Made by a program: the position numbers and the translations under genes. A stretch of DNA of 64,000 nt from a bacterium. Lineage in GTDB: Bacteria; UBA8248. The notes below the pieces were generated by a model. The model was given only the letters and a program-made list of their open reading frames with translations. It was not told where the DNA came from and did no database searches. This document shows, one piece after another, positions 1-64,000 of this stretch. The stretch covers positions 256,001 through 320,000 of the forward strand of contig CBDATS010000005.1 of NCBI GenBank assembly GCA_965200245.1, in the 5' to 3' direction. Position 1 is the first letter of the stretch, and the number at the start of each line of letters is the position of its first letter.

Positions 1-1
1 C

Positions 2-694
2 TTCGACGTATTCGAGGTCGAAACCGGACCGCGCATGACAGTGCTCGACGCCTTGGTCGCCGTCCAGAGTTCGCAGGACGCCACGCTGTCTTTCCGTTAC
101 TCCTGCCGTGTGGGCATGTGCGGAACCTGCGCACTGGAAATAAACGGTCGCCCTGCCTGGGCATGCAGGACACGGCTTGAGGGACTCGGTGATGAAATAA
201 CGCTTGAGCCGCTCACCAATTTCCCGGTGATTCGCGATCTGGCAGTCGACATGTCACTGTTTTTCGAAAAGATGAAACGAGCGCGTGGATGGCTCGAACC
301 GAACAAGGCGGCGCAGAACGCGCCAGCGCTCATCCCGCCCAACTCGCGCGAACGCAAGCGCATCGAGTCACACATCGAATGCATCACGTGCGGCATCTGC
401 TATGCTTCTTGTTCCATTGCAGGGCATGATAGCGATTACTTGGGGCCTGCAGCGCTCAACCGCGCCTACACGCTCGTGAATGACAGCCGAGACGACTTAA
501 GGCCAGAGAGACTTCTGGAAGTTTGTACCGAGGACGGCGCATGGCGCTGCCACTCGCAATATAACTGCACCGAGAGTTGCCCAAAGGGCATCAGTCCTAC
601 AGGTGCCATCAAGGGACTCAAGCGCCGCGCCGTGACGGGTGGCGTCAGACAATTCGCCGCATCCATCTTCCGGGGCCGTGCGCCCGGCGCATGA
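2..694 (+). CDS. sdhB: Succinate dehydrogenase/fumarate reductase iron-sulfur subunit (5'-partial)
   Basis: SCRVGMCGTC 2Fe-2S motif, CITCGICYASC and CHSQYNCTESCP clusters; frame is open to the window start. Confidence 0.88.
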   Translation, partial: FDVFEVETGPRMTVLDALVAVQSSQDATLSFRYSCRVGMCGTCALEINGRPAWACRTRLEGLGDEITLEPLTNFPVIRDLAVDMSLFFEKMKRARGWLEPNKAAQNAPALIPPNSRERKRIESHIECITCGICYASCSIAGHDSDYLGPAALNRAYTLVNDSRDDLRPERLLEVCTEDGAWRCHSQYNCTESCPKGISPTGAIKGLKRRAVTGGVRQFAASIFRGRAPGA

Positions 695-713
695 GAACGT
701 GGAGGACATCCAA

Positions 714-1664
714 ATGCCGACCGTGGAAACGCAAGCCATCAGCAGCGAACTGATCAGGGAAGTGGCCTTCGAGCTCAATCGCCGCGCCGCCATCGGAATC
801 CCCAAAGACGTGGGCGATTCCATCGCCGACATGGCCGAGCGCGAAACCCAGAAACTCTCGAAGTTCGTGCTGCTCGAAATTGTCAACAACTACAAGGTGG
901 CCGTGGACGAGCAGCGGCCCATGTGCGCCGACACGGGGCTTCCACGCTTTTACGCAAAAATCGGAAACGACGCCGCCATCAAGGGCGGATTCGTGGCGCT
1001 GGAGCGATCCATCCGACAGGGAACGGCGGACGCAACCGAGCGCGTTCCCCTGCGTCCGAACCGGGTGCATCCCATCACCCGGCATGATTACAATAACAAT
1101 GTCGGCATCCACGCCCCCACGGTGGATTATTCATGGGAACCGGACGTCGACTGGATAGAACTCACAAGCTTTCACAAGGGTGGCCTCTTCGGCGGGGACT
1201 ATCGGATGCTCTTCCCCACCGACGGGATCGACGGTATCAAGCGCTTCTTTCTCGATGTGATCAGCGAATTCTTCAAGCGCGGCCTTTCATGCCAGCCAGC
1301 AATCGTGGGAATCGGCATCGGCGGCACGAAGGACACCTGCGTGCGGCTCGCCAAGGAAGCGGCGTGTCTTCGCGTGGTGGGGGACAGGAACCCGGATCCC
1401 CAGATCGCGGAACTGGAAGGGGACCTGAACGAACTGGGCCGGAGGACAAGCCTGGGCCCCATGGGCTTCAAGGGCGAGGGCGCGGTGATGGACACCCACA
1501 TCGAGGTGGCCTACACCCACACGGGCGGAATGCCCATATCGATCCATCATCAGTGTTTTGCGCTCAGACGCGCCACCGCGCGGGTTCACCCCGACGGTAG
1601 CGTGGAATATCGCGAAAATCCCCTTTGGTTCACAGACTACTACCGCCGCGACGGAATAGCCTGA
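714..1664 (+). CDS. Fe-S hydro-lyase alpha subunit (class I fumarate hydratase/tartrate dehydratase family)
   Basis: PMCADTG, LSCQPAIVGIGIGG and GPMGFKG motifs; GGAGG RBS before ATG 714. Confidence 0.85.
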   Translation: MPTVETQAISSELIREVAFELNRRAAIGIPKDVGDSIADMAERETQKLSKFVLLEIVNNYKVAVDEQRPMCADTGLPRFYAKIGNDAAIKGGFVALERSIRQGTADATERVPLRPNRVHPITRHDYNNNVGIHAPTVDYSWEPDVDWIELTSFHKGGLFGGDYRMLFPTDGIDGIKRFFLDVISEFFKRGLSCQPAIVGIGIGGTKDTCVRLAKEAACLRVVGDRNPDPQIAELEGDLNELGRRTSLGPMGFKGEGAVMDTHIEVAYTHTGGMPISIHHQCFALRRATARVHPDGSVEYRENPLWFTDYYRRDGIA

Positions 1665-1686
1665 GCGGCGCGGGAGGCTTCTGAAT

Positions 1687-2370
1687 ATGAGCGGCACCGC
1701 AGACCTGGAAATGAATGAACATTACCTCTCAACGCCCGCCTCGCCGGAAGATCTTGCGAAGCTCGAACTGGGCGACGTCGTCTATTTCGACGGCCTGGTA
1801 TTCACCGGCAGAATCGGCCTCTACAAGAAACTCTTTGACGAAAAAGCAACCCCGCCGGTGGACATCGCCTCGCTCACGAACGTGACGTTCCACTGCTCGC
1901 CCGCCGTGGGGCGAAACGAAGCAGGCGATTGGGAAGTGGCTGCCGTCACGGCCACGGCGAGTTTTCGCTTCGAGAAACACCTCCCCCTTCTGATGGACGG
2001 GCACGGAGTGCGCTGCGTCATCGGAAAGGGCGGTATGGCACAAAAATTCTACGAGGACCACTTCAAGCGGCTGGGCGCAGTGTTCCTTAACACGGTGGGC
2101 TACGGCATCGGTGCACAGTACGGGCGTGGCATCACGGGTGTGAGGAACGTCTATTGGCTCGATGAACTTGGCATCGCGCAGGCCATGTGGGTGTTCGAAG
2201 TAAAAGGTTTCGGCCCGTTTCTTGTGGAATGCGACGCCCGGGGCAACAGCCTCTACCAGATGGCACTCGCCGAGACGAACGAGGAACTTGGCAAGCTCTA
2301 CGAGGGATTGCCGCTTCCCACGCTCAAGCGCTTGGGCGAGGTCCACAACCCCGAAGACGAGGTATTCTGA
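1687..2370 (+). CDS. Fe-S hydro-lyase beta subunit (fumarate hydratase C-terminal family)
   Basis: LELGDVVYFDG..FTGR, IGKGGM, GPFLVECDARGNSLY; adjacent to the alpha subunit. Confidence 0.85.
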   Translation: MSGTADLEMNEHYLSTPASPEDLAKLELGDVVYFDGLVFTGRIGLYKKLFDEKATPPVDIASLTNVTFHCSPAVGRNEAGDWEVAAVTATASFRFEKHLPLLMDGHGVRCVIGKGGMAQKFYEDHFKRLGAVFLNTVGYGIGAQYGRGITGVRNVYWLDELGIAQAMWVFEVKGFGPFLVECDARGNSLYQMALAETNEELGKLYEGLPLPTLKRLGEVHNPEDEVF

Positions 2371-2414
2371 CACCTTCCCGGAAATTGAACGGCAACACCA
2401 ACGAGAGGATGGAA

Positions 2415-3422
2415 ATGTCGAAAGGAATTGCCTGGGTCACTACAAGTTGGCTGAGCAGCCTCGAAGACCCGATGCGCCACTTCCGGCGGCTCGAAACCGA
2501 AGCAGATCTGGAGGTGAGAATAGAATCGAACGGCTTGGACAAGACGGAAGAAGAACTCATCGCCACCCTTCCCGGCGTGGTTGTCACCTTTCCAAGTAAC
2601 GACCCCTACAACGAGCGCACCCTTGCAGCGGCGTCACACTTGAAACACATCGCCAGAACAGGAGTAGGCTTCAACTCCGTCGACCTGGAGGCCGCCACGC
2701 GCCACGGGGTAGTCGTCACCAACGCGCCGGGCCAGAATTCTGACTCCGTGGCCGAGCACACCATCGGTCTCATGCTTTGTATCGCACGGAAAATCGCCCT
2801 GTGCGACAAGAAAATGCGCGCGGGCGAGTGGGCGGATTTGCGAGTACCCTTATCACCGCTTCGAGGCAAAACGCTGGGCATGATCGGGTTGGGCGACATC
2901 GGCAAGCGCGTGGCGAGGCGCGCCGTGGCCTTTGGCATGGAGGTCATCGCCCATGATGTTGTACGAGATGAACGATTCGCCGCTGAGGTGGGCATTTTCT
3001 ATGAATCTCGTGAAGAGGTGACGCGCCGGGCGGATTTCATCACCTGCCACGTGCCACTGAACGACTCGACGCGCGGCATGGTGGACGAGAAATTTCTCTC
3101 CGCCATGAAACCGAGCGCCTATTTCATCAACACCTCACGCGGCCCCGTAGTGGACCTCGACGCCGCCGCCACGGCTTTGGAGCGCGGTATCATCCAAGGC
3201 GCGGCACTCGATGTTTTTCCGAACGAACCAGTCGATTACCGCCACCGCATCTTTTCGCTCGACAATGTCGTCCTTACCCCTCACATCGCCGGCCTGGGCG
3301 AGGACGCTTGTGAACTGTCGCTCGAGTTCGCCGTCGCCGCCGCGCTCGACGTCATCGCCGGAAGGTGTCCGGCGGGGCTTCTCAATCCGGATGTACTGGA
3401 AAAAGCGGGCATCAAGGACTAG
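2415..3422 (+). CDS. D-isomer-specific 2-hydroxyacid dehydrogenase (phosphoglycerate dehydrogenase-like)
   Basis: GLGDIG Rossmann motif, INTSRG, ALDVFPNEP, LTPHIAG. Confidence 0.88.
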   Translation: MSKGIAWVTTSWLSSLEDPMRHFRRLETEADLEVRIESNGLDKTEEELIATLPGVVVTFPSNDPYNERTLAAASHLKHIARTGVGFNSVDLEAATRHGVVVTNAPGQNSDSVAEHTIGLMLCIARKIALCDKKMRAGEWADLRVPLSPLRGKTLGMIGLGDIGKRVARRAVAFGMEVIAHDVVRDERFAAEVGIFYESREEVTRRADFITCHVPLNDSTRGMVDEKFLSAMKPSAYFINTSRGPVVDLDAAATALERGIIQGAALDVFPNEPVDYRHRIFSLDNVVLTPHIAGLGEDACELSLEFAVAAALDVIAGRCPAGLLNPDVLEKAGIKD

Positions 3423-3491
3423 AGTGAACCGTCGCCCTGTTCCCGACTCGACAGGTATCATACAGTCAGCCGCCATATCGAGGAAGAATCC

Positions 3492-4889
3492 ATGCGGAAC
3501 ACAAAGAAACTGCGGGCCATCCTGATCGCCGCCTGTCTCCTCCTGCTTCTCGCCGCACCGTATCCAGGGGCCGACGCCAAGGCGGAGAACGCCCTGCGCG
3601 TTCCGTGGAAGGTGACCGAACACAGGATGAAGAACGGAATGCGCGCCCTTCTATTGCCCGACAACAGCGCACCCATGGTAGTCATGAAGATTTGGTACGC
3701 CGTCGGAAGCCGCGACGAGCAGCCCGGTCTCACGGGAATGGCTCATTTTCTGGAACACATGATGTTTCGCGGCACGAAGAAATACGGCCCAAAGGTATTC
3801 AGCGAGATCGTCAAGAAAAACGGTGGTACGCACAACGCGTTCACGAGTTTCGACTACACCGCGTACTATGAGCGTATCGCTTCGGACAGGCTGGAACTCA
3901 TCATCGAACTAGAAGCCGACCGCATGGTGAACATGATTCTCGAAAAAACAGGCTTCGATGCAGAGAAAGACGTGGTGCACGAGGAAAGACGTACCTATGA
4001 CGACCGTCCGTCGCACATGTTCTGGGAACAACTCCGGGCTGTCGCCTACACAAACCACCCCTACAAGAACCCGATTCTCGGTTGGCCCGGGGACGTGGAG
4101 GCCATCACTATCAAGGACATGGAGGCGTTCTACAAGCGCTTCTACAGCCCGGAGAATGCCACGGCCGTTCTGGTGGGCGACTTCAGAGTGGAAGAAGCTA
4201 TCGCGCTTCTCGAAAAGCATTTCGGGAAAATCCCCAAATCCCCGATCTTCAGGAAAAGGTCGAAACTCGTTGAGTTCCCCCAGAAGTCCGAGCGCAGGGT
4301 GTACGTGCGCGCGGCCGCGCAGCTTCCCTACGTGGCGATCGCCTATCACGCCCCCAACTGGAAGAGCGAGGACGCGCCCGCCCTCGTGATGCTGGAGGCC
4401 ATACTCGGCGGCGGAGAGACCTCGCGGGTCCACCAGAGGCTGGTCCGCATGGACACCATCGCCCTGGCCGCGGGTACGGATTACACCTACGTCTCCGCAG
4501 ACCCGATGGCCTTTTATTTATACGCCAGGCTGGCGCCCGGCAAGAAGGCCTCCGATGCCGAGAAGGCCCTGCTCGAGGAGGTGGAAAAACTCATCGAAAA
4601 AGGCGTGACGGACGAGGAATTCCGTCGCGCGCTCAGGAGCATCGAGGCGAACACGGTTTTCGCTATGGACTCGCATTACTACCGCGCGAGTCTCCTCGGC
4701 CGGGCGGCGATTGCGGGCGATTGGCGTCTACTCGAGGGCTACCTGCCCGCCCTCAGGAAAGTGACGCCCGCCGATGTGGTCCGCGTCGCGAAAAAATATC
4801 TGAACCACAACAACAAGACCACCGCCGTGCTCATACCAACCAAGAAAAACCGCCGCGCCAGTGCCGCCAAAAGCCGGGGAGGAAGCTAG
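3492..4889 (+). CDS. M16 family zinc peptidase, catalytic subunit, with signal peptide
   Basis: HFLEH (HxxEH), NAFTSFDYTAY, hydrophobic N-terminus. Confidence 0.92.
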   Translation: MRNTKKLRAILIAACLLLLLAAPYPGADAKAENALRVPWKVTEHRMKNGMRALLLPDNSAPMVVMKIWYAVGSRDEQPGLTGMAHFLEHMMFRGTKKYGPKVFSEIVKKNGGTHNAFTSFDYTAYYERIASDRLELIIELEADRMVNMILEKTGFDAEKDVVHEERRTYDDRPSHMFWEQLRAVAYTNHPYKNPILGWPGDVEAITIKDMEAFYKRFYSPENATAVLVGDFRVEEAIALLEKHFGKIPKSPIFRKRSKLVEFPQKSERRVYVRAAAQLPYVAIAYHAPNWKSEDAPALVMLEAILGGGETSRVHQRLVRMDTIALAAGTDYTYVSADPMAFYLYARLAPGKKASDAEKALLEEVEKLIEKGVTDEEFRRALRSIEANTVFAMDSHYYRASLLGRAAIAGDWRLLEGYLPALRKVTPADVVRVAKKYLNHNNKTTAVLIPTKKNRRASAAKSRGGS

Positions 4890-4890
4890 C

Positions 4891-6222
4891 ATGAAACTCT
4901 ACCGCATTCTTTGGACACTCGCTGCCGTTCTGCTCCTCTCGCCCGCTGTGGCGGACGCAGACATCATGACTTACGAACGCGAGGAATTGCCCGGCGGCGG
5001 CGTATTGCTGGTCAAACAACACAAACAGCTACCCATGGTGCGAGTTGCCGTCTCGATTCCCGCGGGCGCACACCATGAGACGCCCGAACAGGCTGGGCTC
5101 GCGAACCTGACCGCCACCCTCCTCGCCCGGGGCACGAAAACGAGAAACGCCTCCGATATCGAGAAAACGAATGACTCCCTGGGCGGCGGGGTGGGTGCCG
5201 AGACCGACCGCGCGCGCGCGAAGGTCTCAATGCGCGTGCTGACGCGGGACTTGGATGAGGGCCTCTCCCTGCTGGGCGATGTGCTCAGGAACCCTGTCTT
5301 CCCTGCAGAGGAGATAGAAAAAACGAAAAAACGTATCCTGGGTAGCCTCCGAAGGCAGCGCGAGCGACCCAGCCACCTGGCGAACAAGATGCTCCGGAAA
5401 AGTCTTTTCGGCGAAACCCCCTACGGCCGTCAGGTGGAGGGAACGGAGGCATCGATCAAGAATCTACGCAGAGAGGACCTCCTCCACTTCCACAAAAAAT
5501 GGTACGGCATGAAGGGGGCGATCTTCGTCTTCGTGGGCGACGTTTCACGCAAGCGCGCACGGGAACTCGTTCTGGCCCGCTTCAAGAACTGGCGGGCGGA
5601 GGGAGGCAAGCTCCCCGGGATGACACCCCCCGCTGCGCCGAAAAAGATGCAGGTGGTCAAGCTCGACCGTCCGCTTTCCCAAACTACCGTGATTCTGGGT
5701 AGCCGCTCTCTAAAGCGCACGGATCCGGATTTCTACGCCGCGCGCGTAATGAACTACATTCTGGGCGGAGGCGGCTTTTCCAGCAGGATCATGGACAACC
5801 TGAGAGAAGACAAGGGTCTCGTATACAGCGTCTATAGCTATTTCGCCTCGGGTCGTCACGCTGGCCACTGGCGGCTTGTCCTGCAGACGAAGAACAAGAC
5901 CGCGAATGAGGCCATCCACGAGGCTATCGCGGAGGTTAATCGCATCCAAGAAAAAGGCGTGAGTGACAAGGAGCTTCAAGACGCCAAGGACTTCTTGACA
6001 GGTAACTTCGCCACGCGCTTCGGCTCGTCAGGCCGCATTGCGGGCTATATTCTCGCGGTGGAGATTCTGGGTTTCTCACCCGGCTATGCGGATGAGTATC
6101 TCAGGAAAATTCGCGCCGTCACCAGGGAGCAAATCCTCGCTGCAGCGAGAAAACATATCAGGCTCAATGAGTCCACCCTCGCCGTGGTGGGGAATTTGAG
6201 CGAGGCAAAGCTCGCCTATTGA
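4891..6222 (+). CDS. M16 family peptidase, non-catalytic partner subunit
   Basis: Lacks HxxEH; has ILGGGGFSSR..LREDKGLVY (R/Y pair); signal peptide; 1 nt after the partner's stop. Confidence 0.9.
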   Translation: MKLYRILWTLAAVLLLSPAVADADIMTYEREELPGGGVLLVKQHKQLPMVRVAVSIPAGAHHETPEQAGLANLTATLLARGTKTRNASDIEKTNDSLGGGVGAETDRARAKVSMRVLTRDLDEGLSLLGDVLRNPVFPAEEIEKTKKRILGSLRRQRERPSHLANKMLRKSLFGETPYGRQVEGTEASIKNLRREDLLHFHKKWYGMKGAIFVFVGDVSRKRARELVLARFKNWRAEGGKLPGMTPPAAPKKMQVVKLDRPLSQTTVILGSRSLKRTDPDFYAARVMNYILGGGGFSSRIMDNLREDKGLVYSVYSYFASGRHAGHWRLVLQTKNKTANEAIHEAIAEVNRIQEKGVSDKELQDAKDFLTGNFATRFGSSGRIAGYILAVEILGFSPGYADEYLRKIRAVTREQILAAARKHIRLNESTLAVVGNLSEAKLAY

Positions 6223-6251
6223 GACGCGCAGGCTTTTGAAGAGGAAACAGG

Positions 6252-6647
6252 ATGAAACGTGAAACGATAACTTCCGATACGCTGGCCGCACCCGCCGGGC
6301 ACTTCTCGCACGGGGTTGTCACCGAGGGCGGACGTACGCTCTACGTGGCAGGCCAGACACCTCTCGACGAGTACGGCAACCTCGTCTGCCCGGGCGACCC
6401 CGAGGGTCAGGCACGCCAGTGTTACCAGAACATCGAGAAGGTCATCCAGGCCGCTGGCGGGCGTATGGCGGATACGGCGAAAATCCAGGTCTTTGTGACG
6501 AGTCTCGACTACAGGGCTGCCGTCGGCAAAGTTCGGGCCGAGTTCTTTCCCAATGACCCGCCGGTGAGCACGTTTCTGGTGGTATCGAGTCTGGCCGAAC
6601 CCGCTTTTCTCGTGGAAGTCGAGGCGGTCGTTCCTCTGCCCGATTAA
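6252..6647 (+). CDS. RidA/YjgF family protein
   Basis: LYVAGQ, PPVST, LVEVEAV. Confidence 0.88.
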   Translation: MKRETITSDTLAAPAGHFSHGVVTEGGRTLYVAGQTPLDEYGNLVCPGDPEGQARQCYQNIEKVIQAAGGRMADTAKIQVFVTSLDYRAAVGKVRAEFFPNDPPVSTFLVVSSLAEPAFLVEVEAVVPLPD

Positions 6648-6659
6648 GAGAACGAACCA

Positions 6660-7049
6660 GTGAACGTAAATACCACCCTGCGCTGGGTGCTCGCACTCGG
6701 AGTCATGACGGGGATTCATCTGTTGACAGCGGCTAGCGGGCAGAATCCCTCCTCTGCCCTGCCGGTCGGGGTGGACAAAATCATACACGTCTGCGAATTT
6801 GGGCTCCTTGGCTTTCTACTCTGGCGGCCATGGCGGGAGACGTTTCCCCACTGGGCCGAGGGAAGGACAGCTCTTTTTGTCTTTGCGCTCACTGCTTTGA
6901 ACGGCTTGGGCGACGAGTTGCACCAGGTATTTCTCCCCCACCGGACCGCTACATGGGGAGACGTCGCGGCGGACGCCGCTGGAGGCGGGGTTGCCGTCTT
7001 GTGGTGTCTACACCGCGAGAAGGGCCGGCCCACAGTAAGACCGCAATAA
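6660..7049 (+). CDS. VanZ family membrane protein
   Basis: DKIIH..EFGLL, DELHQVFLPHRTA..DVAAD. Confidence 0.85.
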   Translation: MNVNTTLRWVLALGVMTGIHLLTAASGQNPSSALPVGVDKIIHVCEFGLLGFLLWRPWRETFPHWAEGRTALFVFALTALNGLGDELHQVFLPHRTATWGDVAADAAGGGVAVLWCLHREKGRPTVRPQ

Positions 7050-7063
7050 GCAGGAGGAACCCG

Positions 7064-7513
7064 ATGGCCAGCATTCGAGAAACACTCACCGAAGACATGA
7101 AGTCCGCCATGCACGCAAAGGAGACGCTCAGGCTCTCCACCATCCGGATGGTTCGCTCCGAAATTTTGAACAAGGACAAGGAAAGCGGCGAAGAAACATC
7201 ACCCGAAGATATTCTCAAACTGCTCCAAAGTATGGTAAAGAAACGAGAGGAAGCTGCCGAGCATTACGTAGCCGCTGACCGCGAGGACATGGCCCGGAAA
7301 GAACGAGACGAGATTCAGATCATCCTGGGTTATCTCCCCTCGCAGATGGAAGATTCAGAAATTGAAGCAACAGCCCAGGCGATCATCGAGGAAACCGGGG
7401 CCTCCACGATGAAGGATATGGGTAGGATAATGGGAATTCTCACACGTGAACTGGCCGGGCGCGCCACGGGTGCCCGGATATCCCAGGCAGTACGGAAACT
7501 CCTGGGCTCATAA
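7064..7513 (+). CDS. GatB/YqeY domain protein
   Basis: DMKSAM..LSTIRM, YLPSQM, MKDMGRIMG; AGGAGG RBS. Confidence 0.9.
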   Translation: MASIRETLTEDMKSAMHAKETLRLSTIRMVRSEILNKDKESGEETSPEDILKLLQSMVKKREEAAEHYVAADREDMARKERDEIQIILGYLPSQMEDSEIEATAQAIIEETGASTMKDMGRIMGILTRELAGRATGARISQAVRKLLGS

Positions 7514-7528
7514 TAAGGAGGTCTCCAG

Positions 7529-7924
7529 ATGAAAAAGCCTGCCTATCGCCTAGAAGATGTCGCTACAGCGTATCAATGCGACCCCGAGCAGGAGGAGATC
7601 ATCTCCGCTCTGGCCGAGCGCGATTATCGCGTATTCGAGGTCGAGCAACCCGCCGGAGCTTTCGTGCCCTACCACACGCATAATGAAGAAGAAGCCGTGA
7701 TCGTCATCGAGGGCCAGATGCAGTTCAACGTGGAAGAAGAACTCGTCCTCGTTCAACAGGGCGAGGTGATCACCATCCGCGAAGAAGCCATCCACAGTGC
7801 CGCCCAGGTGGGCGAGGAGAAGGCGAAGCTTCTGCTCGCCTTCCCGAACGACGGAAGCGACCCGCCAGTCATCGACCTTGACTTGGACGGCGATGAAGAG
7901 GATGACAGCCTCGGCTACGCCTGA
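7529..7924 (+). CDS. Cupin domain protein
   Basis: PYHTHNEEE..VIEG, HSA. Confidence 0.8.
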   Translation: MKKPAYRLEDVATAYQCDPEQEEIISALAERDYRVFEVEQPAGAFVPYHTHNEEEAVIVIEGQMQFNVEEELVLVQQGEVITIREEAIHSAAQVGEEKAKLLLAFPNDGSDPPVIDLDLDGDEEDDSLGYA

Positions 7925-8369
7925 GTCCAACTACTTCGCATACGGGGCAAACCTGCACATCGCCCAAATGAAAGCCTTATGTCCGAAAAGCGTACCTGTA
8001 TGCCCTGCGCGCCTGGAGGACTATCGCCTCACCATAGCCCTGCCCGCCGCAGCGCGCGGAAACCAGCCCGGCTGGGCCACAGTGACACCCGAGAAAGGTG
8101 CCGAGACGCCGGGCGCCCTGTTCCACCTTCATCCAGACGACTTGAAAGCACTCGACCATTTCGAGGATTACCCGGCACTCTACGGACGCGAAGAGGTGGA
8201 AATCCTGACAGCGGAAGGACGTCACAGGGCCATGCTCTACGTGATGCGGCATCCCTTGCGGGCGGCGCACCCAACAACGCACTATGTCGAGACACTCCGG
8301 CAGGGATACCGGGATTTCGACCTGCCCATAGAAGTGCTGGAGGGCGTTTTGGGGGAATCTTATTACTGA
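7902..8369 (+). CDS. Gamma-glutamylcyclotransferase family protein
   Basis: YFAYGANL, LDHFEDYP..Y. Confidence 0.85.
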   Translation: MTASATPESNYFAYGANLHIAQMKALCPKSVPVCPARLEDYRLTIALPAAARGNQPGWATVTPEKGAETPGALFHLHPDDLKALDHFEDYPALYGREEVEILTAEGRHRAMLYVMRHPLRAAHPTTHYVETLRQGYRDFDLPIEVLEGVLGESYY

Positions 8370-8711
8370 ATCGTATCCAGGGAGTAGAACCGCCGATAAC
8401 CCAACGTCGGTCAGAAGCCCTTGCTAACTGCCGGCGAAAGGCCAGGCTGCAGCCTCAAGACATCCCACGAACAAAGCCGCCTGTTGGAATTCCATCATTT
8501 CCCGCTCTTCTTCACTATACCTGAGTTGAACCCGGATATACTGTTCTGCCGAAGCTACGGGAACCATATCTTCTGGCCTTGTTCCCACCCCCGTAATATA
8601 CGTCCCATAATGTATTCAATAATTCCTTCCATGAAGTTCAGGTGAAGTTGGTGAGTCATTACCAGCATTTTCGAAAAAAGGGACCTGATATTTTGCTACC
8701 ACCCCACAACT

Positions 8712-8966
8712 CTAATACGGCCACAAATATCCGCCGCCACTGGCGTCTTTCAACTGTTCATCGGTGAGCCGGGACGGAGGCGGAAGGACGAGATAGCTGT
8801 TCTCGGCGTCGTCTTCCATCACATGCAGGTTGAAATTCTCCGGCATCGTTACCCCGAACTCCTCCGATATCACGGCCTTCGGTTCAGAAATCAGACGGGC
8901 GCGGAACTCCTCGCTGTCGCCTGCCTTCTCGATCAGATGCTCGCGCACCTCGGTTACGGATTTCAC
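8712..8966 (-). CDS. NHLP (nitrile hydratase-like leader) RiPP precursor, predicted core GYLWPY
   Basis: LIEKA..SEEFRARLISEPKAVI, YLVLPP, LTDEQLKDASGG double-Gly cleavage motif; AAAGGAG RBS before GTG 8966. Confidence 0.85.
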   Translation of the reverse strand: MKSVTEVREHLIEKAGDSEEFRARLISEPKAVISEEFGVTMPENFNLHVMEDDAENSYLVLPPPSRLTDEQLKDASGGGYLWPY

Positions 8967-9388
8967 TCTGGTCTCCTTTCCTGAGGAAATGGGTATGGGT
9001 GGATCCCTCCGATTACTTTTTGTATCGTTGTCATGAGCAGGGTATGGGATATTCCGGCGGGAAAGAAAGAAATTATTGACGTTTTTCTGGTGAGGAGCAG
9101 GCTTCCGCCCGGGAAATCGGTGGCCGAAATATCCTTTTTCCCAAAATGAGGTCGTTATGTCCCCTCCTCCTGTCTGCAAAAGACATTCCCTGTCTTGCAG
9201 GAAAGAGTCACGAGGACTTCCGCACACAAATTTCGGAGATGACAGTGATGTCCGTCTGCATGAAATCCAGGGATGTGGTTAAGGCGCGGTACGCAAGATG
9301 AAGGTATTCAGGCTTGCGGATTTAAGTATACAATTCCCAAACAAAGAACAAAAAACCTGCCTCCTGGCCGCAAAAGTGTCAGGGCGTC

Positions 9389-9874
9389 CTAGAAGTCACC
9401 CTTCTCCTGCAAATAAGGCACGAGGCCACCCGCCTCGATCATCGCCCAAAGACCACCGGGAAAAGGCGTGAAGGTGATGGTCTCATCTCCCACACGGGCC
9501 TCTCCGGCCACAGGGTCGACTTCAATTTCATCACCCGCCCGGATGGCGTCAGTATCGCACGTGATGACGGGAAGCCCTGAATTGATGGCATTTCGGTAGA
9601 ACATGTGCCCGAAACTCTTGGCGAGTACGCAGCTCACACCGAGTTCCCTGAGCACCACAGCAGAATCCTGACGGCTGCTGACGAGGCCGAAGTTCTCCCC
9701 CGCTACCACCAAGTCGCCTGGTTGCACATTCCGGGAAAAATCAGGGTCGAGTTCCTTGAAGGCGTCTCGTTTGAGTTCTTCCATCGCAGTGCCCGGCGGG
9801 CGGTATTTGACGGACAGATGCATGTCGGTGCTTATATCGTCGCCGAAGCGGTGGACGCGTCCCCTAATCTCCAC
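9389..9874 (-). CDS. 3-isopropylmalate dehydratase/homoaconitase small subunit (LeuD/HacB-like)
   Basis: GDDISTD, VAGENFG..SSR, SFGHMFYRNAINSGLP. Confidence 0.88.
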   Translation of the reverse strand: MEIRGRVHRFGDDISTDMHLSVKYRPPGTAMEELKRDAFKELDPDFSRNVQPGDLVVAGENFGLVSSRQDSAVVLRELGVSCVLAKSFGHMFYRNAINSGLPVITCDTDAIRAGDEIEVDPVAGEARVGDETITFTPFPGGLWAMIEAGGLVPYLQEKGDF

Positions 9875-9898
9875 AATTCCAGTCTCCTCGTTGTACGC

Positions 9899-11155
9899 CT
9901 AGAGAAACTCCCTCGGATCGGTGATGCGGCCCGTCACCGCGCTTGCCGCAACCGTGGCAGGCGAACCTAGGTATATCTCGGCCTCCTTGCTGCCGAGCCT
10001 GCCCGGGAAATTGCGGTTTGCGGAGGATATGGCCCGTTCGCCGTCGGCGAGACAGCCGTTCCCCGTCATCGAGGCGCAAGGCCCGCAAGCGGCGGTGAGC
10101 ACGGCGGCGCCCGCCTCAGCCAACGCACCGATAGCTCCACTCTTTGCAGCGGCCTCGTAAATCTTCTTGCTCGTGGGCGCGACGTAGAAGCGAACGCCCG
10201 GCGCAATCTTCTTCCCACGCACGATGTGCGCCGCGATCAGGATGTCCTCGAGCCTTCCATTCGTACAAGTGCCCACGAACGCCTGCTGGACGGGCAGGCC
10301 CGCGTAGTTCTCGATGGGGTGTGCATTTCCTGTGGCTGGAGGAGCAGCCACGACGGGCGTGAACGAGGAGATGTCGAGAACGATTCTCCTCGCATAGACG
10401 GCGTCCGGGTCAGGGCTTACGGGCGCATTGAAGCGCGCGCCATGCGCCCGCGCCCAATCGAGCGCCTTATCGTCCACTTCCATGATTCCCGTCTTCGCCC
10501 CCATGTCGACCGACATGTTCGCGATGGTGAAGCGAGCGTCCATCGAGAGATCCGACAGCGCATCCCCGCCATATTCCACCGCCATGTAGTTTGCGCCGTT
10601 CTCGCCCATCTCACGCGCGAGGACGAGTTCCATATCCTTCGAGAAAACGCCATGCGCGAGCGCGCCAGTGAACTCCACGCGGATACTCTCGGGCGTCTTG
10701 AACCACATCTTCCCGGTAGCGTAGGCCGAGGCGATTTCCACGCTCTCCACGGCCACACCCATCGCGCCTAGCGCACCGTAGGTGCACACATGACTGTCGC
10801 CGCCGACTGCAAGTGCGCCTGGCCCCACGCGTCCCTCCTCGGTCACCACTGTGTGGCAAACGCCCGCGCCCGGCTCGAAGATTTCGACCCCGTTTTCCTC
10901 ACCGAAGATTCTGAGCTTCTTATGGTGGTTCGCCCAGAGAACGTCTTGCGCGGGCACGAAATGATCGATGATGAAATCTGTCTTCTTTGGGTCCATGCGG
11001 AACCTGAAACCCGCCTCACGGAAGATGTCGACCGCCTTCGGTCCTTTGGCGTCGCCCGCCATGACATAGTCGAGTTCGGCGATCACCAAATCACCCGCCT
11101 TGGCCTCGTATTCAGCATGCGTAGAGAGGATTTTTTCCGCCATCGTCTGACCCAC
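9899..11155 (-). CDS. 3-isopropylmalate dehydratase/homoaconitase large subunit (LeuC/HacA-like)
   Basis: GQTMAEKIL, DSHVCTYGA, GTCTNGR, CGPC, NRNFPGRLG. Confidence 0.9.
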   Translation of the reverse strand: MGQTMAEKILSTHAEYEAKAGDLVIAELDYVMAGDAKGPKAVDIFREAGFRFRMDPKKTDFIIDHFVPAQDVLWANHHKKLRIFGEENGVEIFEPGAGVCHTVVTEEGRVGPGALAVGGDSHVCTYGALGAMGVAVESVEIASAYATGKMWFKTPESIRVEFTGALAHGVFSKDMELVLAREMGENGANYMAVEYGGDALSDLSMDARFTIANMSVDMGAKTGIMEVDDKALDWARAHGARFNAPVSPDPDAVYARRIVLDISSFTPVVAAPPATGNAHPIENYAGLPVQQAFVGTCTNGRLEDILIAAHIVRGKKIAPGVRFYVAPTSKKIYEAAAKSGAIGALAEAGAAVLTAACGPCASMTGNGCLADGERAISSANRNFPGRLGSKEAEIYLGSPATVAASAVTGRITDPREFL

Positions 11156-11358
11156 AGTGTTCTCCTTCATCTATACCGAAACGGAGCCACTTATATACAC
11201 CAAATATCAGTTGCGCGGAATTATGAAGGGGGTGAATTTAGGGACGAATTCAACAAATGGGAAGGCACGCGCCGGGAATCTGCGAAACAGTCGCCACACT
11301 CTGAAAAATTGCTTTGACTTTCCGCCCGCTCCCTGTGAAACTGATCGTGAGGGAGATC

Positions 11359-12522
11359 ATGAAAACTCTACGCAAGAACCCGATGCCAAAGTCCCGGAAA
11401 GTGAGCAACCCGAAGGCCTTGCTCTGCCATTTCGTTTTGACACTCTTGCTCCTTTGCACCACACCAGCCTGGGGGGAAGAGCGGCAGACGGCAACCGGCC
11501 CGGTTTTGGTCGAGCAGGTGGCGACGGGCCTCGATACACCTTGGGGACTCTCGTTCCTGCCGGACAGAGCCTTTTTGGTAACCGAGCGCGGCGGTTCTCT
11601 GTTCCACTTCGATTCCAGGCGACGCAAGCTCAGGGTCTCCGGCGTCCCGGCAGTTTATGCGTGGGGGCAAGGCGGGTTGATGGATGTCGTTGCCGCGCGA
11701 GATTTCCAGAAAACACGTACGATTTTCCTTGCCTATTCGAAACCCTCCCGAGGCGGTGCGGGTACGGCACTCGCCGTCGCCACGCTCTCATCCAACAACC
11801 GAAAGATCGAGAACCTGCGTATCATCTTCGAGATGGCGGCACCTTCCCGAGAATGGCGTCACTTCGGCTCCCGCGTCGTGGAGGCACCAGATGGAACGCT
11901 CTTCCTCACACTCGGTGATCGGGGAGACGCCCATAAGGCACAAGACCTATCCGTTCACCACGGCAAGATCGTCCGCATCCGCCGTGACGGCAGCATCCCC
12001 CCGGACAATCCCCTCATCGGGCGGGCGGGGGCTCGCCCTGAAATCTGGTCGTGGGGTCACAGAAACCCCCAAGGCGCTGCTCTCGATGCGAAGGGGACAC
12101 TTTGGGCCGTAGAGCACGGCGCGCGCGGTGGAGACGAAATCAACCGGATCATGAAAGGGCGCAACTACGGCTGGCCGGTCATCTCCTATGGCCGTCACTA
12201 CTGGGGCGGGAAGATCGGCGAGGGGTTTGCCAAAGAGGGTATGGAACAACCCGACTTCTACTGGGACCCTTCCATCGCGCCTTCAGGAATGGCCATATAT
12301 TCTGGGCGGCTCCGCCCGGCCTGGCGCGGACAGTTTTTCATCGGCTCGCTGAAATTCGACCACATCTCCCGGCTGGATATGGCAGGTGGCTTCCGGGAAT
12401 TGGAGCGTTTGTCCTTCCCTGAGACCGGTCGCGTGCGCGACGTGCGTGAAGCACCGGACGGAACGCTCTGGTTCCTGTCGGAGGAAAGAGAAGCAGTCTA
12501 CCGGATTACCCCCCGACGGTAA
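11359..12522 (+). CDS. PQQ-dependent sugar dehydrogenase (GSDH/YliI family), exported
   Basis: GQGGLMDV, HFGSR, GHRNPQG, EHGARGGDEIN, SIAPSG. Confidence 0.9.
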   Translation: MKTLRKNPMPKSRKVSNPKALLCHFVLTLLLLCTTPAWGEERQTATGPVLVEQVATGLDTPWGLSFLPDRAFLVTERGGSLFHFDSRRRKLRVSGVPAVYAWGQGGLMDVVAARDFQKTRTIFLAYSKPSRGGAGTALAVATLSSNNRKIENLRIIFEMAAPSREWRHFGSRVVEAPDGTLFLTLGDRGDAHKAQDLSVHHGKIVRIRRDGSIPPDNPLIGRAGARPEIWSWGHRNPQGAALDAKGTLWAVEHGARGGDEINRIMKGRNYGWPVISYGRHYWGGKIGEGFAKEGMEQPDFYWDPSIAPSGMAIYSGRLRPAWRGQFFIGSLKFDHISRLDMAGGFRELERLSFPETGRVRDVREAPDGTLWFLSEEREAVYRITPRR

Positions 12523-13003
12523 CACACATCCCCTTTTCATACCCCAATCGTTTTCGCGGCGACGTTCCGCTCCAGGGATTCTTGGTCCCACATTCCTGAA
12601 AAGTTCGATCAGAGAGTTGAAAATTCCATTGATACAGGAAGTGCTGCCGTCTTTTTCCGGAAGTGGCAGTCTTTTCCTCCACATCTTCGCGACAGTTGTC
12701 GAAATCCTTGCAAAGATACCGGTCTCCTGCCCCGCAATTTCAGGATGCCGTACCCGTTGCAGAGGCGTATCTACGCAAGTATTTCTCGTCTCACACACTC
12801 AAGGGAATCGTGTTCATGGTGGGGATAACAGCCAGCTCTCAACTGTTCATCAACTGCCAGGTTCTCAGAATCTTTCTCTTTATCCAGCCCAAAATCCGCG
12901 CCACGGCGGAGAACAAAGCAGCGCCTCACGTGGGGCATGCTGCTTGACTGGGCAGCGTTTCATGTTTTTCATCCACGGGCTTCGGGATACGGGTTCCCAA
13001 GGT

Positions 13004-13357
13004 TCAGTCCCTGCCTGCTTCCGGACGTTCTTCGTTTTTTGGGACGATGTCGTAGAGATAATCAAACGAATATATGCCAGCGCCACACCCGCCCCGCCAG
13101 ATGAAATTGATGGCGTAGCGCCCCACCATCTCGACGTTTTCAAGCTCTGCAGGCCCACTCGGCCCCGTGAGGACAGAGAGGGGGTTCTTCTCGCGCTCCT
13201 TACGCTTTTCCTTGCAGTTCGCACATGGGCAAAGGGCCGCCAGATAATCGAAGCCATAGGCGCTCTTCTCCCCGCTCGCCCATTCGACGCGAAATTCGCG
13301 GGCGGGCTTATCTACCGTGAGATCGACTGGGTGGGCCTTTTTTTCCATTGCGCTCAT
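13004..13357 (-). CDS. DUF971 / gamma-butyrobetaine hydroxylase N-terminal-like Zn-binding protein
   Basis: LCPCANC, VGRYAI..W, GIYSFDYL. Confidence 0.82.
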   Translation of the reverse strand: MSAMEKKAHPVDLTVDKPAREFRVEWASGEKSAYGFDYLAALCPCANCKEKRKEREKNPLSVLTGPSGPAELENVEMVGRYAINFIWRGGCGAGIYSFDYLYDIVPKNEERPEAGRD

Positions 13358-13384
13358 GAAACGTAAACCTCGAATGGGCAGCGA

Positions 13385-14044
13385 TTATCTCGACTTCATG
13401 CCGTATTTCTCGTACTTCTTTGCCGAGGCTGAACTGCGCTTGGCGGATTCGGGCGTTTTGAGCTCCAACAGATAGGGACGCTCGACCGATGTGGCACTCA
13501 CGGCGTCAAGGAGCCCCTGCTCGTCGCCCTCTTTCTCCCAGTCACCCTCTTCCAGCTTGACGAATACAGGCTTGCCTTCTCCCAAATCGAGCGTGGGGAC
13601 GCCGAAGATGCCTTGATCGGCCGCTTCTTCATGTTCTTGCGCGATGAGAGGAATCGTGGCGCCACTTTTCATATCCTCTTCCCAGCGAGCGACGTCAAGA
13701 CCCACATCCACGGCGATATCGCGCAGCACCAACTCGCTGGTGATGTCCTTTCCGTCCCTGTGCTTCGCCCGGTGTAGCGCCACGTGGTATCTGTCGAATT
13801 GCGTCTCGCCTTGCAAGGCCGCGCATTTGGCCGCCTGATGCGGGGGGAGGTCCCTGCTCGGGAAAGTCTGATCTTCCCAAGCCTTCCAGTCCTCGCCGCG
13901 CGTGGGGCCGAAATTCGCCTGCTCCAGCACAAAGGCCTTGTAACTCACTTTCAGACCGCTTCTTTTCCCCTGGAGACGAACGAGCCACTCCATGGCTCTG
14001 TAAGCGTAGGGTCAGACATAGCAGTTCCACATGACGAGGTTCAT
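13385..14044 (-). CDS. DsbA/FrnE-like thioredoxin-fold selenoprotein (Sec at codon 11, TGA 14012-14014)
   Basis: AAGGGAG RBS + ATG 14044 gives MNLVMWNCYV-TGA-PYAYRAMEWL, in frame with the 202-aa ORF; cis-Pro motif GIFGVPT; hairpin downstream of TGA. Confidence 0.85.
13980..14001 (-). promoter_or_regulatory. Putative SECIS hairpin
   Basis: AC-A(bulge)-GAGCCAU-GGA-GUGGCUC-GU, spanning +11 to +32 after the UGA. Confidence 0.6.
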
Positions 14045-14155
14045 GGTTTTTCTCCCTTAAAAACAAGTTATCAAGGAATATGGCGAGCCAATGATACACC
14101 ACAAGAAAGCAGATGAAAAAGCGGAGCAACGCCTTTTGAGTATAGCTTATTCCCA

Positions 14156-14755
14156 CTAGCCATCAGATGCGAGCGCCTTGTTGAGGAGTGCCTCCGCACC
14201 AGCATTCATCGAAATCTCCCTGGCGACCTCCCGCCCGCGTGGAGACATCTTCCGCCATGTTTTCCGCAAGATACCTATAATTTTCTCTTCATCATGAAGA
14301 CGGGAGAAATCCCAAAAATAGCTCTCCAGAAACACCAGGCAGGCGACATCCTCAAGTGTCTGGGTTTCCGGGTTTGTTTTTATACCCTGCTTTTTGAGCA
14401 GCATCCGCACGCGATCTATCACATCCCCTTCATAACCCACCTTTTCCAGTATCTCGGCCACTTTTTCGCCGTGATAGTCGTACAGGCGGGTGCGCCATTG
14501 GTGGTACCCCTTCCTGTCCAGAGGATAACTCGAACGAGGAATCTCCCACCGGCGTATGTGTTGGCCCCTCACCGCCAAACAGAGGGTCTCGGAAGCGTGT
14601 GGCTCGATGGTTTGGAGCCATTTCGTCATTCTCATCGAATACAAAAACTCTTCAGGATAATCTTCGCCTTCAAATTTCTCGAAATTCGGGTCCCGTAAGT
14701 TCGCCTCGTCTATAAGACGCATAGCTTCTTCAAATCGGCCAGGGTTTTCACTCAT
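14156..14755 (-). CDS. DUF4202 family protein
   Basis: IDEANLRDPN, QHIRRWEIPRSSYP..RKGYHQWR, LEDVACLVFLE, KTWRKMS. Confidence 0.88.
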   Translation of the reverse strand: MSENPGRFEEAMRLIDEANLRDPNFEKFEGEDYPEEFLYSMRMTKWLQTIEPHASETLCLAVRGQHIRRWEIPRSSYPLDRKGYHQWRTRLYDYHGEKVAEILEKVGYEGDVIDRVRMLLKKQGIKTNPETQTLEDVACLVFLESYFWDFSRLHDEEKIIGILRKTWRKMSPRGREVAREISMNAGAEALLNKALASDG

Positions 14756-14869
14756 GATGAGGAACCTTCTTCGTAATGTTGGACACTCAAAATCATTCCT
14801 GAACAACACGACCCAATAATAAACACCTGTTCGGGTTGACAAAAGCGTGCGATCGGAATATTTTTCAAA

Positions 14870-14894
14870 GTTGTTAATTAATTCAGTCAACAAT
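14870..14894. promoter_or_regulatory. Imperfect palindrome resembling an Rrf2/IscR-type operator
   Basis: GTTGTTAATTAATTCAGTCAACAAT between divergent DUF4202 and cobA; TTGACA at about 14836. Confidence 0.45.
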
Positions 14895-14929
14895 GAAAGG
14901 GAAACCACTCTCCAAACAGGAATATCTCT

Positions 14930-15727
14930 ATGTATCAAGGAAAAGTGCAGATAGTGGGAGCTGGTCCTGGAGATCCGGACTTGCTTACACTCAAGGCGGC
15001 GAAAGCCTTATCGAACGCGGATATCGTTATCTATGATCGTCTCGTAAATCCTGAAGTTCTTGCACTTTGCCCGGAAAGCTGTCAACGCATTGATGCGGGC
15101 AAATCCAGCGGGCGACATACCATGAATCAAGAAGATATCAATAAATCTCTCGTCCATTTCGCTCATAGCGGTTTTCAGGTAGTGCGTCTGAAAGGTGGAG
15201 ACCCTTTCGTATTCGGGCGTGGTGGAGAAGAAGCGCAAGCTCTCGTCGAAGCCGGCATTCATTTCGAAATCATACCAGGCATCAGTTCTGCACTGGCCGT
15301 GCCTGCGTATGCAGGAATACCTGTCACACAACGAAATCTCGCCTCATCATTTACGGTCGTAACGGCCCACGAAGACCCCAGCAAACCGAAAACACAGGTA
15401 GATTACGAGCATTTGGCAAAAGATAAGGGAACACTTGTTTTTCTCATGGGCGCACGTTCCATTGGGCGTATATCAGCCGCTCTCATCGAAAACGGCATGG
15501 CAAAAGACACACCCACCGCCATCATTGAAAACGGAACCACGAAAAGGCAATTCACCTTACGTTGCGCTTTGGCGGAAGCATCGAGCCTCGCGCAACGCGA
15601 AGAGATATCCCCACCTGCTGTTTTTCTCGTAGGCCCCGTCGCCGGACTTGAGGAGCTTGTATGGTTCGAGGCCGATGAGAGTCAGGAAATATCCTGGCGT
15701 TGTTTCCCGGAAGCATTCTTGAACTAA
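14930..15727 (+). CDS. cobA: Uroporphyrinogen-III C-methyltransferase
   Basis: VGAGPGDPDLLTLKA, RLKGGDPFVFGRGGEE, PGISS. Confidence 0.93.
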   Translation: MYQGKVQIVGAGPGDPDLLTLKAAKALSNADIVIYDRLVNPEVLALCPESCQRIDAGKSSGRHTMNQEDINKSLVHFAHSGFQVVRLKGGDPFVFGRGGEEAQALVEAGIHFEIIPGISSALAVPAYAGIPVTQRNLASSFTVVTAHEDPSKPKTQVDYEHLAKDKGTLVFLMGARSIGRISAALIENGMAKDTPTAIIENGTTKRQFTLRCALAEASSLAQREEISPPAVFLVGPVAGLEELVWFEADESQEISWRCFPEAFLN

Positions 15728-15812
15728 TCCCACTTCGTTCATACCGGGCTTTGGCCCAAGCTACATTCATCATCCGATATGCATATAGAACGGTTTACAT
15801 AAGGGGCATGCA

Positions 15813-17615
15813 ATGCACGAAGAATCACGAAAACCACTCTCTGCAGAAACACTGGGCGTCATTCCGGTGATTCCCGAAGAATTCGATGATTTCGAAACAC
15901 AAGCCATCAGATTCCGAAAGGGTGAACTCGAAAACGGTGAATTCCTCCCTTACCGGTTAAAGCGCGGCGTATACGGCCAACGCCAAGCGGATGCGCAGAT
16001 GGTACGCGTGAAAATACCTTTTGGCGGTCTAAGTGCTTCTCAGATCGAAGCTCTTGGACGCGTATCCCGCGATTATGCGCCACTGGGAAAAGGCCATGTA
16101 ACAACACGGGAAAACGTACAGTTTCACTTTGTCCCTCTCGATAAAGCCGCCAAAGTTTTGAGACTTCTGGGTGAAGTGGGACTCACTACGCGGGAAGCTT
16201 GTGGAAATTGTGTAAGAAACGTCACGGGATGTCCCTATGCGGGTGTTTGTAAAGATCAAGTATTTGACGCTACTCCTCACGCAGGTGCGTTCGCACGTTA
16301 CTTCGTTCGGAAGCACTTCACGCAGGATTTGCCTCGCAAATTCAAAGTGGCATTCTCCAGTTGTGCTTCGGACTGCGTGGTCGGCGGAATTCACGACATC
16401 GGTTTCATACCGGTAATCAAGGAGGTGGAAGGAACTCCCCTGCATGGCTTCAAGATGCTCGTGGGCGGCGGACTCGCCACATTCGCGCGTACCGCCGAGG
16501 TGCTTTACGAGTTCGTCCCCGTATCCGATTTCCTCAGGGTGAGCGAAGCCCTGATTCGGGTTTTTGATCAGGCTGCCGAACTTAGAAAATCCCGCTTCAA
16601 GGCACGCATCAAGTTCCTCGTGAGTTGGATAGGGATAGACGGACTGCGCGAACGTGTCGAAGAAGAACTTAAAAAAGACTGGGCGAAAGAGCCCGTTAAC
16701 CCTGAACCTAACCTTTGGAAAGACAACGAAGAAGCCGACGCTCCACCAGTTTTGAACACACTGAACGGTGCGAACGCAAATCCGAATGGCGACTCGGCGG
16801 ATTATCACGCATGGAGAAAAACGAACGTCACCTCACAAAGGCAAGAAGGTTATTTCACCGTCGAGATTAAACTTCCCCTGGGGAACATCCACACAGATCA
16901 GTTCTTCGCCTTGGCCGATCTCACACGAAGATTCGCGAGAGGACGAGCCAGAACGAGTTTCGAGCAAAACCTCGTTCTCCGGTGGGTGCGGGAAGGAGAA
17001 CTTTATCCTCTCTGGAAAGAACTTCAACGTATCGGTCTCGCCGAAAAAGGCGCACGTGAGATATCCGACGTGGTTTCCTGCCCGGGAACGGATTCGTGCA
17101 AGCTCGGCATTACTTCTTCCATGGGTCTGGCGAATGCCATTCGTGACACGCTCCAGGAAGTCGATCAGGATCCGCTCACGCAGGAGATACACATCAAGAT
17201 GAGCGGTTGCCCCAATTCATGCGGTCAGCATCACATCGCGAACATCGGCTTTCATGGAGGAACGCTCAGATCGAACGGAGCGATGTTGCCAGCTTATGAA
17301 ATCTTCCTCGGCGGCCAATACGAAACTCCTGACGGAGAAATCCGTATCGGCAAGCGTATCCAGGTTCGGATTCCCGCCAAGCGCGTCCCCGCAGCGTTAA
17401 AGAAGATGTTGTCTCACTATCAGGGAAACAGAAATGAAGGCGAGCGTTTCAATGAGTTTTTAGACCGCGTGGAAGGCGCTTCCTTCGAAGAATTGTTGCA
17501 AGAGTTTCATCTTGCTGGTCAATTCAACGACGAATCCGATACGGACTTGTTCATCGACTGGAGTCAGAACAAACAATACGTACTCGAGAGGGGAGAAGGC
17601 GAATGCCTAGCCTAG
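15813..17615 (+). CDS. Siroheme nitrite/sulfite reductase (ferredoxin type, probably assimilatory sulfite reductase)
   Basis: GVYGQRQ, LPRKFK, CPGTDSC and SGCPNSCG ligands, C-terminal GEGEC. Confidence 0.9.
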   Translation: MHEESRKPLSAETLGVIPVIPEEFDDFETQAIRFRKGELENGEFLPYRLKRGVYGQRQADAQMVRVKIPFGGLSASQIEALGRVSRDYAPLGKGHVTTRENVQFHFVPLDKAAKVLRLLGEVGLTTREACGNCVRNVTGCPYAGVCKDQVFDATPHAGAFARYFVRKHFTQDLPRKFKVAFSSCASDCVVGGIHDIGFIPVIKEVEGTPLHGFKMLVGGGLATFARTAEVLYEFVPVSDFLRVSEALIRVFDQAAELRKSRFKARIKFLVSWIGIDGLRERVEEELKKDWAKEPVNPEPNLWKDNEEADAPPVLNTLNGANANPNGDSADYHAWRKTNVTSQRQEGYFTVEIKLPLGNIHTDQFFALADLTRRFARGRARTSFEQNLVLRWVREGELYPLWKELQRIGLAEKGAREISDVVSCPGTDSCKLGITSSMGLANAIRDTLQEVDQDPLTQEIHIKMSGCPNSCGQHHIANIGFHGGTLRSNGAMLPAYEIFLGGQYETPDGEIRIGKRIQVRIPAKRVPAALKKMLSHYQGNRNEGERFNEFLDRVEGASFEELLQEFHLAGQFNDESDTDLFIDWSQNKQYVLERGEGECLA

Positions 17616-18055
17616 AAAAACAATCCGAACTTCTGGACGAGACTTCCAGGGATCAGGTAAAAACGGCGGTTTTGCTCGTTGGTCACGGTAGCCGCGCCCG
17701 AAACGCGAACGAAGCGCTTTTCCGCGTCGTTGAACATTTTCAGAAGGCGTGGCCGCATCGTATATTGAAGGCGGCATTTCTGGAGATCAGCTATCCCTCG
17801 ATTCCCGAGGGAGTCGATTTGTGTGTATCTGAAGGGGCTGAGAGAATCATCATCATCCCCTATTTCCTTTTCAGGGGCAATCACGTAGCCGTGGACTTGC
17901 CCGCCTTCATTAAAGAAAGCAGGGGAAAATACCCGGAAATAGATGTCATCCTAGGTCCGCATCTCGGCTTTCATCCAAAGATGATTGAGATCGTCGACGA
18001 GCGCATCCAGCAAGTGCTCGATACGCTAAAATTTGAGGAAAAGGCACTCCCATGA
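17603..18055 (+). CDS. Sirohydrochlorin chelatase (CbiX/SirB family)
   Basis: LVGHGSR, AFLE, PYFLFRGNHV..D. Confidence 0.88.
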   Translation: MPSLEKQSELLDETSRDQVKTAVLLVGHGSRARNANEALFRVVEHFQKAWPHRILKAAFLEISYPSIPEGVDLCVSEGAERIIIIPYFLFRGNHVAVDLPAFIKESRGKYPEIDVILGPHLGFHPKMIEIVDERIQQVLDTLKFEEKALP

Positions 18056-19064
18056 ATAAACAGAATGGCTCCGTCAGACCAATAGCAGTTTATTATGAAC
18101 ATCCCGATTGGTTCAGAAAACTATTCGATGAGCTGGACGCAAGAAACATTGCCTATGAAAAAATGGAAGCACACAATCACCGTTTCGACCCGTCGGAAAC
18201 CGAATCGACTTATTCTGTGATTGTAAACCGCATGAGCCCATCCGCATGGGCTCGAGGGCATACCCATGCGATTCCCTACACACTTGAGTATTTCGCGCAT
18301 CTCAAGGCGATCGGCGCCAACGTGATTAACGGCTACGAGGCTTATCTCCATGAATTCTCAAAAGTGCGCCAAACCCGCCTGTTAAAGGCCCTGGGGGCCA
18401 ATCATCCGAGGTCCCGGGTGATTAACCATCCCTCACAGGCTCTGGCTGCGGCCGAGGGGTTCAGCTTTCCCGTCATCACAAAGGCAAATATTGGTGGGAG
18501 TGGCGCAGGCATACAAAAGTACGATACACCTGTGGGAGTGGCGCAGGCATACAAAAGTACGATACACCTGAAGAACTCCAGCAAGCGGCCGATAATGCGA
18601 GTATCAATTTCGGTATCGATAGTTTGGCTCTCGTTCAGGAATATATTCCACCCCGCGGAGAACAAATCGTCCGGGTCGAGGTATTGAATGGCGCGTTCCT
18701 ATACGCGATCCAGCTTGCTTTGGTGGATCCAAATTCATTCAATCTCTGTCCTGGCAGTTATTCTCGCCGCAATGAGGAGGTCGCATGTGGTGTAAACGGC
18801 AGGAACGCCCTGATTGAGAAAGTTACGCCACCTCAAGAGGTTATCGATACCGTCGAGAAAATTATGCGAACAGCCAACATCGAAGTCGGTGGCGTCGAAT
18901 ATCTGGTCAGCGACAAGGATGGGGAGATATATTATTATGACATCAATGCGCTCTCGAATTTCGTGGACGATGCGCAGAATGTGGTCGGTTTCGACCCTTG
19001 GCCGTTGATGGCCGATTTCATTCTCGAGCGTGCGCATCATCCTGCCCCTTCAGTAAGTTTTTAA
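18052..19064 (+). pseudogene. ATP-grasp (RimK/glutathione synthetase-like) ligase frameshifted by a 38-bp tandem duplication
   Basis: KANIGGSGAGI in ORF1; LVQEYIP, GGVEYL, DINALSNF in ORF2; removing one repeat copy fuses the frames. Confidence 0.82.
18494..18569 (+). repeat. Perfect 38-bp tandem duplication
   Basis: GTGGGAGTGGCGCAGGCATACAAAAGTACGATACACCT at 18494-18531 and 18532-18569. Confidence 0.95.
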
Positions 19065-19117
19065 CGCTCACGTTCGAGGCGCTTTGATGCGCTTGCTAAC
19101 TTTCCTATAATGCCGGG

Positions 19118-20014
19118 GTGTTTGAGACAGCTGCCGTATACGCCCTCATATCAGCAATTTTACTCGCGTTAAGGGATATCTTCGGACGCTTCGCGGTTCT
19201 TGGCATAGATCCCATCACCGGTACAGCCTTCTCGGCCATTATCGGCCTGCCCGTCCTGTGGATTATCTCTGTTTGGAGAGGAGATTTTTCAGACCCTTGG
19301 CCTGATTTCGGCTGGCCTCTGGGTTTCATCGCTATCGCAGGAATTTTCAGGGTCTGCTTCGCCCGCACCATGCTCTTTGCGGCCACTCAATATATTGGAT
19401 CCGCACGTACGAGCACCATCGTAGCCACGAACCTGATATTCGCCGTATTCTTCGGGGTCGTTTTTCTGGATGAGACACTCACATTCAGAATCGGGCTGGG
19501 TGCCTTCCTGGTTTTCACTGGATATATCTTTATCGCCAGGAGTCATGTGAATCAAAAGAAAGGAGCGGCCTCTCCAAAAACGTATGTCGGAATGGGATTG
19601 GCTTTGGGATGCGCGCTGGCTTTTGGAGCGGCCGCAGTACTTGTGCGACCAGCGGTAGGTTTTTTTACTTCCCCAAACGAAGCGAACCTCTATTCCAATA
19701 TTTTCGCGGTAGGAGCCTTTCTGCCTTTCCTGTTTCGCAAAGGGGAAATTGGTGCGATCAAGAACTGGACTCCTGGCAACTGGGGATTTATCTTCCTAGC
19801 CGGATTATCAGCAAGTCTCGGCGTCACTTTTTTATATTTCGCGCTGGCGTCCGCACCCGTCGTCTACGCTTTTCCCGTCTCGCAATCGAGGCCGTTGTTC
19901 GCCATCGCAATTTCATGGACTTTTCTCCAGTCGGAAGAGAAAATGAACTGGCGCGTCGTGGCTGGTGCGACTGCTATTTTTCTAGGCACGGTAAGTTTGA
20001 TTTTCAAGGAATGA
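19118..20014 (+). CDS. DMT/EamA family transporter
   Basis: About 10 hydrophobic segments in two EamA-like halves (FLDETL, FLQSEEK). Confidence 0.85.
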   Translation: MFETAAVYALISAILLALRDIFGRFAVLGIDPITGTAFSAIIGLPVLWIISVWRGDFSDPWPDFGWPLGFIAIAGIFRVCFARTMLFAATQYIGSARTSTIVATNLIFAVFFGVVFLDETLTFRIGLGAFLVFTGYIFIARSHVNQKKGAASPKTYVGMGLALGCALAFGAAAVLVRPAVGFFTSPNEANLYSNIFAVGAFLPFLFRKGEIGAIKNWTPGNWGFIFLAGLSASLGVTFLYFALASAPVVYAFPVSQSRPLFAIAISWTFLQSEEKMNWRVVAGATAIFLGTVSLIFKE

Positions 20015-20188
20015 AGTAAATTGACACTTTCAAAGGAAACGACTGGAAAACAGTCAAACATTGTTTGGACATCAGTATTTCGTGAAGTACCTGGAAACAG
20101 AAATAAGGCGAATTGCAAGCAAGCAGAAATTAGAATACATTTTTATTGAACCCTATAAGTGGATCGGTTATTCAGGAGGTCATCACAC

Positions 20189-20524
20189 ATGATGAACATC
20201 GGGGAAGAAAAAGCGGATTCTGTTATCGTGCTCACGATCGAAGGGCGTGCCGACGGTTTCACTGCGCCGGATCTCGAAAACCGGATTTCTGAAATCGTCG
20301 ATCGTGGTGACGTGCATGTAATACTTGATTGCGCAGAAATGACGTACATCAGTAGTGCCGGATTGCGCATTTTTCTCACAGGCGCCAGAAAATGCCAGCA
20401 GAACGGCGGCAAATTGATGATTTGCGCGCTGCAACCCGACTGCAAGTCTGTGATAGAAACCAGCGGTTTCCATACTGCAATCGATTGCCATAATACACGT
20501 GAGGCAGCCCTCGCGGTGTTTTAA
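20189..20524 (+). CDS. STAS-domain anti-sigma factor antagonist
   Basis: LDCAEMTYISSAGLR phosphoserine motif; AGGAGG RBS. Confidence 0.9.
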   Translation: MMNIGEEKADSVIVLTIEGRADGFTAPDLENRISEIVDRGDVHVILDCAEMTYISSAGLRIFLTGARKCQQNGGKLMICALQPDCKSVIETSGFHTAIDCHNTREAALAVF

Positions 20525-20535
20525 AGGAGTGCGCC

Positions 20536-21189
20536 ATGCTGACATTTGTCGATGAAATTTTGTTGCTGATGCTTGATGACGAGAAAGGTTCGTTCCTTCC
20601 GATTCGAGAAAGTACGATGGGATATGTGCTTGCGGGCGCCGTTTTGATGGACCTTGCGTTTGCAGGCCGCATCGACACCGACCCAAACCAGTTGATGGTA
20701 CTGGACAATTCACCCATCGGTCATCCAGTTCATGATCGTATTCTGAAAGACATCGCTGCGCACAACGAAACCAGAGATACAAAAGCCTGGATCGAAACCA
20801 TTTCCCGGGAGGCTAATGAAATCCGCGAGCAATCCCTGTCCAGCCTGGTCGATAACGGTATTCTGGAATCACAGGAAGAAAAGTTCCTGTGGGTTTTCAG
20901 GGCGCGGAGATATCCTGTGATCGATGGCCGCGCCGAGCGTGAAGTGAAACTGCGCATCACAGGTGTTTTGCTGTCAGATGAAACTCCGGATCCAAAAGAC
21001 GTCGCTATTATCTGTCTCGCCGATGCCTGTAACATTCTACGCGACGTGTTTTCCGATAGGGAAATCAAACGTATCCGGCCTCGTATCGAACAGGTCCGCA
21101 AGCTGGATCTGATCGGCCGTGAAGTCAGTGGGGCGATTCAGGAAATCGAGAAGGCAATTATGGCAGCGATGACGCACGCCCACCACTAG
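20536..21189 (+). CDS. GPP34/GOLPH3 (Vps74) family protein
   Basis: EILLLMLDDEKG, LAGAVLMDLAFAGRI, FLWVF..RRYP. Confidence 0.82.
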   Translation: MLTFVDEILLLMLDDEKGSFLPIRESTMGYVLAGAVLMDLAFAGRIDTDPNQLMVLDNSPIGHPVHDRILKDIAAHNETRDTKAWIETISREANEIREQSLSSLVDNGILESQEEKFLWVFRARRYPVIDGRAEREVKLRITGVLLSDETPDPKDVAIICLADACNILRDVFSDREIKRIRPRIEQVRKLDLIGREVSGAIQEIEKAIMAAMTHAHH

Positions 21190-21331
21190 AAACTGAAGAT
21201 TTTGAGCCTCGCTCAAGCCAAAGGACATCAGTATTTTCCATCTTGGTCGGAAAATAAGGAAGGGGTTTACCAAGCAGATTGAAGCCGACAGCGACGCAGG
21301 CACAGTATTACTTTAGTTCTACCTTATGACG

Positions 21332-21732
21332 TTATTCAGAAGTTCCAGGGTATTTCTCCTCTGCTTCCTCGGCCCCTCTCGCCATATTATAATCTTCATC
21401 CAGTTCCCCTGTTCCTGCCGGGAATTTCACGGTGAAGAAAGTGGCCTCGCCATCAACGGCCCTGCTCCTGTGATTCGTATACCTGGGAATGTGAATCAAA
21501 TCCCCACGCTCCACGATCTTGTCTTCTTCCCCCAGGATGTAGTGCAGCTTGCCATCCAGAACGAGCGTGAACTGCTCTTCATTCGGATGCATGTGCAGGG
21601 GGGGGGACCCTCTCCTTCCGGCTTCGTGACGATGCCCACCTTCATGAACTCGCCCGTAACGCTTTTGGCCTTGACCTTGGGATTCGTCTTGCTGTTGCTC
21701 TCCTTCATCCTTTCAATTTCGTAAAAAGGCAT
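21332..21732 (-). pseudogene. Cupin domain protein frameshifted in a C9 homopolymer
   Basis: MPFYEIE..KPEGEGP continues as LHMHPNEEQF in another frame across the G run at 21598-21606. Confidence 0.78.
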
Positions 21733-21761
21733 ACGCATCCTCTTCCTTGCTAGGGGGAAAT

Positions 21762-22883
21762 CTACATTTCCTCATATTCACTGATAGGCATGGGTAACGC
21801 GACCGGCTCTTTGCGTTTCGCTGAAACGTCCATCGCCATGGTGAGCAGCAGATTGCTGTGCCCGTCCTGTACGGTGGCATGCGGCGTGTCCAGTCCAGTG
21901 TAAACACGCCCGAACCAGGCATTCGTTTCTTCTCGCATCGGACCCCAGAGTTGTTCGAACACGATATCTCCGGGCGGATAACTCGCCAAAAAATCCACGT
22001 TACGCTTGATATCGGGCGTGTAGCCAGCAGGTTGCGCATTTTCACTGGCCAAAACCAAATCCCTATGTGTGTCATCGATGGTGAGAACACCTTCGGTTCC
22101 CACGATACCGATTTCAAGACTATAGACGGAACCGGGCCAGACCGTAGGCAGCGCCCAGGAAATGTTCATGCTCCATATTGTGCCGTCATCAAAAGTGAAG
22201 ATACCCAAAGTCGCGTCTTTGGTTCCATAGGACGCACCCAGCGCCTTATCCATAGAACGGGCATAGATCTCTACGGGTGTTTTCCCTTCCATCAACCACA
22301 TACAGATATCGAGGCTGTGCGTTCCCGAGACAACCATAGGCGTGAGTATGCCCCGGTATTCGGTTTTCTCTACCGTGGCTATGGGAACCAGGCGGTTCAT
22401 AAAAGCTCTAGTGACAACCGTGGTGACGTCGCCCAACTGACCGGTGCGTATCTTTTCCTTGGCGACCAGAAACCGCCTTCTGAATCGTTGTGTATAGCCG
22501 ACGACCGCATCAAGTCCCGCATCTTCGATGGCATTCAAAACCCGAGCCGAATCAGCCGCATTCGTAGCCAGCGGTTTTTCGATGAACAGGGCATGGCCCC
22601 CATCCACGGAAGCTAATATGGGACCTACGTGCTCGTTCTCCTCTGTGGCAATGATGGAAGCCGTCACCTCGGGACGAGCCAGGAGTTCCTTGTAATTTGT
22701 GGTGAAAAAATCAGCATTCGTGTCCTCGGCGAGTTTCCTTCCCACCTTCTCGTTGATGTCACAAAGGCCCAGCCACTCAACACCAGGATAGTCACGGGCA
22801 AATTCGGCGCGGATTCTACCGATCGTTCCGCAGCCTACAACTGCCAAACCGATGGGTGCTTTTTTCCCATTTTCGCTACTCAT
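21762..22883 (-). CDS. Gfo/Idh/MocA family oxidoreductase
   Basis: VVGCGTIG, FIEKPLA, GYTQRF, THSLD. Confidence 0.9.
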   Translation of the reverse strand: MSSENGKKAPIGLAVVGCGTIGRIRAEFARDYPGVEWLGLCDINEKVGRKLAEDTNADFFTTNYKELLARPEVTASIIATEENEHVGPILASVDGGHALFIEKPLATNAADSARVLNAIEDAGLDAVVGYTQRFRRRFLVAKEKIRTGQLGDVTTVVTRAFMNRLVPIATVEKTEYRGILTPMVVSGTHSLDICMWLMEGKTPVEIYARSMDKALGASYGTKDATLGIFTFDDGTIWSMNISWALPTVWPGSVYSLEIGIVGTEGVLTIDDTHRDLVLASENAQPAGYTPDIKRNVDFLASYPPGDIVFEQLWGPMREETNAWFGRVYTGLDTPHATVQDGHSNLLLTMAMDVSAKRKEPVALPMPISEYEEM

Positions 22884-22987
22884 TACCTACTCCCTGTAAT
22901 TTACAATTAAATTTTCGTGCGGCGCACCTAGAGACAATCTCAGCGGGGAAAATCACGCGCCAGCGCACAGAATGGACAACCCGGAAA

Positions 22988-23350
22988 CTAGTCTTTCAAT
23001 TCGATTCGAGTCCCCTCGAAGAGTCTGTCCCCTCGGTTCTCCACGGCGTGCAGTCCCTCTCTTTCCACCCAGAAGGGAACGCCTTCCCTCCGACCAGGGT
23101 TTACGACGCGGGCCTCGCCTTTGTCGTCGTAATAAATGATTTCCGGAAAACTCGTAATGGTGAATACACTCTCCCATTTGTGCGTGTGCTGTTTTTCCAA
23201 TTCACCCGGCTGAATCGTCACGCGCAAAACGCGAACCCGATCATTTTCAAAAATAATTTCGTGATTATCAGGAGCCGCTGTTACTGCATCCAGTTCTTCG
23301 GGTGTTCCGGGAATGTATTCGGGTCTTCCTGACCCAGTATTTTCGCTCAA
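22988..23350 (-). CDS. Cupin-like protein
   Basis: DAVTAAPDNH..FENDRVRVL, HTH, HAVEN. Confidence 0.8.
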   Translation of the reverse strand: MSENTGSGRPEYIPGTPEELDAVTAAPDNHEIIFENDRVRVLRVTIQPGELEKQHTHKWESVFTITSFPEIIYYDDKGEARVVNPGRREGVPFWVEREGLHAVENRGDRLFEGTRIELKD

Positions 23351-23388
23351 CTTCTATCCCCCCAGTGAAAAGACAAATTGCATACCTG

Positions 23389-24324
23389 CTAAGTGAACAA
23401 TGATTTCGGAAGCATGGCGTGAACCCCTTTCACGCCGTTTACGATTTGAGTAATTCTCAAGTCAACGGCCAGGCTGCAAAGCGTGTAGGCGTCATCCTTG
23501 CTCATCCCTCGCAACTCTCCCAAGAATCGAATCGTCTCCCGCAAAGCCATTTTGGCCGCATTGTCGAGGATGGTGTCGAACCCCATCAGGATATAATGCG
23601 TGTCGGTTTCCGCGCGGGGATTTTCGAGACGCAGGTCTTTTCTGAGGATAATTTCCATCGTCCCCGAAAGGCCCGTTTCGATAGCTGTCAGACATGCCTC
23701 TCCGTCTCCCTGACAGCCGTGCCCGTCGCCTACGGAAAACAAGGCGCCTTCGTTGAAAATCGGAAAATAGGCTATGGAACCAGAGATGAGTTCCTTGTTG
23801 TCCAGATTTCCACCCCAGGAGCTTGGGGGGTAACTCCCCACACGTCCCATGGAAGGTGGAGGCGCTACACCGAAATTTCCGAAATACGGCCTGAGGGGCA
23901 CCTTGACGCCCGCACCCCAGTCACCCGTTTGTTCTTTTAAATCGAGGTTCACAATGACAGCGCGTGTATACGGAAAATCCTCGGGCAATCCGCCCATCAT
24001 CGGCCGGATGGCGTTATATCCCCAGTCATAGCGGGTCTTGACTTCTTGGATGCGAACCTCGAGTACGTCTCCGGGCTGCGCGTCTTCTACAGCGACAGGG
24101 CCCGTCATGATATGGGGACCGAGTTCCTGGGGTACATCCGCGATGATGTTTCTCAAATTTCGGGATGCCCGATCTCCAAGTTCCGCCAGATATTCCTCTC
24201 GGCCCGATTCCGTATGAACTACCAGCGTGTCACCCGAACGAATGCGCATCACCGGCTCCAAAGAAGCATCATAATAGCCCCAATGAACAGTATCCGGTTT
24301 CGCAATCAATTCATGAGTCGCCAT
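23389..24324 (-). CDS. Acetamidase/formamidase family protein
   Basis: HWG, HIMTGP, GGNLD, GDGHGCQGDGE, TQIVNG. Confidence 0.9.
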   Translation of the reverse strand: MATHELIAKPDTVHWGYYDASLEPVMRIRSGDTLVVHTESGREEYLAELGDRASRNLRNIIADVPQELGPHIMTGPVAVEDAQPGDVLEVRIQEVKTRYDWGYNAIRPMMGGLPEDFPYTRAVIVNLDLKEQTGDWGAGVKVPLRPYFGNFGVAPPPSMGRVGSYPPSSWGGNLDNKELISGSIAYFPIFNEGALFSVGDGHGCQGDGEACLTAIETGLSGTMEIILRKDLRLENPRAETDTHYILMGFDTILDNAAKMALRETIRFLGELRGMSKDDAYTLCSLAVDLRITQIVNGVKGVHAMLPKSLFT

Positions 24325-24792
24325 CAACACACTCCTTCAACGAGAATACACTCCGGCAGCGTCGAATGAACGCCTTTTGTTACGTTCACAATCTGTTTGA
24401 CACGTAAATCGATCGCCAGTTTTCACAGCGAATAGGCGTCTTCCCTGCTCATACATCGCAACTCGCCAAGAAATTTTTGCGTTCCCCTGAATATCGTTTG
24501 AGCCGCGTTATCGAAAACCAGGCCAAACTCCATGAGGACCTGATGAGCGGGTGTCTTCGCGCGAGGCATTTCCAAACTCACATCCTTCCGCGCGATGAGT
24601 TCGACCTTCGCGGACACGCCACCCTCCAGGGCCGACAGACAACTTTTCCCTTCACCTTGGCAACTGTACCCTTCGCCTATGACGAACAATGCGCCATAGT
24701 TGAATACAGGCAGATAGACGCAAGGACCCGCGATAGATTCCCGGTTGTCCATGTTTCCACCCCAGATGCCCGGCGGAGTGGATGAAACCCGG
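24324..24792 (-). pseudogene. Degenerate C-terminal-half remnant of a third acetamidase/formamidase copy
   Basis: GRVSSTPPGIWGGNMDNRE..GEGYSCQGEG..AYSL*KLAIDLRVKQIVNVTKGVH aligns to both neighbours; metal ligands altered; N-terminal half absent. Confidence 0.8.
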
Positions 24793-24875
24793 CCGACGTC
24801 ATAACCCCACTAGATGGAATGGGGTTTTCGCAATCGCATATTCGGCCAAAGGCTGCCCTCTCCAGAGTTAAAAAC

Positions 24876-25811
24876 TCAACCGAACAGCGATTTGGGCACC
24901 ATCGCGTGCACCCCCTTGGTACCATTCACGATTTGGGTGACGCGCAAATCGACCGCCAAACTACACAACCTGTACGCGTCATCGCGGCTCATACCCTGAA
25001 GCTCTCCCAAAAACTGAATCGTCTCCCGCAAGGCCATCTTCGCCGCGTTGTCGAGAATCGGGTCGAAACCCATCAGGATGTAGTGTGACTCCGTTTCCGC
25101 GCGCGGGACTTTGATGTTTATATCCTTACGGACGTTCATTTCGAAAACGCCGATGAGACCCATCTCGATTCCGTTGATGTTCGCCTCCCCATCCCCCTGA
25201 CAGCCATGTCCGTCGCCTACGGAGAACAAGGCGCCTTCATTGAAAACAGGTAAATAAATCGACGAGTTGGCTGTGAATTCCTTACAATCCATATTGCCAC
25301 CCCACTCTCCTGGTGGAGACGACGACACGCGCCCAAGTGCCGGATCGGGTGCTACCCCGAAATTTCCGAAAAAAGGCCCGAGTGGCACCTTGACCCCCGC
25401 TCCCCAGTCCCCCGTTCCTCTCTCCTCATCTACCTCGACAATCACCATTCTAGAATAAGGGAAATCCTCCGGCAGACCACCCGCAAGGGGTCTGAAACCG
25501 TTGTAACCCCAGTCATAACGGGGCCTGATATCACGAATCTTAATCTCAAGAACATCGCCGGGTTTGGCACCCTCGACCGCCACTGGACCTGTCATGATGT
25601 GCGCCCCGGGACCGTGTTCCAAAGTCTCCAGGATTCGCTTTAGATTATCCGAGATTCTCTCGGGATGTTTTTCCAGAAAATCCTTGCGCCCAGATTCGGT
25701 CTTCACGACAAGCGTATCGCCGGAAGAAATCGTCATGACGGGAGCGAGAGCCGAGTCATAAAAACCCCAATGGCAGGTATCGACGGTGGTATCAAGTTCA
25801 TGCGTGGCCAC
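24876..25811 (-). CDS. Acetamidase/formamidase family protein
   Basis: Same motifs as 23389-24324; close paralog. Confidence 0.9.
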   Translation of the reverse strand: MATHELDTTVDTCHWGFYDSALAPVMTISSGDTLVVKTESGRKDFLEKHPERISDNLKRILETLEHGPGAHIMTGPVAVEGAKPGDVLEIKIRDIRPRYDWGYNGFRPLAGGLPEDFPYSRMVIVEVDEERGTGDWGAGVKVPLGPFFGNFGVAPDPALGRVSSSPPGEWGGNMDCKEFTANSSIYLPVFNEGALFSVGDGHGCQGDGEANINGIEMGLIGVFEMNVRKDINIKVPRAETESHYILMGFDPILDNAAKMALRETIQFLGELQGMSRDDAYRLCSLAVDLRVTQIVNGTKGVHAMVPKSLFG

Positions 25812-26462
25812 AAGAACTCCTCCATTTTTCTTAACTACGGCAAAAATAATACCCTGGAAGGATATCGTCAGGTTTCAGTGAACCCTGTACGATAAGGACC
25901 CTTTGGCATGTTCAGGATTCGCCGTGGACTCTATCATCTAGTGCCTTTAAGATCAAAAATCCAAAACCAAAACAAGCGGGTCGAAAACCGTTTTCACCAA
26001 CGAAGGTCAGGCGTCGCCGGTTTCCTCTTAAATCCGTATGGCCACTTTAGCCCGAAGCCCATAGGACCTTCGTTGATAATGAGGCGGGCACCAGGAACGC
26101 CTTTGCGTTTCATCAGAAGCGATCCAGCAACGAAATTCAAAGTTCACCGTATCGAACATTTCTGGATACCTCCCTTCGACCTAAAGGGAATTCCGCTTTC
26201 TGTGCTCATGTCAGCGTTGATAAGACCCACAATGGAACGAGATTGGAAAACCCAAAAACTGCTTGCTTGATAAGTATTTGCCGATAATCGACAAGCCTTC
26301 TTCCCTGAGTCGCAGATGAATAGTGGTAATCACTACAGCAGGATGTGAAATGCAGCCGTTTATTGATGTATGGTATGCAAGAATGAAACGCGGGCAAACA
26401 AGAAGTGATGGCTCGTGGAGATATGAAAATTGTCTGACGCAAAAAAGTGCTTGTCCAGATTG

Positions 26463-27713
26463 ATGCTACTATACACCTTGTTCGCAGCTGGGTTGTTACT
26501 TTCCGGCTGCGCCGACTCCCTTCACCCCAAGGTAAAACCAAGTTCCGTCAAAATCCTGAAAAACGCCATTGAGGTGGAGTTCAACGAACTGACCCGTGAA
26601 TTCGACCTAATCGACCAAAAAGGCGACTTGGCCCTTTGCGCTCCCCTGCACTTCGGGGTAGCGCGTTTCGCCGTCTATCAGGCAGTGGAGGAAAAAAGAA
26701 CTGCCACCATGGCACAATTGACCCGCTTCATCATCAGGGCACGAGCGGCTATCAAGCGGGCGGAAGAGAAGATGAAAAAAAATCAGTGCGTCGACCAGGA
26801 CGGTGACGGACTTACCGATCTTGTGGAAAACCACAAATACAATACCCAGCCGGATAACGCCGACACCGATGGAGATGAGGTTTCCGACACCCTAGAAATC
26901 CGCCGGTACCGAACCAACCCGCTCAAGGCCGATACGGATGGCGACCTGCTTGACGATGGAGACGAAATATCACGCGGCTTGAATCCGCTGCTCACTGATA
27001 GCGACGGGGACGGATATATCGACGGCATCGAGATCGCTCAAGGTTCGAACGCACGCGATGCATGTTCACAGCCACTAGATGCACAAAATCTAGACCGACT
27101 GCACGAATGCAGACCGAAACGAATTCATGCCAAACCCGTCCAAGCCAAGACACCACAAGAACGAACTCCAGTGACCACACTCAAGACGAAACAAATCTCG
27201 GACAAAAAGAGATTGCACAAGGCCGAAAAACCGAAAACGAAGCCTGCTTCCTCGTCATCCCCTAAAAGGCACCGAAAGCCCGAAAAAGTGAAGTTCGAGG
27301 ACAGAAAGCTGAAACCTTCTATCACCAGCAACGGGGCATATCCGGGGCAAAAAAATCAGGTGCCGCGAACCCTCCAAGAAAATACCACCACTTCTTCTGA
27401 CAATGCGGCACCAGCCAGTTCCGACCTCCATCATGCCAACGTGAATCACAATGAGATACTCATCCCCATACGGCCGAAAGCGAATCAACACGAAACGTCA
27501 AAAACAAATCTCGAGGAAAAACCAGGCAAGGCAAACCGCGAAGAACCTCAGGTTCACGCGCCTCTCACCGTTTCTCTCGCAGAGAACCACGAAAAACCGG
27601 AAAAACCCGCCGAAGCATCTTCCGTACCCCAATTTCCGAAGCCTGCCCTAAAAAAGAGATTTCCTCCTTCAAACGAGAAATTCCCCTCCGCGATTTTCAT
27701 GAGGTTGTGGTAG
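26463..27713 (+). CDS. Lipoprotein with Ca-binding DxDxDG (thrombospondin type 3-like) repeats and a K/P-rich disordered tail
   Basis: Lipobox LLSG-C; DQDGDG, DTDGDE, DTDGDL, DSDGDG repeats; start site uncertain. Confidence 0.72.
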
Positions 27714-27862
27714 AGTCAGTTTTATCATTCTTGGTTGACTACAGATGTACATGCCGGAACGCGACCGGCCATTCATCATGGATACTATCTACCCGAGAAC
27801 CAATAACCATCGCATCGCGATTTGCATCGTTTTTTCTTCGTAGAACAATAGGAGCAAAGAAC

Positions 27863-29554
27863 ATGACGGAGCAGAAAACAGCCCTGAACCGATTCAGCTG
27901 CCGTATCACCCAGCCGCCCTCACAGGCTGCCTCTCAGGCCATGCTCTACGGTGCGGGGCTGGATGAAATCGACATGAAAAACCCACAGGTCGGCATCGCC
28001 AGCATGTGGTGGGAGGGAAATTCCTGCAACTTTCACCTAAACCGGCTTGCCGAATACATCAAGCAAAGTGTGAATGACGAAAAAAAAATGGTCGGCCTCA
28101 TTTTCAACACTATCGGCGTAAGCGACGGTATCTCCATGGGCACGGAAGGCATGAGATACTCCCTCCAGTCGCGAGACCTCATCGCCGATTCAATTGAGAC
28201 CGTCGTCGGCGCGCAGTGGTACGACGCCTTGGTCACCCTCCCGGGATGTGACAAGAACATGCCCGGTTCCATTATGGCAATGGCGCGACTCGACCGACCC
28301 AGCCTCATGGTATATGGCGGCACTATCAGTCCGGGATTCCTTAACGGAGAGAAGCTGGACGTAGTTTCCGCTTTCCAGGCTTATGGAGAGTACTTTTCCG
28401 AAAAAATCGATGAAGAGCGCTTCCAGTCGATCATCCGGCACGCCTGCCCGAGCGGGGGCGCATGCGGTGGCATGTATACGGCGAACACGATGTCCTCATC
28501 CATTGAAACGCTTGGAATGAGCCTACCCTACAGCTCGTCAAATCCCGCCATGAGCGATGACAAGAAAAACGAGTGCCACGACGTGGGAAAAGCCATTTAT
28601 CATCTGCTTGAGAACGACATCAAGCCCAGCGACATCATGACGAAACAAGCGTTCGAGAACGCGATCACCATCATTATGGCACTCGGCGGTTCTACGAACG
28701 CCGTGCTTCACTATATCGCGATCGCCAAAGCGGTTGGAGTCGAACTCACTATCAACGACTTTCAGGAAATCAGTGACAGAACGCCTTACATTGCGGACTT
28801 AAAACCCAGCGGGAAATTCGTCATGGAAGATCTCCACGACGTTGGCGGCGTGCCTGCCGTTCAAAAACTTCTCCTGAAAGAAGGTCTGCTCCACGGCGAT
28901 TGCCTCACCGTCACAGGCAAAACGCTCGGCGAAAACATCGAAGCCTTGCCCGACCTCCATGCGGACCAGAAAATCATCGTGCCACTTTCCTCCCCCATCA
29001 AGAAAACGGGGCACCTCCAGATTCTCTACGGAAACCTTGCGAGCGAGGGTGCCGTCGCCAAAATTACGGGAAAAGAGGGAGAGCGATTCGAGGGTCCTGC
29101 ACGCTGTTTTGATTCCGAGGAAGACGCCCTGAAAGGCCTGGAAGAGAAGAAGGTGAAAAAAGGTGACGTCGTCATCATCCGTTACGAAGGCCCTAAGGGC
29201 GGCCCGGGGATGCGGGAGATGCTCACGGTTACCTCCGCGATCATGGGAGCTGGTCTTGGAAACGACCTCGCCCTCATCACGGACGGCAGGTTTTCGGGCG
29301 GCACGCACGGCTTCGTCGTCGGGCACGTCACGCCCGAAGCCCAAAGCGGCGGTCTTCTCGCACTTGTCGAAGACGGCGACACAGTTCTGATCGACGCCCA
29401 AAATCGCGTTATGGAACTCAAGATACCCGAGGAGGAGATTGAGAGACGGCGTATGGCCTGGAGTGCACCCCCGCTGAAATTCACGAAAGGCACGCTCTAT
29501 AAATACGCCAAATGCGTATCTTCAGCTTCTGAAGGATGCGTGACAGACGAATAG
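27863..29554 (+). CDS. ilvD: Dihydroxy-acid dehydratase
   Basis: [43 protein letters not shown]. Confidence 0.96.
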
Positions 29555-29624
29555 AAGCAGGACAAAAGAACAGGAGAGAGGAGAGCAAACGACTCCCCTC
29601 TTCATTTGTAACCAATTTACTCGC

Positions 29625-30089
29625 CTATGTTGCGCCGGTTTTCCTTTTACGGTTGGCGTATTCCTTGAAATACCCTGCGATAAAGGAGTTCTCTCAGTCG
29701 AAATCGACGTCGCGCGCCTTTTGCAATACTTCGTCTCCGCCCAAGTCTTCTTCTTCGGCTAGATGAATCAACGAGCAAATCCCGGCTCGCCTCACGCCTT
29801 TTCAATGAACGTACACCAGACCGTCTTTTCTGGCCTTGTGAAGTGTTTGGTGGATTTCCGTCGACAATTCTTCGTTTATGCTATCGGCATTCACGGGGAT
29901 ATGCACGAAATTCATACCCAGTTCACACGCCGCTTTTCTCTCCGCATCGAGTGGCAGTTCCAACTCTTCTTCATCAGCCGAACGAACATTCACAACAAAT
30001 TTTATCCCTTTGTCCGCCAGAATCTTCATATCTGTTTTGCCAGGCTGACTTCCAAACACGAGATTTTCAGCCAACTCGAAATAACCCAT
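29625..30089 (-). CDS. DUF442/PTP-fold (sulfurtransferase-like) protein with two predicted Sec (TGA 29802-29804 and 29694-29696)
   Basis: GSQP..GIKFVVNVR..FVHIPV..VYVH-TGA-KGVRRAG matches the HCx4R loop; frame continues ..ARDVDFD-TGA-ENSFIAGYFKEYANRK.. to TAG at 29625. Confidence 0.8.
29770..29791 (-). promoter_or_regulatory. Putative SECIS hairpin
   Basis: GGCGAGC-CGGGAUUU-GCUCGUU, spanning +11 to +32 after the first UGA. Confidence 0.55.
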
Positions 30090-30113
30090 TCGATTTCTCC
30101 CGTATATTTGTTT

Positions 30114-30956
30114 TCAAACTCGTTGCACCAGTTCTCGACAACGAAGCAGGCAGGTCACCTTTTGCTCTTCCCCGTCACGCTTGTAAATCCCAAGCAGATT
30201 ATTAATCATTCTCTCCACAATGCGGCGGGGTGGTGTTTCCTGTAAAAACCGCATATCGAAATGATATCCGAGCCCCCGTACAATCGTCGCACAATCCTCT
30301 ACGTTCAAGCGTTTTCCTCTCTCGAAGGGATCTAAAAATATAGGGTCCCCTTCACCTTGATATTTGACGATGAAATGTCCCGGCATCCCGACTCCATGAA
30401 AAGGGAGTTTCAGCCGTCTGCCAAGAATCAAATATAAAGCAGAAAGCGATATGGGAATGCCCCGTCTCCGCTCCAGAACGCAATTCATGAAGCTATTCTG
30501 CGCAGCATAATAACTATCACGAGCTCCATCGAAGCGAAGCTCTCCGTGCAAGTATTCCACGACTTCATCGACGATGGCGTCCGCCCGGTTCATGCCCTCC
30601 AAACGTTCAAGCAAATGATTTTCCATGCCAAGCAGTTCGTCTTTATTCAACCTCAAGTCTTCGAGTGGATGGCCGAAGGACGCCAACAAGAAGCACGCGT
30701 CTTCCAGGTTCGCATCTTCTACCGAGGAAAGTGACCAGTCCGCAAAAGCGATTTCGATTTGATTGTAATGGAATTGCAGCAGCGACGGAGGAAGAATCAC
30801 CTCGTTCGCCTCACTTCTCTTCATCATGCAAAGAAGTCTTCTCTGCTCGTCAGTCGAGAATCCGGAAACCTGTCGGTCCAAAACCGTCGTTACATCTGGT
30901 GAACCGTCACTCAACAAATGACAGATGGCCTCTAATTGCGAGTCACTCAAAGACAA
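30114..30956 (-). CDS. SirB1 family (transglutaminase-like) protein
   Basis: NSFMNCVLERRRGIPISLS, GVGMPGHF, DPF..G, RMINNL. Confidence 0.88.
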   Translation of the reverse strand: MSLSDSQLEAICHLLSDGSPDVTTVLDRQVSGFSTDEQRRLLCMMKRSEANEVILPPSLLQFHYNQIEIAFADWSLSSVEDANLEDACFLLASFGHPLEDLRLNKDELLGMENHLLERLEGMNRADAIVDEVVEYLHGELRFDGARDSYYAAQNSFMNCVLERRRGIPISLSALYLILGRRLKLPFHGVGMPGHFIVKYQGEGDPIFLDPFERGKRLNVEDCATIVRGLGYHFDMRFLQETPPRRIVERMINNLLGIYKRDGEEQKVTCLLRCRELVQRV

Positions 30957-31166
30957 AATAGAACTCCTTCATGATTATACCCTGAACAAACCAGGCAAAA
31001 TCAGTATAACTTCCATTCCTTGCATCATCTCACCAAGCTACATCTGCATTGATTAGTCAGGGACATAATTCCCCCTCGCGATTCGCTCATCCCCTAGTCA
31101 CGGCATTTGCATTATGGTATTTTAATTTGAGCTTATTCACAATTCGCATACAACGAGAGACATGTC

Positions 31167-32792
31167 ATGACCACATATGCTGACGTGGTTGCGGACGTTC
31201 TTGAGGACGCAGGCATCGAGTTTATATTTGGGGTGCCTGGAAGCTTAAGTTCAGTCGAACTCATCGAAGCCGCCAGAAAACGCGACATTCGCTACATCCT
31301 TTGCAGTAACGAGAGCAGCGCTGCCGTGATGGCGGGGACATACGGAATCATGACGAGGCGGCCAGGAGTCGTCAGCACAGGAGTCGGTCCGGGGGCGGCT
31401 GCCGTCCTCCACGGCGTGGCAAACAATTTCCTGGAACGCGCACCATGCCTTATTTTGACCGACCGCTTCTCTGATGAACAGTTCCGCCGTCAAGGCAGGC
31501 AAAGGCTTGATCAGGATCGGTTGCTGCGCCCCATTACAAAAGCCACCTTCAAACTCGCGAAGGATAACGCGGCGGTAGTCATCAGACGGGCACTGACTCT
31601 GGCCAACGAAGGGAGGCCGGGGCCCGTACATGTGGATCTCCCGTACGACGTAATGCAGGCGAGCGCAGGAAAAGATGATTTCCCTCCTAAAGAGGACCCT
31701 CAGAAATATATTGGACGCATCGGGTCGGCTCACCCGGGAATCCGCACTACTCTCAAGGCGATCTCGGAGTCGAGCAACCCGATAGTGATCGCGGGGTTGC
31801 AGGTAAACCGATCGGGAGAAGAGGCGAAAAAAGAGTTCGTTTCTTTCGCCGAAAAACTCGGAGCTCCCGTTCTCGCCGCACCCTCTGCGAAGGGCGTGTT
31901 GCCGGAACACCACCCCCTCGCCATGGGTACCTTCCGGGGTGCTCCATCAGAACGGGAATTGATCGACAAGTCGGACCTGTTCATCTTGGTAGGCTTCGAT
32001 ACGGTAGAAGTATTCGCTCCCGGACATTGGGACTATTCCCAACGGGTGATCAATCTGGACGAAGTACCTCACCTTGATGACTTGATTCGCCCGGAAATCG
32101 AAGTCGTCTCAAATCTGGCAGACATACTCAGGGAATTGAGCGTTTCGGTCCCGGCCAACCATGCCTGGAACACCGAAGAGATGGATTCCTACAAGAAAAT
32201 GCGACAATCCGCGTTGTTCCCAACCGGAGAAGGCTTGATGCCCGGAGCCGTGATTCGGGTTGCGCGGGAATGCTTGCCCAACAACGGCATCATGACCGCG
32301 GATGCGGGAAGCCACAAGGTACTGGCCAACGATATCTGGGAGACGAGACGTCCTTTGGGTTATATGACCTCCAGCGGACTTGGTTCCATGGCAGTCGCCA
32401 CACCAGCCGCCATGGCCGCCAAACTGGTAGAACCGGATACGCCCGTTGTTTGCCTTACCGGGGATGGTGGCTTTCTGATGCGGATTGGCGATATGGAGGT
32501 CGCCGTTCGAGAAAACATCCCTTTCGTCACTGTCGTATTTAACGACCGCTACCTGAATCTGATTAAAATCAAACAAGACAACCGTTCTTTCCCCCGACTC
32601 GGGACGGAGTTCCGGGATTCAGACTATTCTGCAGTGGCGAGAGGACTGGGTTGTGAGGGAGAAAGGGTTGCATCAGAGGAAGAGTTGAGAAACGCGCTCG
32701 GTAACGCTTTTGCATCGGACAAACCCTGGGTCATCGACGCCGCAATCAACCCCGACGGCTATGTGGCTTCAAAAGATGTCCGCGCAGAATAA
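31167..32792 (+). CDS. Thiamine pyrophosphate-dependent enzyme (acetolactate synthase-like)
   Basis: FGVPG, NESSAA, GPG, GDGG..N TPP motif. Confidence 0.88.
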   Translation: MTTYADVVADVLEDAGIEFIFGVPGSLSSVELIEAARKRDIRYILCSNESSAAVMAGTYGIMTRRPGVVSTGVGPGAAAVLHGVANNFLERAPCLILTDRFSDEQFRRQGRQRLDQDRLLRPITKATFKLAKDNAAVVIRRALTLANEGRPGPVHVDLPYDVMQASAGKDDFPPKEDPQKYIGRIGSAHPGIRTTLKAISESSNPIVIAGLQVNRSGEEAKKEFVSFAEKLGAPVLAAPSAKGVLPEHHPLAMGTFRGAPSERELIDKSDLFILVGFDTVEVFAPGHWDYSQRVINLDEVPHLDDLIRPEIEVVSNLADILRELSVSVPANHAWNTEEMDSYKKMRQSALFPTGEGLMPGAVIRVARECLPNNGIMTADAGSHKVLANDIWETRRPLGYMTSSGLGSMAVATPAAMAAKLVEPDTPVVCLTGDGGFLMRIGDMEVAVRENIPFVTVVFNDRYLNLIKIKQDNRSFPRLGTEFRDSDYSAVARGLGCEGERVASEEELRNALGNAFASDKPWVIDAAINPDGYVASKDVRAE

Positions 32793-32813
32793 TACAGAAA
32801 AATGAAAAATAGC

Positions 32814-32831
32814 TTGACATGAACTTGTCAA
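32814..32831. promoter_or_regulatory. Perfect palindrome TTGACA-N6-TGTCAA upstream of the cold-shock gene (operator and/or -35 box)
   Basis: TTGACATGAACTTGTCAA read directly from the sequence. Confidence 0.5.
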
Positions 32832-32962
32832 AAACACATTGTATACGTATAGATGCAAAATTTATCAGAGACTTGTATTTTTCTTTTCCTCTAAACGTCC
32901 AGGAGGGTAGCTGGGCATTATATCCTCGACCTCATAGGGGTCTTGAGAAGGAGGATAGCTAG

Positions 32963-33169
32963 ATGCCAGACGGAACTGTGAAGTGGTTTAGCGACAAAAA
33001 GGGATATGGTTTTATTTCCCGAGAAGGTGTTGATGACATTTTTGTTCACTTCTCAGCCATTGTTGCGGATGGGTTCAAGTCTCTGAAAGAAGGTGAAAAG
33101 GTCATATTCGAGATTACCCAAGGCCCCAAAGGGCTTTAGGCGGCGAATGTAGTCAAACAAGAAGAATAG
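32963..33169 (+). pseudogene. csp: Cold-shock protein (CspA family) with in-frame TAG at codon 59
   Basis: [36 protein letters not shown]; AAGGAGG RBS; absent from the ORF track. Confidence 0.9.
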
Positions 33170-33213
33170 CTTCCCTTTCCATCATCTCATCAGATTTCAA
33201 TCGGGCAGAACTA

Positions 33214-34566
33214 TCAGCTAACTCCGATATATTCCAAGACCGCCTGTGCAGCCTTATCTCCGCTTAGCACGGCGCCTTCCACGGTGGCAGGCAGACCTGT
33301 GCGAGTCCAATCTCCAGCTACAAAAAACCCTTCTATCGGGGTTTTCGTATCTATACGATAAGCTTGTTCCGTCACTCCGTTCGCCCAGGTAGCCGCACGT
33401 TCCCGCACCACCAGAATTTCCTGAATGCATATATCGGGAATCATTCGTTTCAGGCAATTTCTTGCGGACAACTCCATGGCCTGCCGATCTCCGGAAGCGA
33501 TGGAATCTTCCGCCCCTGCCAACAGACAAACCAGGTTTTTCTCGTCTTCGCTTTCAATATGAGGGCGAAACAACCAGTCCCATTCTTCGTTCACAATTGC
33601 TTCAAAAGGAGGTCCTTCGTCCGCTCCTTCAAGCCGACAATATGCGCTGGCGATAGGTCCCGGACGAAGTTTCTCCAGACCCGAAAAAGGTGTTGACTCC
33701 CTGAGTTCGTTGCCAAGCAATTTTCCTAGAGCATCAGGCGGAACGGCGGAAATGACTGCAGCTGCATGCAATACTACGCGCTCTTTCAAAATCACGCCTT
33801 GAATTAGCCCATTATCAAAGTCAAAGCCGAGCACGGGCTGTTGAAGTCTCACCTCACCGCCGAGTCTCTGGATGCTTTGCGCCGCTCTCCTCGCCCATAA
33901 TGCACCCAATGCCTTCATCGGTACCCCCAACGCGGCTCCTTTGGGACCATCGGCGAAGGCTTCCTGGATAACCGCTTTGAATAACTCCGCACTCCCCTGC
34001 TCCAGAGGCAAATTCAATACCGCGCGTGCAAACGGCTCCCAAAACCAGGACACCGTCTCATCCCTCTGGCCAAGGCGCCCGAGCATTTCATCCATAGATT
34101 CATTCGGGTGTGTACCATTCGGTTCAGAAGTTATCTTCGACAGGCCGTACAGAAGTTTCACTTTGTCCCAAAAGCGGGGCCCCCGCCATATGAGTAAGCC
34201 CCATAGTTGCGCTAAAACCCCTCCGTCCTCTGCAAAAAACAATTGCGTGCGTTTGACCGACTCCGCTTCCCAAATTCGGTAATTCACTTCCAGGGAGGGG
34301 GAGAACAAAACATCATCAGCGGCACCGACTCTTTGCAGCAATGAGCGCAACGCTGGATTGGCCGCCATGAACAGATGAGGGCCCCAATCCAGTTCCATGC
34401 CCGTACGGGAGTGAATAAAGCTTCGTGCCCGGCCGCCAAGATATTTCCCCGCCTCAAGCACAATTACCTTGACACCCGATTCAGCAAGGCGTAATGCGGC
34501 GGACAACCCAGCGGCGCCGCCTCCGATAACGACAACTGGTCGTTCGAATCCGCCAGTTTCAACCAT
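33214..34566 (-). CDS. hpnE: Hydroxysqualene dehydroxylase
   Basis: GGGAAGL..GGRARSF, AGDWTRTGLPATVEGAVLSG; abuts hpnCD. Confidence 0.88.
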   Translation of the reverse strand: MVETGGFERPVVVIGGGAAGLSAALRLAESGVKVIVLEAGKYLGGRARSFIHSRTGMELDWGPHLFMAANPALRSLLQRVGAADDVLFSPSLEVNYRIWEAESVKRTQLFFAEDGGVLAQLWGLLIWRGPRFWDKVKLLYGLSKITSEPNGTHPNESMDEMLGRLGQRDETVSWFWEPFARAVLNLPLEQGSAELFKAVIQEAFADGPKGAALGVPMKALGALWARRAAQSIQRLGGEVRLQQPVLGFDFDNGLIQGVILKERVVLHAAAVISAVPPDALGKLLGNELRESTPFSGLEKLRPGPIASAYCRLEGADEGPPFEAIVNEEWDWLFRPHIESEDEKNLVCLLAGAEDSIASGDRQAMELSARNCLKRMIPDICIQEILVVRERAATWANGVTEQAYRIDTKTPIEGFFVAGDWTRTGLPATVEGAVLSGDKAAQAVLEYIGVS

Positions 34567-36726
34567 TTATGATTCCAGAACGCAGCGAAACGCTTCCTGC
34601 AGTTTTTCCCTGGGTTTCAAGGAAGGGCGGTAATCCATGTGTCGAAATTGATTCTGTTCTATCTCGTTCAATAGTCTTTCGTATATTCGGCCCATAATTC
34701 TGGCGGGAAGAAGGTTCTTCCCTTTCTCACGGTGGAAGGCCTCATTCGCTCTTTCGAAATATGCACGCGCCCGACCCGCAAAAACCCGAAGAAGACACAG
34801 AACCTGGGAAGTATCATTTTTGTCTCTGAAATCGGCAACCGTTACCCCATATTTCTCCATTTCACTTCGTGGGATATAAAAGCGTTCCTCTTCGGCATCT
34901 TGCCAAACGTCTCTCAAAATGTTCGTCATCTGCAGCGCCCTTCCCAAACAAATGGCATATTCCCTGGCAAATTCCGATTTCGCGCCAAAGATGCCCAGGC
35001 ACGCCAACCCTACGGCAGACGCCACCTTGTCGCAATAATTTTCAAGATCCGAGAAACTTTCTATTCGACCACCTTCTAAATCCATCGCCACGCCGTCGCA
35101 AATCGCCCGGAAATGCTCGGACGGCAATTCATATTTTCGCGCCGCCCATGCAAGTTCTGCGATTATCGGGTGAGATGGTCTCTCATTGTTCAATTGATTC
35201 AACGCCTCCTTCCATTCACGCAAAGAGGCTCTTTTACCGGATATCTCACCCGGCTCATCGGCAATGTCGTCGGCCATGCGGCAATATGCATAGACCGCCA
35301 TGATGGCGCGTCTTTTCTCTACAGATAAACTGAAAAAGGACAGATGAAAATTCGACTGGCTCGCGCGAATGAACCAACGACAGAATAGGCGATTCAACTC
35401 TTCTTCGGCATACCTGTCCACTCTGGATTCAAGTCGATAGACAGGGCGAAACGCAGCAAGCAGAGATTTGGCCTTACCCCAGCCACTCAAAAGCGGCGAA
35501 CCGGCGCATACGTTCCATTGCACTCGGGAAATAGCCTCCAGCGCCGCAACACCACCACGCCAAATCGCACGAAGCTCTCGGCCCAATGCGCCTCGTGTGC
35601 GATACAACAGGGGCAAACCTTGTTTGAAAAGGCGCTTTGTCCTGTTTATCTGAAAGACCAGAAACGCCCGTAGCTGAGGTGACGCAACATCTGAGAGCAA
35701 ATCATTCTCGGAGACGCCGAATCTTTTCATCTCATCCTGTGGCATGTAGACGATGCCGCGCTCGGCGTCTTCTTTCACATCTTGCAAGTGATTCGCAATC
35801 TGCAAGGCAGTGCATATGGCGTCCGATGCGCGAAGTGCCGCTTCATCACGTATCCCATGCAACATGAGAACGATTCGCCCGACAGGATCCGCTGATCGGC
35901 GGCAATAATCGAGCAAGGCCTCATAGTTCGGATACCGGAGAACCGTAACATCTTGCTTGAACGCCGAGAGAAGATCCAGAAAAGGCTGCTGGGGCAAATC
36001 GAATTTTTGAATCGTGTCGGAGAGCGCAATGAAAACGTCCGTTTCCGCGACTCCTTGCGAAGCCGCTACGAGGTCTTTCTCCCATTCATCAAGGCCTGCG
36101 AGGCGCTCACCGACGGGCCCGGCCGTATCCGCGATGTCATCTGCGCCTCTAGCGAACGCGTATACTGCTGCGACGTGCGGCCTTATCTTCGCGGGCAACA
36201 ACTTAGAGGCAACGGGAAAATTCTCGTAATGGCCAACCACGATTTTCATGCACGTATCGTAAGCGGCGCTCAAGTCAATCTCGGTATCGAATTTCGCTTC
36301 TTCATCCGAATACCGTATTTTTTCGTCTTTCATGAGAGATTGAATCAACTGCGCATCCCCGGGCAGGAAATCGAAATCGCCCAAAACGGAAGAATACACC
36401 CATTGGTGTCTCGCCACTCCCAAATTGCTCGCCACCCCGCTTATCCATTCGCAATCATAAAACCGTAGATGAACGTCTCTATCGGGATAGCGATGGCGAT
36501 TCTCCCAATGCAGACGGCCCACGCGCACCTCGATACCGAGTTCCTCGGAAATCTCGCGGCTCAGGGCTTCCCGGGGGCTTTCGCCATCCTTGATTTTGCC
36601 GCCAGGAAACCCCCAAAAACCCGGCATATGTCCTCCCTCGGGACGCTGACAAATGAGAATTCGCCCTTCATGTCGGATAATACCGGCGACGACGCTTAAC
36701 TCAGAGGTTGCAGTTTCGCCCTTCAT
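34567..36726 (-). CDS. Nudix (MutT-like)-HpnC-HpnD triple fusion
   Basis: Nudix box FPGGKIKDGESPREALSREISEELG; HpnC HYENFPVAS..YAFARGADDIAD; HpnD SNF..YAYCRMADDIAD..LQMTNILRDV. Confidence 0.88.
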   Translation of the reverse strand: MKGETATSELSVVAGIIRHEGRILICQRPEGGHMPGFWGFPGGKIKDGESPREALSREISEELGIEVRVGRLHWENRHRYPDRDVHLRFYDCEWISGVASNLGVARHQWVYSSVLGDFDFLPGDAQLIQSLMKDEKIRYSDEEAKFDTEIDLSAAYDTCMKIVVGHYENFPVASKLLPAKIRPHVAAVYAFARGADDIADTAGPVGERLAGLDEWEKDLVAASQGVAETDVFIALSDTIQKFDLPQQPFLDLLSAFKQDVTVLRYPNYEALLDYCRRSADPVGRIVLMLHGIRDEAALRASDAICTALQIANHLQDVKEDAERGIVYMPQDEMKRFGVSENDLLSDVASPQLRAFLVFQINRTKRLFKQGLPLLYRTRGALGRELRAIWRGGVAALEAISRVQWNVCAGSPLLSGWGKAKSLLAAFRPVYRLESRVDRYAEEELNRLFCRWFIRASQSNFHLSFFSLSVEKRRAIMAVYAYCRMADDIADEPGEISGKRASLREWKEALNQLNNERPSHPIIAELAWAARKYELPSEHFRAICDGVAMDLEGGRIESFSDLENYCDKVASAVGLACLGIFGAKSEFAREYAICLGRALQMTNILRDVWQDAEEERFYIPRSEMEKYGVTVADFRDKNDTSQVLCLLRVFAGRARAYFERANEAFHREKGKNLLPARIMGRIYERLLNEIEQNQFRHMDYRPSLKPREKLQEAFRCVLES

Positions 36727-36741
36727 TCCACCTCCGTGGAC

Positions 36742-37551
36742 TCAACTCCCCGCACCTTCAGGTCCTGCATGTTTCGGCAATCTTCGCAAGACACTGGAAA
36801 ACACAGTGGGCTCCGCCAATGGCAACGCCTCAATCAACTCTTTTTCATCCAAAAAATACTCACCCGGCAAAACCAATCCCGGCATCCGCAGCTTGAGCGA
36901 ACCTTCCGAAAACGGCCATGGGGATATTTCGAGATCGTCCATACCTGCGATTCTTACTTTCAAACCACTTTGCGTCAAAGGATGGACGGCGCCGTCGTCG
37001 GGAGGAGTGATTTCGGGCGCTCGACACGCCAGCAGAGACAATGTATCACAAACCCTGAGCAATGCCACAGAATTTTTGATCGCTCCCTTGTACTCCGGAT
37101 CAATGAGGGCAACCAACTTCTCGCGCCGTTTCGATTCAGTGCGAATGAAACCATTCAGCACTTTTGACACTTCCAGCGGAGCACCTCTCCGTCCTCCCTC
37201 GGCGAGTGAAGAGAAGTGCATGCTTACCAGACAACCCGAAAACGGATGGAAAGATGCGCAAGAATCAATGCCCTCTGACCATATCTCCACCGCCTTGTCC
37301 GCCGTTATACCGAAAAAACTGTAAGGCAGCCTCGTCAGAGCGTCCCATTTTGGCGTGGCGTCAGAACGACACCACCCGACGTCATGATTGTCGACGGCAA
37401 ACAAAACTTTCTCTCTCAGTTCATCCGGCGGTGAGGGAAGTGACTCCACACCTATCCAGTTTCGCGCAATCGTTCCTGCGGCCCGGGCGTGATCGTGCTG
37501 GCTGATGAGGCGGACATGATTATCTCGTGGACTGACTATCATATGAGCCAC
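36742..37551 (-). CDS. DUF3891 family protein
   Basis: ISQHDHA..G, HDVGW, SMHF, CDTLSL. Confidence 0.8.
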   Translation of the reverse strand: MAHMIVSPRDNHVRLISQHDHARAAGTIARNWIGVESLPSPPDELREKVLFAVDNHDVGWCRSDATPKWDALTRLPYSFFGITADKAVEIWSEGIDSCASFHPFSGCLVSMHFSSLAEGGRRGAPLEVSKVLNGFIRTESKRREKLVALIDPEYKGAIKNSVALLRVCDTLSLLACRAPEITPPDDGAVHPLTQSGLKVRIAGMDDLEISPWPFSEGSLKLRMPGLVLPGEYFLDEKELIEALPLAEPTVFSSVLRRLPKHAGPEGAGS

Positions 37552-37775
37552 CAGAAAACGGCGGAGACTATACTCCCAATCCGTGAATTATCTCGATCCA
37601 AGAGTCCTTTCCAACATTGTATTTCGCAAATAAAAAATGCAACAACCACCATAGCGGCAAGTAAAGAAAAACAAGTAAATCCGTCATCCACTTGAACAAG
37701 TGCAAGAAAAACACATATTTTTGCTACAGAACAGTATATCGCCTTGTCTTGGGAATAAGGAACTCTCGCCAAACC

Positions 37776-39212
37776 ATGAATCCAGACCATTCCCGGAAGG
37801 ACCCTAGCTCAGTCGGCCTCACGGAAACACGGACACTCTCCCTTTCCGGGCCGTTTCGTACCAATGCGGGAGAAACATTGCCCGAAGTCCAGGTTGCCTA
37901 TGAAACATATGGCGAACTGTCCCCGAGTGGCGATAACGCTGTGTTGGTTATTCACGCGCTAACGGGCGACGCGCACGCAGCCGGTTTCCACACCCCACAC
38001 GATCCTCGGCCGGGCTGGTGGGACCCCATGATAGGCCCCGGCAAGGCCATAGACACCCGGAAATATTTTGTCGTCTCCTCCAACAATCTGGGCGGATGCT
38101 CGGGGACCACTGGTCCTTCCTCGATCAATCCCGCCACAGGAAGCGCCTATAACACCAATTTTCCCGTCATTACGGTAGAGGACACGGTTCGCGTGCAAAG
38201 GCTGCTCCTCGAACGTCTGGGCGTGAAACGCCTCAAAACAGTTATTGGCGGCTCGCTCGCCGGAATGCAGACCCTGGAATGGGGACTGCGCTACAGTGAA
38301 TTTTGCGACTCCGTCATTCCGGTGGCTGGAGCCGCGCGCCTGGATCCGATGGGAATCGCCTGGGACAAGATCGCCCGCAGGGCCATCACAGCGGACAGCG
38401 ATTGGAAAGACGGCTATTACGCCGCCGGAAAAGGGCCACGCAAAGGCCTGAGCGCGGCGCGCATGCTGGCCCACATCACCTACCTGAGCAAAGAAATCAT
38501 GTGGGAAAAATTCGGCCGCGAGATCAGGGACAAGAACAAGATGCTTGAAGACATCACTTCGTGTTTCGAGGTGGAAAGCTATCTGGAACACCAAGGAGAT
38601 AAATTCGTCGATCGTTTCGACGCAAATTCGTATCTATACATATCCCGCATGATGGACCTTTATGACGCCTCCCTTGGTTTTGAGACCCTTGAGGCGTCGC
38701 TCTCGCGGTTGAATACGAAATGCCTGCTCGTATGCTTCATATCCGATTGGCTCTTCCCGCCGGAAAGAAGCATGGAAATTGCGCAAGTCCTTCAAAAACT
38801 GGGCCGTGAATTGGAGTTGCATACGGTGGAATCAACCTACGGACACGATGCGTTTCTGGTCCAATACGACAAGCTAACCGAAATCGTCGGCGGATTTCTC
38901 AAAAGACTCGAAAACGGCGGACCGATTGGTATCCACGCCACTCCCATACCACCAGGTTGCAAACGGTTGGTTCTCTCAGTTCCGAGCCATCTCGTGCAGA
39001 AACCCATTTTGTGGGAACTGGGCCGAAAACATTCGTTTTCCATCAACATCATGAGGAGCGAACTGGATGCCCAATCGGGGTGGCAAGTATGCGAATTCGA
39101 TGGAAACGAGAAAGAAATCGCAGAGGCGATACTGGAACTCCGCAATATGGGCATTTGGATCGACCCGGGAGGGCATGACGCCATCGACCATGACCGTGCC
39201 GAAGTGGTATAA
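37776..39212 (+). CDS. metX: Homoserine O-acyltransferase with C-terminal NIL-like domain
   Basis: HALTGD, GGSLAG nucleophile elbow, RFDANSY, GHDAFL; C-terminal KPILWEL..INIMRS..G..EFDG. Confidence 0.9.
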   Translation: MNPDHSRKDPSSVGLTETRTLSLSGPFRTNAGETLPEVQVAYETYGELSPSGDNAVLVIHALTGDAHAAGFHTPHDPRPGWWDPMIGPGKAIDTRKYFVVSSNNLGGCSGTTGPSSINPATGSAYNTNFPVITVEDTVRVQRLLLERLGVKRLKTVIGGSLAGMQTLEWGLRYSEFCDSVIPVAGAARLDPMGIAWDKIARRAITADSDWKDGYYAAGKGPRKGLSAARMLAHITYLSKEIMWEKFGREIRDKNKMLEDITSCFEVESYLEHQGDKFVDRFDANSYLYISRMMDLYDASLGFETLEASLSRLNTKCLLVCFISDWLFPPERSMEIAQVLQKLGRELELHTVESTYGHDAFLVQYDKLTEIVGGFLKRLENGGPIGIHATPIPPGCKRLVLSVPSHLVQKPILWELGRKHSFSINIMRSELDAQSGWQVCEFDGNEKEIAEAILELRNMGIWIDPGGHDAIDHDRAEVV

Positions 39213-39297
39213 AAAATCGCTGCCTGTTACATATTCAACGGCGTTTTCTAGAGACTCGTTAATTGAGATTCGTTAGAGCACAGACGGAGGCAACCCC

Positions 39298-39930
39298 ATG
39301 AGTGAGTTGAAGGAGCCAATCGTAGTCGTGAAATACTCGGATTACACATGACCTTTTTGCTATGTCGCCACCGTCGGTGGCACGCCCGTGATTGAGAAAG
39401 ACCCCGACGTCGTAGTCGAGTGGGTTAGTTGGGAAGGGAGACCCCCTGGCCAGGAGTTCGCCGGCTACTCACCGGAGCAGAAACAGGAAAATTACGATAA
39501 TAATCACAAACCTCTCGCCGAGAAATACAACGTGCCCATCCGGTTAGCGGGAGGCGACTACCGCACGACCAATCTCCACATGGCCACTTATTATGCGCGG
39601 GACAAGGGGAAGTTCAAGGAGTTTCGGGATCGCTGCTATAAGGCCCGCTGGGAAGATGACCTAAACCTCGAAGACCTGGACGTCATCGCCGGGCTCGGTG
39701 AGGACGTGGGCCTGGACGGCGAGGAAATCAAAAGCGTCATTGCCGAGGGACGCTACATCGGCGCGTTGCACAGCCAGCGTGCGCAAGGGAAAAGCCTCGG
39801 TATCTTCGGCATCCCCACGTTTGTAGTGGAAGGGAAGCTCTTTTGGGGCAAAGACGTCATCGACGACGTTAAGGTCGAGGTTGCCCGTGTGAAACAAGAG
39901 CGGATCGCCAAGGAAAAAGAAGGGAACTGA
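39298..39930 (+). CDS. DsbA/FrnE-like selenoprotein (UxxC; Sec at codon 18, TGA 39349-39351)
   Basis: GGAGG RBS + MSELKEPIVVVKYSDYT-TGA-PFCYV, in frame with the downstream ORF; GIFGIPTF..LFWG. Confidence 0.9.
39364..39383 (+). promoter_or_regulatory. Putative SECIS hairpin
   Basis: GU-C(bulge)-GCCACC-GUC-GGUGGC-AC, spanning +13 to +32 after the UGA. Confidence 0.62.
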
Positions 39931-39970
39931 CCCACGCTGCCGGTAGCTCGTTCGTTCACAAGGAGAAACG

Positions 39971-40001
39971 AAACACCCTGCCTGTCAGGCGGGGTGTTTT
40001 T
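39971..40001 (+). terminator. Rho-independent terminator
   Basis: AAACACCCTGCCT-GTC-AGGCGGGGTGTTT followed by TT. Confidence 0.75.
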
Positions 40002-40078
40002 CGCTTGCCTTTTTGCCCTTTCATCCCAGATTCGATAAGGTGCGCGTTCTGCGTTCCCTATTTTGAGGAGAAAACCCG

Positions 40079-41671
40079 ATGGCGCAATTCGATGGCATCG
40101 TGATCGGTGCGGGACATAATGGCTTGGTCTGTGCGGCGTATCTCGCTCGGGCGGGGCTCAAAATCGCCGTACTGGATTGCGAACCGGAAATCGGCGGCGG
40201 CGCAAGCACCAAGGAATTCCTGCTACCCGGCTACCAATCGAACATGCACGCGAATTTCTTCATCGGTCTCGACGATTTCCCAATCGTCCAGGACCTGGAA
40301 CTGAACAAATGCGGATTCAAGTGGCTCACGCCGGACGTGCAGCACGCTGCCTTGTACCGCGACGGAACGGCTATTTTGCTGCACCGCGACTCAGAAAAGA
40401 GCGCCGCCTCTATCTCGAAATTTTCACAGAAAGATGCCGAATCATACGTCTACCTCCACCGGCGATTCGCCGTGGAACTCGCTCCCCTGATGCGCAGTTT
40501 CCTGTTTCATCCGCCGCTCCCACCAGATGAAGTCGCCTCCCGGATGATGGACAGCGATGAGGGCCGGGAAATATTTAGCTTTGCGAAGATGTCGATTTTC
40601 GAGGCCATCGAATCTCATTTCGAGCATCCCAAAATGCGGGCCCTGTTCTTCCTGTTCTCTCACGCCATCACCGTGGAGAACGCACCCGGCACGGGCATTT
40701 TTCTCCCGAGCCTCTTCTCCACCCACACGACGCTCGGCCTTCCCGTAGGAGGGGCAATCCAACTGCCTCTGGCACTCGAGCGCATCGTTACTCAAAACAG
40801 AGGCGTCGTCCTGAGAAACAGCCTCGTGCGTGAGGTGATACGTGAAAACGGGCGCGCGGCAGGTGTGATGCTCGACAATGGCGAGAAGATGTTCGCGACG
40901 CAATTCGTCACCTCCAGCCTCAACGCGCCTGCATCCATCAAATTGGCGGGAGAAGACGCCTTTCCCGATGAAGTGAACGAAAAGGTGCGGAATTGGGACT
41001 GGGGATTTCATTCACTCAGCACACTGCATCTCGCCCTCGTAGAACCTCCGCAATATACCGCAGCGAACTTCGACCCGGATGTAGGCAGGGTCTACAACAT
41101 CATTTTCGGCGCGGATTCCGGTGAGGAAATGGCCGCAAACACCGAGGAGCGCAGAAACGGCCTCATTCCGTCGCAACCGATGGGCAACGGCTCTTGCAAC
41201 AGCCAGCACGACCCCTCCTATGCGCCCCCCGGAGGTCACGTCGCCTTCTGGTGGCCGGGCGCACCTTATGAACTCAAAGACGGTCCGCAGAAATGGGATG
41301 AAATAAAGGAAGAATACACTGACCGTCTCGTAGACGAGTGGCGCGGCTACGCTCCGAATCTCACGCCAGACAATGTTCGCGCGGCGAAACTCTACACCCC
41401 ACTCGACATAGAGCGCGGAAACAAGAACATGGTCCGGGGCGGCGTACGCATGGGGGCGTACGTTCCCGAACAACTGGGGATCAACAGGCCCCATCCCCTG
41501 CTCTCCTGCATGCGGACACCTCTGGAAGGATTCTATCTTTGCAGTTCGAGTTGCCAGGGAGGTGGTCTGAACGGAGCACCCGGCTACAACGCTGCCGGCG
41601 TCATCGCGGAAGACCTAGGCATTGAGAAATGGTGGGAGCCGCTTCCTGCTCCCGCGGCACCCGCAGTCTAG
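40079..41671 (+). CDS. Phytoene desaturase-family FAD-dependent oxidoreductase
   Basis: GAGHNGLVCAAYLARAG, TPLDIER.N, GAPGYNAA. Confidence 0.85.
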   Translation: MAQFDGIVIGAGHNGLVCAAYLARAGLKIAVLDCEPEIGGGASTKEFLLPGYQSNMHANFFIGLDDFPIVQDLELNKCGFKWLTPDVQHAALYRDGTAILLHRDSEKSAASISKFSQKDAESYVYLHRRFAVELAPLMRSFLFHPPLPPDEVASRMMDSDEGREIFSFAKMSIFEAIESHFEHPKMRALFFLFSHAITVENAPGTGIFLPSLFSTHTTLGLPVGGAIQLPLALERIVTQNRGVVLRNSLVREVIRENGRAAGVMLDNGEKMFATQFVTSSLNAPASIKLAGEDAFPDEVNEKVRNWDWGFHSLSTLHLALVEPPQYTAANFDPDVGRVYNIIFGADSGEEMAANTEERRNGLIPSQPMGNGSCNSQHDPSYAPPGGHVAFWWPGAPYELKDGPQKWDEIKEEYTDRLVDEWRGYAPNLTPDNVRAAKLYTPLDIERGNKNMVRGGVRMGAYVPEQLGINRPHPLLSCMRTPLEGFYLCSSSCQGGGLNGAPGYNAAGVIAEDLGIEKWWEPLPAPAAPAV

Positions 41672-42069
41672 GTCTCTGCACCGGGAATCATCACGACCGC
41701 CTCGATCTCCACGATGTCGTCCTGATTGAGCCTGCTCACTTCTACGATGGTGCGTGTAGGCAGGTTTGGTCCGAAGTATTCCTCATACAGTCTGTTGATT
41801 GTCGGGCGATGGGCATCCATTTCCCTCACATAGACGATGGTGGAAACGAAGGTGGCGAGCGACCCGCCCGCCGCTTCCGAAATGGCTTTCAGGTTTTCGA
41901 AAGTTCTTCTGGCTCGCGCTTCTATGGTTCTCTCGACGAGTTTCCCCGTATTAGGGTCGATCCCGCGCTGGCCAGCGATGAACAACAGATTCCCCACCCG
42001 GCGCGCCTGCACGAAAGGTCCGGTAGGCGAAGGTGCCAGATCCGTCTGTATGGTTTGAGGGGATTCCAA
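41668..42069 (-). CDS. RidA/YjgF family protein
   Basis: AP.PTGPF.QA, LFIAGQ, PTRT, VEIEAV. Confidence 0.88.
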   Translation of the reverse strand: MESPQTIQTDLAPSPTGPFVQARRVGNLLFIAGQRGIDPNTGKLVERTIEARARRTFENLKAISEAAGGSLATFVSTIVYVREMDAHRPTINRLYEEYFGPNLPTRTIVEVSRLNQDDIVEIEAVVMIPGAET

Positions 42070-42134
42070 GGCGTTATCCCGGTTGAAAAGCAGAAAACAG
42101 GCTGTCGGCTCATGTTTTCCGCCGCGTGGCTGCG

Positions 42135-42359
42135 CTATTTTTTCTTACCCTTGGGTAATTCTGCCGGAAAAGCGATTTTGAGCCACTGCTGCGTCAGTAT
42201 CGTTGCAGCGTTCTCGTCTTTTCCAGGAATGAACGCGATAGGCTCTTTGGGCTGGATACCTTCCTGATCGAGCATATAGATGTCGACTCCGAATCCGTAT
42301 AGATCATGTTCACGAGTTTCAAGATTGTATTTCACCCCATTGTTCGTCAATTGGTTCAT
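42135..42359 (-). CDS. Small hypothetical protein
   Basis: 74-aa ORF with AAAGGA RBS; no recognised motif. Confidence 0.55.
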   Translation of the reverse strand: MNQLTNNGVKYNLETREHDLYGFGVDIYMLDQEGIQPKEPIAFIPGKDENAATILTQQWLKIAFPAELPKGKKK

Positions 42360-42519
42360 ATGCACTCGTCCTTTCAAGCTCACTGGCGAAAACCGGACCT
42401 TAAAGGTTCCAAACTGCCGCTATCATAGCTGATGGTTTGATCCGCAGTAAAGTTTGGAAACTGTATCGAACATATCCGTTCTTGACCCCGCATGGGGGCT
42501 ATGATAAACGCAAAAACCT

Positions 42520-42594
42520 GGGCCGTTAGCTCAGTGGTAGAGCGCTGCCTTCACACGGCAGAAGTCACTGGTTCAAGTCCAGTACGGCCCACCA
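42520..42594 (+). tRNA. tRNA-Val (CAC)
   Basis: GGGCCGT/ACGGCCC acceptor stem, anticodon arm CTGCC-TTCACAC-GGCAG, GTTCAAGT T-loop, encoded CCA. Confidence 0.96.
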
Positions 42595-42596
42595 AC

Positions 42597-42899
42597 TCAT
42601 CCTTCCGAAAGCCTGCACGAGCAGGACACCTCCCGCCAAAGGATTCTTCCATATTGCCTCATAGCTGGACGCCGTTTCGCGCCCACGATCTTCGGCAAAG
42701 AAAGTGCGTTTTCTTCATCGGGCGTGTAGCAAGTTATCAAACCTGCTTTCTCGCTTCTGAAGAGGACGTCACCATCGGCGTGACCCACCACCCGAGAGCC
42801 ACGAGTGTCGGCCTGCAATTCTCCTGAAACATACAACCTCTTCGTCTCGATGAATCGATTTACAAGAGAAAAAACTCCCTTGAGGATCCGTATGCTCAC
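42597..42899 (-). CDS. Hypothetical protein, possibly coupled to priA
   Basis: GTG start overlaps the priA stop; no recognised motif. Confidence 0.4.
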   Translation of the reverse strand: MSIRILKGVFSLVNRFIETKRLYVSGELQADTRGSRVVGHADGDVLFRSEKAGLITCYTPDEENALSLPKIVGAKRRPAMRQYGRILWREVSCSCRLSEG

Positions 42900-45469
42900 A
42901 TCAGATTCAACGGGTCCACATCCACCGCCAGGAGAACGGAAGAAAAGGCCGCCTGCCCATCAAACTCGGAAGTGAGCGTTTTGAGTACCTCTCCCAAGCG
43001 TTTCGAATTCCTGGCCTTCAGGAGCATGTGATACCGCCATACATCGCGAATTCTCATAATTGGCGCAGGTGCTGGCCCCAAGTATTCAATCTCGTTTGTA
43101 CCTGTTACGCTCCCAGCGGCTTCTGCTCTGCGTCTCCTCAAAAAAGAAGCCGCCCATTCAGCGGCTTTCGAGGCGATACACTGGTTTTTCGACTCGAAAC
43201 GCAACCTCGCCAGACGCCGATACGGTGGGTAGCCCATTCGCTCTCTCGCCAGAGCTTCTCGCCTGTAAAACTCAGCGTAATCATGCTCGCGTGCACATTG
43301 AACCGCAAAGTGATCCGGCCTGAAGGTCTGAATGATGACCTCTCCGGACAGATTTGCGCGACCCGCCCGGCCAGCCACCTGAGTGAGTAGCTGAAAAGTG
43401 CGCTCACTTGCCCTGAAATCAGGCAGATGAAGTCCAACATCGGCCACCAAGACGCCCACAAGAGTGAGTTTCGGGAAATCATGGCCTTTCGTCACCATCT
43501 GCGTTCCGATGAGCACGTCAATATCTCCGCTACGCATTGCCCTGAAAACCCTCTCGTATGCAACCGCCCGGCGTACCGCGTCGCGATCCAGACGCTGTAT
43601 GCGAGCCTGCGGGAATCGCGCCTTTACTGCTTGTTCCACGCGCTCGGTTCCCACGCCGAAGTAACCCACCCGATCGCTTTCGCATGAGGAACATCTGTTT
43701 GGTGGATGCGCGCCGAAATCGCACCAGTGGCATTGCACCCTGCTTCCGCCTTCGCGGTGAAAAGTCAGCGGGATGGAGCAGTGAGGACACTGAAGCGCCT
43801 TGCCACAGTCGCGGCACAGAATGACCGAGGAGAACCCTCGCCGGTTCAGGAACAACAGCGTCTGCTCACCTCGCTCCAGACGTTCGCCGATGGCCGCCGT
43901 CAAATCGCGCGTCAAGAGTTCCGGCGTCTTGGGGTCGGAGCTTACTTCTTTTCTCAAATCCACAAGCCGTACCTGCGGCAAGGTTCCGCCAGTGGGCCGG
44001 CGAGACAACGAGTGCAGGCGGTAGCGACCGCTTCTGGCACTCGTGTAACTTTCAATCGACGGCGTAGCCGAACCCAACACGATCGGAATTCCCAGACTCT
44101 TGGCGCGCATGATTCCGGTATCCCGCGCGTGGTAACGAGGGGATTCACCCTGCTTGTAGGAACCGTCGTGCTCCTCGTCTACCGCGATCATTCCCAGGTT
44201 CGGGATCGGGGCAAAGACGGCAGACCTCGTGCCCACGACGATAGGTGCATTCCCGTTCTTGATGCGCCACCACTCCGAGAGGCGCTTTTTATCCGAATAG
44301 GCACTGTGCAAGCAGGCCACCAGCCCTCCGAATCGCCCCTGAAACCGTCCCAAAAGCTGGGGAGTCAGCCCGATTTCGGGCACGAGAACCAACGTGCCCA
44401 ATCCGTTGGCAAGAGCTTCTTGCGCAAGCCGAATGTAGACTTCCGTCTTTCCGCTTCCCGTGACGCCGTGAAGAAGCGTAACTGAAAATTTCTTTTGCTC
44501 GATGTCCGCTTTCACCAACTCCACAAATTCTTTCTGCTCATCCGTAAGTTCCATAGGGGGTGCATCGTGTCTCGGACTCAGTTCATTCACATTCTCCGTA
44601 TCGGGGAGAAGGTCTTCTACTATTCTGACCCATCCTTTTTTCTCCAAAGCAGCGCAAGCGGTGCGCGCGCTTCTCGAATGACCTTCCAACTCCGACAGTC
44701 GAATTCGTCCACCTTCAGCCTGGTTCAAAAGAAGCAGGATATCCACCTGCCGCTTCGCTCGTTTTTCTAGATTCTCAAGCTCATTTCCTTCAGGCATCTT
44801 GTGAAGATGCGCGAATTTAACCTTTCTGGGCTTGGCATCACCTACGATGTCGACGTATCTCTCCACAAAGCCCGAATCGATGAGACGCATGAGTTCAGGA
44901 TGCGTTCCGCGGCCGAACGGCGCTGTAAGCGAACCGATGGTTCTCGGACCCATGCGAAGCGCAACCAAAATGCGCGCCTTGTGACTCCCCTCTGCTTGTG
45001 AGGTTTCGAGGCCGGGCAAGCCGAGACCACCTTCCTCGAGCACGGCTTCTCGCCTCCCTGATTCGGTAAGTCGATAGCGCTCTACGGTTTTTTTCTCCTT
45101 GTGGGACGGAAGCGCAGATTTAAGCGCCTCCCCCCAGCCGCAACAATAGTATTCCGCCACCCATCTCGTGAGTTCCAGAAGTTCCTGGGTGAGCAGTGGC
45201 TCGTCATCAAGAATCTCCAGAACAGGTCTGATAGACGCAGGCTCGACTCCGGGAGGCGGGCTCTCGACCAGCGGATGGACAACGTATCCCGTCACTTTTC
45301 TCTTGCCCAGAGGCGCCAGCACGCGCAACCCGGGCACAAGCCGGTCCACGAAATCAGGTTCCACCCGGTAGATTAAGGTTCGAAGTTGCGGGACGCTGAG
45401 TGCAACCTCGACATACAGGCTGCCCGGTTCGTGCGCCTTGGGGGTATCTTTCTTGATGACGTATTTCAC
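42896..45469 (-). CDS. priA: Primosomal protein N'
   Basis: GVTGSGKTEVY, DEEHD, NRRG, four CxxC pairs, QVAGRAGR, DVDP. Confidence 0.96.
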   Translation of the reverse strand: MKYVIKKDTPKAHEPGSLYVEVALSVPQLRTLIYRVEPDFVDRLVPGLRVLAPLGKRKVTGYVVHPLVESPPPGVEPASIRPVLEILDDEPLLTQELLELTRWVAEYYCCGWGEALKSALPSHKEKKTVERYRLTESGRREAVLEEGGLGLPGLETSQAEGSHKARILVALRMGPRTIGSLTAPFGRGTHPELMRLIDSGFVERYVDIVGDAKPRKVKFAHLHKMPEGNELENLEKRAKRQVDILLLLNQAEGGRIRLSELEGHSRSARTACAALEKKGWVRIVEDLLPDTENVNELSPRHDAPPMELTDEQKEFVELVKADIEQKKFSVTLLHGVTGSGKTEVYIRLAQEALANGLGTLVLVPEIGLTPQLLGRFQGRFGGLVACLHSAYSDKKRLSEWWRIKNGNAPIVVGTRSAVFAPIPNLGMIAVDEEHDGSYKQGESPRYHARDTGIMRAKSLGIPIVLGSATPSIESYTSARSGRYRLHSLSRRPTGGTLPQVRLVDLRKEVSSDPKTPELLTRDLTAAIGERLERGEQTLLFLNRRGFSSVILCRDCGKALQCPHCSIPLTFHREGGSRVQCHWCDFGAHPPNRCSSCESDRVGYFGVGTERVEQAVKARFPQARIQRLDRDAVRRAVAYERVFRAMRSGDIDVLIGTQMVTKGHDFPKLTLVGVLVADVGLHLPDFRASERTFQLLTQVAGRAGRANLSGEVIIQTFRPDHFAVQCAREHDYAEFYRREALARERMGYPPYRRLARLRFESKNQCIASKAAEWAASFLRRRRAEAAGSVTGTNEIEYLGPAPAPIMRIRDVWRYHMLLKARNSKRLGEVLKTLTSEFDGQAAFSSVLLAVDVDPLNLM

Positions 45470-46434
45470 GGAAGAGGCGTCCCGCCACTCAGGATGATAT
45501 GGAGATGCTCACTGGTGAGATTGCGTCCACTCAGGATTCCAGCGACGCGCTTGCCTGACAAGCCCATTTTTATGGCGGCGGCCATCGGAGCGGCACCTGC
45601 TCCTTCGGCGATGACGTGTGCCTCCGAGATGTACAGACGGATGGCATCGCACATTTCCTCTTCGCTTACCACCACGATTTCATCCACGTATTGCCTGATC
45701 ATCTCGAAAGAGAGTTCATAGGGCACCCGTGTGGCAAGTCCGTCTGCAAAGGTATCCGCCGAAGGCTGGGGCAGTAATTCCCCCGCGTAGAAACTCTTGT
45801 AGAAGGCAGGGGCCTTTTCCGCCTGTACCCCCACCACGTGAACCCTGGGGTTGACATGCTTGGCGACGAGACCCGCACCGCACACACCGCTCCCTCCGCC
45901 AAGGGGAACTATGATGACTTCGATATCCGGTTCCGATTCCATGATCTCGAGTGTCTGGGTCGCCACGCCCGCTATGAGGCGTGGCTCGTTGGCAGAGTGA
46001 ACGTAGCGCATGCCGCGCGCTTCGCATTGCTCTTCACACCATACTCTGGCGTCGTCGAAGTCCTTGCCCACGAACGCAACTTCCGCTCCCAACCTTTCGA
46101 TGGCTGCAATTTTATCCGGATTCGCTCCATTCGGCGCTGCGATCAACGCCCTGACCCCGAAAATCCGCGCGGCGTAGGCGATGGACTGGCCGTGGTTCCC
46201 AGTCGATGCCGTGATGAGGCCCGCTTGTTTCTCTGACGACTCGAGTTGAGAGACAAGATTTACGCCACCGCGAACCTTGAACGCACCTATGGGCTGCATG
46301 GATTCGAATTTCAGGAAATACCGGCATCCGAGCCGTTCGGAGAGTACGGGAACTTCGTGAAAGGGCGTAGGCTGCAGGTAGGCGGCGATTCGTTTTCGCG
46401 CCTCCAGTACATCGTCGAACGTGGGCTCGCGCAT
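45466..46434 (-). CDS. PLP-dependent threonine/serine dehydratase family protein
   Basis: AFKVRGG, STGNHG, PLGGGSG, ADGLAT, SGRN. Confidence 0.9.
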   Translation of the reverse strand: MREPTFDDVLEARKRIAAYLQPTPFHEVPVLSERLGCRYFLKFESMQPIGAFKVRGGVNLVSQLESSEKQAGLITASTGNHGQSIAYAARIFGVRALIAAPNGANPDKIAAIERLGAEVAFVGKDFDDARVWCEEQCEARGMRYVHSANEPRLIAGVATQTLEIMESEPDIEVIIVPLGGGSGVCGAGLVAKHVNPRVHVVGVQAEKAPAFYKSFYAGELLPQPSADTFADGLATRVPYELSFEMIRQYVDEIVVVSEEEMCDAIRLYISEAHVIAEGAGAAPMAAAIKMGLSGKRVAGILSGRNLTSEHLHIILSGGTPLP

Positions 46435-46686
46435 TGTTCCTCCAGCGGTGGGCGCATCGCATCCACTTATAGCAAATTTTATTTTCCAGAGAGTGGCCTC
46501 ATTATGAGAAAATACGATGTTTTGCTATCCAGTTGAAAATATGTGCATTACATCCTCATCAGGCGGCGCGGGCGGAGGGGCTCTCAAATTCGGTTTCGCC
46601 TGAAGGCGTGGATGTTGACCCCCTCCGCCTCCCAACCTAGAATGCCACAGTCGACACAAATCATCACACAACCGTGGAGGTTGAGC

Positions 46687-47016
46687 ATGAAGAGCGCACT
46701 GGAAATCGCAATGGAGAAAACTTCCGCCTTCGGAGAGCAAGCGCGCCAGGAACTGGAAAAACTCAGCCCCGAGCAAAGAAGAAAAATAGAGGAAATCAAG
46801 AAGGTATACGAGGGGAAAATTGCAGAAAAAGATGTTCTCCATCAGCAGGAACTGATGAAAATGACGGGCGGCACTCCGCCTGAAGCGATTGAGGCACAAC
46901 TCGAACCCGAGGCGAAAAATGCACTAAACGTTTTTCGCCAGAAATTCAGAAGCGAACGCGAGGCGCTTGAGGCGGAGCGCGAGGAGAAGATAGAAGCCAT
47001 CAAAAAGGAAAGTTAG
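46687..47016 (+). CDS. Coiled-coil hypothetical protein
   Basis: MKSALEIAMEKT N-terminus; GGAGG RBS; E/K-rich. Confidence 0.7.
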   Translation: MKSALEIAMEKTSAFGEQARQELEKLSPEQRRKIEEIKKVYEGKIAEKDVLHQQELMKMTGGTPPEAIEAQLEPEAKNALNVFRQKFRSEREALEAEREEKIEAIKKES

Positions 47017-47022
47017 GCGCAT

Positions 47023-47994
47023 ATGAGCCGCGTTGCGATTGTCCGTTGTGATGATTACGACAAAGAGCGAGTGAGCGACGCCGTATCCGAGGTGTTGGAA
47101 GCGTTGGGCGGAGCTTCGCAATTTACCTCTGCAACCGATGATATTCTGCTCAAACCCAACATCCTGAAAGGCGCGCCACCCGAGAGTGCGCTCACGACAC
47201 ACCCTGAAATACTCCGGGCGTTGGCGCAGCAGTTCCAAAAGCTGGCGGCTGCGCCCCGAAAAATTTCCATGGGCGACAGCCCCGCCTGGGGGAGCCTTGC
47301 TTCCTGCTCCAAAGAAGCCGGTTTGTCGAGGGTATGCAAAGAACTGGACATTCCCATCGTGCCTTTCCGAAAAGGCGTGAAGATTCCCAATCCCGACGGA
47401 GTCGTCTATACGCATCTCACAATGGCCAAAGAGGCCATGGACGCGGACGGCATCATCAACCTGCCCAAACTCAAGACCCATTGCCAGCTTCACATGACGG
47501 GCGCAGTCAAGAACCTCTTCGGCTGTGTGGCTGGGAAAAGGAAGGCTTGGTGGCATTTCAAGGCGGGGACATACGAGGATTATTTTCCGCTTATGCTCGT
47601 TGAAACGGCGAGGCTGCTCAGGACGAAACTCTCCGTTCTGGATGCCGTCATCGCGATGGAAGGCCAGGGTCCCGCACAGGGAACTCCCCGCCGGGTGGGC
47701 CTCATCCTGGCGAGCATCGACCCGGTGGCACTCGACCGTGTCGCCTGTGAGGTAACGGGACTCTCGCCCGAGAAACTGAAGACCCTGGAAGCCGCCCGCG
47801 TAACAGGCTTCGGCGAGACGGATCTGGACCAGATTGAAGTAGCAGGATTGCCTCTTGAGGAGGCGAAGATATCCGAACCACTAGTCGAGCCGAGGATGAT
47901 TCCGACAGGTTTCAGCATTCCACGCGTCGTAAAGAGCACGTTGAAACAACAGTGGCTCACACGCGTGCGCGAACCTCTCCACAAAGTTTCCTGA
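47023..47994 (+). CDS. DUF362 domain protein
   Basis: LLKPN, TTHPE, NLPKLKTH, TGAVKNLFG, MEGQGP..G, DPVALD. Confidence 0.9.
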   Translation: MSRVAIVRCDDYDKERVSDAVSEVLEALGGASQFTSATDDILLKPNILKGAPPESALTTHPEILRALAQQFQKLAAAPRKISMGDSPAWGSLASCSKEAGLSRVCKELDIPIVPFRKGVKIPNPDGVVYTHLTMAKEAMDADGIINLPKLKTHCQLHMTGAVKNLFGCVAGKRKAWWHFKAGTYEDYFPLMLVETARLLRTKLSVLDAVIAMEGQGPAQGTPRRVGLILASIDPVALDRVACEVTGLSPEKLKTLEAARVTGFGETDLDQIEVAGLPLEEAKISEPLVEPRMIPTGFSIPRVVKSTLKQQWLTRVREPLHKVS

Positions 47995-48007
47995 ATACCA
48001 GCGCAGG

Positions 48008-48781
48008 TTAGATGTTCGATCGGCTCTGCGAGCCGTCCACGTTCCAGCACGCCCCATGCACTAGGCTTGCTCTCGGGCTCACCATGAAGACTGCCACGGC
48101 GGAGAGTTCCTCCGGGCGGCCGAAGCGGCCCAACGGCATTTCGGCATCAATAAAGCCCTTGAGTCCATCGGACGCCTCGCCTATCCGCCGCTCCCATACC
48201 CCACCGGGGAAAAGGATGCTACCCGGTGCAATCGAGTTCACGCGGATGTTGTCCTTCGCCGTCTGCTGGGCAAGGCCCTTGGAAAAACTGATGAGCGCCG
48301 CCTTGGAGGCATTATACGTCATCGCACCCTTCGATTCTCGACCATAGATGGAGGCGACGTTCAGGATGGAACCGCCACCCCTTTTTTTCATCTCCGGTAT
48401 CACGAGACGTGAGAGTGTGACGGCATGATAGAGGTTGAAATCAAATCCTTCGCGCCACTCCTCGTCCGTGATGTCGAGAAACGCCTTGGGATTGCTGCCA
48501 CCCACGTTGTTCACGAGTATATCGACGCCACAGAACGCATCAATCGTCCTATGCAAAAAAGCGTCGGGCACGCCCGGTTCGGTAACGTCGCCCATGAAAC
48601 CCGCCGCGCTGCCGCCACCCAGCGCGTTCAGTTCATCGACCGCCTGGTTCAAGCGCTCTTCGCCCCGCGCACTGATCGCCACGTGACAGCCCTCGACCAC
48701 CAGATCCTTCGCGATATGGAAGCCAAGACCCCGACTGCCGCCCGAGATCATCGCCACCTTGTCAGTGAGCATCAAATCCAT
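48008..48781 (-). CDS. SDR family oxidoreductase
   Basis: SGGSRGLG, LVNNVG, YNASK, NVDG. Confidence 0.9.
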   Translation of the reverse strand: MDLMLTDKVAMISGGSRGLGFHIAKDLVVEGCHVAISARGEERLNQAVDELNALGGGSAAGFMGDVTEPGVPDAFLHRTIDAFCGVDILVNNVGGSNPKAFLDITDEEWREGFDFNLYHAVTLSRLVIPEMKKRGGGSILNVASIYGRESKGAMTYNASKAALISFSKGLAQQTAKDNIRVNSIAPGSILFPGGVWERRIGEASDGLKGFIDAEMPLGRFGRPEELSAVAVFMVSPRASLVHGACWNVDGSQSRSNI

Positions 48782-48827
48782 CGTATTCCCTTCCGAAAGC
48801 GCAGGATAACGTCCTCGCGCGACGCCC

Positions 48828-50012
48828 TTACGTGGGCTGGTCCAGCGTCTGGGCGGCACGCAACAGTGTCATTGAGTCCGTCCCGTCACCGTGCAGGAAA
48901 GTGAGGAGGTCGCGCATCATCTTCTCCGTCGGCGTCTCTTTCATGATGCCGATCCCGCCGAGAATGTCCGTGGCGAAGGCGATCGTCTTGAGCGCCACCT
49001 GATCGCTGAACACCTTGCCGTACCGTGTGAAGCGCGTGTTGTAACTCTCGTCGTTCTCCACGCCCCAGCAGATACGCCACATGAACTGCTCTGCCACCTC
49101 GATGTTCATCAGCATTTCGGCCAGTTGGTGCTGTATCGTCTGGTGTTCGATGATGGGTTTGCCACCCTGAACGCGTTCTTTCGCGTGCTGGAGGCAGAAA
49201 TTGTAAATACCGCGCGCGATGCCCGTATTGCACGCCGGAAGTTCGGCACTGCCCCGGAACACCGTGGCGAACGTATGAAATCCCTTGTTGACCTCTCCCA
49301 GAATGTCATCCTTGTGAACACGCACGTTGTTGTAGTAGCTCTCGGCATTGGGATACAGCCTGTAGCCGAGTTTGTCGTGCACATTGCCGTAGGAGACGCC
49401 CTCCTGATCCCCGTGCACGAGAAAGCAGGTAGTCCCCTGATGAACTGGCACATTGGGGTCTGTTCTCGCAAAAACCAGCAGAATCTTGGCCCAACTCGTG
49501 AGCGACGTGAACCGTTTTGCTCCGTTGAGCACAAAATAATCGCCGTCCTGCACCGCCGATGTCTTGAGGCCCAGTGCAGGGTCGTTCTGCCGGTAGATGT
49601 TGTCTGAACCGTAATCCGGCTCGGTAATCACGAACGAGCCGACGCAATCATGGTCTTCCACAAACATTTTGCCCCATTTTTCGAGTATCGCTTCCGATCC
49701 GCATTTGAAGATCGCATTCGATACCTTCCAGCACTGGCTCAGGCACTTGATAACGCCGATCTCGATTTGAGCACCCGTCCAGAGACAAAGGGCCTTGGTC
49801 GTCGTGTCGGCCCCGATGCCACCATACTCCTCGGGAACCGCCATAGTACGGAGGCCTAGATGCGACGCCTTGTTGAGAAGCGCACCCGGATAGCAATCCC
49901 TGGGGTCGGGTCGACGATCCATTTCCGCGGCGACGGGCGCGACTTCACGCTCCATGAAATCCCGGGTCAGATCGGCAAGTGCCAGTTGTTCATCGGTAAA
50001 AGGATATTGCAT
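48828..50012 (-). CDS. Acyl-CoA dehydrogenase family protein
   Basis: ITEPDYGSD, LNGAKRF, ERVQGGKPI, ILGGIG. Confidence 0.9.
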   Translation of the reverse strand: MQYPFTDEQLALADLTRDFMEREVAPVAAEMDRRPDPRDCYPGALLNKASHLGLRTMAVPEEYGGIGADTTTKALCLWTGAQIEIGVIKCLSQCWKVSNAIFKCGSEAILEKWGKMFVEDHDCVGSFVITEPDYGSDNIYRQNDPALGLKTSAVQDGDYFVLNGAKRFTSLTSWAKILLVFARTDPNVPVHQGTTCFLVHGDQEGVSYGNVHDKLGYRLYPNAESYYNNVRVHKDDILGEVNKGFHTFATVFRGSAELPACNTGIARGIYNFCLQHAKERVQGGKPIIEHQTIQHQLAEMLMNIEVAEQFMWRICWGVENDESYNTRFTRYGKVFSDQVALKTIAFATDILGGIGIMKETPTEKMMRDLLTFLHGDGTDSMTLLRAAQTLDQPT

Positions 50013-50119
50013 AACTCCTCCAAGTCATTGAGAAGAATTTTCCATATTCAATCCATATTCTCTGGTTATCCTCTCGCGCCCGTGGTGTCAACTTCAAGAC
50101 GCAATGGCTCTCACTACTC

Positions 50120-60048: not shown

Positions 60049-60854
60049 GAAGAGACAAAGAAAGAAATTTCTCCGACGAGAGCCGACCGACGTCATCCAG
60101 ACGCGGATTTATACAGATGCTCATCGGCGGCGCCTCCGCTTTCATGACTGGTTGTTCACGCCTCAATGAGGAACCCGGCGTGCAGGCTGTGTTGAGTTGG
60201 TTCGATCGGCTGAACCACAAGGTGGGCCTCATGACGGACAGCAACCACCGTCTGGCGCGTACGTATCCCAGAAGCGCCGTACAGCCCGAACAGATGCGAC
60301 CCAATGGTTCGGTGGTCAATCCGAACTCCCAAATCATTCAGACCCCGCCCGAGGAATGGCGGCTCGTCGTGGGCGAGGCCCAGCTAAAAAACGGCCAGAT
60401 GATGAAGCGCCACTGGGTACGGGAATACACGCTACAGGAACTTCGCCGAATGCCTGTACTCGACCAGACTGTGGAGCACATTTGCGTGGAGGGCTGGAGC
60501 GCGATTTGTCACTGGCGAGGAGTGCATCTCGCGCGCTTCATCGAAATGCATGATATCCGACCCGAGAGCCGCTACATATTCTTCCTGTGCGACGACATGC
60601 TCGCCACCGCGAACGGGCACGAGCGCTACAGCGTGACGTTCGATCTCAAACAAGCGATGCACCCGCAGAATGTTCTCGCCTATGAATACAACGGCAAGAC
60701 CCTGCCCCCGGAGCACGGCGCGCCGCTGCGCCTCGCCTCACCCACGAACGTGGGCTGGAAGAGCGCAAAATTCCTGCGCTACGTCTTCTTCACGAACGAA
60801 GATATTGGCGGCTTCTGGGAGAAACAGGGCTACCCGCGCTACTACGGTTTCTGA
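60045..60854 (+). CDS. Tat-exported molybdopterin oxidoreductase (sulfite oxidase/MsrP-like), likely lipoprotein
   Basis: SRRGFI twin-arginine motif, FMTG-C, HICVEGWS, HGAPLRL, GWKSAKF, GGFWE. Confidence 0.9.
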   Translation: MRRDKERNFSDESRPTSSRRGFIQMLIGGASAFMTGCSRLNEEPGVQAVLSWFDRLNHKVGLMTDSNHRLARTYPRSAVQPEQMRPNGSVVNPNSQIIQTPPEEWRLVVGEAQLKNGQMMKRHWVREYTLQELRRMPVLDQTVEHICVEGWSAICHWRGVHLARFIEMHDIRPESRYIFFLCDDMLATANGHERYSVTFDLKQAMHPQNVLAYEYNGKTLPPEHGAPLRLASPTNVGWKSAKFLRYVFFTNEDIGGFWEKQGYPRYYGF

Positions 60855-61492
60855 CGTCCCCCGGAGCCTTGAGACGCCTGCTCGCTCACGTTTCCGGAAA
60901 CGATCTTTAGCGGATTTTCGATCCCTTGGCATCGGTCCATGATCGCTTGCCTGTTCAGGCTGGTCTTGACATCGCCTTTCCCGAGACAGCTGCGTGGCTG
61001 GAAGAGTACAGTTCGGCTTGCGGAACCCGGCCACCCCTGCTCCACGCCCTGAGCACCCCTCAGACCTGACGATTCAATGAAGATTGTGGTTTCGCCGCTC
61101 ATCACTCCGCTCTCGCTGGAACCAGAATTCCGCAAAACCCAACGATTCATCTGGAAATCGGTGGAGTCGACCACGTCTCCTGCGGGGATATCATGGCGGA
61201 ACACGTCCACAATGGGAGTTGCAGCGAATGATGTTCCCCGTGCCGTACCAACGCCGCGGCCGTGCCATTCCAGCCTGCGGCTCGCATTGGTAACGTCGCT
61301 CTACGCCAAGACACTAACTCGTCGAGTGTCTTCGCAACGAGACAACTGTTGGCGGCCCGGGTGGCGTGGGTTTGTCCGGCATCCGCCCCTGTGGTCTGAC
61401 AGAAGCAATTCTTCAAGCGCTGGCCCAAGAAGATTCGCAGAGAAACGCAGAGGATATCCTCGCCGGTATAATTCACGAAGCATCCGACAGTC

Positions 61493-61522
61493 TTGACAAC
61501 CCCAAGCCCGCTTCCCTATAAA
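61493..61522 (+). promoter_or_regulatory. Sigma70-type promoter for tRNA-Asn
   Basis: TTGACA-18 nt-TATAAA about 50 nt upstream of the tRNA. Confidence 0.55.
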
Positions 61523-61570
61523 CCCCTAATGTTTGGGAACTGGCGCCGATTCATGCAAAATGCTTCCCAC

Positions 61571-61645
61571 TCCGGCGTAGCTCAACGGCAGAGCAATCGG
61601 CTGTTAACCGATGGGTTGTAGGTTCGAATCCTACCGCCGGAGCCA
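61571..61645 (+). tRNA. tRNA-Asn (GTT)
   Basis: TCCGGCG/CGCCGGA acceptor stem, ATCGG-CTGTTAA-CCGAT anticodon arm, GTTCGAAT T-loop, CCA. Confidence 0.96.
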
Positions 61646-62049
61646 ATTTCTGTGGGTTGTTCCACCCCCACGCCTCACCTGTCCTTGAGGCGAAACCAGA
61701 GCTCGGCTCTTTCACGAGGACATTCACGCTCCAGTCACGCAGAACTGCCATGCGGGCGAGTTGTTCATGAGGTTTCACTCCCGGCTGCATGTTGAACGAG
61801 TCGCTAAAGGGTTTGTACAGATCGATTCCTTCCACTTTGCACCTGTACAGATGACCATTCGCCGGACCCTGAAATACTTTTTCAGTTCTTTTGCGTTGCG
61901 GCTTTGCATGGAATCAGATCCCGCACGCGGAGCATCTTCCGTGCAAGGTTTTGCTTTCTTCGCCGTATTCAACAGGCCCGCAATGATTCTTGTACGTTAA
62001 TGCGGCTCTGATCAAATTTGTTGGTCCTCTTTCGCCCCAGCCGATCCCT

Positions 62050-63150
62050 TCAAGCGCCGTTCCTGGCTTTTTCGAGTGTGGAGACATTCATTGGGTGCGC
62101 ATTGCGACGGCGCTTGTCGACGCGGATATGCAGGCGCGCAGCATCAGCGAGACTCAGACCCGCTTCCCGTAATTCGCTCCGGCTGAAACCCTTGCCAGGG
62201 CGCCATGCACCACGGGTATCCCTTACGAGAGGGAAAAATACATTCTCCGCCAGAGAGGATTCCGGGAGCTCCTCCGGCAACTCTGGCAAAACCGACGCCG
62301 GCAAGGGTTTCTCAACCTCCTCTGTGATATCTTCCGCTTTCTCCGGCTCGCCCTCCCAAGAAATTTCAGGCTCAGATGCAGCAGTCTCTACGCCACTTTC
62401 GGCAATCGCCGAGGCAACTTCCCCGTCTTCGGTCGGCTGTTCGTCCTCCTCCGGCAAATTGTCCGCAACTGACGCCATTGCTGCCTGTTCACTCACGGAA
62501 ACCGTGTCATCGCCTGTTTCCGGATCACCTGCTTCCGGGATTTCCTGTCCGTGTGCGGATACCTCCGCGGTGCTTTCTGACTTGTATGGAACGCTCTCGT
62601 TTACCGGGACCGATTCCGACACCGCCAGAGATTCCTCGATCTGCTGTACAATTTCATCTATGACATCCGGTTCACTCTCTTGAGGAGTTTGCGGGTCGGG
62701 CGCAGCCGCCTCCTCGACGCTTTCAACTGTATCCATGGCAGATTCCGGACATTTTTGTGACGGATCCAGCATTTCCGACGACTCGTTTGATTCCGTCTCC
62801 ACCAACAACTCCAGATCAAGACCATATTCCTCGAAAGGCGCTGCCTCACGAGGAGGCTCGGGCGTAGCACGTGAGCCGTCCATAACTGACGCAGCCAACG
62901 GTTCAAGGGCGGGAGAATCGCCGCTTTCAACGGCGTCCGACCCGTTTGCGGAATCAGTTTGTGGTGGTTCACCGGAAGCGAGCAGTTCCAGATCCAAGTG
63001 AGAACCATAACTTTTGTTCTTCGTATCTTCCGTCGAATGCGGAACGCCCGGTTCGATGTCCGTGGGAGGTGGAATCTGAAATCCCTCTTCTGGCTCGGTT
63101 GGTGCGGGATCCTTGCGACGCGCGATACGACTCAAAAATTTTTTTCTCAT
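62050..63150 (-). CDS. Acidic disordered protein with C-terminal ribosomal protein L13e (eL13)-like domain
   Basis: About 300 aa E/P/S/A-rich, then PLVR..RPGKGFSRSELREAGLS..AARLHIRVDKRRRNAHPMNVSTL. Confidence 0.78.
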   Translation of the reverse strand: MRKKFLSRIARRKDPAPTEPEEGFQIPPPTDIEPGVPHSTEDTKNKSYGSHLDLELLASGEPPQTDSANGSDAVESGDSPALEPLAASVMDGSRATPEPPREAAPFEEYGLDLELLVETESNESSEMLDPSQKCPESAMDTVESVEEAAAPDPQTPQESEPDVIDEIVQQIEESLAVSESVPVNESVPYKSESTAEVSAHGQEIPEAGDPETGDDTVSVSEQAAMASVADNLPEEDEQPTEDGEVASAIAESGVETAASEPEISWEGEPEKAEDITEEVEKPLPASVLPELPEELPESSLAENVFFPLVRDTRGAWRPGKGFSRSELREAGLSLADAARLHIRVDKRRRNAHPMNVSTLEKARNGA

Positions 63151-63366
63151 GCCAATGCCGCCCTCTTTGAGGTCAAAAAATCGTGATATTGAAAGATTAT
63201 CGTTCAGATATTACAGGGGCGGTAAACAGGATTGAAAAACCTACAAACTCAAACTAGCGATTCCAAAGGCTTGGTGTCAAGTTCGCAAGAACACGTGCAA
63301 CAAGTGTATGTTCAAAGACCGGAAATTCGGAAAACCCGGTGAAGCCGGGTGGATATCACCAGTTTC

Positions 63367-64000
63367 TCACCCTGCTTCAACCGCCAACTCCTCGGCAGCC
63401 TGGATGATGAGTTCGATGTCCGCATCCCGCGAGAGCCTATGGCCACCATCCTTGACGAGCGTGAGGTGCACATCGTCGCCTTTCAATACACTGGTGATTT
63501 TCAAGGAAATCTCCCAAGAAATAGCTTCATCAAGCATCCCGTGGATGAGGCGCACCGGGCATGTCAAATCAATCTCACCGTCCAGGAGCAGGTGCTTCGC
63601 ACCCTCATCAAGCAGTTTCTTGCTGATAGGATACGGTTCCTCCCACATGTTGGGCGCGTGCATGACGTATCCCCGCTCGTCGAGTTCACTTTGCATCTGT
63701 TCGGTGAGCCTGTGGTTGATGAAGCGCTCCGTAAAATCGGGCGCCGACGCCACGCCCACCAGAGCTTTCACGCGCGCGGGCCGGGCCAAGGCAGCGAGCA
63801 GCATCATCCACCCGCCCATGCTCGAACCTATGAGTACCTGGGGACCCTGGGCGACATTGTCCAGAATCGCCAGCGCGTCTTCCGCCCACTCGCCGATAGT
63901 TCCGTCTTCAAAATTCCCGGAAGATTCCCCGTGTCCACCGTAATCGAATCGAACGTAGGCACGCCCCACCTTTCGGCAATGGGCCTCGAGCGCGCGCGCC
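63367..64000 (-). CDS. Alpha/beta hydrolase (ABHD10-like), 5'-partial
   Basis: RFDYGGHGES.G, GSSMGGW, APDFT, HG..D, GHRLS. Confidence 0.88.
   Translation of the reverse strand, partial: ARALEAHCRKVGRAYVRFDYGGHGESSGNFEDGTIGEWAEDALAILDNVAQGPQVLIGSSMGGWMMLLAALARPARVKALVGVASAPDFTERFINHRLTEQMQSELDERGYVMHAPNMWEEPYPISKKLLDEGAKHLLLDGEIDLTCPVRLIHGMLDEAISWEISLKITSVLKGDDVHLTLVKDGGHRLSRDADIELIIQAAEELAVEAG

Follow-up and report, generated by a model that had tools for sequence, protein, structure and literature searches.

The closest described relatives of the gene reported here are DUF442 domains that carry a catalytic cysteine. A rhodanese-type sulfurtransferase activity has been measured for the DUF442 domain of Xylella Blh (PMC5823870), and a sulfurtransferase activity with Cys94 as the catalytic residue has been measured for the SQR-fused DUF442 domain of Cupriavidus pinatubonensis (PMC9163753). 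The Cys-type domains (the N-terminal domain of Blh in Xylella and Agrobacterium and the SQR fusion of C. pinatubonensis) have the same fold and the same type of loop, H-C-x4-R-[AS]-G, as the product described below, a nucleophile at a like position (residue 96 here versus Cys94 in C. pinatubonensis) and a comparable domain length (~150 aa). The known domains are fused to a dioxygenase or to SQR, whereas the one described here is free-standing; a predicted selenocysteine (Sec) replaces the Cys, and a SirB1-like partner stands in place of the sqr-pdo or bigR operon. A further difference is an invariant Cys nine residues past the nucleophile, which occurs in 6 of the best 150 distant relatives.

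Three other groups of proteins are relevant for comparison. The best structural matches of our AF2 model are 2F46 (NMA1982 of Neisseria meningitidis) and 3GXH/3GXG (Shewanella putrefaciens), which show 17-24% identity to the product, are Cys proteins with no Sec, and were deposited as 'putative phosphatase'. The Cys-x5-Arg PTPs and dual-specificity phosphatases (DUSP26, VHR, Tk-PTP) share the overall fold (TM 0.66-0.80) but have a C-x5-R loop as opposed to U-x4-R here, and no natural Sec form of the classical PTPs was found in the literature searched. A functional analogue is provided by the rhodanese-like selenoproteins (PF00581, forms 1-5 in Table 1 of PMC13188914), in which a Sec nucleophile occupies a sulfurtransferase-type loop; these belong, however, to an unrelated Pfam family, and the product described here gave no Pfam match to PF00581 at E <= 0.1.

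The gene is located on the minus strand at 29625..30089 of the window (the whole 64,000-nucleotide stretch that was analysed). Its ATG start codon occupies 30089-30087, with a GGGAG sequence 7 nt upstream, and its 95-aa open reading frame ends in VYVH followed by a TGA at 29804-29802, that is, exactly at the nucleophile of the active-site loop, as the first-pass annotation had noted. With U assigned to this TGA, the frame proceeds through U-KGVRRAGICSLIHLAEEEDLGGDEVLQKARDVDFD (beginning with U-KGVRRAGICSL and ending with DVDFD) up to a second in-frame TGA at 29696-29694 (codon 132). Beyond it lies a homologue-like, in-frame tail of 22 codons plus TAG (29625..29693, minus strand), reading ENSFIAGYFKEYANRKRKTGAT and ending in a TAG at 29627-29625, the same TAG that is used by most genus-mates. 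The coordinates bear out the original description of an ATG-to-TAG frame of 154 codons with both TGAs read through; the product would have 131 residues if the second TGA terminates. A gene of the SirB1-like/Transglut_core2 type (PF13369; 30114..30956, minus strand) is the conserved upstream neighbour and the probable operon partner. It encodes 280 aa, scores 135 bits with PF13369 (the SirB1 match is weak), and is separated from the DUF442 gene by 24 nt, as was originally stated. The convergent downstream neighbour (27707..29554, plus strand), which we take to be ilvD (dihydroxy-acid dehydratase) from reading its translation, is syntenic. A scan of 29450-31250 for promoters and terminators returned 2 promoter-like sites versus 2.2 expected and 0 terminators.

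The read-through product exceeds the Pfam cut-offs of PF04273 (DUF442/BLH_phosphatase) narrowly, with 28.3 bits against 26.1, and of PF22741 with 29.1 bits against 27; PF04273 is also the precomputed Pfam label on 19 of its 22 protein-database matches. DSPc (23.7 bits, cut-off 33.5) and the other PTP families in Pfam remain under their respective cut-offs. Among NCBIfam models, matches at E <= 0.1 were limited to NF040641, TIGR01244 and NF038358, none of which is a selenoprotein model. The Blh model NF040641 matches the product with its N-terminal domain, and TIGR01244 ('sulfur transferase') aligns model positions 5-130 of 135 with product residues 6-134 at 45.2 bits, below its cut-off of 85.85. 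Judged by these scores, the gene is a distant relative of TIGR01244 and not a member by the NCBI threshold. The active-site loop reads U-K-G-V-R-R (consensus U-x4-R-A-G), and H95, U96, R101, A102 and G103 are invariant across 30 aligned sequences. Assignment as a classical C-x5-R phosphatase was rejected, given the U-x4-R loop (one residue shorter) and the DSPc score under its cut-off. The AF2 model, which was built from a 121-sequence alignment, has a PTP fold with a mean pLDDT of 90.7. Its best matches in the PDB are 2F46 (TM 0.79/0.85) and 3GXH (TM 0.72/0.72), followed after the DUF442 entries by dual-specificity and archaeal PTPs. 2F46 is also the only PDB sequence match, and its active-site Cys aligns with U96.

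The first-pass annotation had proposed that the first TGA (29802..29804, minus strand; hereafter UGA1) encodes a Sec as the nucleophile of the active-site loop (residue 96, in H-U-x4-R-A-G), and comparative analysis supports this proposal. TGA occupies the catalytic column in 46 of 46 Nitrospinota genes translated (the 30 best loci and 16 paralogue-type genes), within the motif V-H-U-[KR]-x-x-G-R-A-G-[IV]-C-S-L. In all 46 the frame and a recognisable sequence are kept to approximately residue 150, at identities down to 34%, including a conserved RAG[IV]CSL...[FLY][DN]W... downstream of UGA1. Three of the loci (L042-L044) employ TGA both at the catalytic column and as the true stop. When 51 genomes from the phylum were searched in six frames, 35 gave matches, with an in-frame TGA in 57 of 58 match rows. 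When a profile of the 30 sequences was used to collect 6647 relatives among 1.84 billion representatives, the best 150, which were inspected, had at this column Cys (135), Ser (6), Asp (2), Gly (1) or a gap (6), four of the gaps being proteins that end at the preceding His. The presence of Cys in homologues, which had been named as the check on a catalytic Sec, is thereby found for the first site, with which the Cys of 2F46 is aligned as well. The closest full-length Cys form among the inspected matches is P0023, with HCKAIGRAGVCS.

The genome is also competent for Sec insertion. It contains a tRNA-Sec (75.9 bits; called tRNA-SeC with anticodon TCA by ARAGORN) as well as selA (572.7 bits), selB (391.9 bits) and selD (338.6 bits), these three genes over their cut-offs, and selD itself carries an in-frame TGA. 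Overall, we predict that UGA1 is almost certainly a selenocysteine codon that replaces the catalytic Cys.

According to the opposite reading there is no selenoprotein at all: UGA1 would be an ordinary stop and the real product the 95-aa open reading frame, or else the gene would be dead. This is what the public annotation implies. In a collection of 5.8 billion proteins, searched over a length range of 84-270 aa, the read-through query had 22 matches, 20 of them exactly 95 aa long (the window's own included) and the others 90 and 84 aa, so that all 22 public gene calls end at the codon before UGA1 or earlier and none is longer; one is named 'sulfur transferase domain-containing protein [Nitrospinae bacterium]'. 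That the region after UGA1, folded as a single sequence, is no more stable than its shuffled versions could be cited on the same side. Against it, a 95-aa product would be devoid of the entire catalytic loop, no other stop replaces TGA in any of the intact genes read, in-frame conservation past UGA1 extends through all 46 genes at identities down to 34-36%, and a conserved SECIS-type hairpin accompanies a full Sec machinery. We consider an ordinary stop highly improbable, as the conservation already contradicts it. The uniform public calls would then represent an annotation error, through which the catalytic loop of this clade's proteins, cut at 95 aa or earlier in all 22 cases, is missing from databases.

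The hairpin in question (29770..29791, minus strand) begins 10 nt past UGA1 and has a stem of 7 bp and a loop of 8 nt, CGGGAUUU (29784-29777). In the bSECIS model, as given in PMC13188914, a loop of 3-9 nt with G in its first two positions tops a stem of 4-16 bp, the distance from UGA to loop is 16-37 nt, and the MFE is <= -7.5 kcal/mol. The element after UGA1 falls within these published limits (spacing 17 nt, loop 8, stem 7, -8.1 kcal/mol), and a hairpin this good occurs at only 195 of 4277 TGA/TGG sites in the window under a strict scan. A null result of the Rfam scan (29400-30300, E <= 1: no match) says nothing on this element, since bacterial SECIS were not matched by that scan either. 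Every one of the 30 aligned sequences retains all 7 pairs, the changes within the stem being A-U/G-U exchanges (16/14) and one G-C/G-U, with no compensatory double change in any of the 7 pairs over the 30 sequences. All 16 paralogue-type genes, at ~36% protein identity, have the same hairpin at the same spacing.

The earlier claim of a clear hairpin after UGA1 is upheld inasmuch as the element is present and conserved, although its region, folded as a single sequence, does no better than shuffles (z +0.28); the significance of the element derives from conservation, with frozen synonymous sites, and not from folding energy. The stem and loop lie within the codons for G-R-A-G-I-C-S-L, and the nucleotide conservation could therefore be partly protein-driven via this conserved peptide. 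For codons 101-107, the identity of codons encoding the same residue is 1.0 in five and 0.94 and 0.49 in the other two (the 0.49 codon being a wobble that switches A-U to G-U), compared with ~0.55, as estimated by eye, in the remainder of the gene; frozen third positions argue for a constraint at the RNA level.

Taken together, the observations are best explained by a Sec-type DUF442 enzyme, sulfurtransferase-like, in which UGA1 is recoded and the second TGA most likely terminates, and we regard this overall reading as probable. The gene product would be a cytoplasmic single-domain enzyme of the DUF442 type with a PTP fold. SelB and tRNA-Sec would recode UGA1 via the hairpin 10 nt downstream, and the selenolate of U96, placed with Arg101 at the N-terminus of helix 100-113, could attack a sulfane-sulfur (or selenium) donor. 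An Se-S(Se) intermediate would form, and the S/Se atom would then pass to a thiol acceptor. The sulfurtransferase activity attributed here to the Sec form is proposed by analogy with the Cys-type DUF442 and rhodanese enzymes. More speculatively, the invariant Cys105, nine residues past U96, may serve as the resolving partner of Sec. The Cys form P0023 keeps Cys105, and Cys stands at this position in 6 of the best 150 distant relatives. The UGC codon of Cys105 supplies two stem bases of the UGA1 hairpin, so that Cys105 may instead have been conserved through constraint on the RNA.

The second in-frame TGA (29694..29696, minus strand) had been put forward as a possible resolving Sec, and this part of the first-pass annotation is not borne out. 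Column 132 is TGG (Trp) in the other 45 Nitrospinota homologues, in the context [FLY]-[DN]-W, and is neither Cys nor TGA in any of them; the GAC-TGG-GAG of the nearest relatives is GAC-TGA-GAG in the window, a TGG-to-TGA change at a Trp that is invariant in close homologues. The check for Cys at this column gave 0 of 45 among the close homologues and 31 among the best 150 of the 6647 distant relatives, the others having Leu (26), Trp (13), a gap (27) or different residues (53). On this profile, column 132 varies, with mostly hydrophobic residues, and can accommodate Cys. In the AF2 model residue 132 is placed in a loop between helices 118-127 and 137-152, with a lower pLDDT of 73. Of the two outcomes named in advance as adverse to a second Sec, homologues ending at this site were not seen (the tail is conserved), while the lack of Cys was, Trp being present in the 45. 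A double selenoprotein, in which both TGAs are Sec and U132 partners U96 (e.g. as the resolving residue) with the help of a non-canonical SECIS, could appeal to the 31 Cys-bearing distant relatives, but the uniform Trp of the close homologues, with no Cys or TGA among them, points the other way.

The same reading meets further difficulty at the RNA level. Under the spacing rule established for bacterial SECIS, the UGA1 hairpin, situated upstream of the second TGA, cannot serve it. Downstream of the second TGA, the window scan found no hairpin within the limits of the bSECIS model. The structure present there is the weak hairpin already recognised as such in the first-pass annotation (29655..29675, minus strand; loop CAAG), an imperfect element of -12.4 kcal/mol located 18-39 nt downstream, with a z of -0.36 versus shuffles; its loop does not begin with a G at either of the first two positions. 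It could be counted in favor of a second Sec, as could the report from BSepDB that canonical SECIS are present in only 87.4% of its entries, leaving ~1/8 with none (PMC13326102). On the other hand, it is no stronger than the structures of TGG-bearing homologues, in which the same region folds with -9.8 to -20.5 kcal/mol, a range that includes the value of the window, and its inner stem, which the codons for G-Y-F-K-E-Y specify, is for that reason common to the TGG-bearing L025 and L026; in other words, the hairpin is inherited with these codons.

The TGA allele itself does not stem from an assembly error. Run X1 has a 24-kb contig that does not differ from the window over 29400-30400, and a contig of X3, from a different study, differs only at 29467, although either run may be identical with the source data of the window. 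A 246-nt contig (29582-29827) from the metatranscriptome run X7 contains both TGAs with no difference, which is RNA sequence and no proof of translation. Run X6, from a third study, covers 29859-30318 only, short of both TGAs. These contigs are consensus sequences from which minor alleles are dropped. Carried by the consensus of two studies' contigs and by an RNA contig, the A of the second TGA is real. At the first site, where TGY in the reads had been named as a possible refutation, all three contig sets match the window and no consensus contig has TGY.

The 22-codon tail after the second TGA is intact, with conservative substitutions, and reaches the ancestral TAG. This agrees with the double-Sec reading, as does the consensus of the TGA allele in contigs of two studies and an RNA contig. 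It also agrees with a leaky stop, in which the second TGA is a nonsense mutation, misreading by the near-cognate tRNA-Trp allows a fraction of the protein to be completed with its native Trp, and selection keeps the tail. UGA is the stop codon most often misread by tRNA-Trp in bacteria, a general point in favor of such leakage, and the allele persists across two sampling campaigns. The tail has a dN/dS of 0.23-0.62 versus relatives, which, on 22 codons each, is not clearly above the 0.09-0.35 of the control pairs. Against maintenance by leakage, a very recent mutation accounts for the same data, and a tail of 22 codons is too short for selection tests.

Evidence of decay at this locus comes from the genus-mates. 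The orthologue has been lost in 2 of 22 of them: in one (G024) the copy flanked by the SirB1-like gene and ilvD has decayed, with TAA stops and with the catalytic TGA changed to TGG, and the other (G033) has ~80 nt and no gene at the same syntenic site, while both retain the paralogue. Ongoing loss of the locus in relatives also detracts from the double selenoprotein, which on balance we find unlikely. Persistence of the tail through leakage, under selection, appears unlikely to a similar degree. The preferred interpretation is that the second TGA, which from the alignments is not a feature of the family, is probably a recent premature stop specific to the strain or lineage, and possibly leaky. 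The G-to-A change in the otherwise invariant Trp codon would terminate translation, perhaps leakily, to give a 131-residue protein lacking the last helix, and would mark the beginning of the same loss that two genus-mates show at this locus. Four paralogues initially taken as further cases of two TGAs (G017, G019, G022, G031) were rejected, as in each of them the second TGA follows ...RRP as the genuine stop codon and is not at column 132.

We also considered that a second Sec site is being born, the TGG-to-TGA change being already decoded as Sec via a fortuitous non-canonical hairpin in a Sec-rich lineage. We hold this to be a rather remote prospect; if true, it would create a natural two-Sec enzyme with a PTP fold and make TGA a one-step bridge from Trp to Cys/Sec codons. 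For selenoprotein prediction in general the site is a caution that, even where a genome uses Sec, an intact frame past a TGA is not sufficient to identify a Sec codon.

The first-pass annotation was not aware of this family as a described selenoprotein, and our survey agrees. Nothing on DUF442 or COG3453 as a selenoprotein was found in the full text of non-subscription papers. The 119 prokaryotic selenoprotein families that a 2026 catalogue (PMC13188914) lists in its Table 1 include no entry for PF04273, TIGR01244 or a PTP fold, and a DUF442/PTP-fold selenoprotein is likewise absent from the main texts of the deep-Sep and BSepDB (PMC13326102) papers. DUF442 and COG3453 are unmentioned in the main text of the GOS paper (PMC2398784), whose 'Hypothetical protein GOS_A', listed with no domain, could conceivably be akin to the gene described here. 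Within the main texts and tables searched, the Sec-type DUF442 is a selenoprotein family missing from current catalogues, and its confirmation would add a PTP-fold/DUF442 sulfurtransferase to the natural selenoenzymes.

The genomic neighborhood of the gene is well conserved. Among 41 loci retrieved from named genome records with search patterns specific to the Nitrospinota clade, a count that sets no bound on the wider spread of the family, 25 are of the orthologue type, and the labelled records belong to Nitrospinota/Nitrospinaceae, plus two Candidatus Tectomicrobia. The SirB1-like gene ends within ~130 nt upstream in 23 of the 25 orthologue-type loci (1.2 kb away in the remaining two), and ilvD adjoins the DUF442 gene in all 25. 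By this synteny, the SirB1-like gene and the DUF442 gene are a conserved pair. A genome typically carries two paralogues, one beside the SirB1-like gene and the other right behind an OsmC-like selenoprotein gene, and these neighborhoods suggest testable links in these bacteria between the use of selenium and the handling of sulfane sulfur. The second paralogue of the genome from which the window comes (L111:3339-3800) begins 20 nt past an OsmC-related selenoprotein gene, which contains one in-frame TGA within a U-x-x-T motif (NF041052, 87.6 bits, cut-off 95), and the paralogue is flanked by two MBL-fold genes upstream and a TRAP transporter downstream.

In the genus-mate G024, the orthologue of the Sec-DUF442 gene (the copy situated between a SirB1-like gene and ilvD) is decayed: its remnant at the syntenic site (L112, about 2048-2409) carries deletions and TAA stops, with TGG where the catalytic TGA stood. 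The paralogue, the second Sec-DUF442 copy that these genomes usually have, is intact in G024. Another genus-mate, G033, lacks the orthologue: at L114:2337-2420, the gap from the SirB1-like gene to ilvD amounts to about 80 nt.

In the window's own genome (G000), two selenoprotein genes, an OsmC-related gene and the Sec-DUF442 paralogue, are arranged in tandem outside the window (L111:2630-3800, corresponding to about 487130-488300 of G000:C5). The OsmC-related gene contains a single in-frame TGA, in a U-x-x-T motif; its post-TGA part scored 87.6 bits with NF041052 (below the cut-off of 95), and the paralogue begins 20 nt past this gene. The tandem is flanked upstream by two MBL-fold genes and downstream by a TRAP transporter (DctP/Q/M). 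The selD gene of the same genome (L018, G000:C8:72779-73741, minus strand) is presumably a selenoprotein gene itself, as it contains one in-frame TGA. At loci from three genus-mates (L042, L043 and L044), TGA has two meanings within the Sec-DUF442 gene, serving both as the Sec codon with its hairpin and as the true stop, the latter about 55 codons past the former.

Among the best 150 of 6647 distant DUF442 relatives matched by the profile, six carry Ser where the others mostly have their catalytic Cys, and in four of these six the column matching the second in-frame TGA of the window's Sec-DUF442 gene is occupied by Cys, as compared with 31/150 overall. This difference, albeit based on small numbers, hints that the column may hold a functional Cys in some subfamilies. 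One database protein (P0029, 94 aa) lacks both the Sec codon and the active-site loop, the family's first ~56 residues being fused straight to the C-terminal part; it may be a variant that arose by in-frame deletion, or else an artefact of assembly.

Elsewhere in the window, a 427-aa ORF (26430-27713, plus strand), known from the ORF list only, combines a lipoprotein-like N-terminus and a long Lys/Pro-rich tail with repeated acidic D-x-D-G-D motifs, which look like calcium-binding repeats.

Follow-up and report, generated by a model that had tools for sequence, protein, structure and literature searches.

The window analyzed here is a 64,000-nucleotide stretch of DNA from a member of the Nitrospinota that has been found in metagenomes of sponges. 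It contains, exactly as the original prediction described, a minus-strand open reading frame for a 366-residue protein, whose parts and surroundings are given in Table 1. The tRNA that had been noticed nearby is a tRNA-Asn, and the flanking genes, which had been judged bacterial in appearance, are ordinary bacterial genes for an alpha/beta-hydrolase, an FMN reductase, a luciferase-like monooxygenase, a molybdopterin oxidoreductase, and a cytochrome b561. The direct neighbors are metabolic and not defense genes. A consensus scan gave 0 sigma-70-like promoter sites for the acidic gene. A terminator scan gave one terminator-like site, which lies inside the gene on the opposite strand, a count below the shuffled mean.

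Table 1. Features of the acidic eL13-module gene and its borders (positions within the window)
Feature	Position	Strand	Basis
Acidic eL13-module gene, 366 codons plus stop	62050..63150	−	ORF listing, translation; ATG start
C-terminal eL13-core module, residues 301–366, folded from about 305	62053..62250	−	HMM, PDB sequence, AF2, Foldseek
Polyacidic intrinsically disordered region, residues 15–300, net −67	62251..63108	−	Composition, charge, full-length AF2
Conserved short motif YGLDLELL, residues 109–116	62803..62826	−	Alignment of 54 family members
First, degenerate motif copy YGSHLDLELL, residues 48–57	62980..63009	−	Translation, family alignment
Basic N-terminal segment, residues 1–14, net +6, predicted helix 3–12	63109..63150	−	Charge, alignment, AF2
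Shine-Dalgarno-like AGAGGG, 10 nt upstream of the ATG	63161..63166	−	Read from sequence
tRNA-Asn(GTT), one border of the variable slot	61571..61645	+	ARAGORN
Alpha/beta-hydrolase gene, other slot border; continues beyond the window end	63367..64000	−	Pfam Abhydrolase_1, E 3.5e-12

The protein has three parts: at the N-terminus a basic helix, next about 290 acidic disordered residues, and at the C-terminus a folded module of some 60 residues. The very acidic region that had been noted before the C-terminus is a long disordered tail. Its residues 15–300 are 26% Asp plus Glu, with a net charge of −67 and a pI of 4.05 by composition. In the full-length AlphaFold2 (AF2) model, pLDDT falls below 50 across most of residues 41–303 (seven stretches), and secondary structure is absent between residues 13 and 299. 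Residues 301–366 carry a net charge of +7 and have a pI of 11.6, also by composition. In the alignment of 54 family members, R8, R11, R12, and K13 of the N-terminal segment are nearly invariant. In the YGLDLELL motif, Y109 is invariant and G110, E114, and L116 are nearly so, as are L54, E55, and L56 of the degenerate copy. The motif class [YFW]G.[DEH][LFM][DE].[LV] occurs zero to four times per protein among 115 family members (0 copies in 5, 1 in 41, 2 in 47, 3 in 17, and 4 in 5). The acidic tail itself varies strongly among these relatives, from 139 to 798 residues, through gain and loss of repeats. Judged by eye against the consensus sequences, YGLDLELL fits neither a clathrin box, nor a LIR, nor a dileucine motif. 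The whole acidic protein has no usable match in the ESM Atlas.

The eL13-like motif quoted in the original prediction is present in the last ~62 residues, and the predicted likeness of this C-terminus to eL13 is borne out by profile, sequence, and fold. The Pfam search that had been proposed as a check gave a match of the whole protein to PF01294 (Ribosomal_L13e) at 31.3 bits (E 2.3e-7), above the gathering cut-off of 24.9; the module alone scores 34.6 bits. The archaeal L13e model of NCBIfam (NF008914) matches at 51.6 bits (E 5.4e-14) over model positions 27–73 of 83. A phmmer search of the PDB matched 68 sequences at E ≤ 1, and all 60 distinct sequences listed are named eL13, L13, or L13e, the best being 6rm3_LL0 (5.8e-7) and 9e6q_AH (1.2e-6). 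An AF2 model of the module, built from a 42-sequence alignment that contains archaeal L13e-type sequences, has a mean pLDDT of 88 and a pTM of 0.71. It shows the two short strands and three helices of eL13 and superposes on ribosome structures from yeast, mammals, microsporidia, and kinetoplastids. When this model was compared with the PDB by Foldseek, all 50 matches listed were chains of 60S, pre-60S, or 80S ribosome entries (TMq 0.64–0.81, rmsd 2.2–3.3 Å), and 30 of the 184 matches reached E ≤ 0.001. Entries 6rm3, 7cpu, 8a98, 9h4n, 8esq, 3jag, and 3jct among these fold matches are named eL13 or L13 in the sequence search. The core R-x-G-K/R-G-F-S-x-x-E-L ... D-K/R-R-R ... N-V is shared with eL13 and archaeal L13e. 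Its residues R17, G19, G21, F22, S23, E26, D45, R47, R48, and N55 either never vary or reach at least 90% conservation in archaeal-type and bacterial modules alike, and the eL13-conserved surface is therefore retained.

A chance or convergent likeness between a short basic motif and eL13 is hardly credible against these data. One possible source of such a coincidence is the decapeptide repeat of DotG/IcmE (PF25296), which shares the local pattern A-G-F-S-x-x-E-L; DotG/IcmE-like decapeptide proteins (P0023, P0102, and P0141) do match profile positions 19–41. The Pfam Decapeptide model nevertheless scores only 12 bits (cut-off 45, E 0.2) in the window protein, where the pattern occurs once and leads into the eL13-specific D-K-R-R-R ... 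N-V part; the repeat is a false friend. The eL13 match spans about 50 residues, including D-K-R-R-R-x-x-H-x-x-N-V; Pfam, NCBIfam, PDB sequences, and the predicted fold agree; and the archaeal L13e model matches 42 of the 42 members of the module alignment. The homology of the C-terminal module to the eL13 core is genuine, and the resemblance is far beyond chance.

The window protein is not a ribosomal protein as such, and it carries only the eL13 core, at the C-terminus of a 366-residue acidic bacterial protein. The Pfam match covers model positions 62–98 of 180 and not the full domain, and the scores against NF008914 (51.6–56 bits, E 5e-14 to 2e-15) stay below its equivalog cut-off of 96. A housekeeping factor associated with the ribosome, or an additional ribosomal protein peculiar to the lineage, whose module would occupy the 50S subunit like eL13 in archaea and eukaryotes and whose tail would project from the ribosome to recruit or repel factors, would explain the retention of the core with its conserved residues. 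It would also explain the selection on it: relative to eight orthologues, median dN/dS is 0.12 in the module, 0.38 in the acidic part, and 0.33 in the N-terminus, and the module is under strong purifying selection. The syntenic position of the gene points the same way. It lies between the alpha/beta-hydrolase and tRNA-Asn genes in 12 other genomes as well, which answers the question of orthologs in related metagenome-assembled genomes (MAGs). Among 20 related loci (L019–L038), tRNA-Asn (74–75 of 75 bases identical) flanks the gene at 14 and the hydrolase is a conserved neighbor at 12. RNA-library contigs from two runs of one study cover parts of the gene body at 100% identity, which is a hint of expression and no proof of transcription; parts of the locus without RNA-run cover and the small-share run X8 do not enter this evidence. 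A DNA contig from another sequencing run bridges the locus. Together with the shared synteny, it rules out a chimeric contig, the concern behind the suggested check of read continuity.

The distribution of the gene makes such a ribosomal role rather unlikely. The window protein has 113 homologues at E ≤ 0.001, and acidic-type matches occur in 17 of the 22 other genomes of the genus. Universal single-copy presence, as expected of a ribosomal protein, is not what is seen: the acidic type was not found in five of these congeners (searches of G001, G009, G015, and G019 gave no hit to the module, and the only type in G007 is that of the DruE partners described below), and several genomes have two or three copies. 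The gene is accessory and occupies a variable slot beside a tRNA, outside any ribosomal protein operon. Between tRNA-Asn and the hydrolase gene, most genomes hold the acidic gene, G019 holds nothing, G001 holds 3 kb that includes HicB, and the congener G007 holds a DruE pair. Extra copies of the acidic gene, some of them truncated, adjoin two tyrosine integrases, IS110 and DDE_3 transposases, and a split AbiEi gene. The wide range of tail lengths also speaks against a ribosomal factor. The variable slot and the copies beside integrases, transposases, and AbiEi point to accessory or conflict biology over core translation.

The eL13-like domain is no isolated oddity and occurs in hundreds of bacterial proteins. 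At E ≤ 0.001, 866 library representatives carry the module, among them at least 164 of a DruE-partner type and at least 115 of the acidic type. Module-bearing records are titled Binatia, Alphaproteobacteria, Verrucomicrobia, Gammaproteobacteria, and Nitrospinota. Further fusions are nucleic acid-related, namely to a PLD nuclease, NusB, and helix-hairpin-helix domains. The module has no direct link to mobile elements, since no copy was found in the phage collection or the plasmid collection; a search of BFVD by fold returned 0 matches at E ≤ 0.001.

In bacteria, the module is found mainly at the C-terminus of a large, unnamed partner protein whose gene lies immediately upstream of that for a DruE (Druantia-type) helicase. 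DruE directly follows the partner gene at 10 of 10 loci with downstream sequence. The module ends 100 of 113 newly listed partner relatives and is present at six of six metagenome loci that reach the partner's C-terminus. Other partners carry a different domain at the same junction. P0284 ends in a full bacterial uS17 (104.9 bits with Pfam; 106.1 with NCBIfam against a cut-off of 88.7), a tail known as protein sequence from one cluster with one member. The partner in G009 ends in the omega subunit of RNA polymerase (PF01192, 32.9 against 26; NCBIfam E 1e-12), a tail seen in one genome. Judged from these sequences, module swapping is solid for the uS17 and omega tails, within the one cluster and the one genome. 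That the exchanged tails are ribosome or RNA polymerase subunits also fits a ribosome-associated role for the acidic protein. Four other tail types have no significant match among PDB sequences or NCBIfam models. The sole exception is a weak S6 hint (Pfam E 0.0066, NCBIfam E 0.04), and these tails are not counted as ribosomal; a likeness of the P0275-type tail to uL29, seen by eye, was dropped for want of tool support. PADLOC returned 0 families for the window protein (E ≤ 0.01) and 0 models, DruH included, for the DruE-adjacent partners L040 and L044 (E ≤ 0.01) and L014 (E ≤ 0.001). E. coli DruH of type III Druantia is, as described in preprints, larger than the partner here and of different architecture; according to them it binds single-stranded DNA, contains Ig-like domains, and may act as a scaffold for host proteins.

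DruE is found neither beside the window gene nor elsewhere in its genome (G000), where the sole match to it is a generic helicase, 35% identical and 240 kb away. The window protein is therefore linked to Druantia only through the shared module and the shared slot. Two related genomes among the 15 of the genus searched contain DruE (G007 and G009), and the mutual exclusivity of DruE and the acidic gene comes from these two genomes. In G007 the slot is occupied by a DruE pair, with the same module at the end of the partner protein, and truncated and frameshifted copies of the acidic gene exist; the gene might therefore be a decaying, functionless remnant of a DruE partner in a tRNA-Asn hotspot. 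This reading, already disfavored, is very improbable. The window module is only about 50% identical to that of the G007 partner, the G007 pair has the opposite orientation relative to the tRNA, and the window protein has no similarity to the ~500-residue partner body. The dN/dS values of the module and of the rest of the gene and the conservation of the N-terminus and motifs across the 54 aligned members also argue against decay. The module is present in 98 of 99 listed acidic-tail relatives, the single exception appearing to be frameshifted.

The original prediction of a direct acquisition by the genus from archaea or eukaryotes is not borne out as written. The module tree was computed by a quick method on 68 columns from a random subsample of 127 of 344 eligible rows (14 of 115 acidic, 47 of 164 partner-type, 60 of 61 short, and 4 of 4 other, plus the window module and L039). 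Only 5 of its 124 branches are starred, and it names no donor. An approximately unbiased (AU) test did not reject the acidic family and the DruE-partner modules as one bacterial clade (p-AU 0.67), these groups having been named after the tree had been seen, and the tree constrained to that clade is 19 lnL better. A single bacterial clade, as permitted by this test, would also suit descent from a DruE partner. The module fits the archaeal model (E 5e-14) better than the Pfam model (2e-7).

The latter result weighs against the improbable reading that a sponge symbiont delivers the protein into the cells of its host as a "eukaryotic-like" effector, where the module or the acidic motifs would act on ribosomes or other machinery of the host. 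The stretch is present in runs of two studies besides the possible source sample, one labeled as sponge metagenome, and the sponge-metagenome run X4 matches six of seven pieces at ≥99% identity. The acidic family is confined to one genus (0 of 18 genomes outside it), short linear motifs are repeated in its disordered region, and eukaryotic-like proteins are reportedly abundant in sponge symbionts. Against this reading, the basic N-terminus, read by eye from the translation, has no hydrophobic, signal-peptide-like stretch; no secretion genes lie near the locus; and the module is inseparable from those of DruE partners, some of which come from records with no visible tie to sponges.

The reading that we tentatively place first is that the module is a portable docking domain for RNA or the expression machinery, joined here to an acidic effector tail, and that the protein acts in conflicts with mobile elements. 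In bacteria, the conserved, RNA-contacting core of eL13 would serve as a portable module that docks to nucleic acid or to the machinery of gene expression. It would be used mainly as a C-terminal end-piece of the DruE partner, interchangeable with uS17 and RNA polymerase omega. In the window protein, we infer that the module most likely anchors the chain to a structured RNA, with rRNA or the ribosome as the favored target; we know of no eL13 site in bacteria. The RNA or ribosome binding and the possible RNA mimicry by the tail that the original prediction proposed stay putative. The acidic tail, with its one to four conserved YG-x-D/E-L/F-E-x-L motifs, would be the working part, competing electrostatically for basic nucleic acid-binding proteins or baiting them, or it may instead mask the basic module intramolecularly. 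The surroundings of the gene suggest that the protein takes part in conflicts with phages or mobile elements. A bolder and rather doubtful extension is that the eL13-like, uS17, and omega tails are integrated docking or bait domains that either link the DruE system with the ribosome or RNA polymerase or present subunit mimics to phage factors. The acidic protein would then be their free-standing relative: with the same docking surface, it would bind the translation apparatus of the bacterium through a domain that otherwise occurs, as far as is known, only in archaeal and eukaryotic ribosomes, and it would modulate immunity or translation by means of its tail.

Among known proteins, parallels are found in nucleic acid-binding proteins that are controlled by an acidic tail of their own and in acidic DNA mimics such as phage Ocr. 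The window chain similarly joins a basic module to a long polyacidic disordered region. It differs from them in its YG-x-D-L-E-x-L motifs and repeat-driven length, and the likeness is one of architecture alone.

No paper on these bacterial L13e-module relatives was found. Searches for L13e in Nitrospinota, for Druantia with L13e, and for bacterial Ribosomal_L13e returned nothing in the literature covered. The sole match for eL13 with anti-phage defense was false, a strain name. A search on L13e and bacterial horizontal transfer led to PMC3353972, whose relevant passages concern archaea. Two Druantia preprints contain neither "ribosom" nor "L13" in the text that was available; their supplements may list DruE-associated variants. 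The two module architectures, the acidic protein and the DruE partner, have no description that we found in print.

To our knowledge, textbooks list eL13 as absent from bacteria. The data presented here establish its conserved core as a widespread, mobile bacterial domain. They also indicate that the automatic NCBI name of the relatives, "ribosomal protein L13e", is a misleading label now spreading in Nitrospinota MAG records. The acidic protein is a compact test case for what a bare eL13 core binds outside the archaeal and eukaryotic ribosome. The exchange of DruE-partner tails among the eL13 core, uS17, and omega is probably the more important finding. It suggests that this Druantia-like branch is tied, physically or logically, to the transcription–translation machinery, a connection absent from the available portions of recent, DNA-centered Druantia papers.

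The C-terminal module of the window protein is eL13-like, as supported by four independent kinds of test. The Pfam Ribosomal_L13e model (PF01294), which the original prediction put forward as a check on this C-terminus, gives a significant score of 31.3 bits for the whole protein and 34.6 bits for the module alone (gathering score, 24.9), although the match spans only model positions 62-98 of 180. The NCBIfam model of archaeal L13e, NF008914, matches with an E value of 5.4e-14 over positions 27-73 of 83; its score of 51.6 bits is under the whole-protein equivalog cut-off of 96. A phmmer search of the PDB matched 68 sequences at E<=1, and every one of the 60 distinct sequences listed is named eL13, L13 or L13e, headed by 6rm3_LL0 (5.8e-7) and 9e6q_AH (1.2e-6). 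The AlphaFold2 model of the 66-residue module (mean pLDDT 88, pTM 0.71) has two short strands and three helices. It was built from an alignment of 42 sequences that includes archaeal L13e-type sequences, all 42 of which match NF008914 at E<=0.001. When this model is compared with the PDB by Foldseek, each of the 50 best rows is a chain from a ribosome, 60S or pre-60S entry (TMq 0.64-0.81, rmsd 2.2-3.3 Å); 6rm3, 7cpu, 8a98, 9h4n, 8esq, 3jag and 3jct among them are entries named eL13 in the phmmer listing. The concurrence of Pfam, NCBIfam, PDB sequences and predicted fold (TMq up to 0.81) bears out the predicted domain and makes a chance resemblance to eL13 exceedingly improbable.

Whereas the module is like the eL13 core, the window protein is not a member of the ribosomal proteins, failing on coverage, equivalog score, universality and context. 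These failures weigh against a housekeeping ribosome factor, a reading that we consider unlikely even though the module keeps the eL13-core fold and the basic and glycine-rich residues that the family conserves. The NCBI pipeline names acidic-family relatives 'ribosomal protein L13e [Nitrospinota bacterium]', so the domain match itself is already on record. Records P0164, P0183, P0014 and P0005 (Nitrospinae/Nitrospinota, with one Rhodospirillaceae-labelled MAG) publicly carry the name 'ribosomal protein L13e', which overstates a core-only match and is misleading. Titled relatives are MAGs of Nitrospinota or Nitrospinaceae.

The source genome, 3.68 Mb in 15 contigs with 95.8% completeness and 8.1% contamination, contains a single PF01294 match, on an 849-kb contig. 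With the 66-aa module as the query, matches were found in 18 of the 22 other genomes of the genus, 17 of them of the acidic type (E<=1.2e-28) and one, in the congener G007, of a different type (E 1.5e-9); in 18 genomes from outside the genus, this query gave no match. The hydrolase gene, module and tRNA-Asn occur in the window's order in 12 of 20 related loci of the genome collection (L019-L038), the remainder being two short contigs with module and tRNA and six extra copies elsewhere. The original prediction had called for a check of orthologs in related MAGs and of continuity. An 11,392-nt DNA contig from a run of another study spans 61590-64000 with 0 differences; together with the shared gene order, it excludes a chimera. 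Not counting the possible source sample, runs of two studies contain the stretch, one labelled sponge metagenome. Two metatranscriptome runs of a single study hold contigs that match portions of the gene body without a difference, which is not proof of transcription; in one metatranscriptome run, X7, all three pieces fall inside 62262-63112. The median dN/dS (Nei-Gojobori, eight orthologues) is 0.12 for the module, 0.38 for the acidic region and 0.33 for the N-terminus, values qualified by partly saturated dS and an uncertain acidic-region alignment. The module's median argues against a dead remnant, which is very unlikely.

The ORF, its acidic stretch and the signature motif in its last ~62 residues are all as originally described, and the nearby tRNA is likewise present (see table). 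Residues 15-300 have a net charge of -67, 26% D+E and a pI of 4.05 by composition, and both ends are strongly basic (net +6 over residues 1-14 and net +7 over residues 301-366). At 0.555-0.575, the G+C content over the gene is in line with that of its flanks. In the full-length AlphaFold2 model, based on 54 relatives, a helix is predicted at residues 3-12 and a folded module at the C-terminal end, with residues 13 to ~300 lacking predicted structure (pLDDT mostly <50). Across these 54 aligned relatives, four zones contain the positions that are invariant or nearly so: the basic helix (R8, R11, R12, K13), the P-P-P-x-A-I stretch P27-I32, a pair of short motifs (L54-E55-L56; Y109, G110, E114, L116) and the module. 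The motif YG-x-[DEH]-[LFM]-[DE]-x-[LV] is found 0, 1, 2, 3 and 4 times in 5, 41, 47, 17 and 5 of 115 family members, respectively. Given this copy number and total lengths of 139-798 aa (median 334), the acidic region expands and contracts through repeats.

A profile of the module matched 866 representatives at E<=0.001 in a library of 1.84 billion proteins. The module proteins that were cut comprise 164 with a ~500-aa body and the module at their very C-terminal end, 115 acidic-type proteins, 61 short ones (55-170 aa) and 4 others; the short class is archaeal-L13e-sized by length, its taxon labels being limited to loci L039 and L041-L043. Other fusions join the module to a PLD-like nuclease (P0151, 775 aa), to NusB (P0103, 297 aa) and to a helix-hairpin-helix domain (P0065, P0080, P0041 and P0112, 129-159 aa). 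The DotG/IcmE-like proteins P0023, P0102 and P0141 are false friends: their 13-15 tandem low-complexity A-G-F-S-x-x-E-L decapeptides reach E 1e-15 to 3e-10 against the module profile and have only positions 19-41 in common with it. Matches of this type are to be left out of eL13-like counts.

The ~500-aa body belongs to a large unnamed protein encoded upstream of the Druantia helicase DruE (P0251-P0363, ~550-980 aa), for which no Pfam family of the body and no PADLOC model was found. This family was first met in G007, a Binatia MAG and an Alphaproteobacteria MAG, and library names add Verrucomicrobia and Gammaproteobacteria. DruE lies directly downstream of the partner gene in 10 of 10 loci having downstream sequence: in Binatia and Alphaproteobacteria (PADLOC DruE1, 1e-138 and 4e-131), in the congeners G007 and G009, and in six of six metagenome loci, a seventh running off its contig. 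The eL13-like module is one of several interchangeable ends of the DruE partner, together with uS17 and omega. Of 113 newly listed body relatives, 100 terminate in it. P0284, a single library protein known from protein sequence alone, carries an entire bacterial uS17 at this junction (Pfam, 104.9 bits; NCBIfam TIGR03635, 106.1 vs 88.7). In G009, the partner has an RNA-polymerase omega domain as its tail (PF01192 32.9 vs 26; NF001579 at E 1e-12, under that model's cut-off of 58). Four further tail types gave no significant family match, one of them showing weak S6 hints. In the alphaproteobacterial partner, a ~20-residue insert splits the module (L044:4001-4240) and nearly duplicates a segment of the same protein's body ('...SAFDDSEKG.LFVG...'); Pfam misses the module there. 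The window protein is not a Druantia component because no DruE accompanies it. Of 15 congeners searched, G007 and G009 alone yielded a DruE, and both lack the acidic gene; since the two are kin, this is only a hint that DruE and the acidic gene exclude each other within the genus.

In a 68-column module tree, the acidic family forms one clade (SH-aLRT 90), placed weakly (75) on the side of short archaeal-type proteins. Grouping the acidic modules with those of DruE partners, apart from the short proteins, yields a best tree that improves on the quick free tree by 19 lnL and that the AU test does not reject (p-AU 0.67). The weak tree and the AU result make a deep archaeal or eukaryotic ancestry of the module plausible, without demonstrating direct transfer into this genus. 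The inter-domain acquisition originally predicted is thus retained as plausible at depth, and its direct form is not borne out.

The genes adjoining the window gene are metabolic, encoding the alpha/beta-hydrolase, FMN reductase, a luciferase-like monooxygenase, PEGA and IlvD on one side and molybdopterin oxidoreductase and cytochrome b561 on the other. In this genus, the slot between tRNA-Asn and the hydrolase gene is a hotspot of variable content. Most genomes have the acidic gene in it; the slot measures ~190 bp in G019, and holds ~3 kb including a HicB-family ORF in G001 and a two-gene DruE system in G007. Extra ORFs of 1-1.7 kb lie between the acidic gene and tRNA-Asn in some genomes (L024:5024-5701 and L022:1038-2271, both minus strand); neither had a PADLOC match, and the L024 ORF, scanned with Pfam, had none there. 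The library member P0192 has an apparent frameshift where the module starts.

Features of the window and of related loci
Feature	Location	Strand	Remarks
Acidic eL13-module gene	62050-63150	-	ORF, 366 aa, ATG start
Shine-Dalgarno-like AGAGGG	10 nt upstream of ATG	-	read from sequence
tRNA-Asn(GTT)	61571-61645	+	tRNA search
Variable slot (tRNA-Asn to alpha/beta-hydrolase)	window 61571-63367		compared with L051, L052, L053
DruE partner	L040:2447-4183	+	
DruE partner	L044:1994-4261	+	
DruE partner	L051:7959-9938	+	
DruE partner	L061:2242-4632	+	
Two tyrosine integrases	L036:474-2821		adjoining extra acidic-gene copy
DDE_3 and IS110 transposases	L027:1650-2336 and 6619-7752		adjoining extra acidic-gene copy
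Split AbiEi antitoxin gene (two ORFs)	L026:4560-5387		adjoining extra acidic-gene copy
Truncated acidic-gene copies in G010	L015:2215-2559, L016:1910-2356		open frames 115 and 149 aa; end of tail and module only

In the main-text literature searched, we found no published account of bacterial eL13-like proteins or of DruE partners whose tails are ribosomal or RNAP subunits. The result for the DruE partners is more surprising than that for the acidic protein. As small subunits, eL13, uS17 and omega bind to rRNA or to RNA polymerase. In the acidic family, the module and an acidic disordered tail under selection are permanently linked, and the gene lies in an accessory hotspot. In two 2026 preprints, DruH of E. 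coli is an ssDNA binder and a possible scaffold for host proteins. A host-directed effector is an improbable reading of the window protein. We tentatively favor the possibility that the module is a putative domain for docking to structured RNA or to expression machinery. As part of the window protein, it would anchor the acidic tail, which may compete for or bait basic proteins, or mask the module, and the biological theatre would be conflict with phages or mobile elements.
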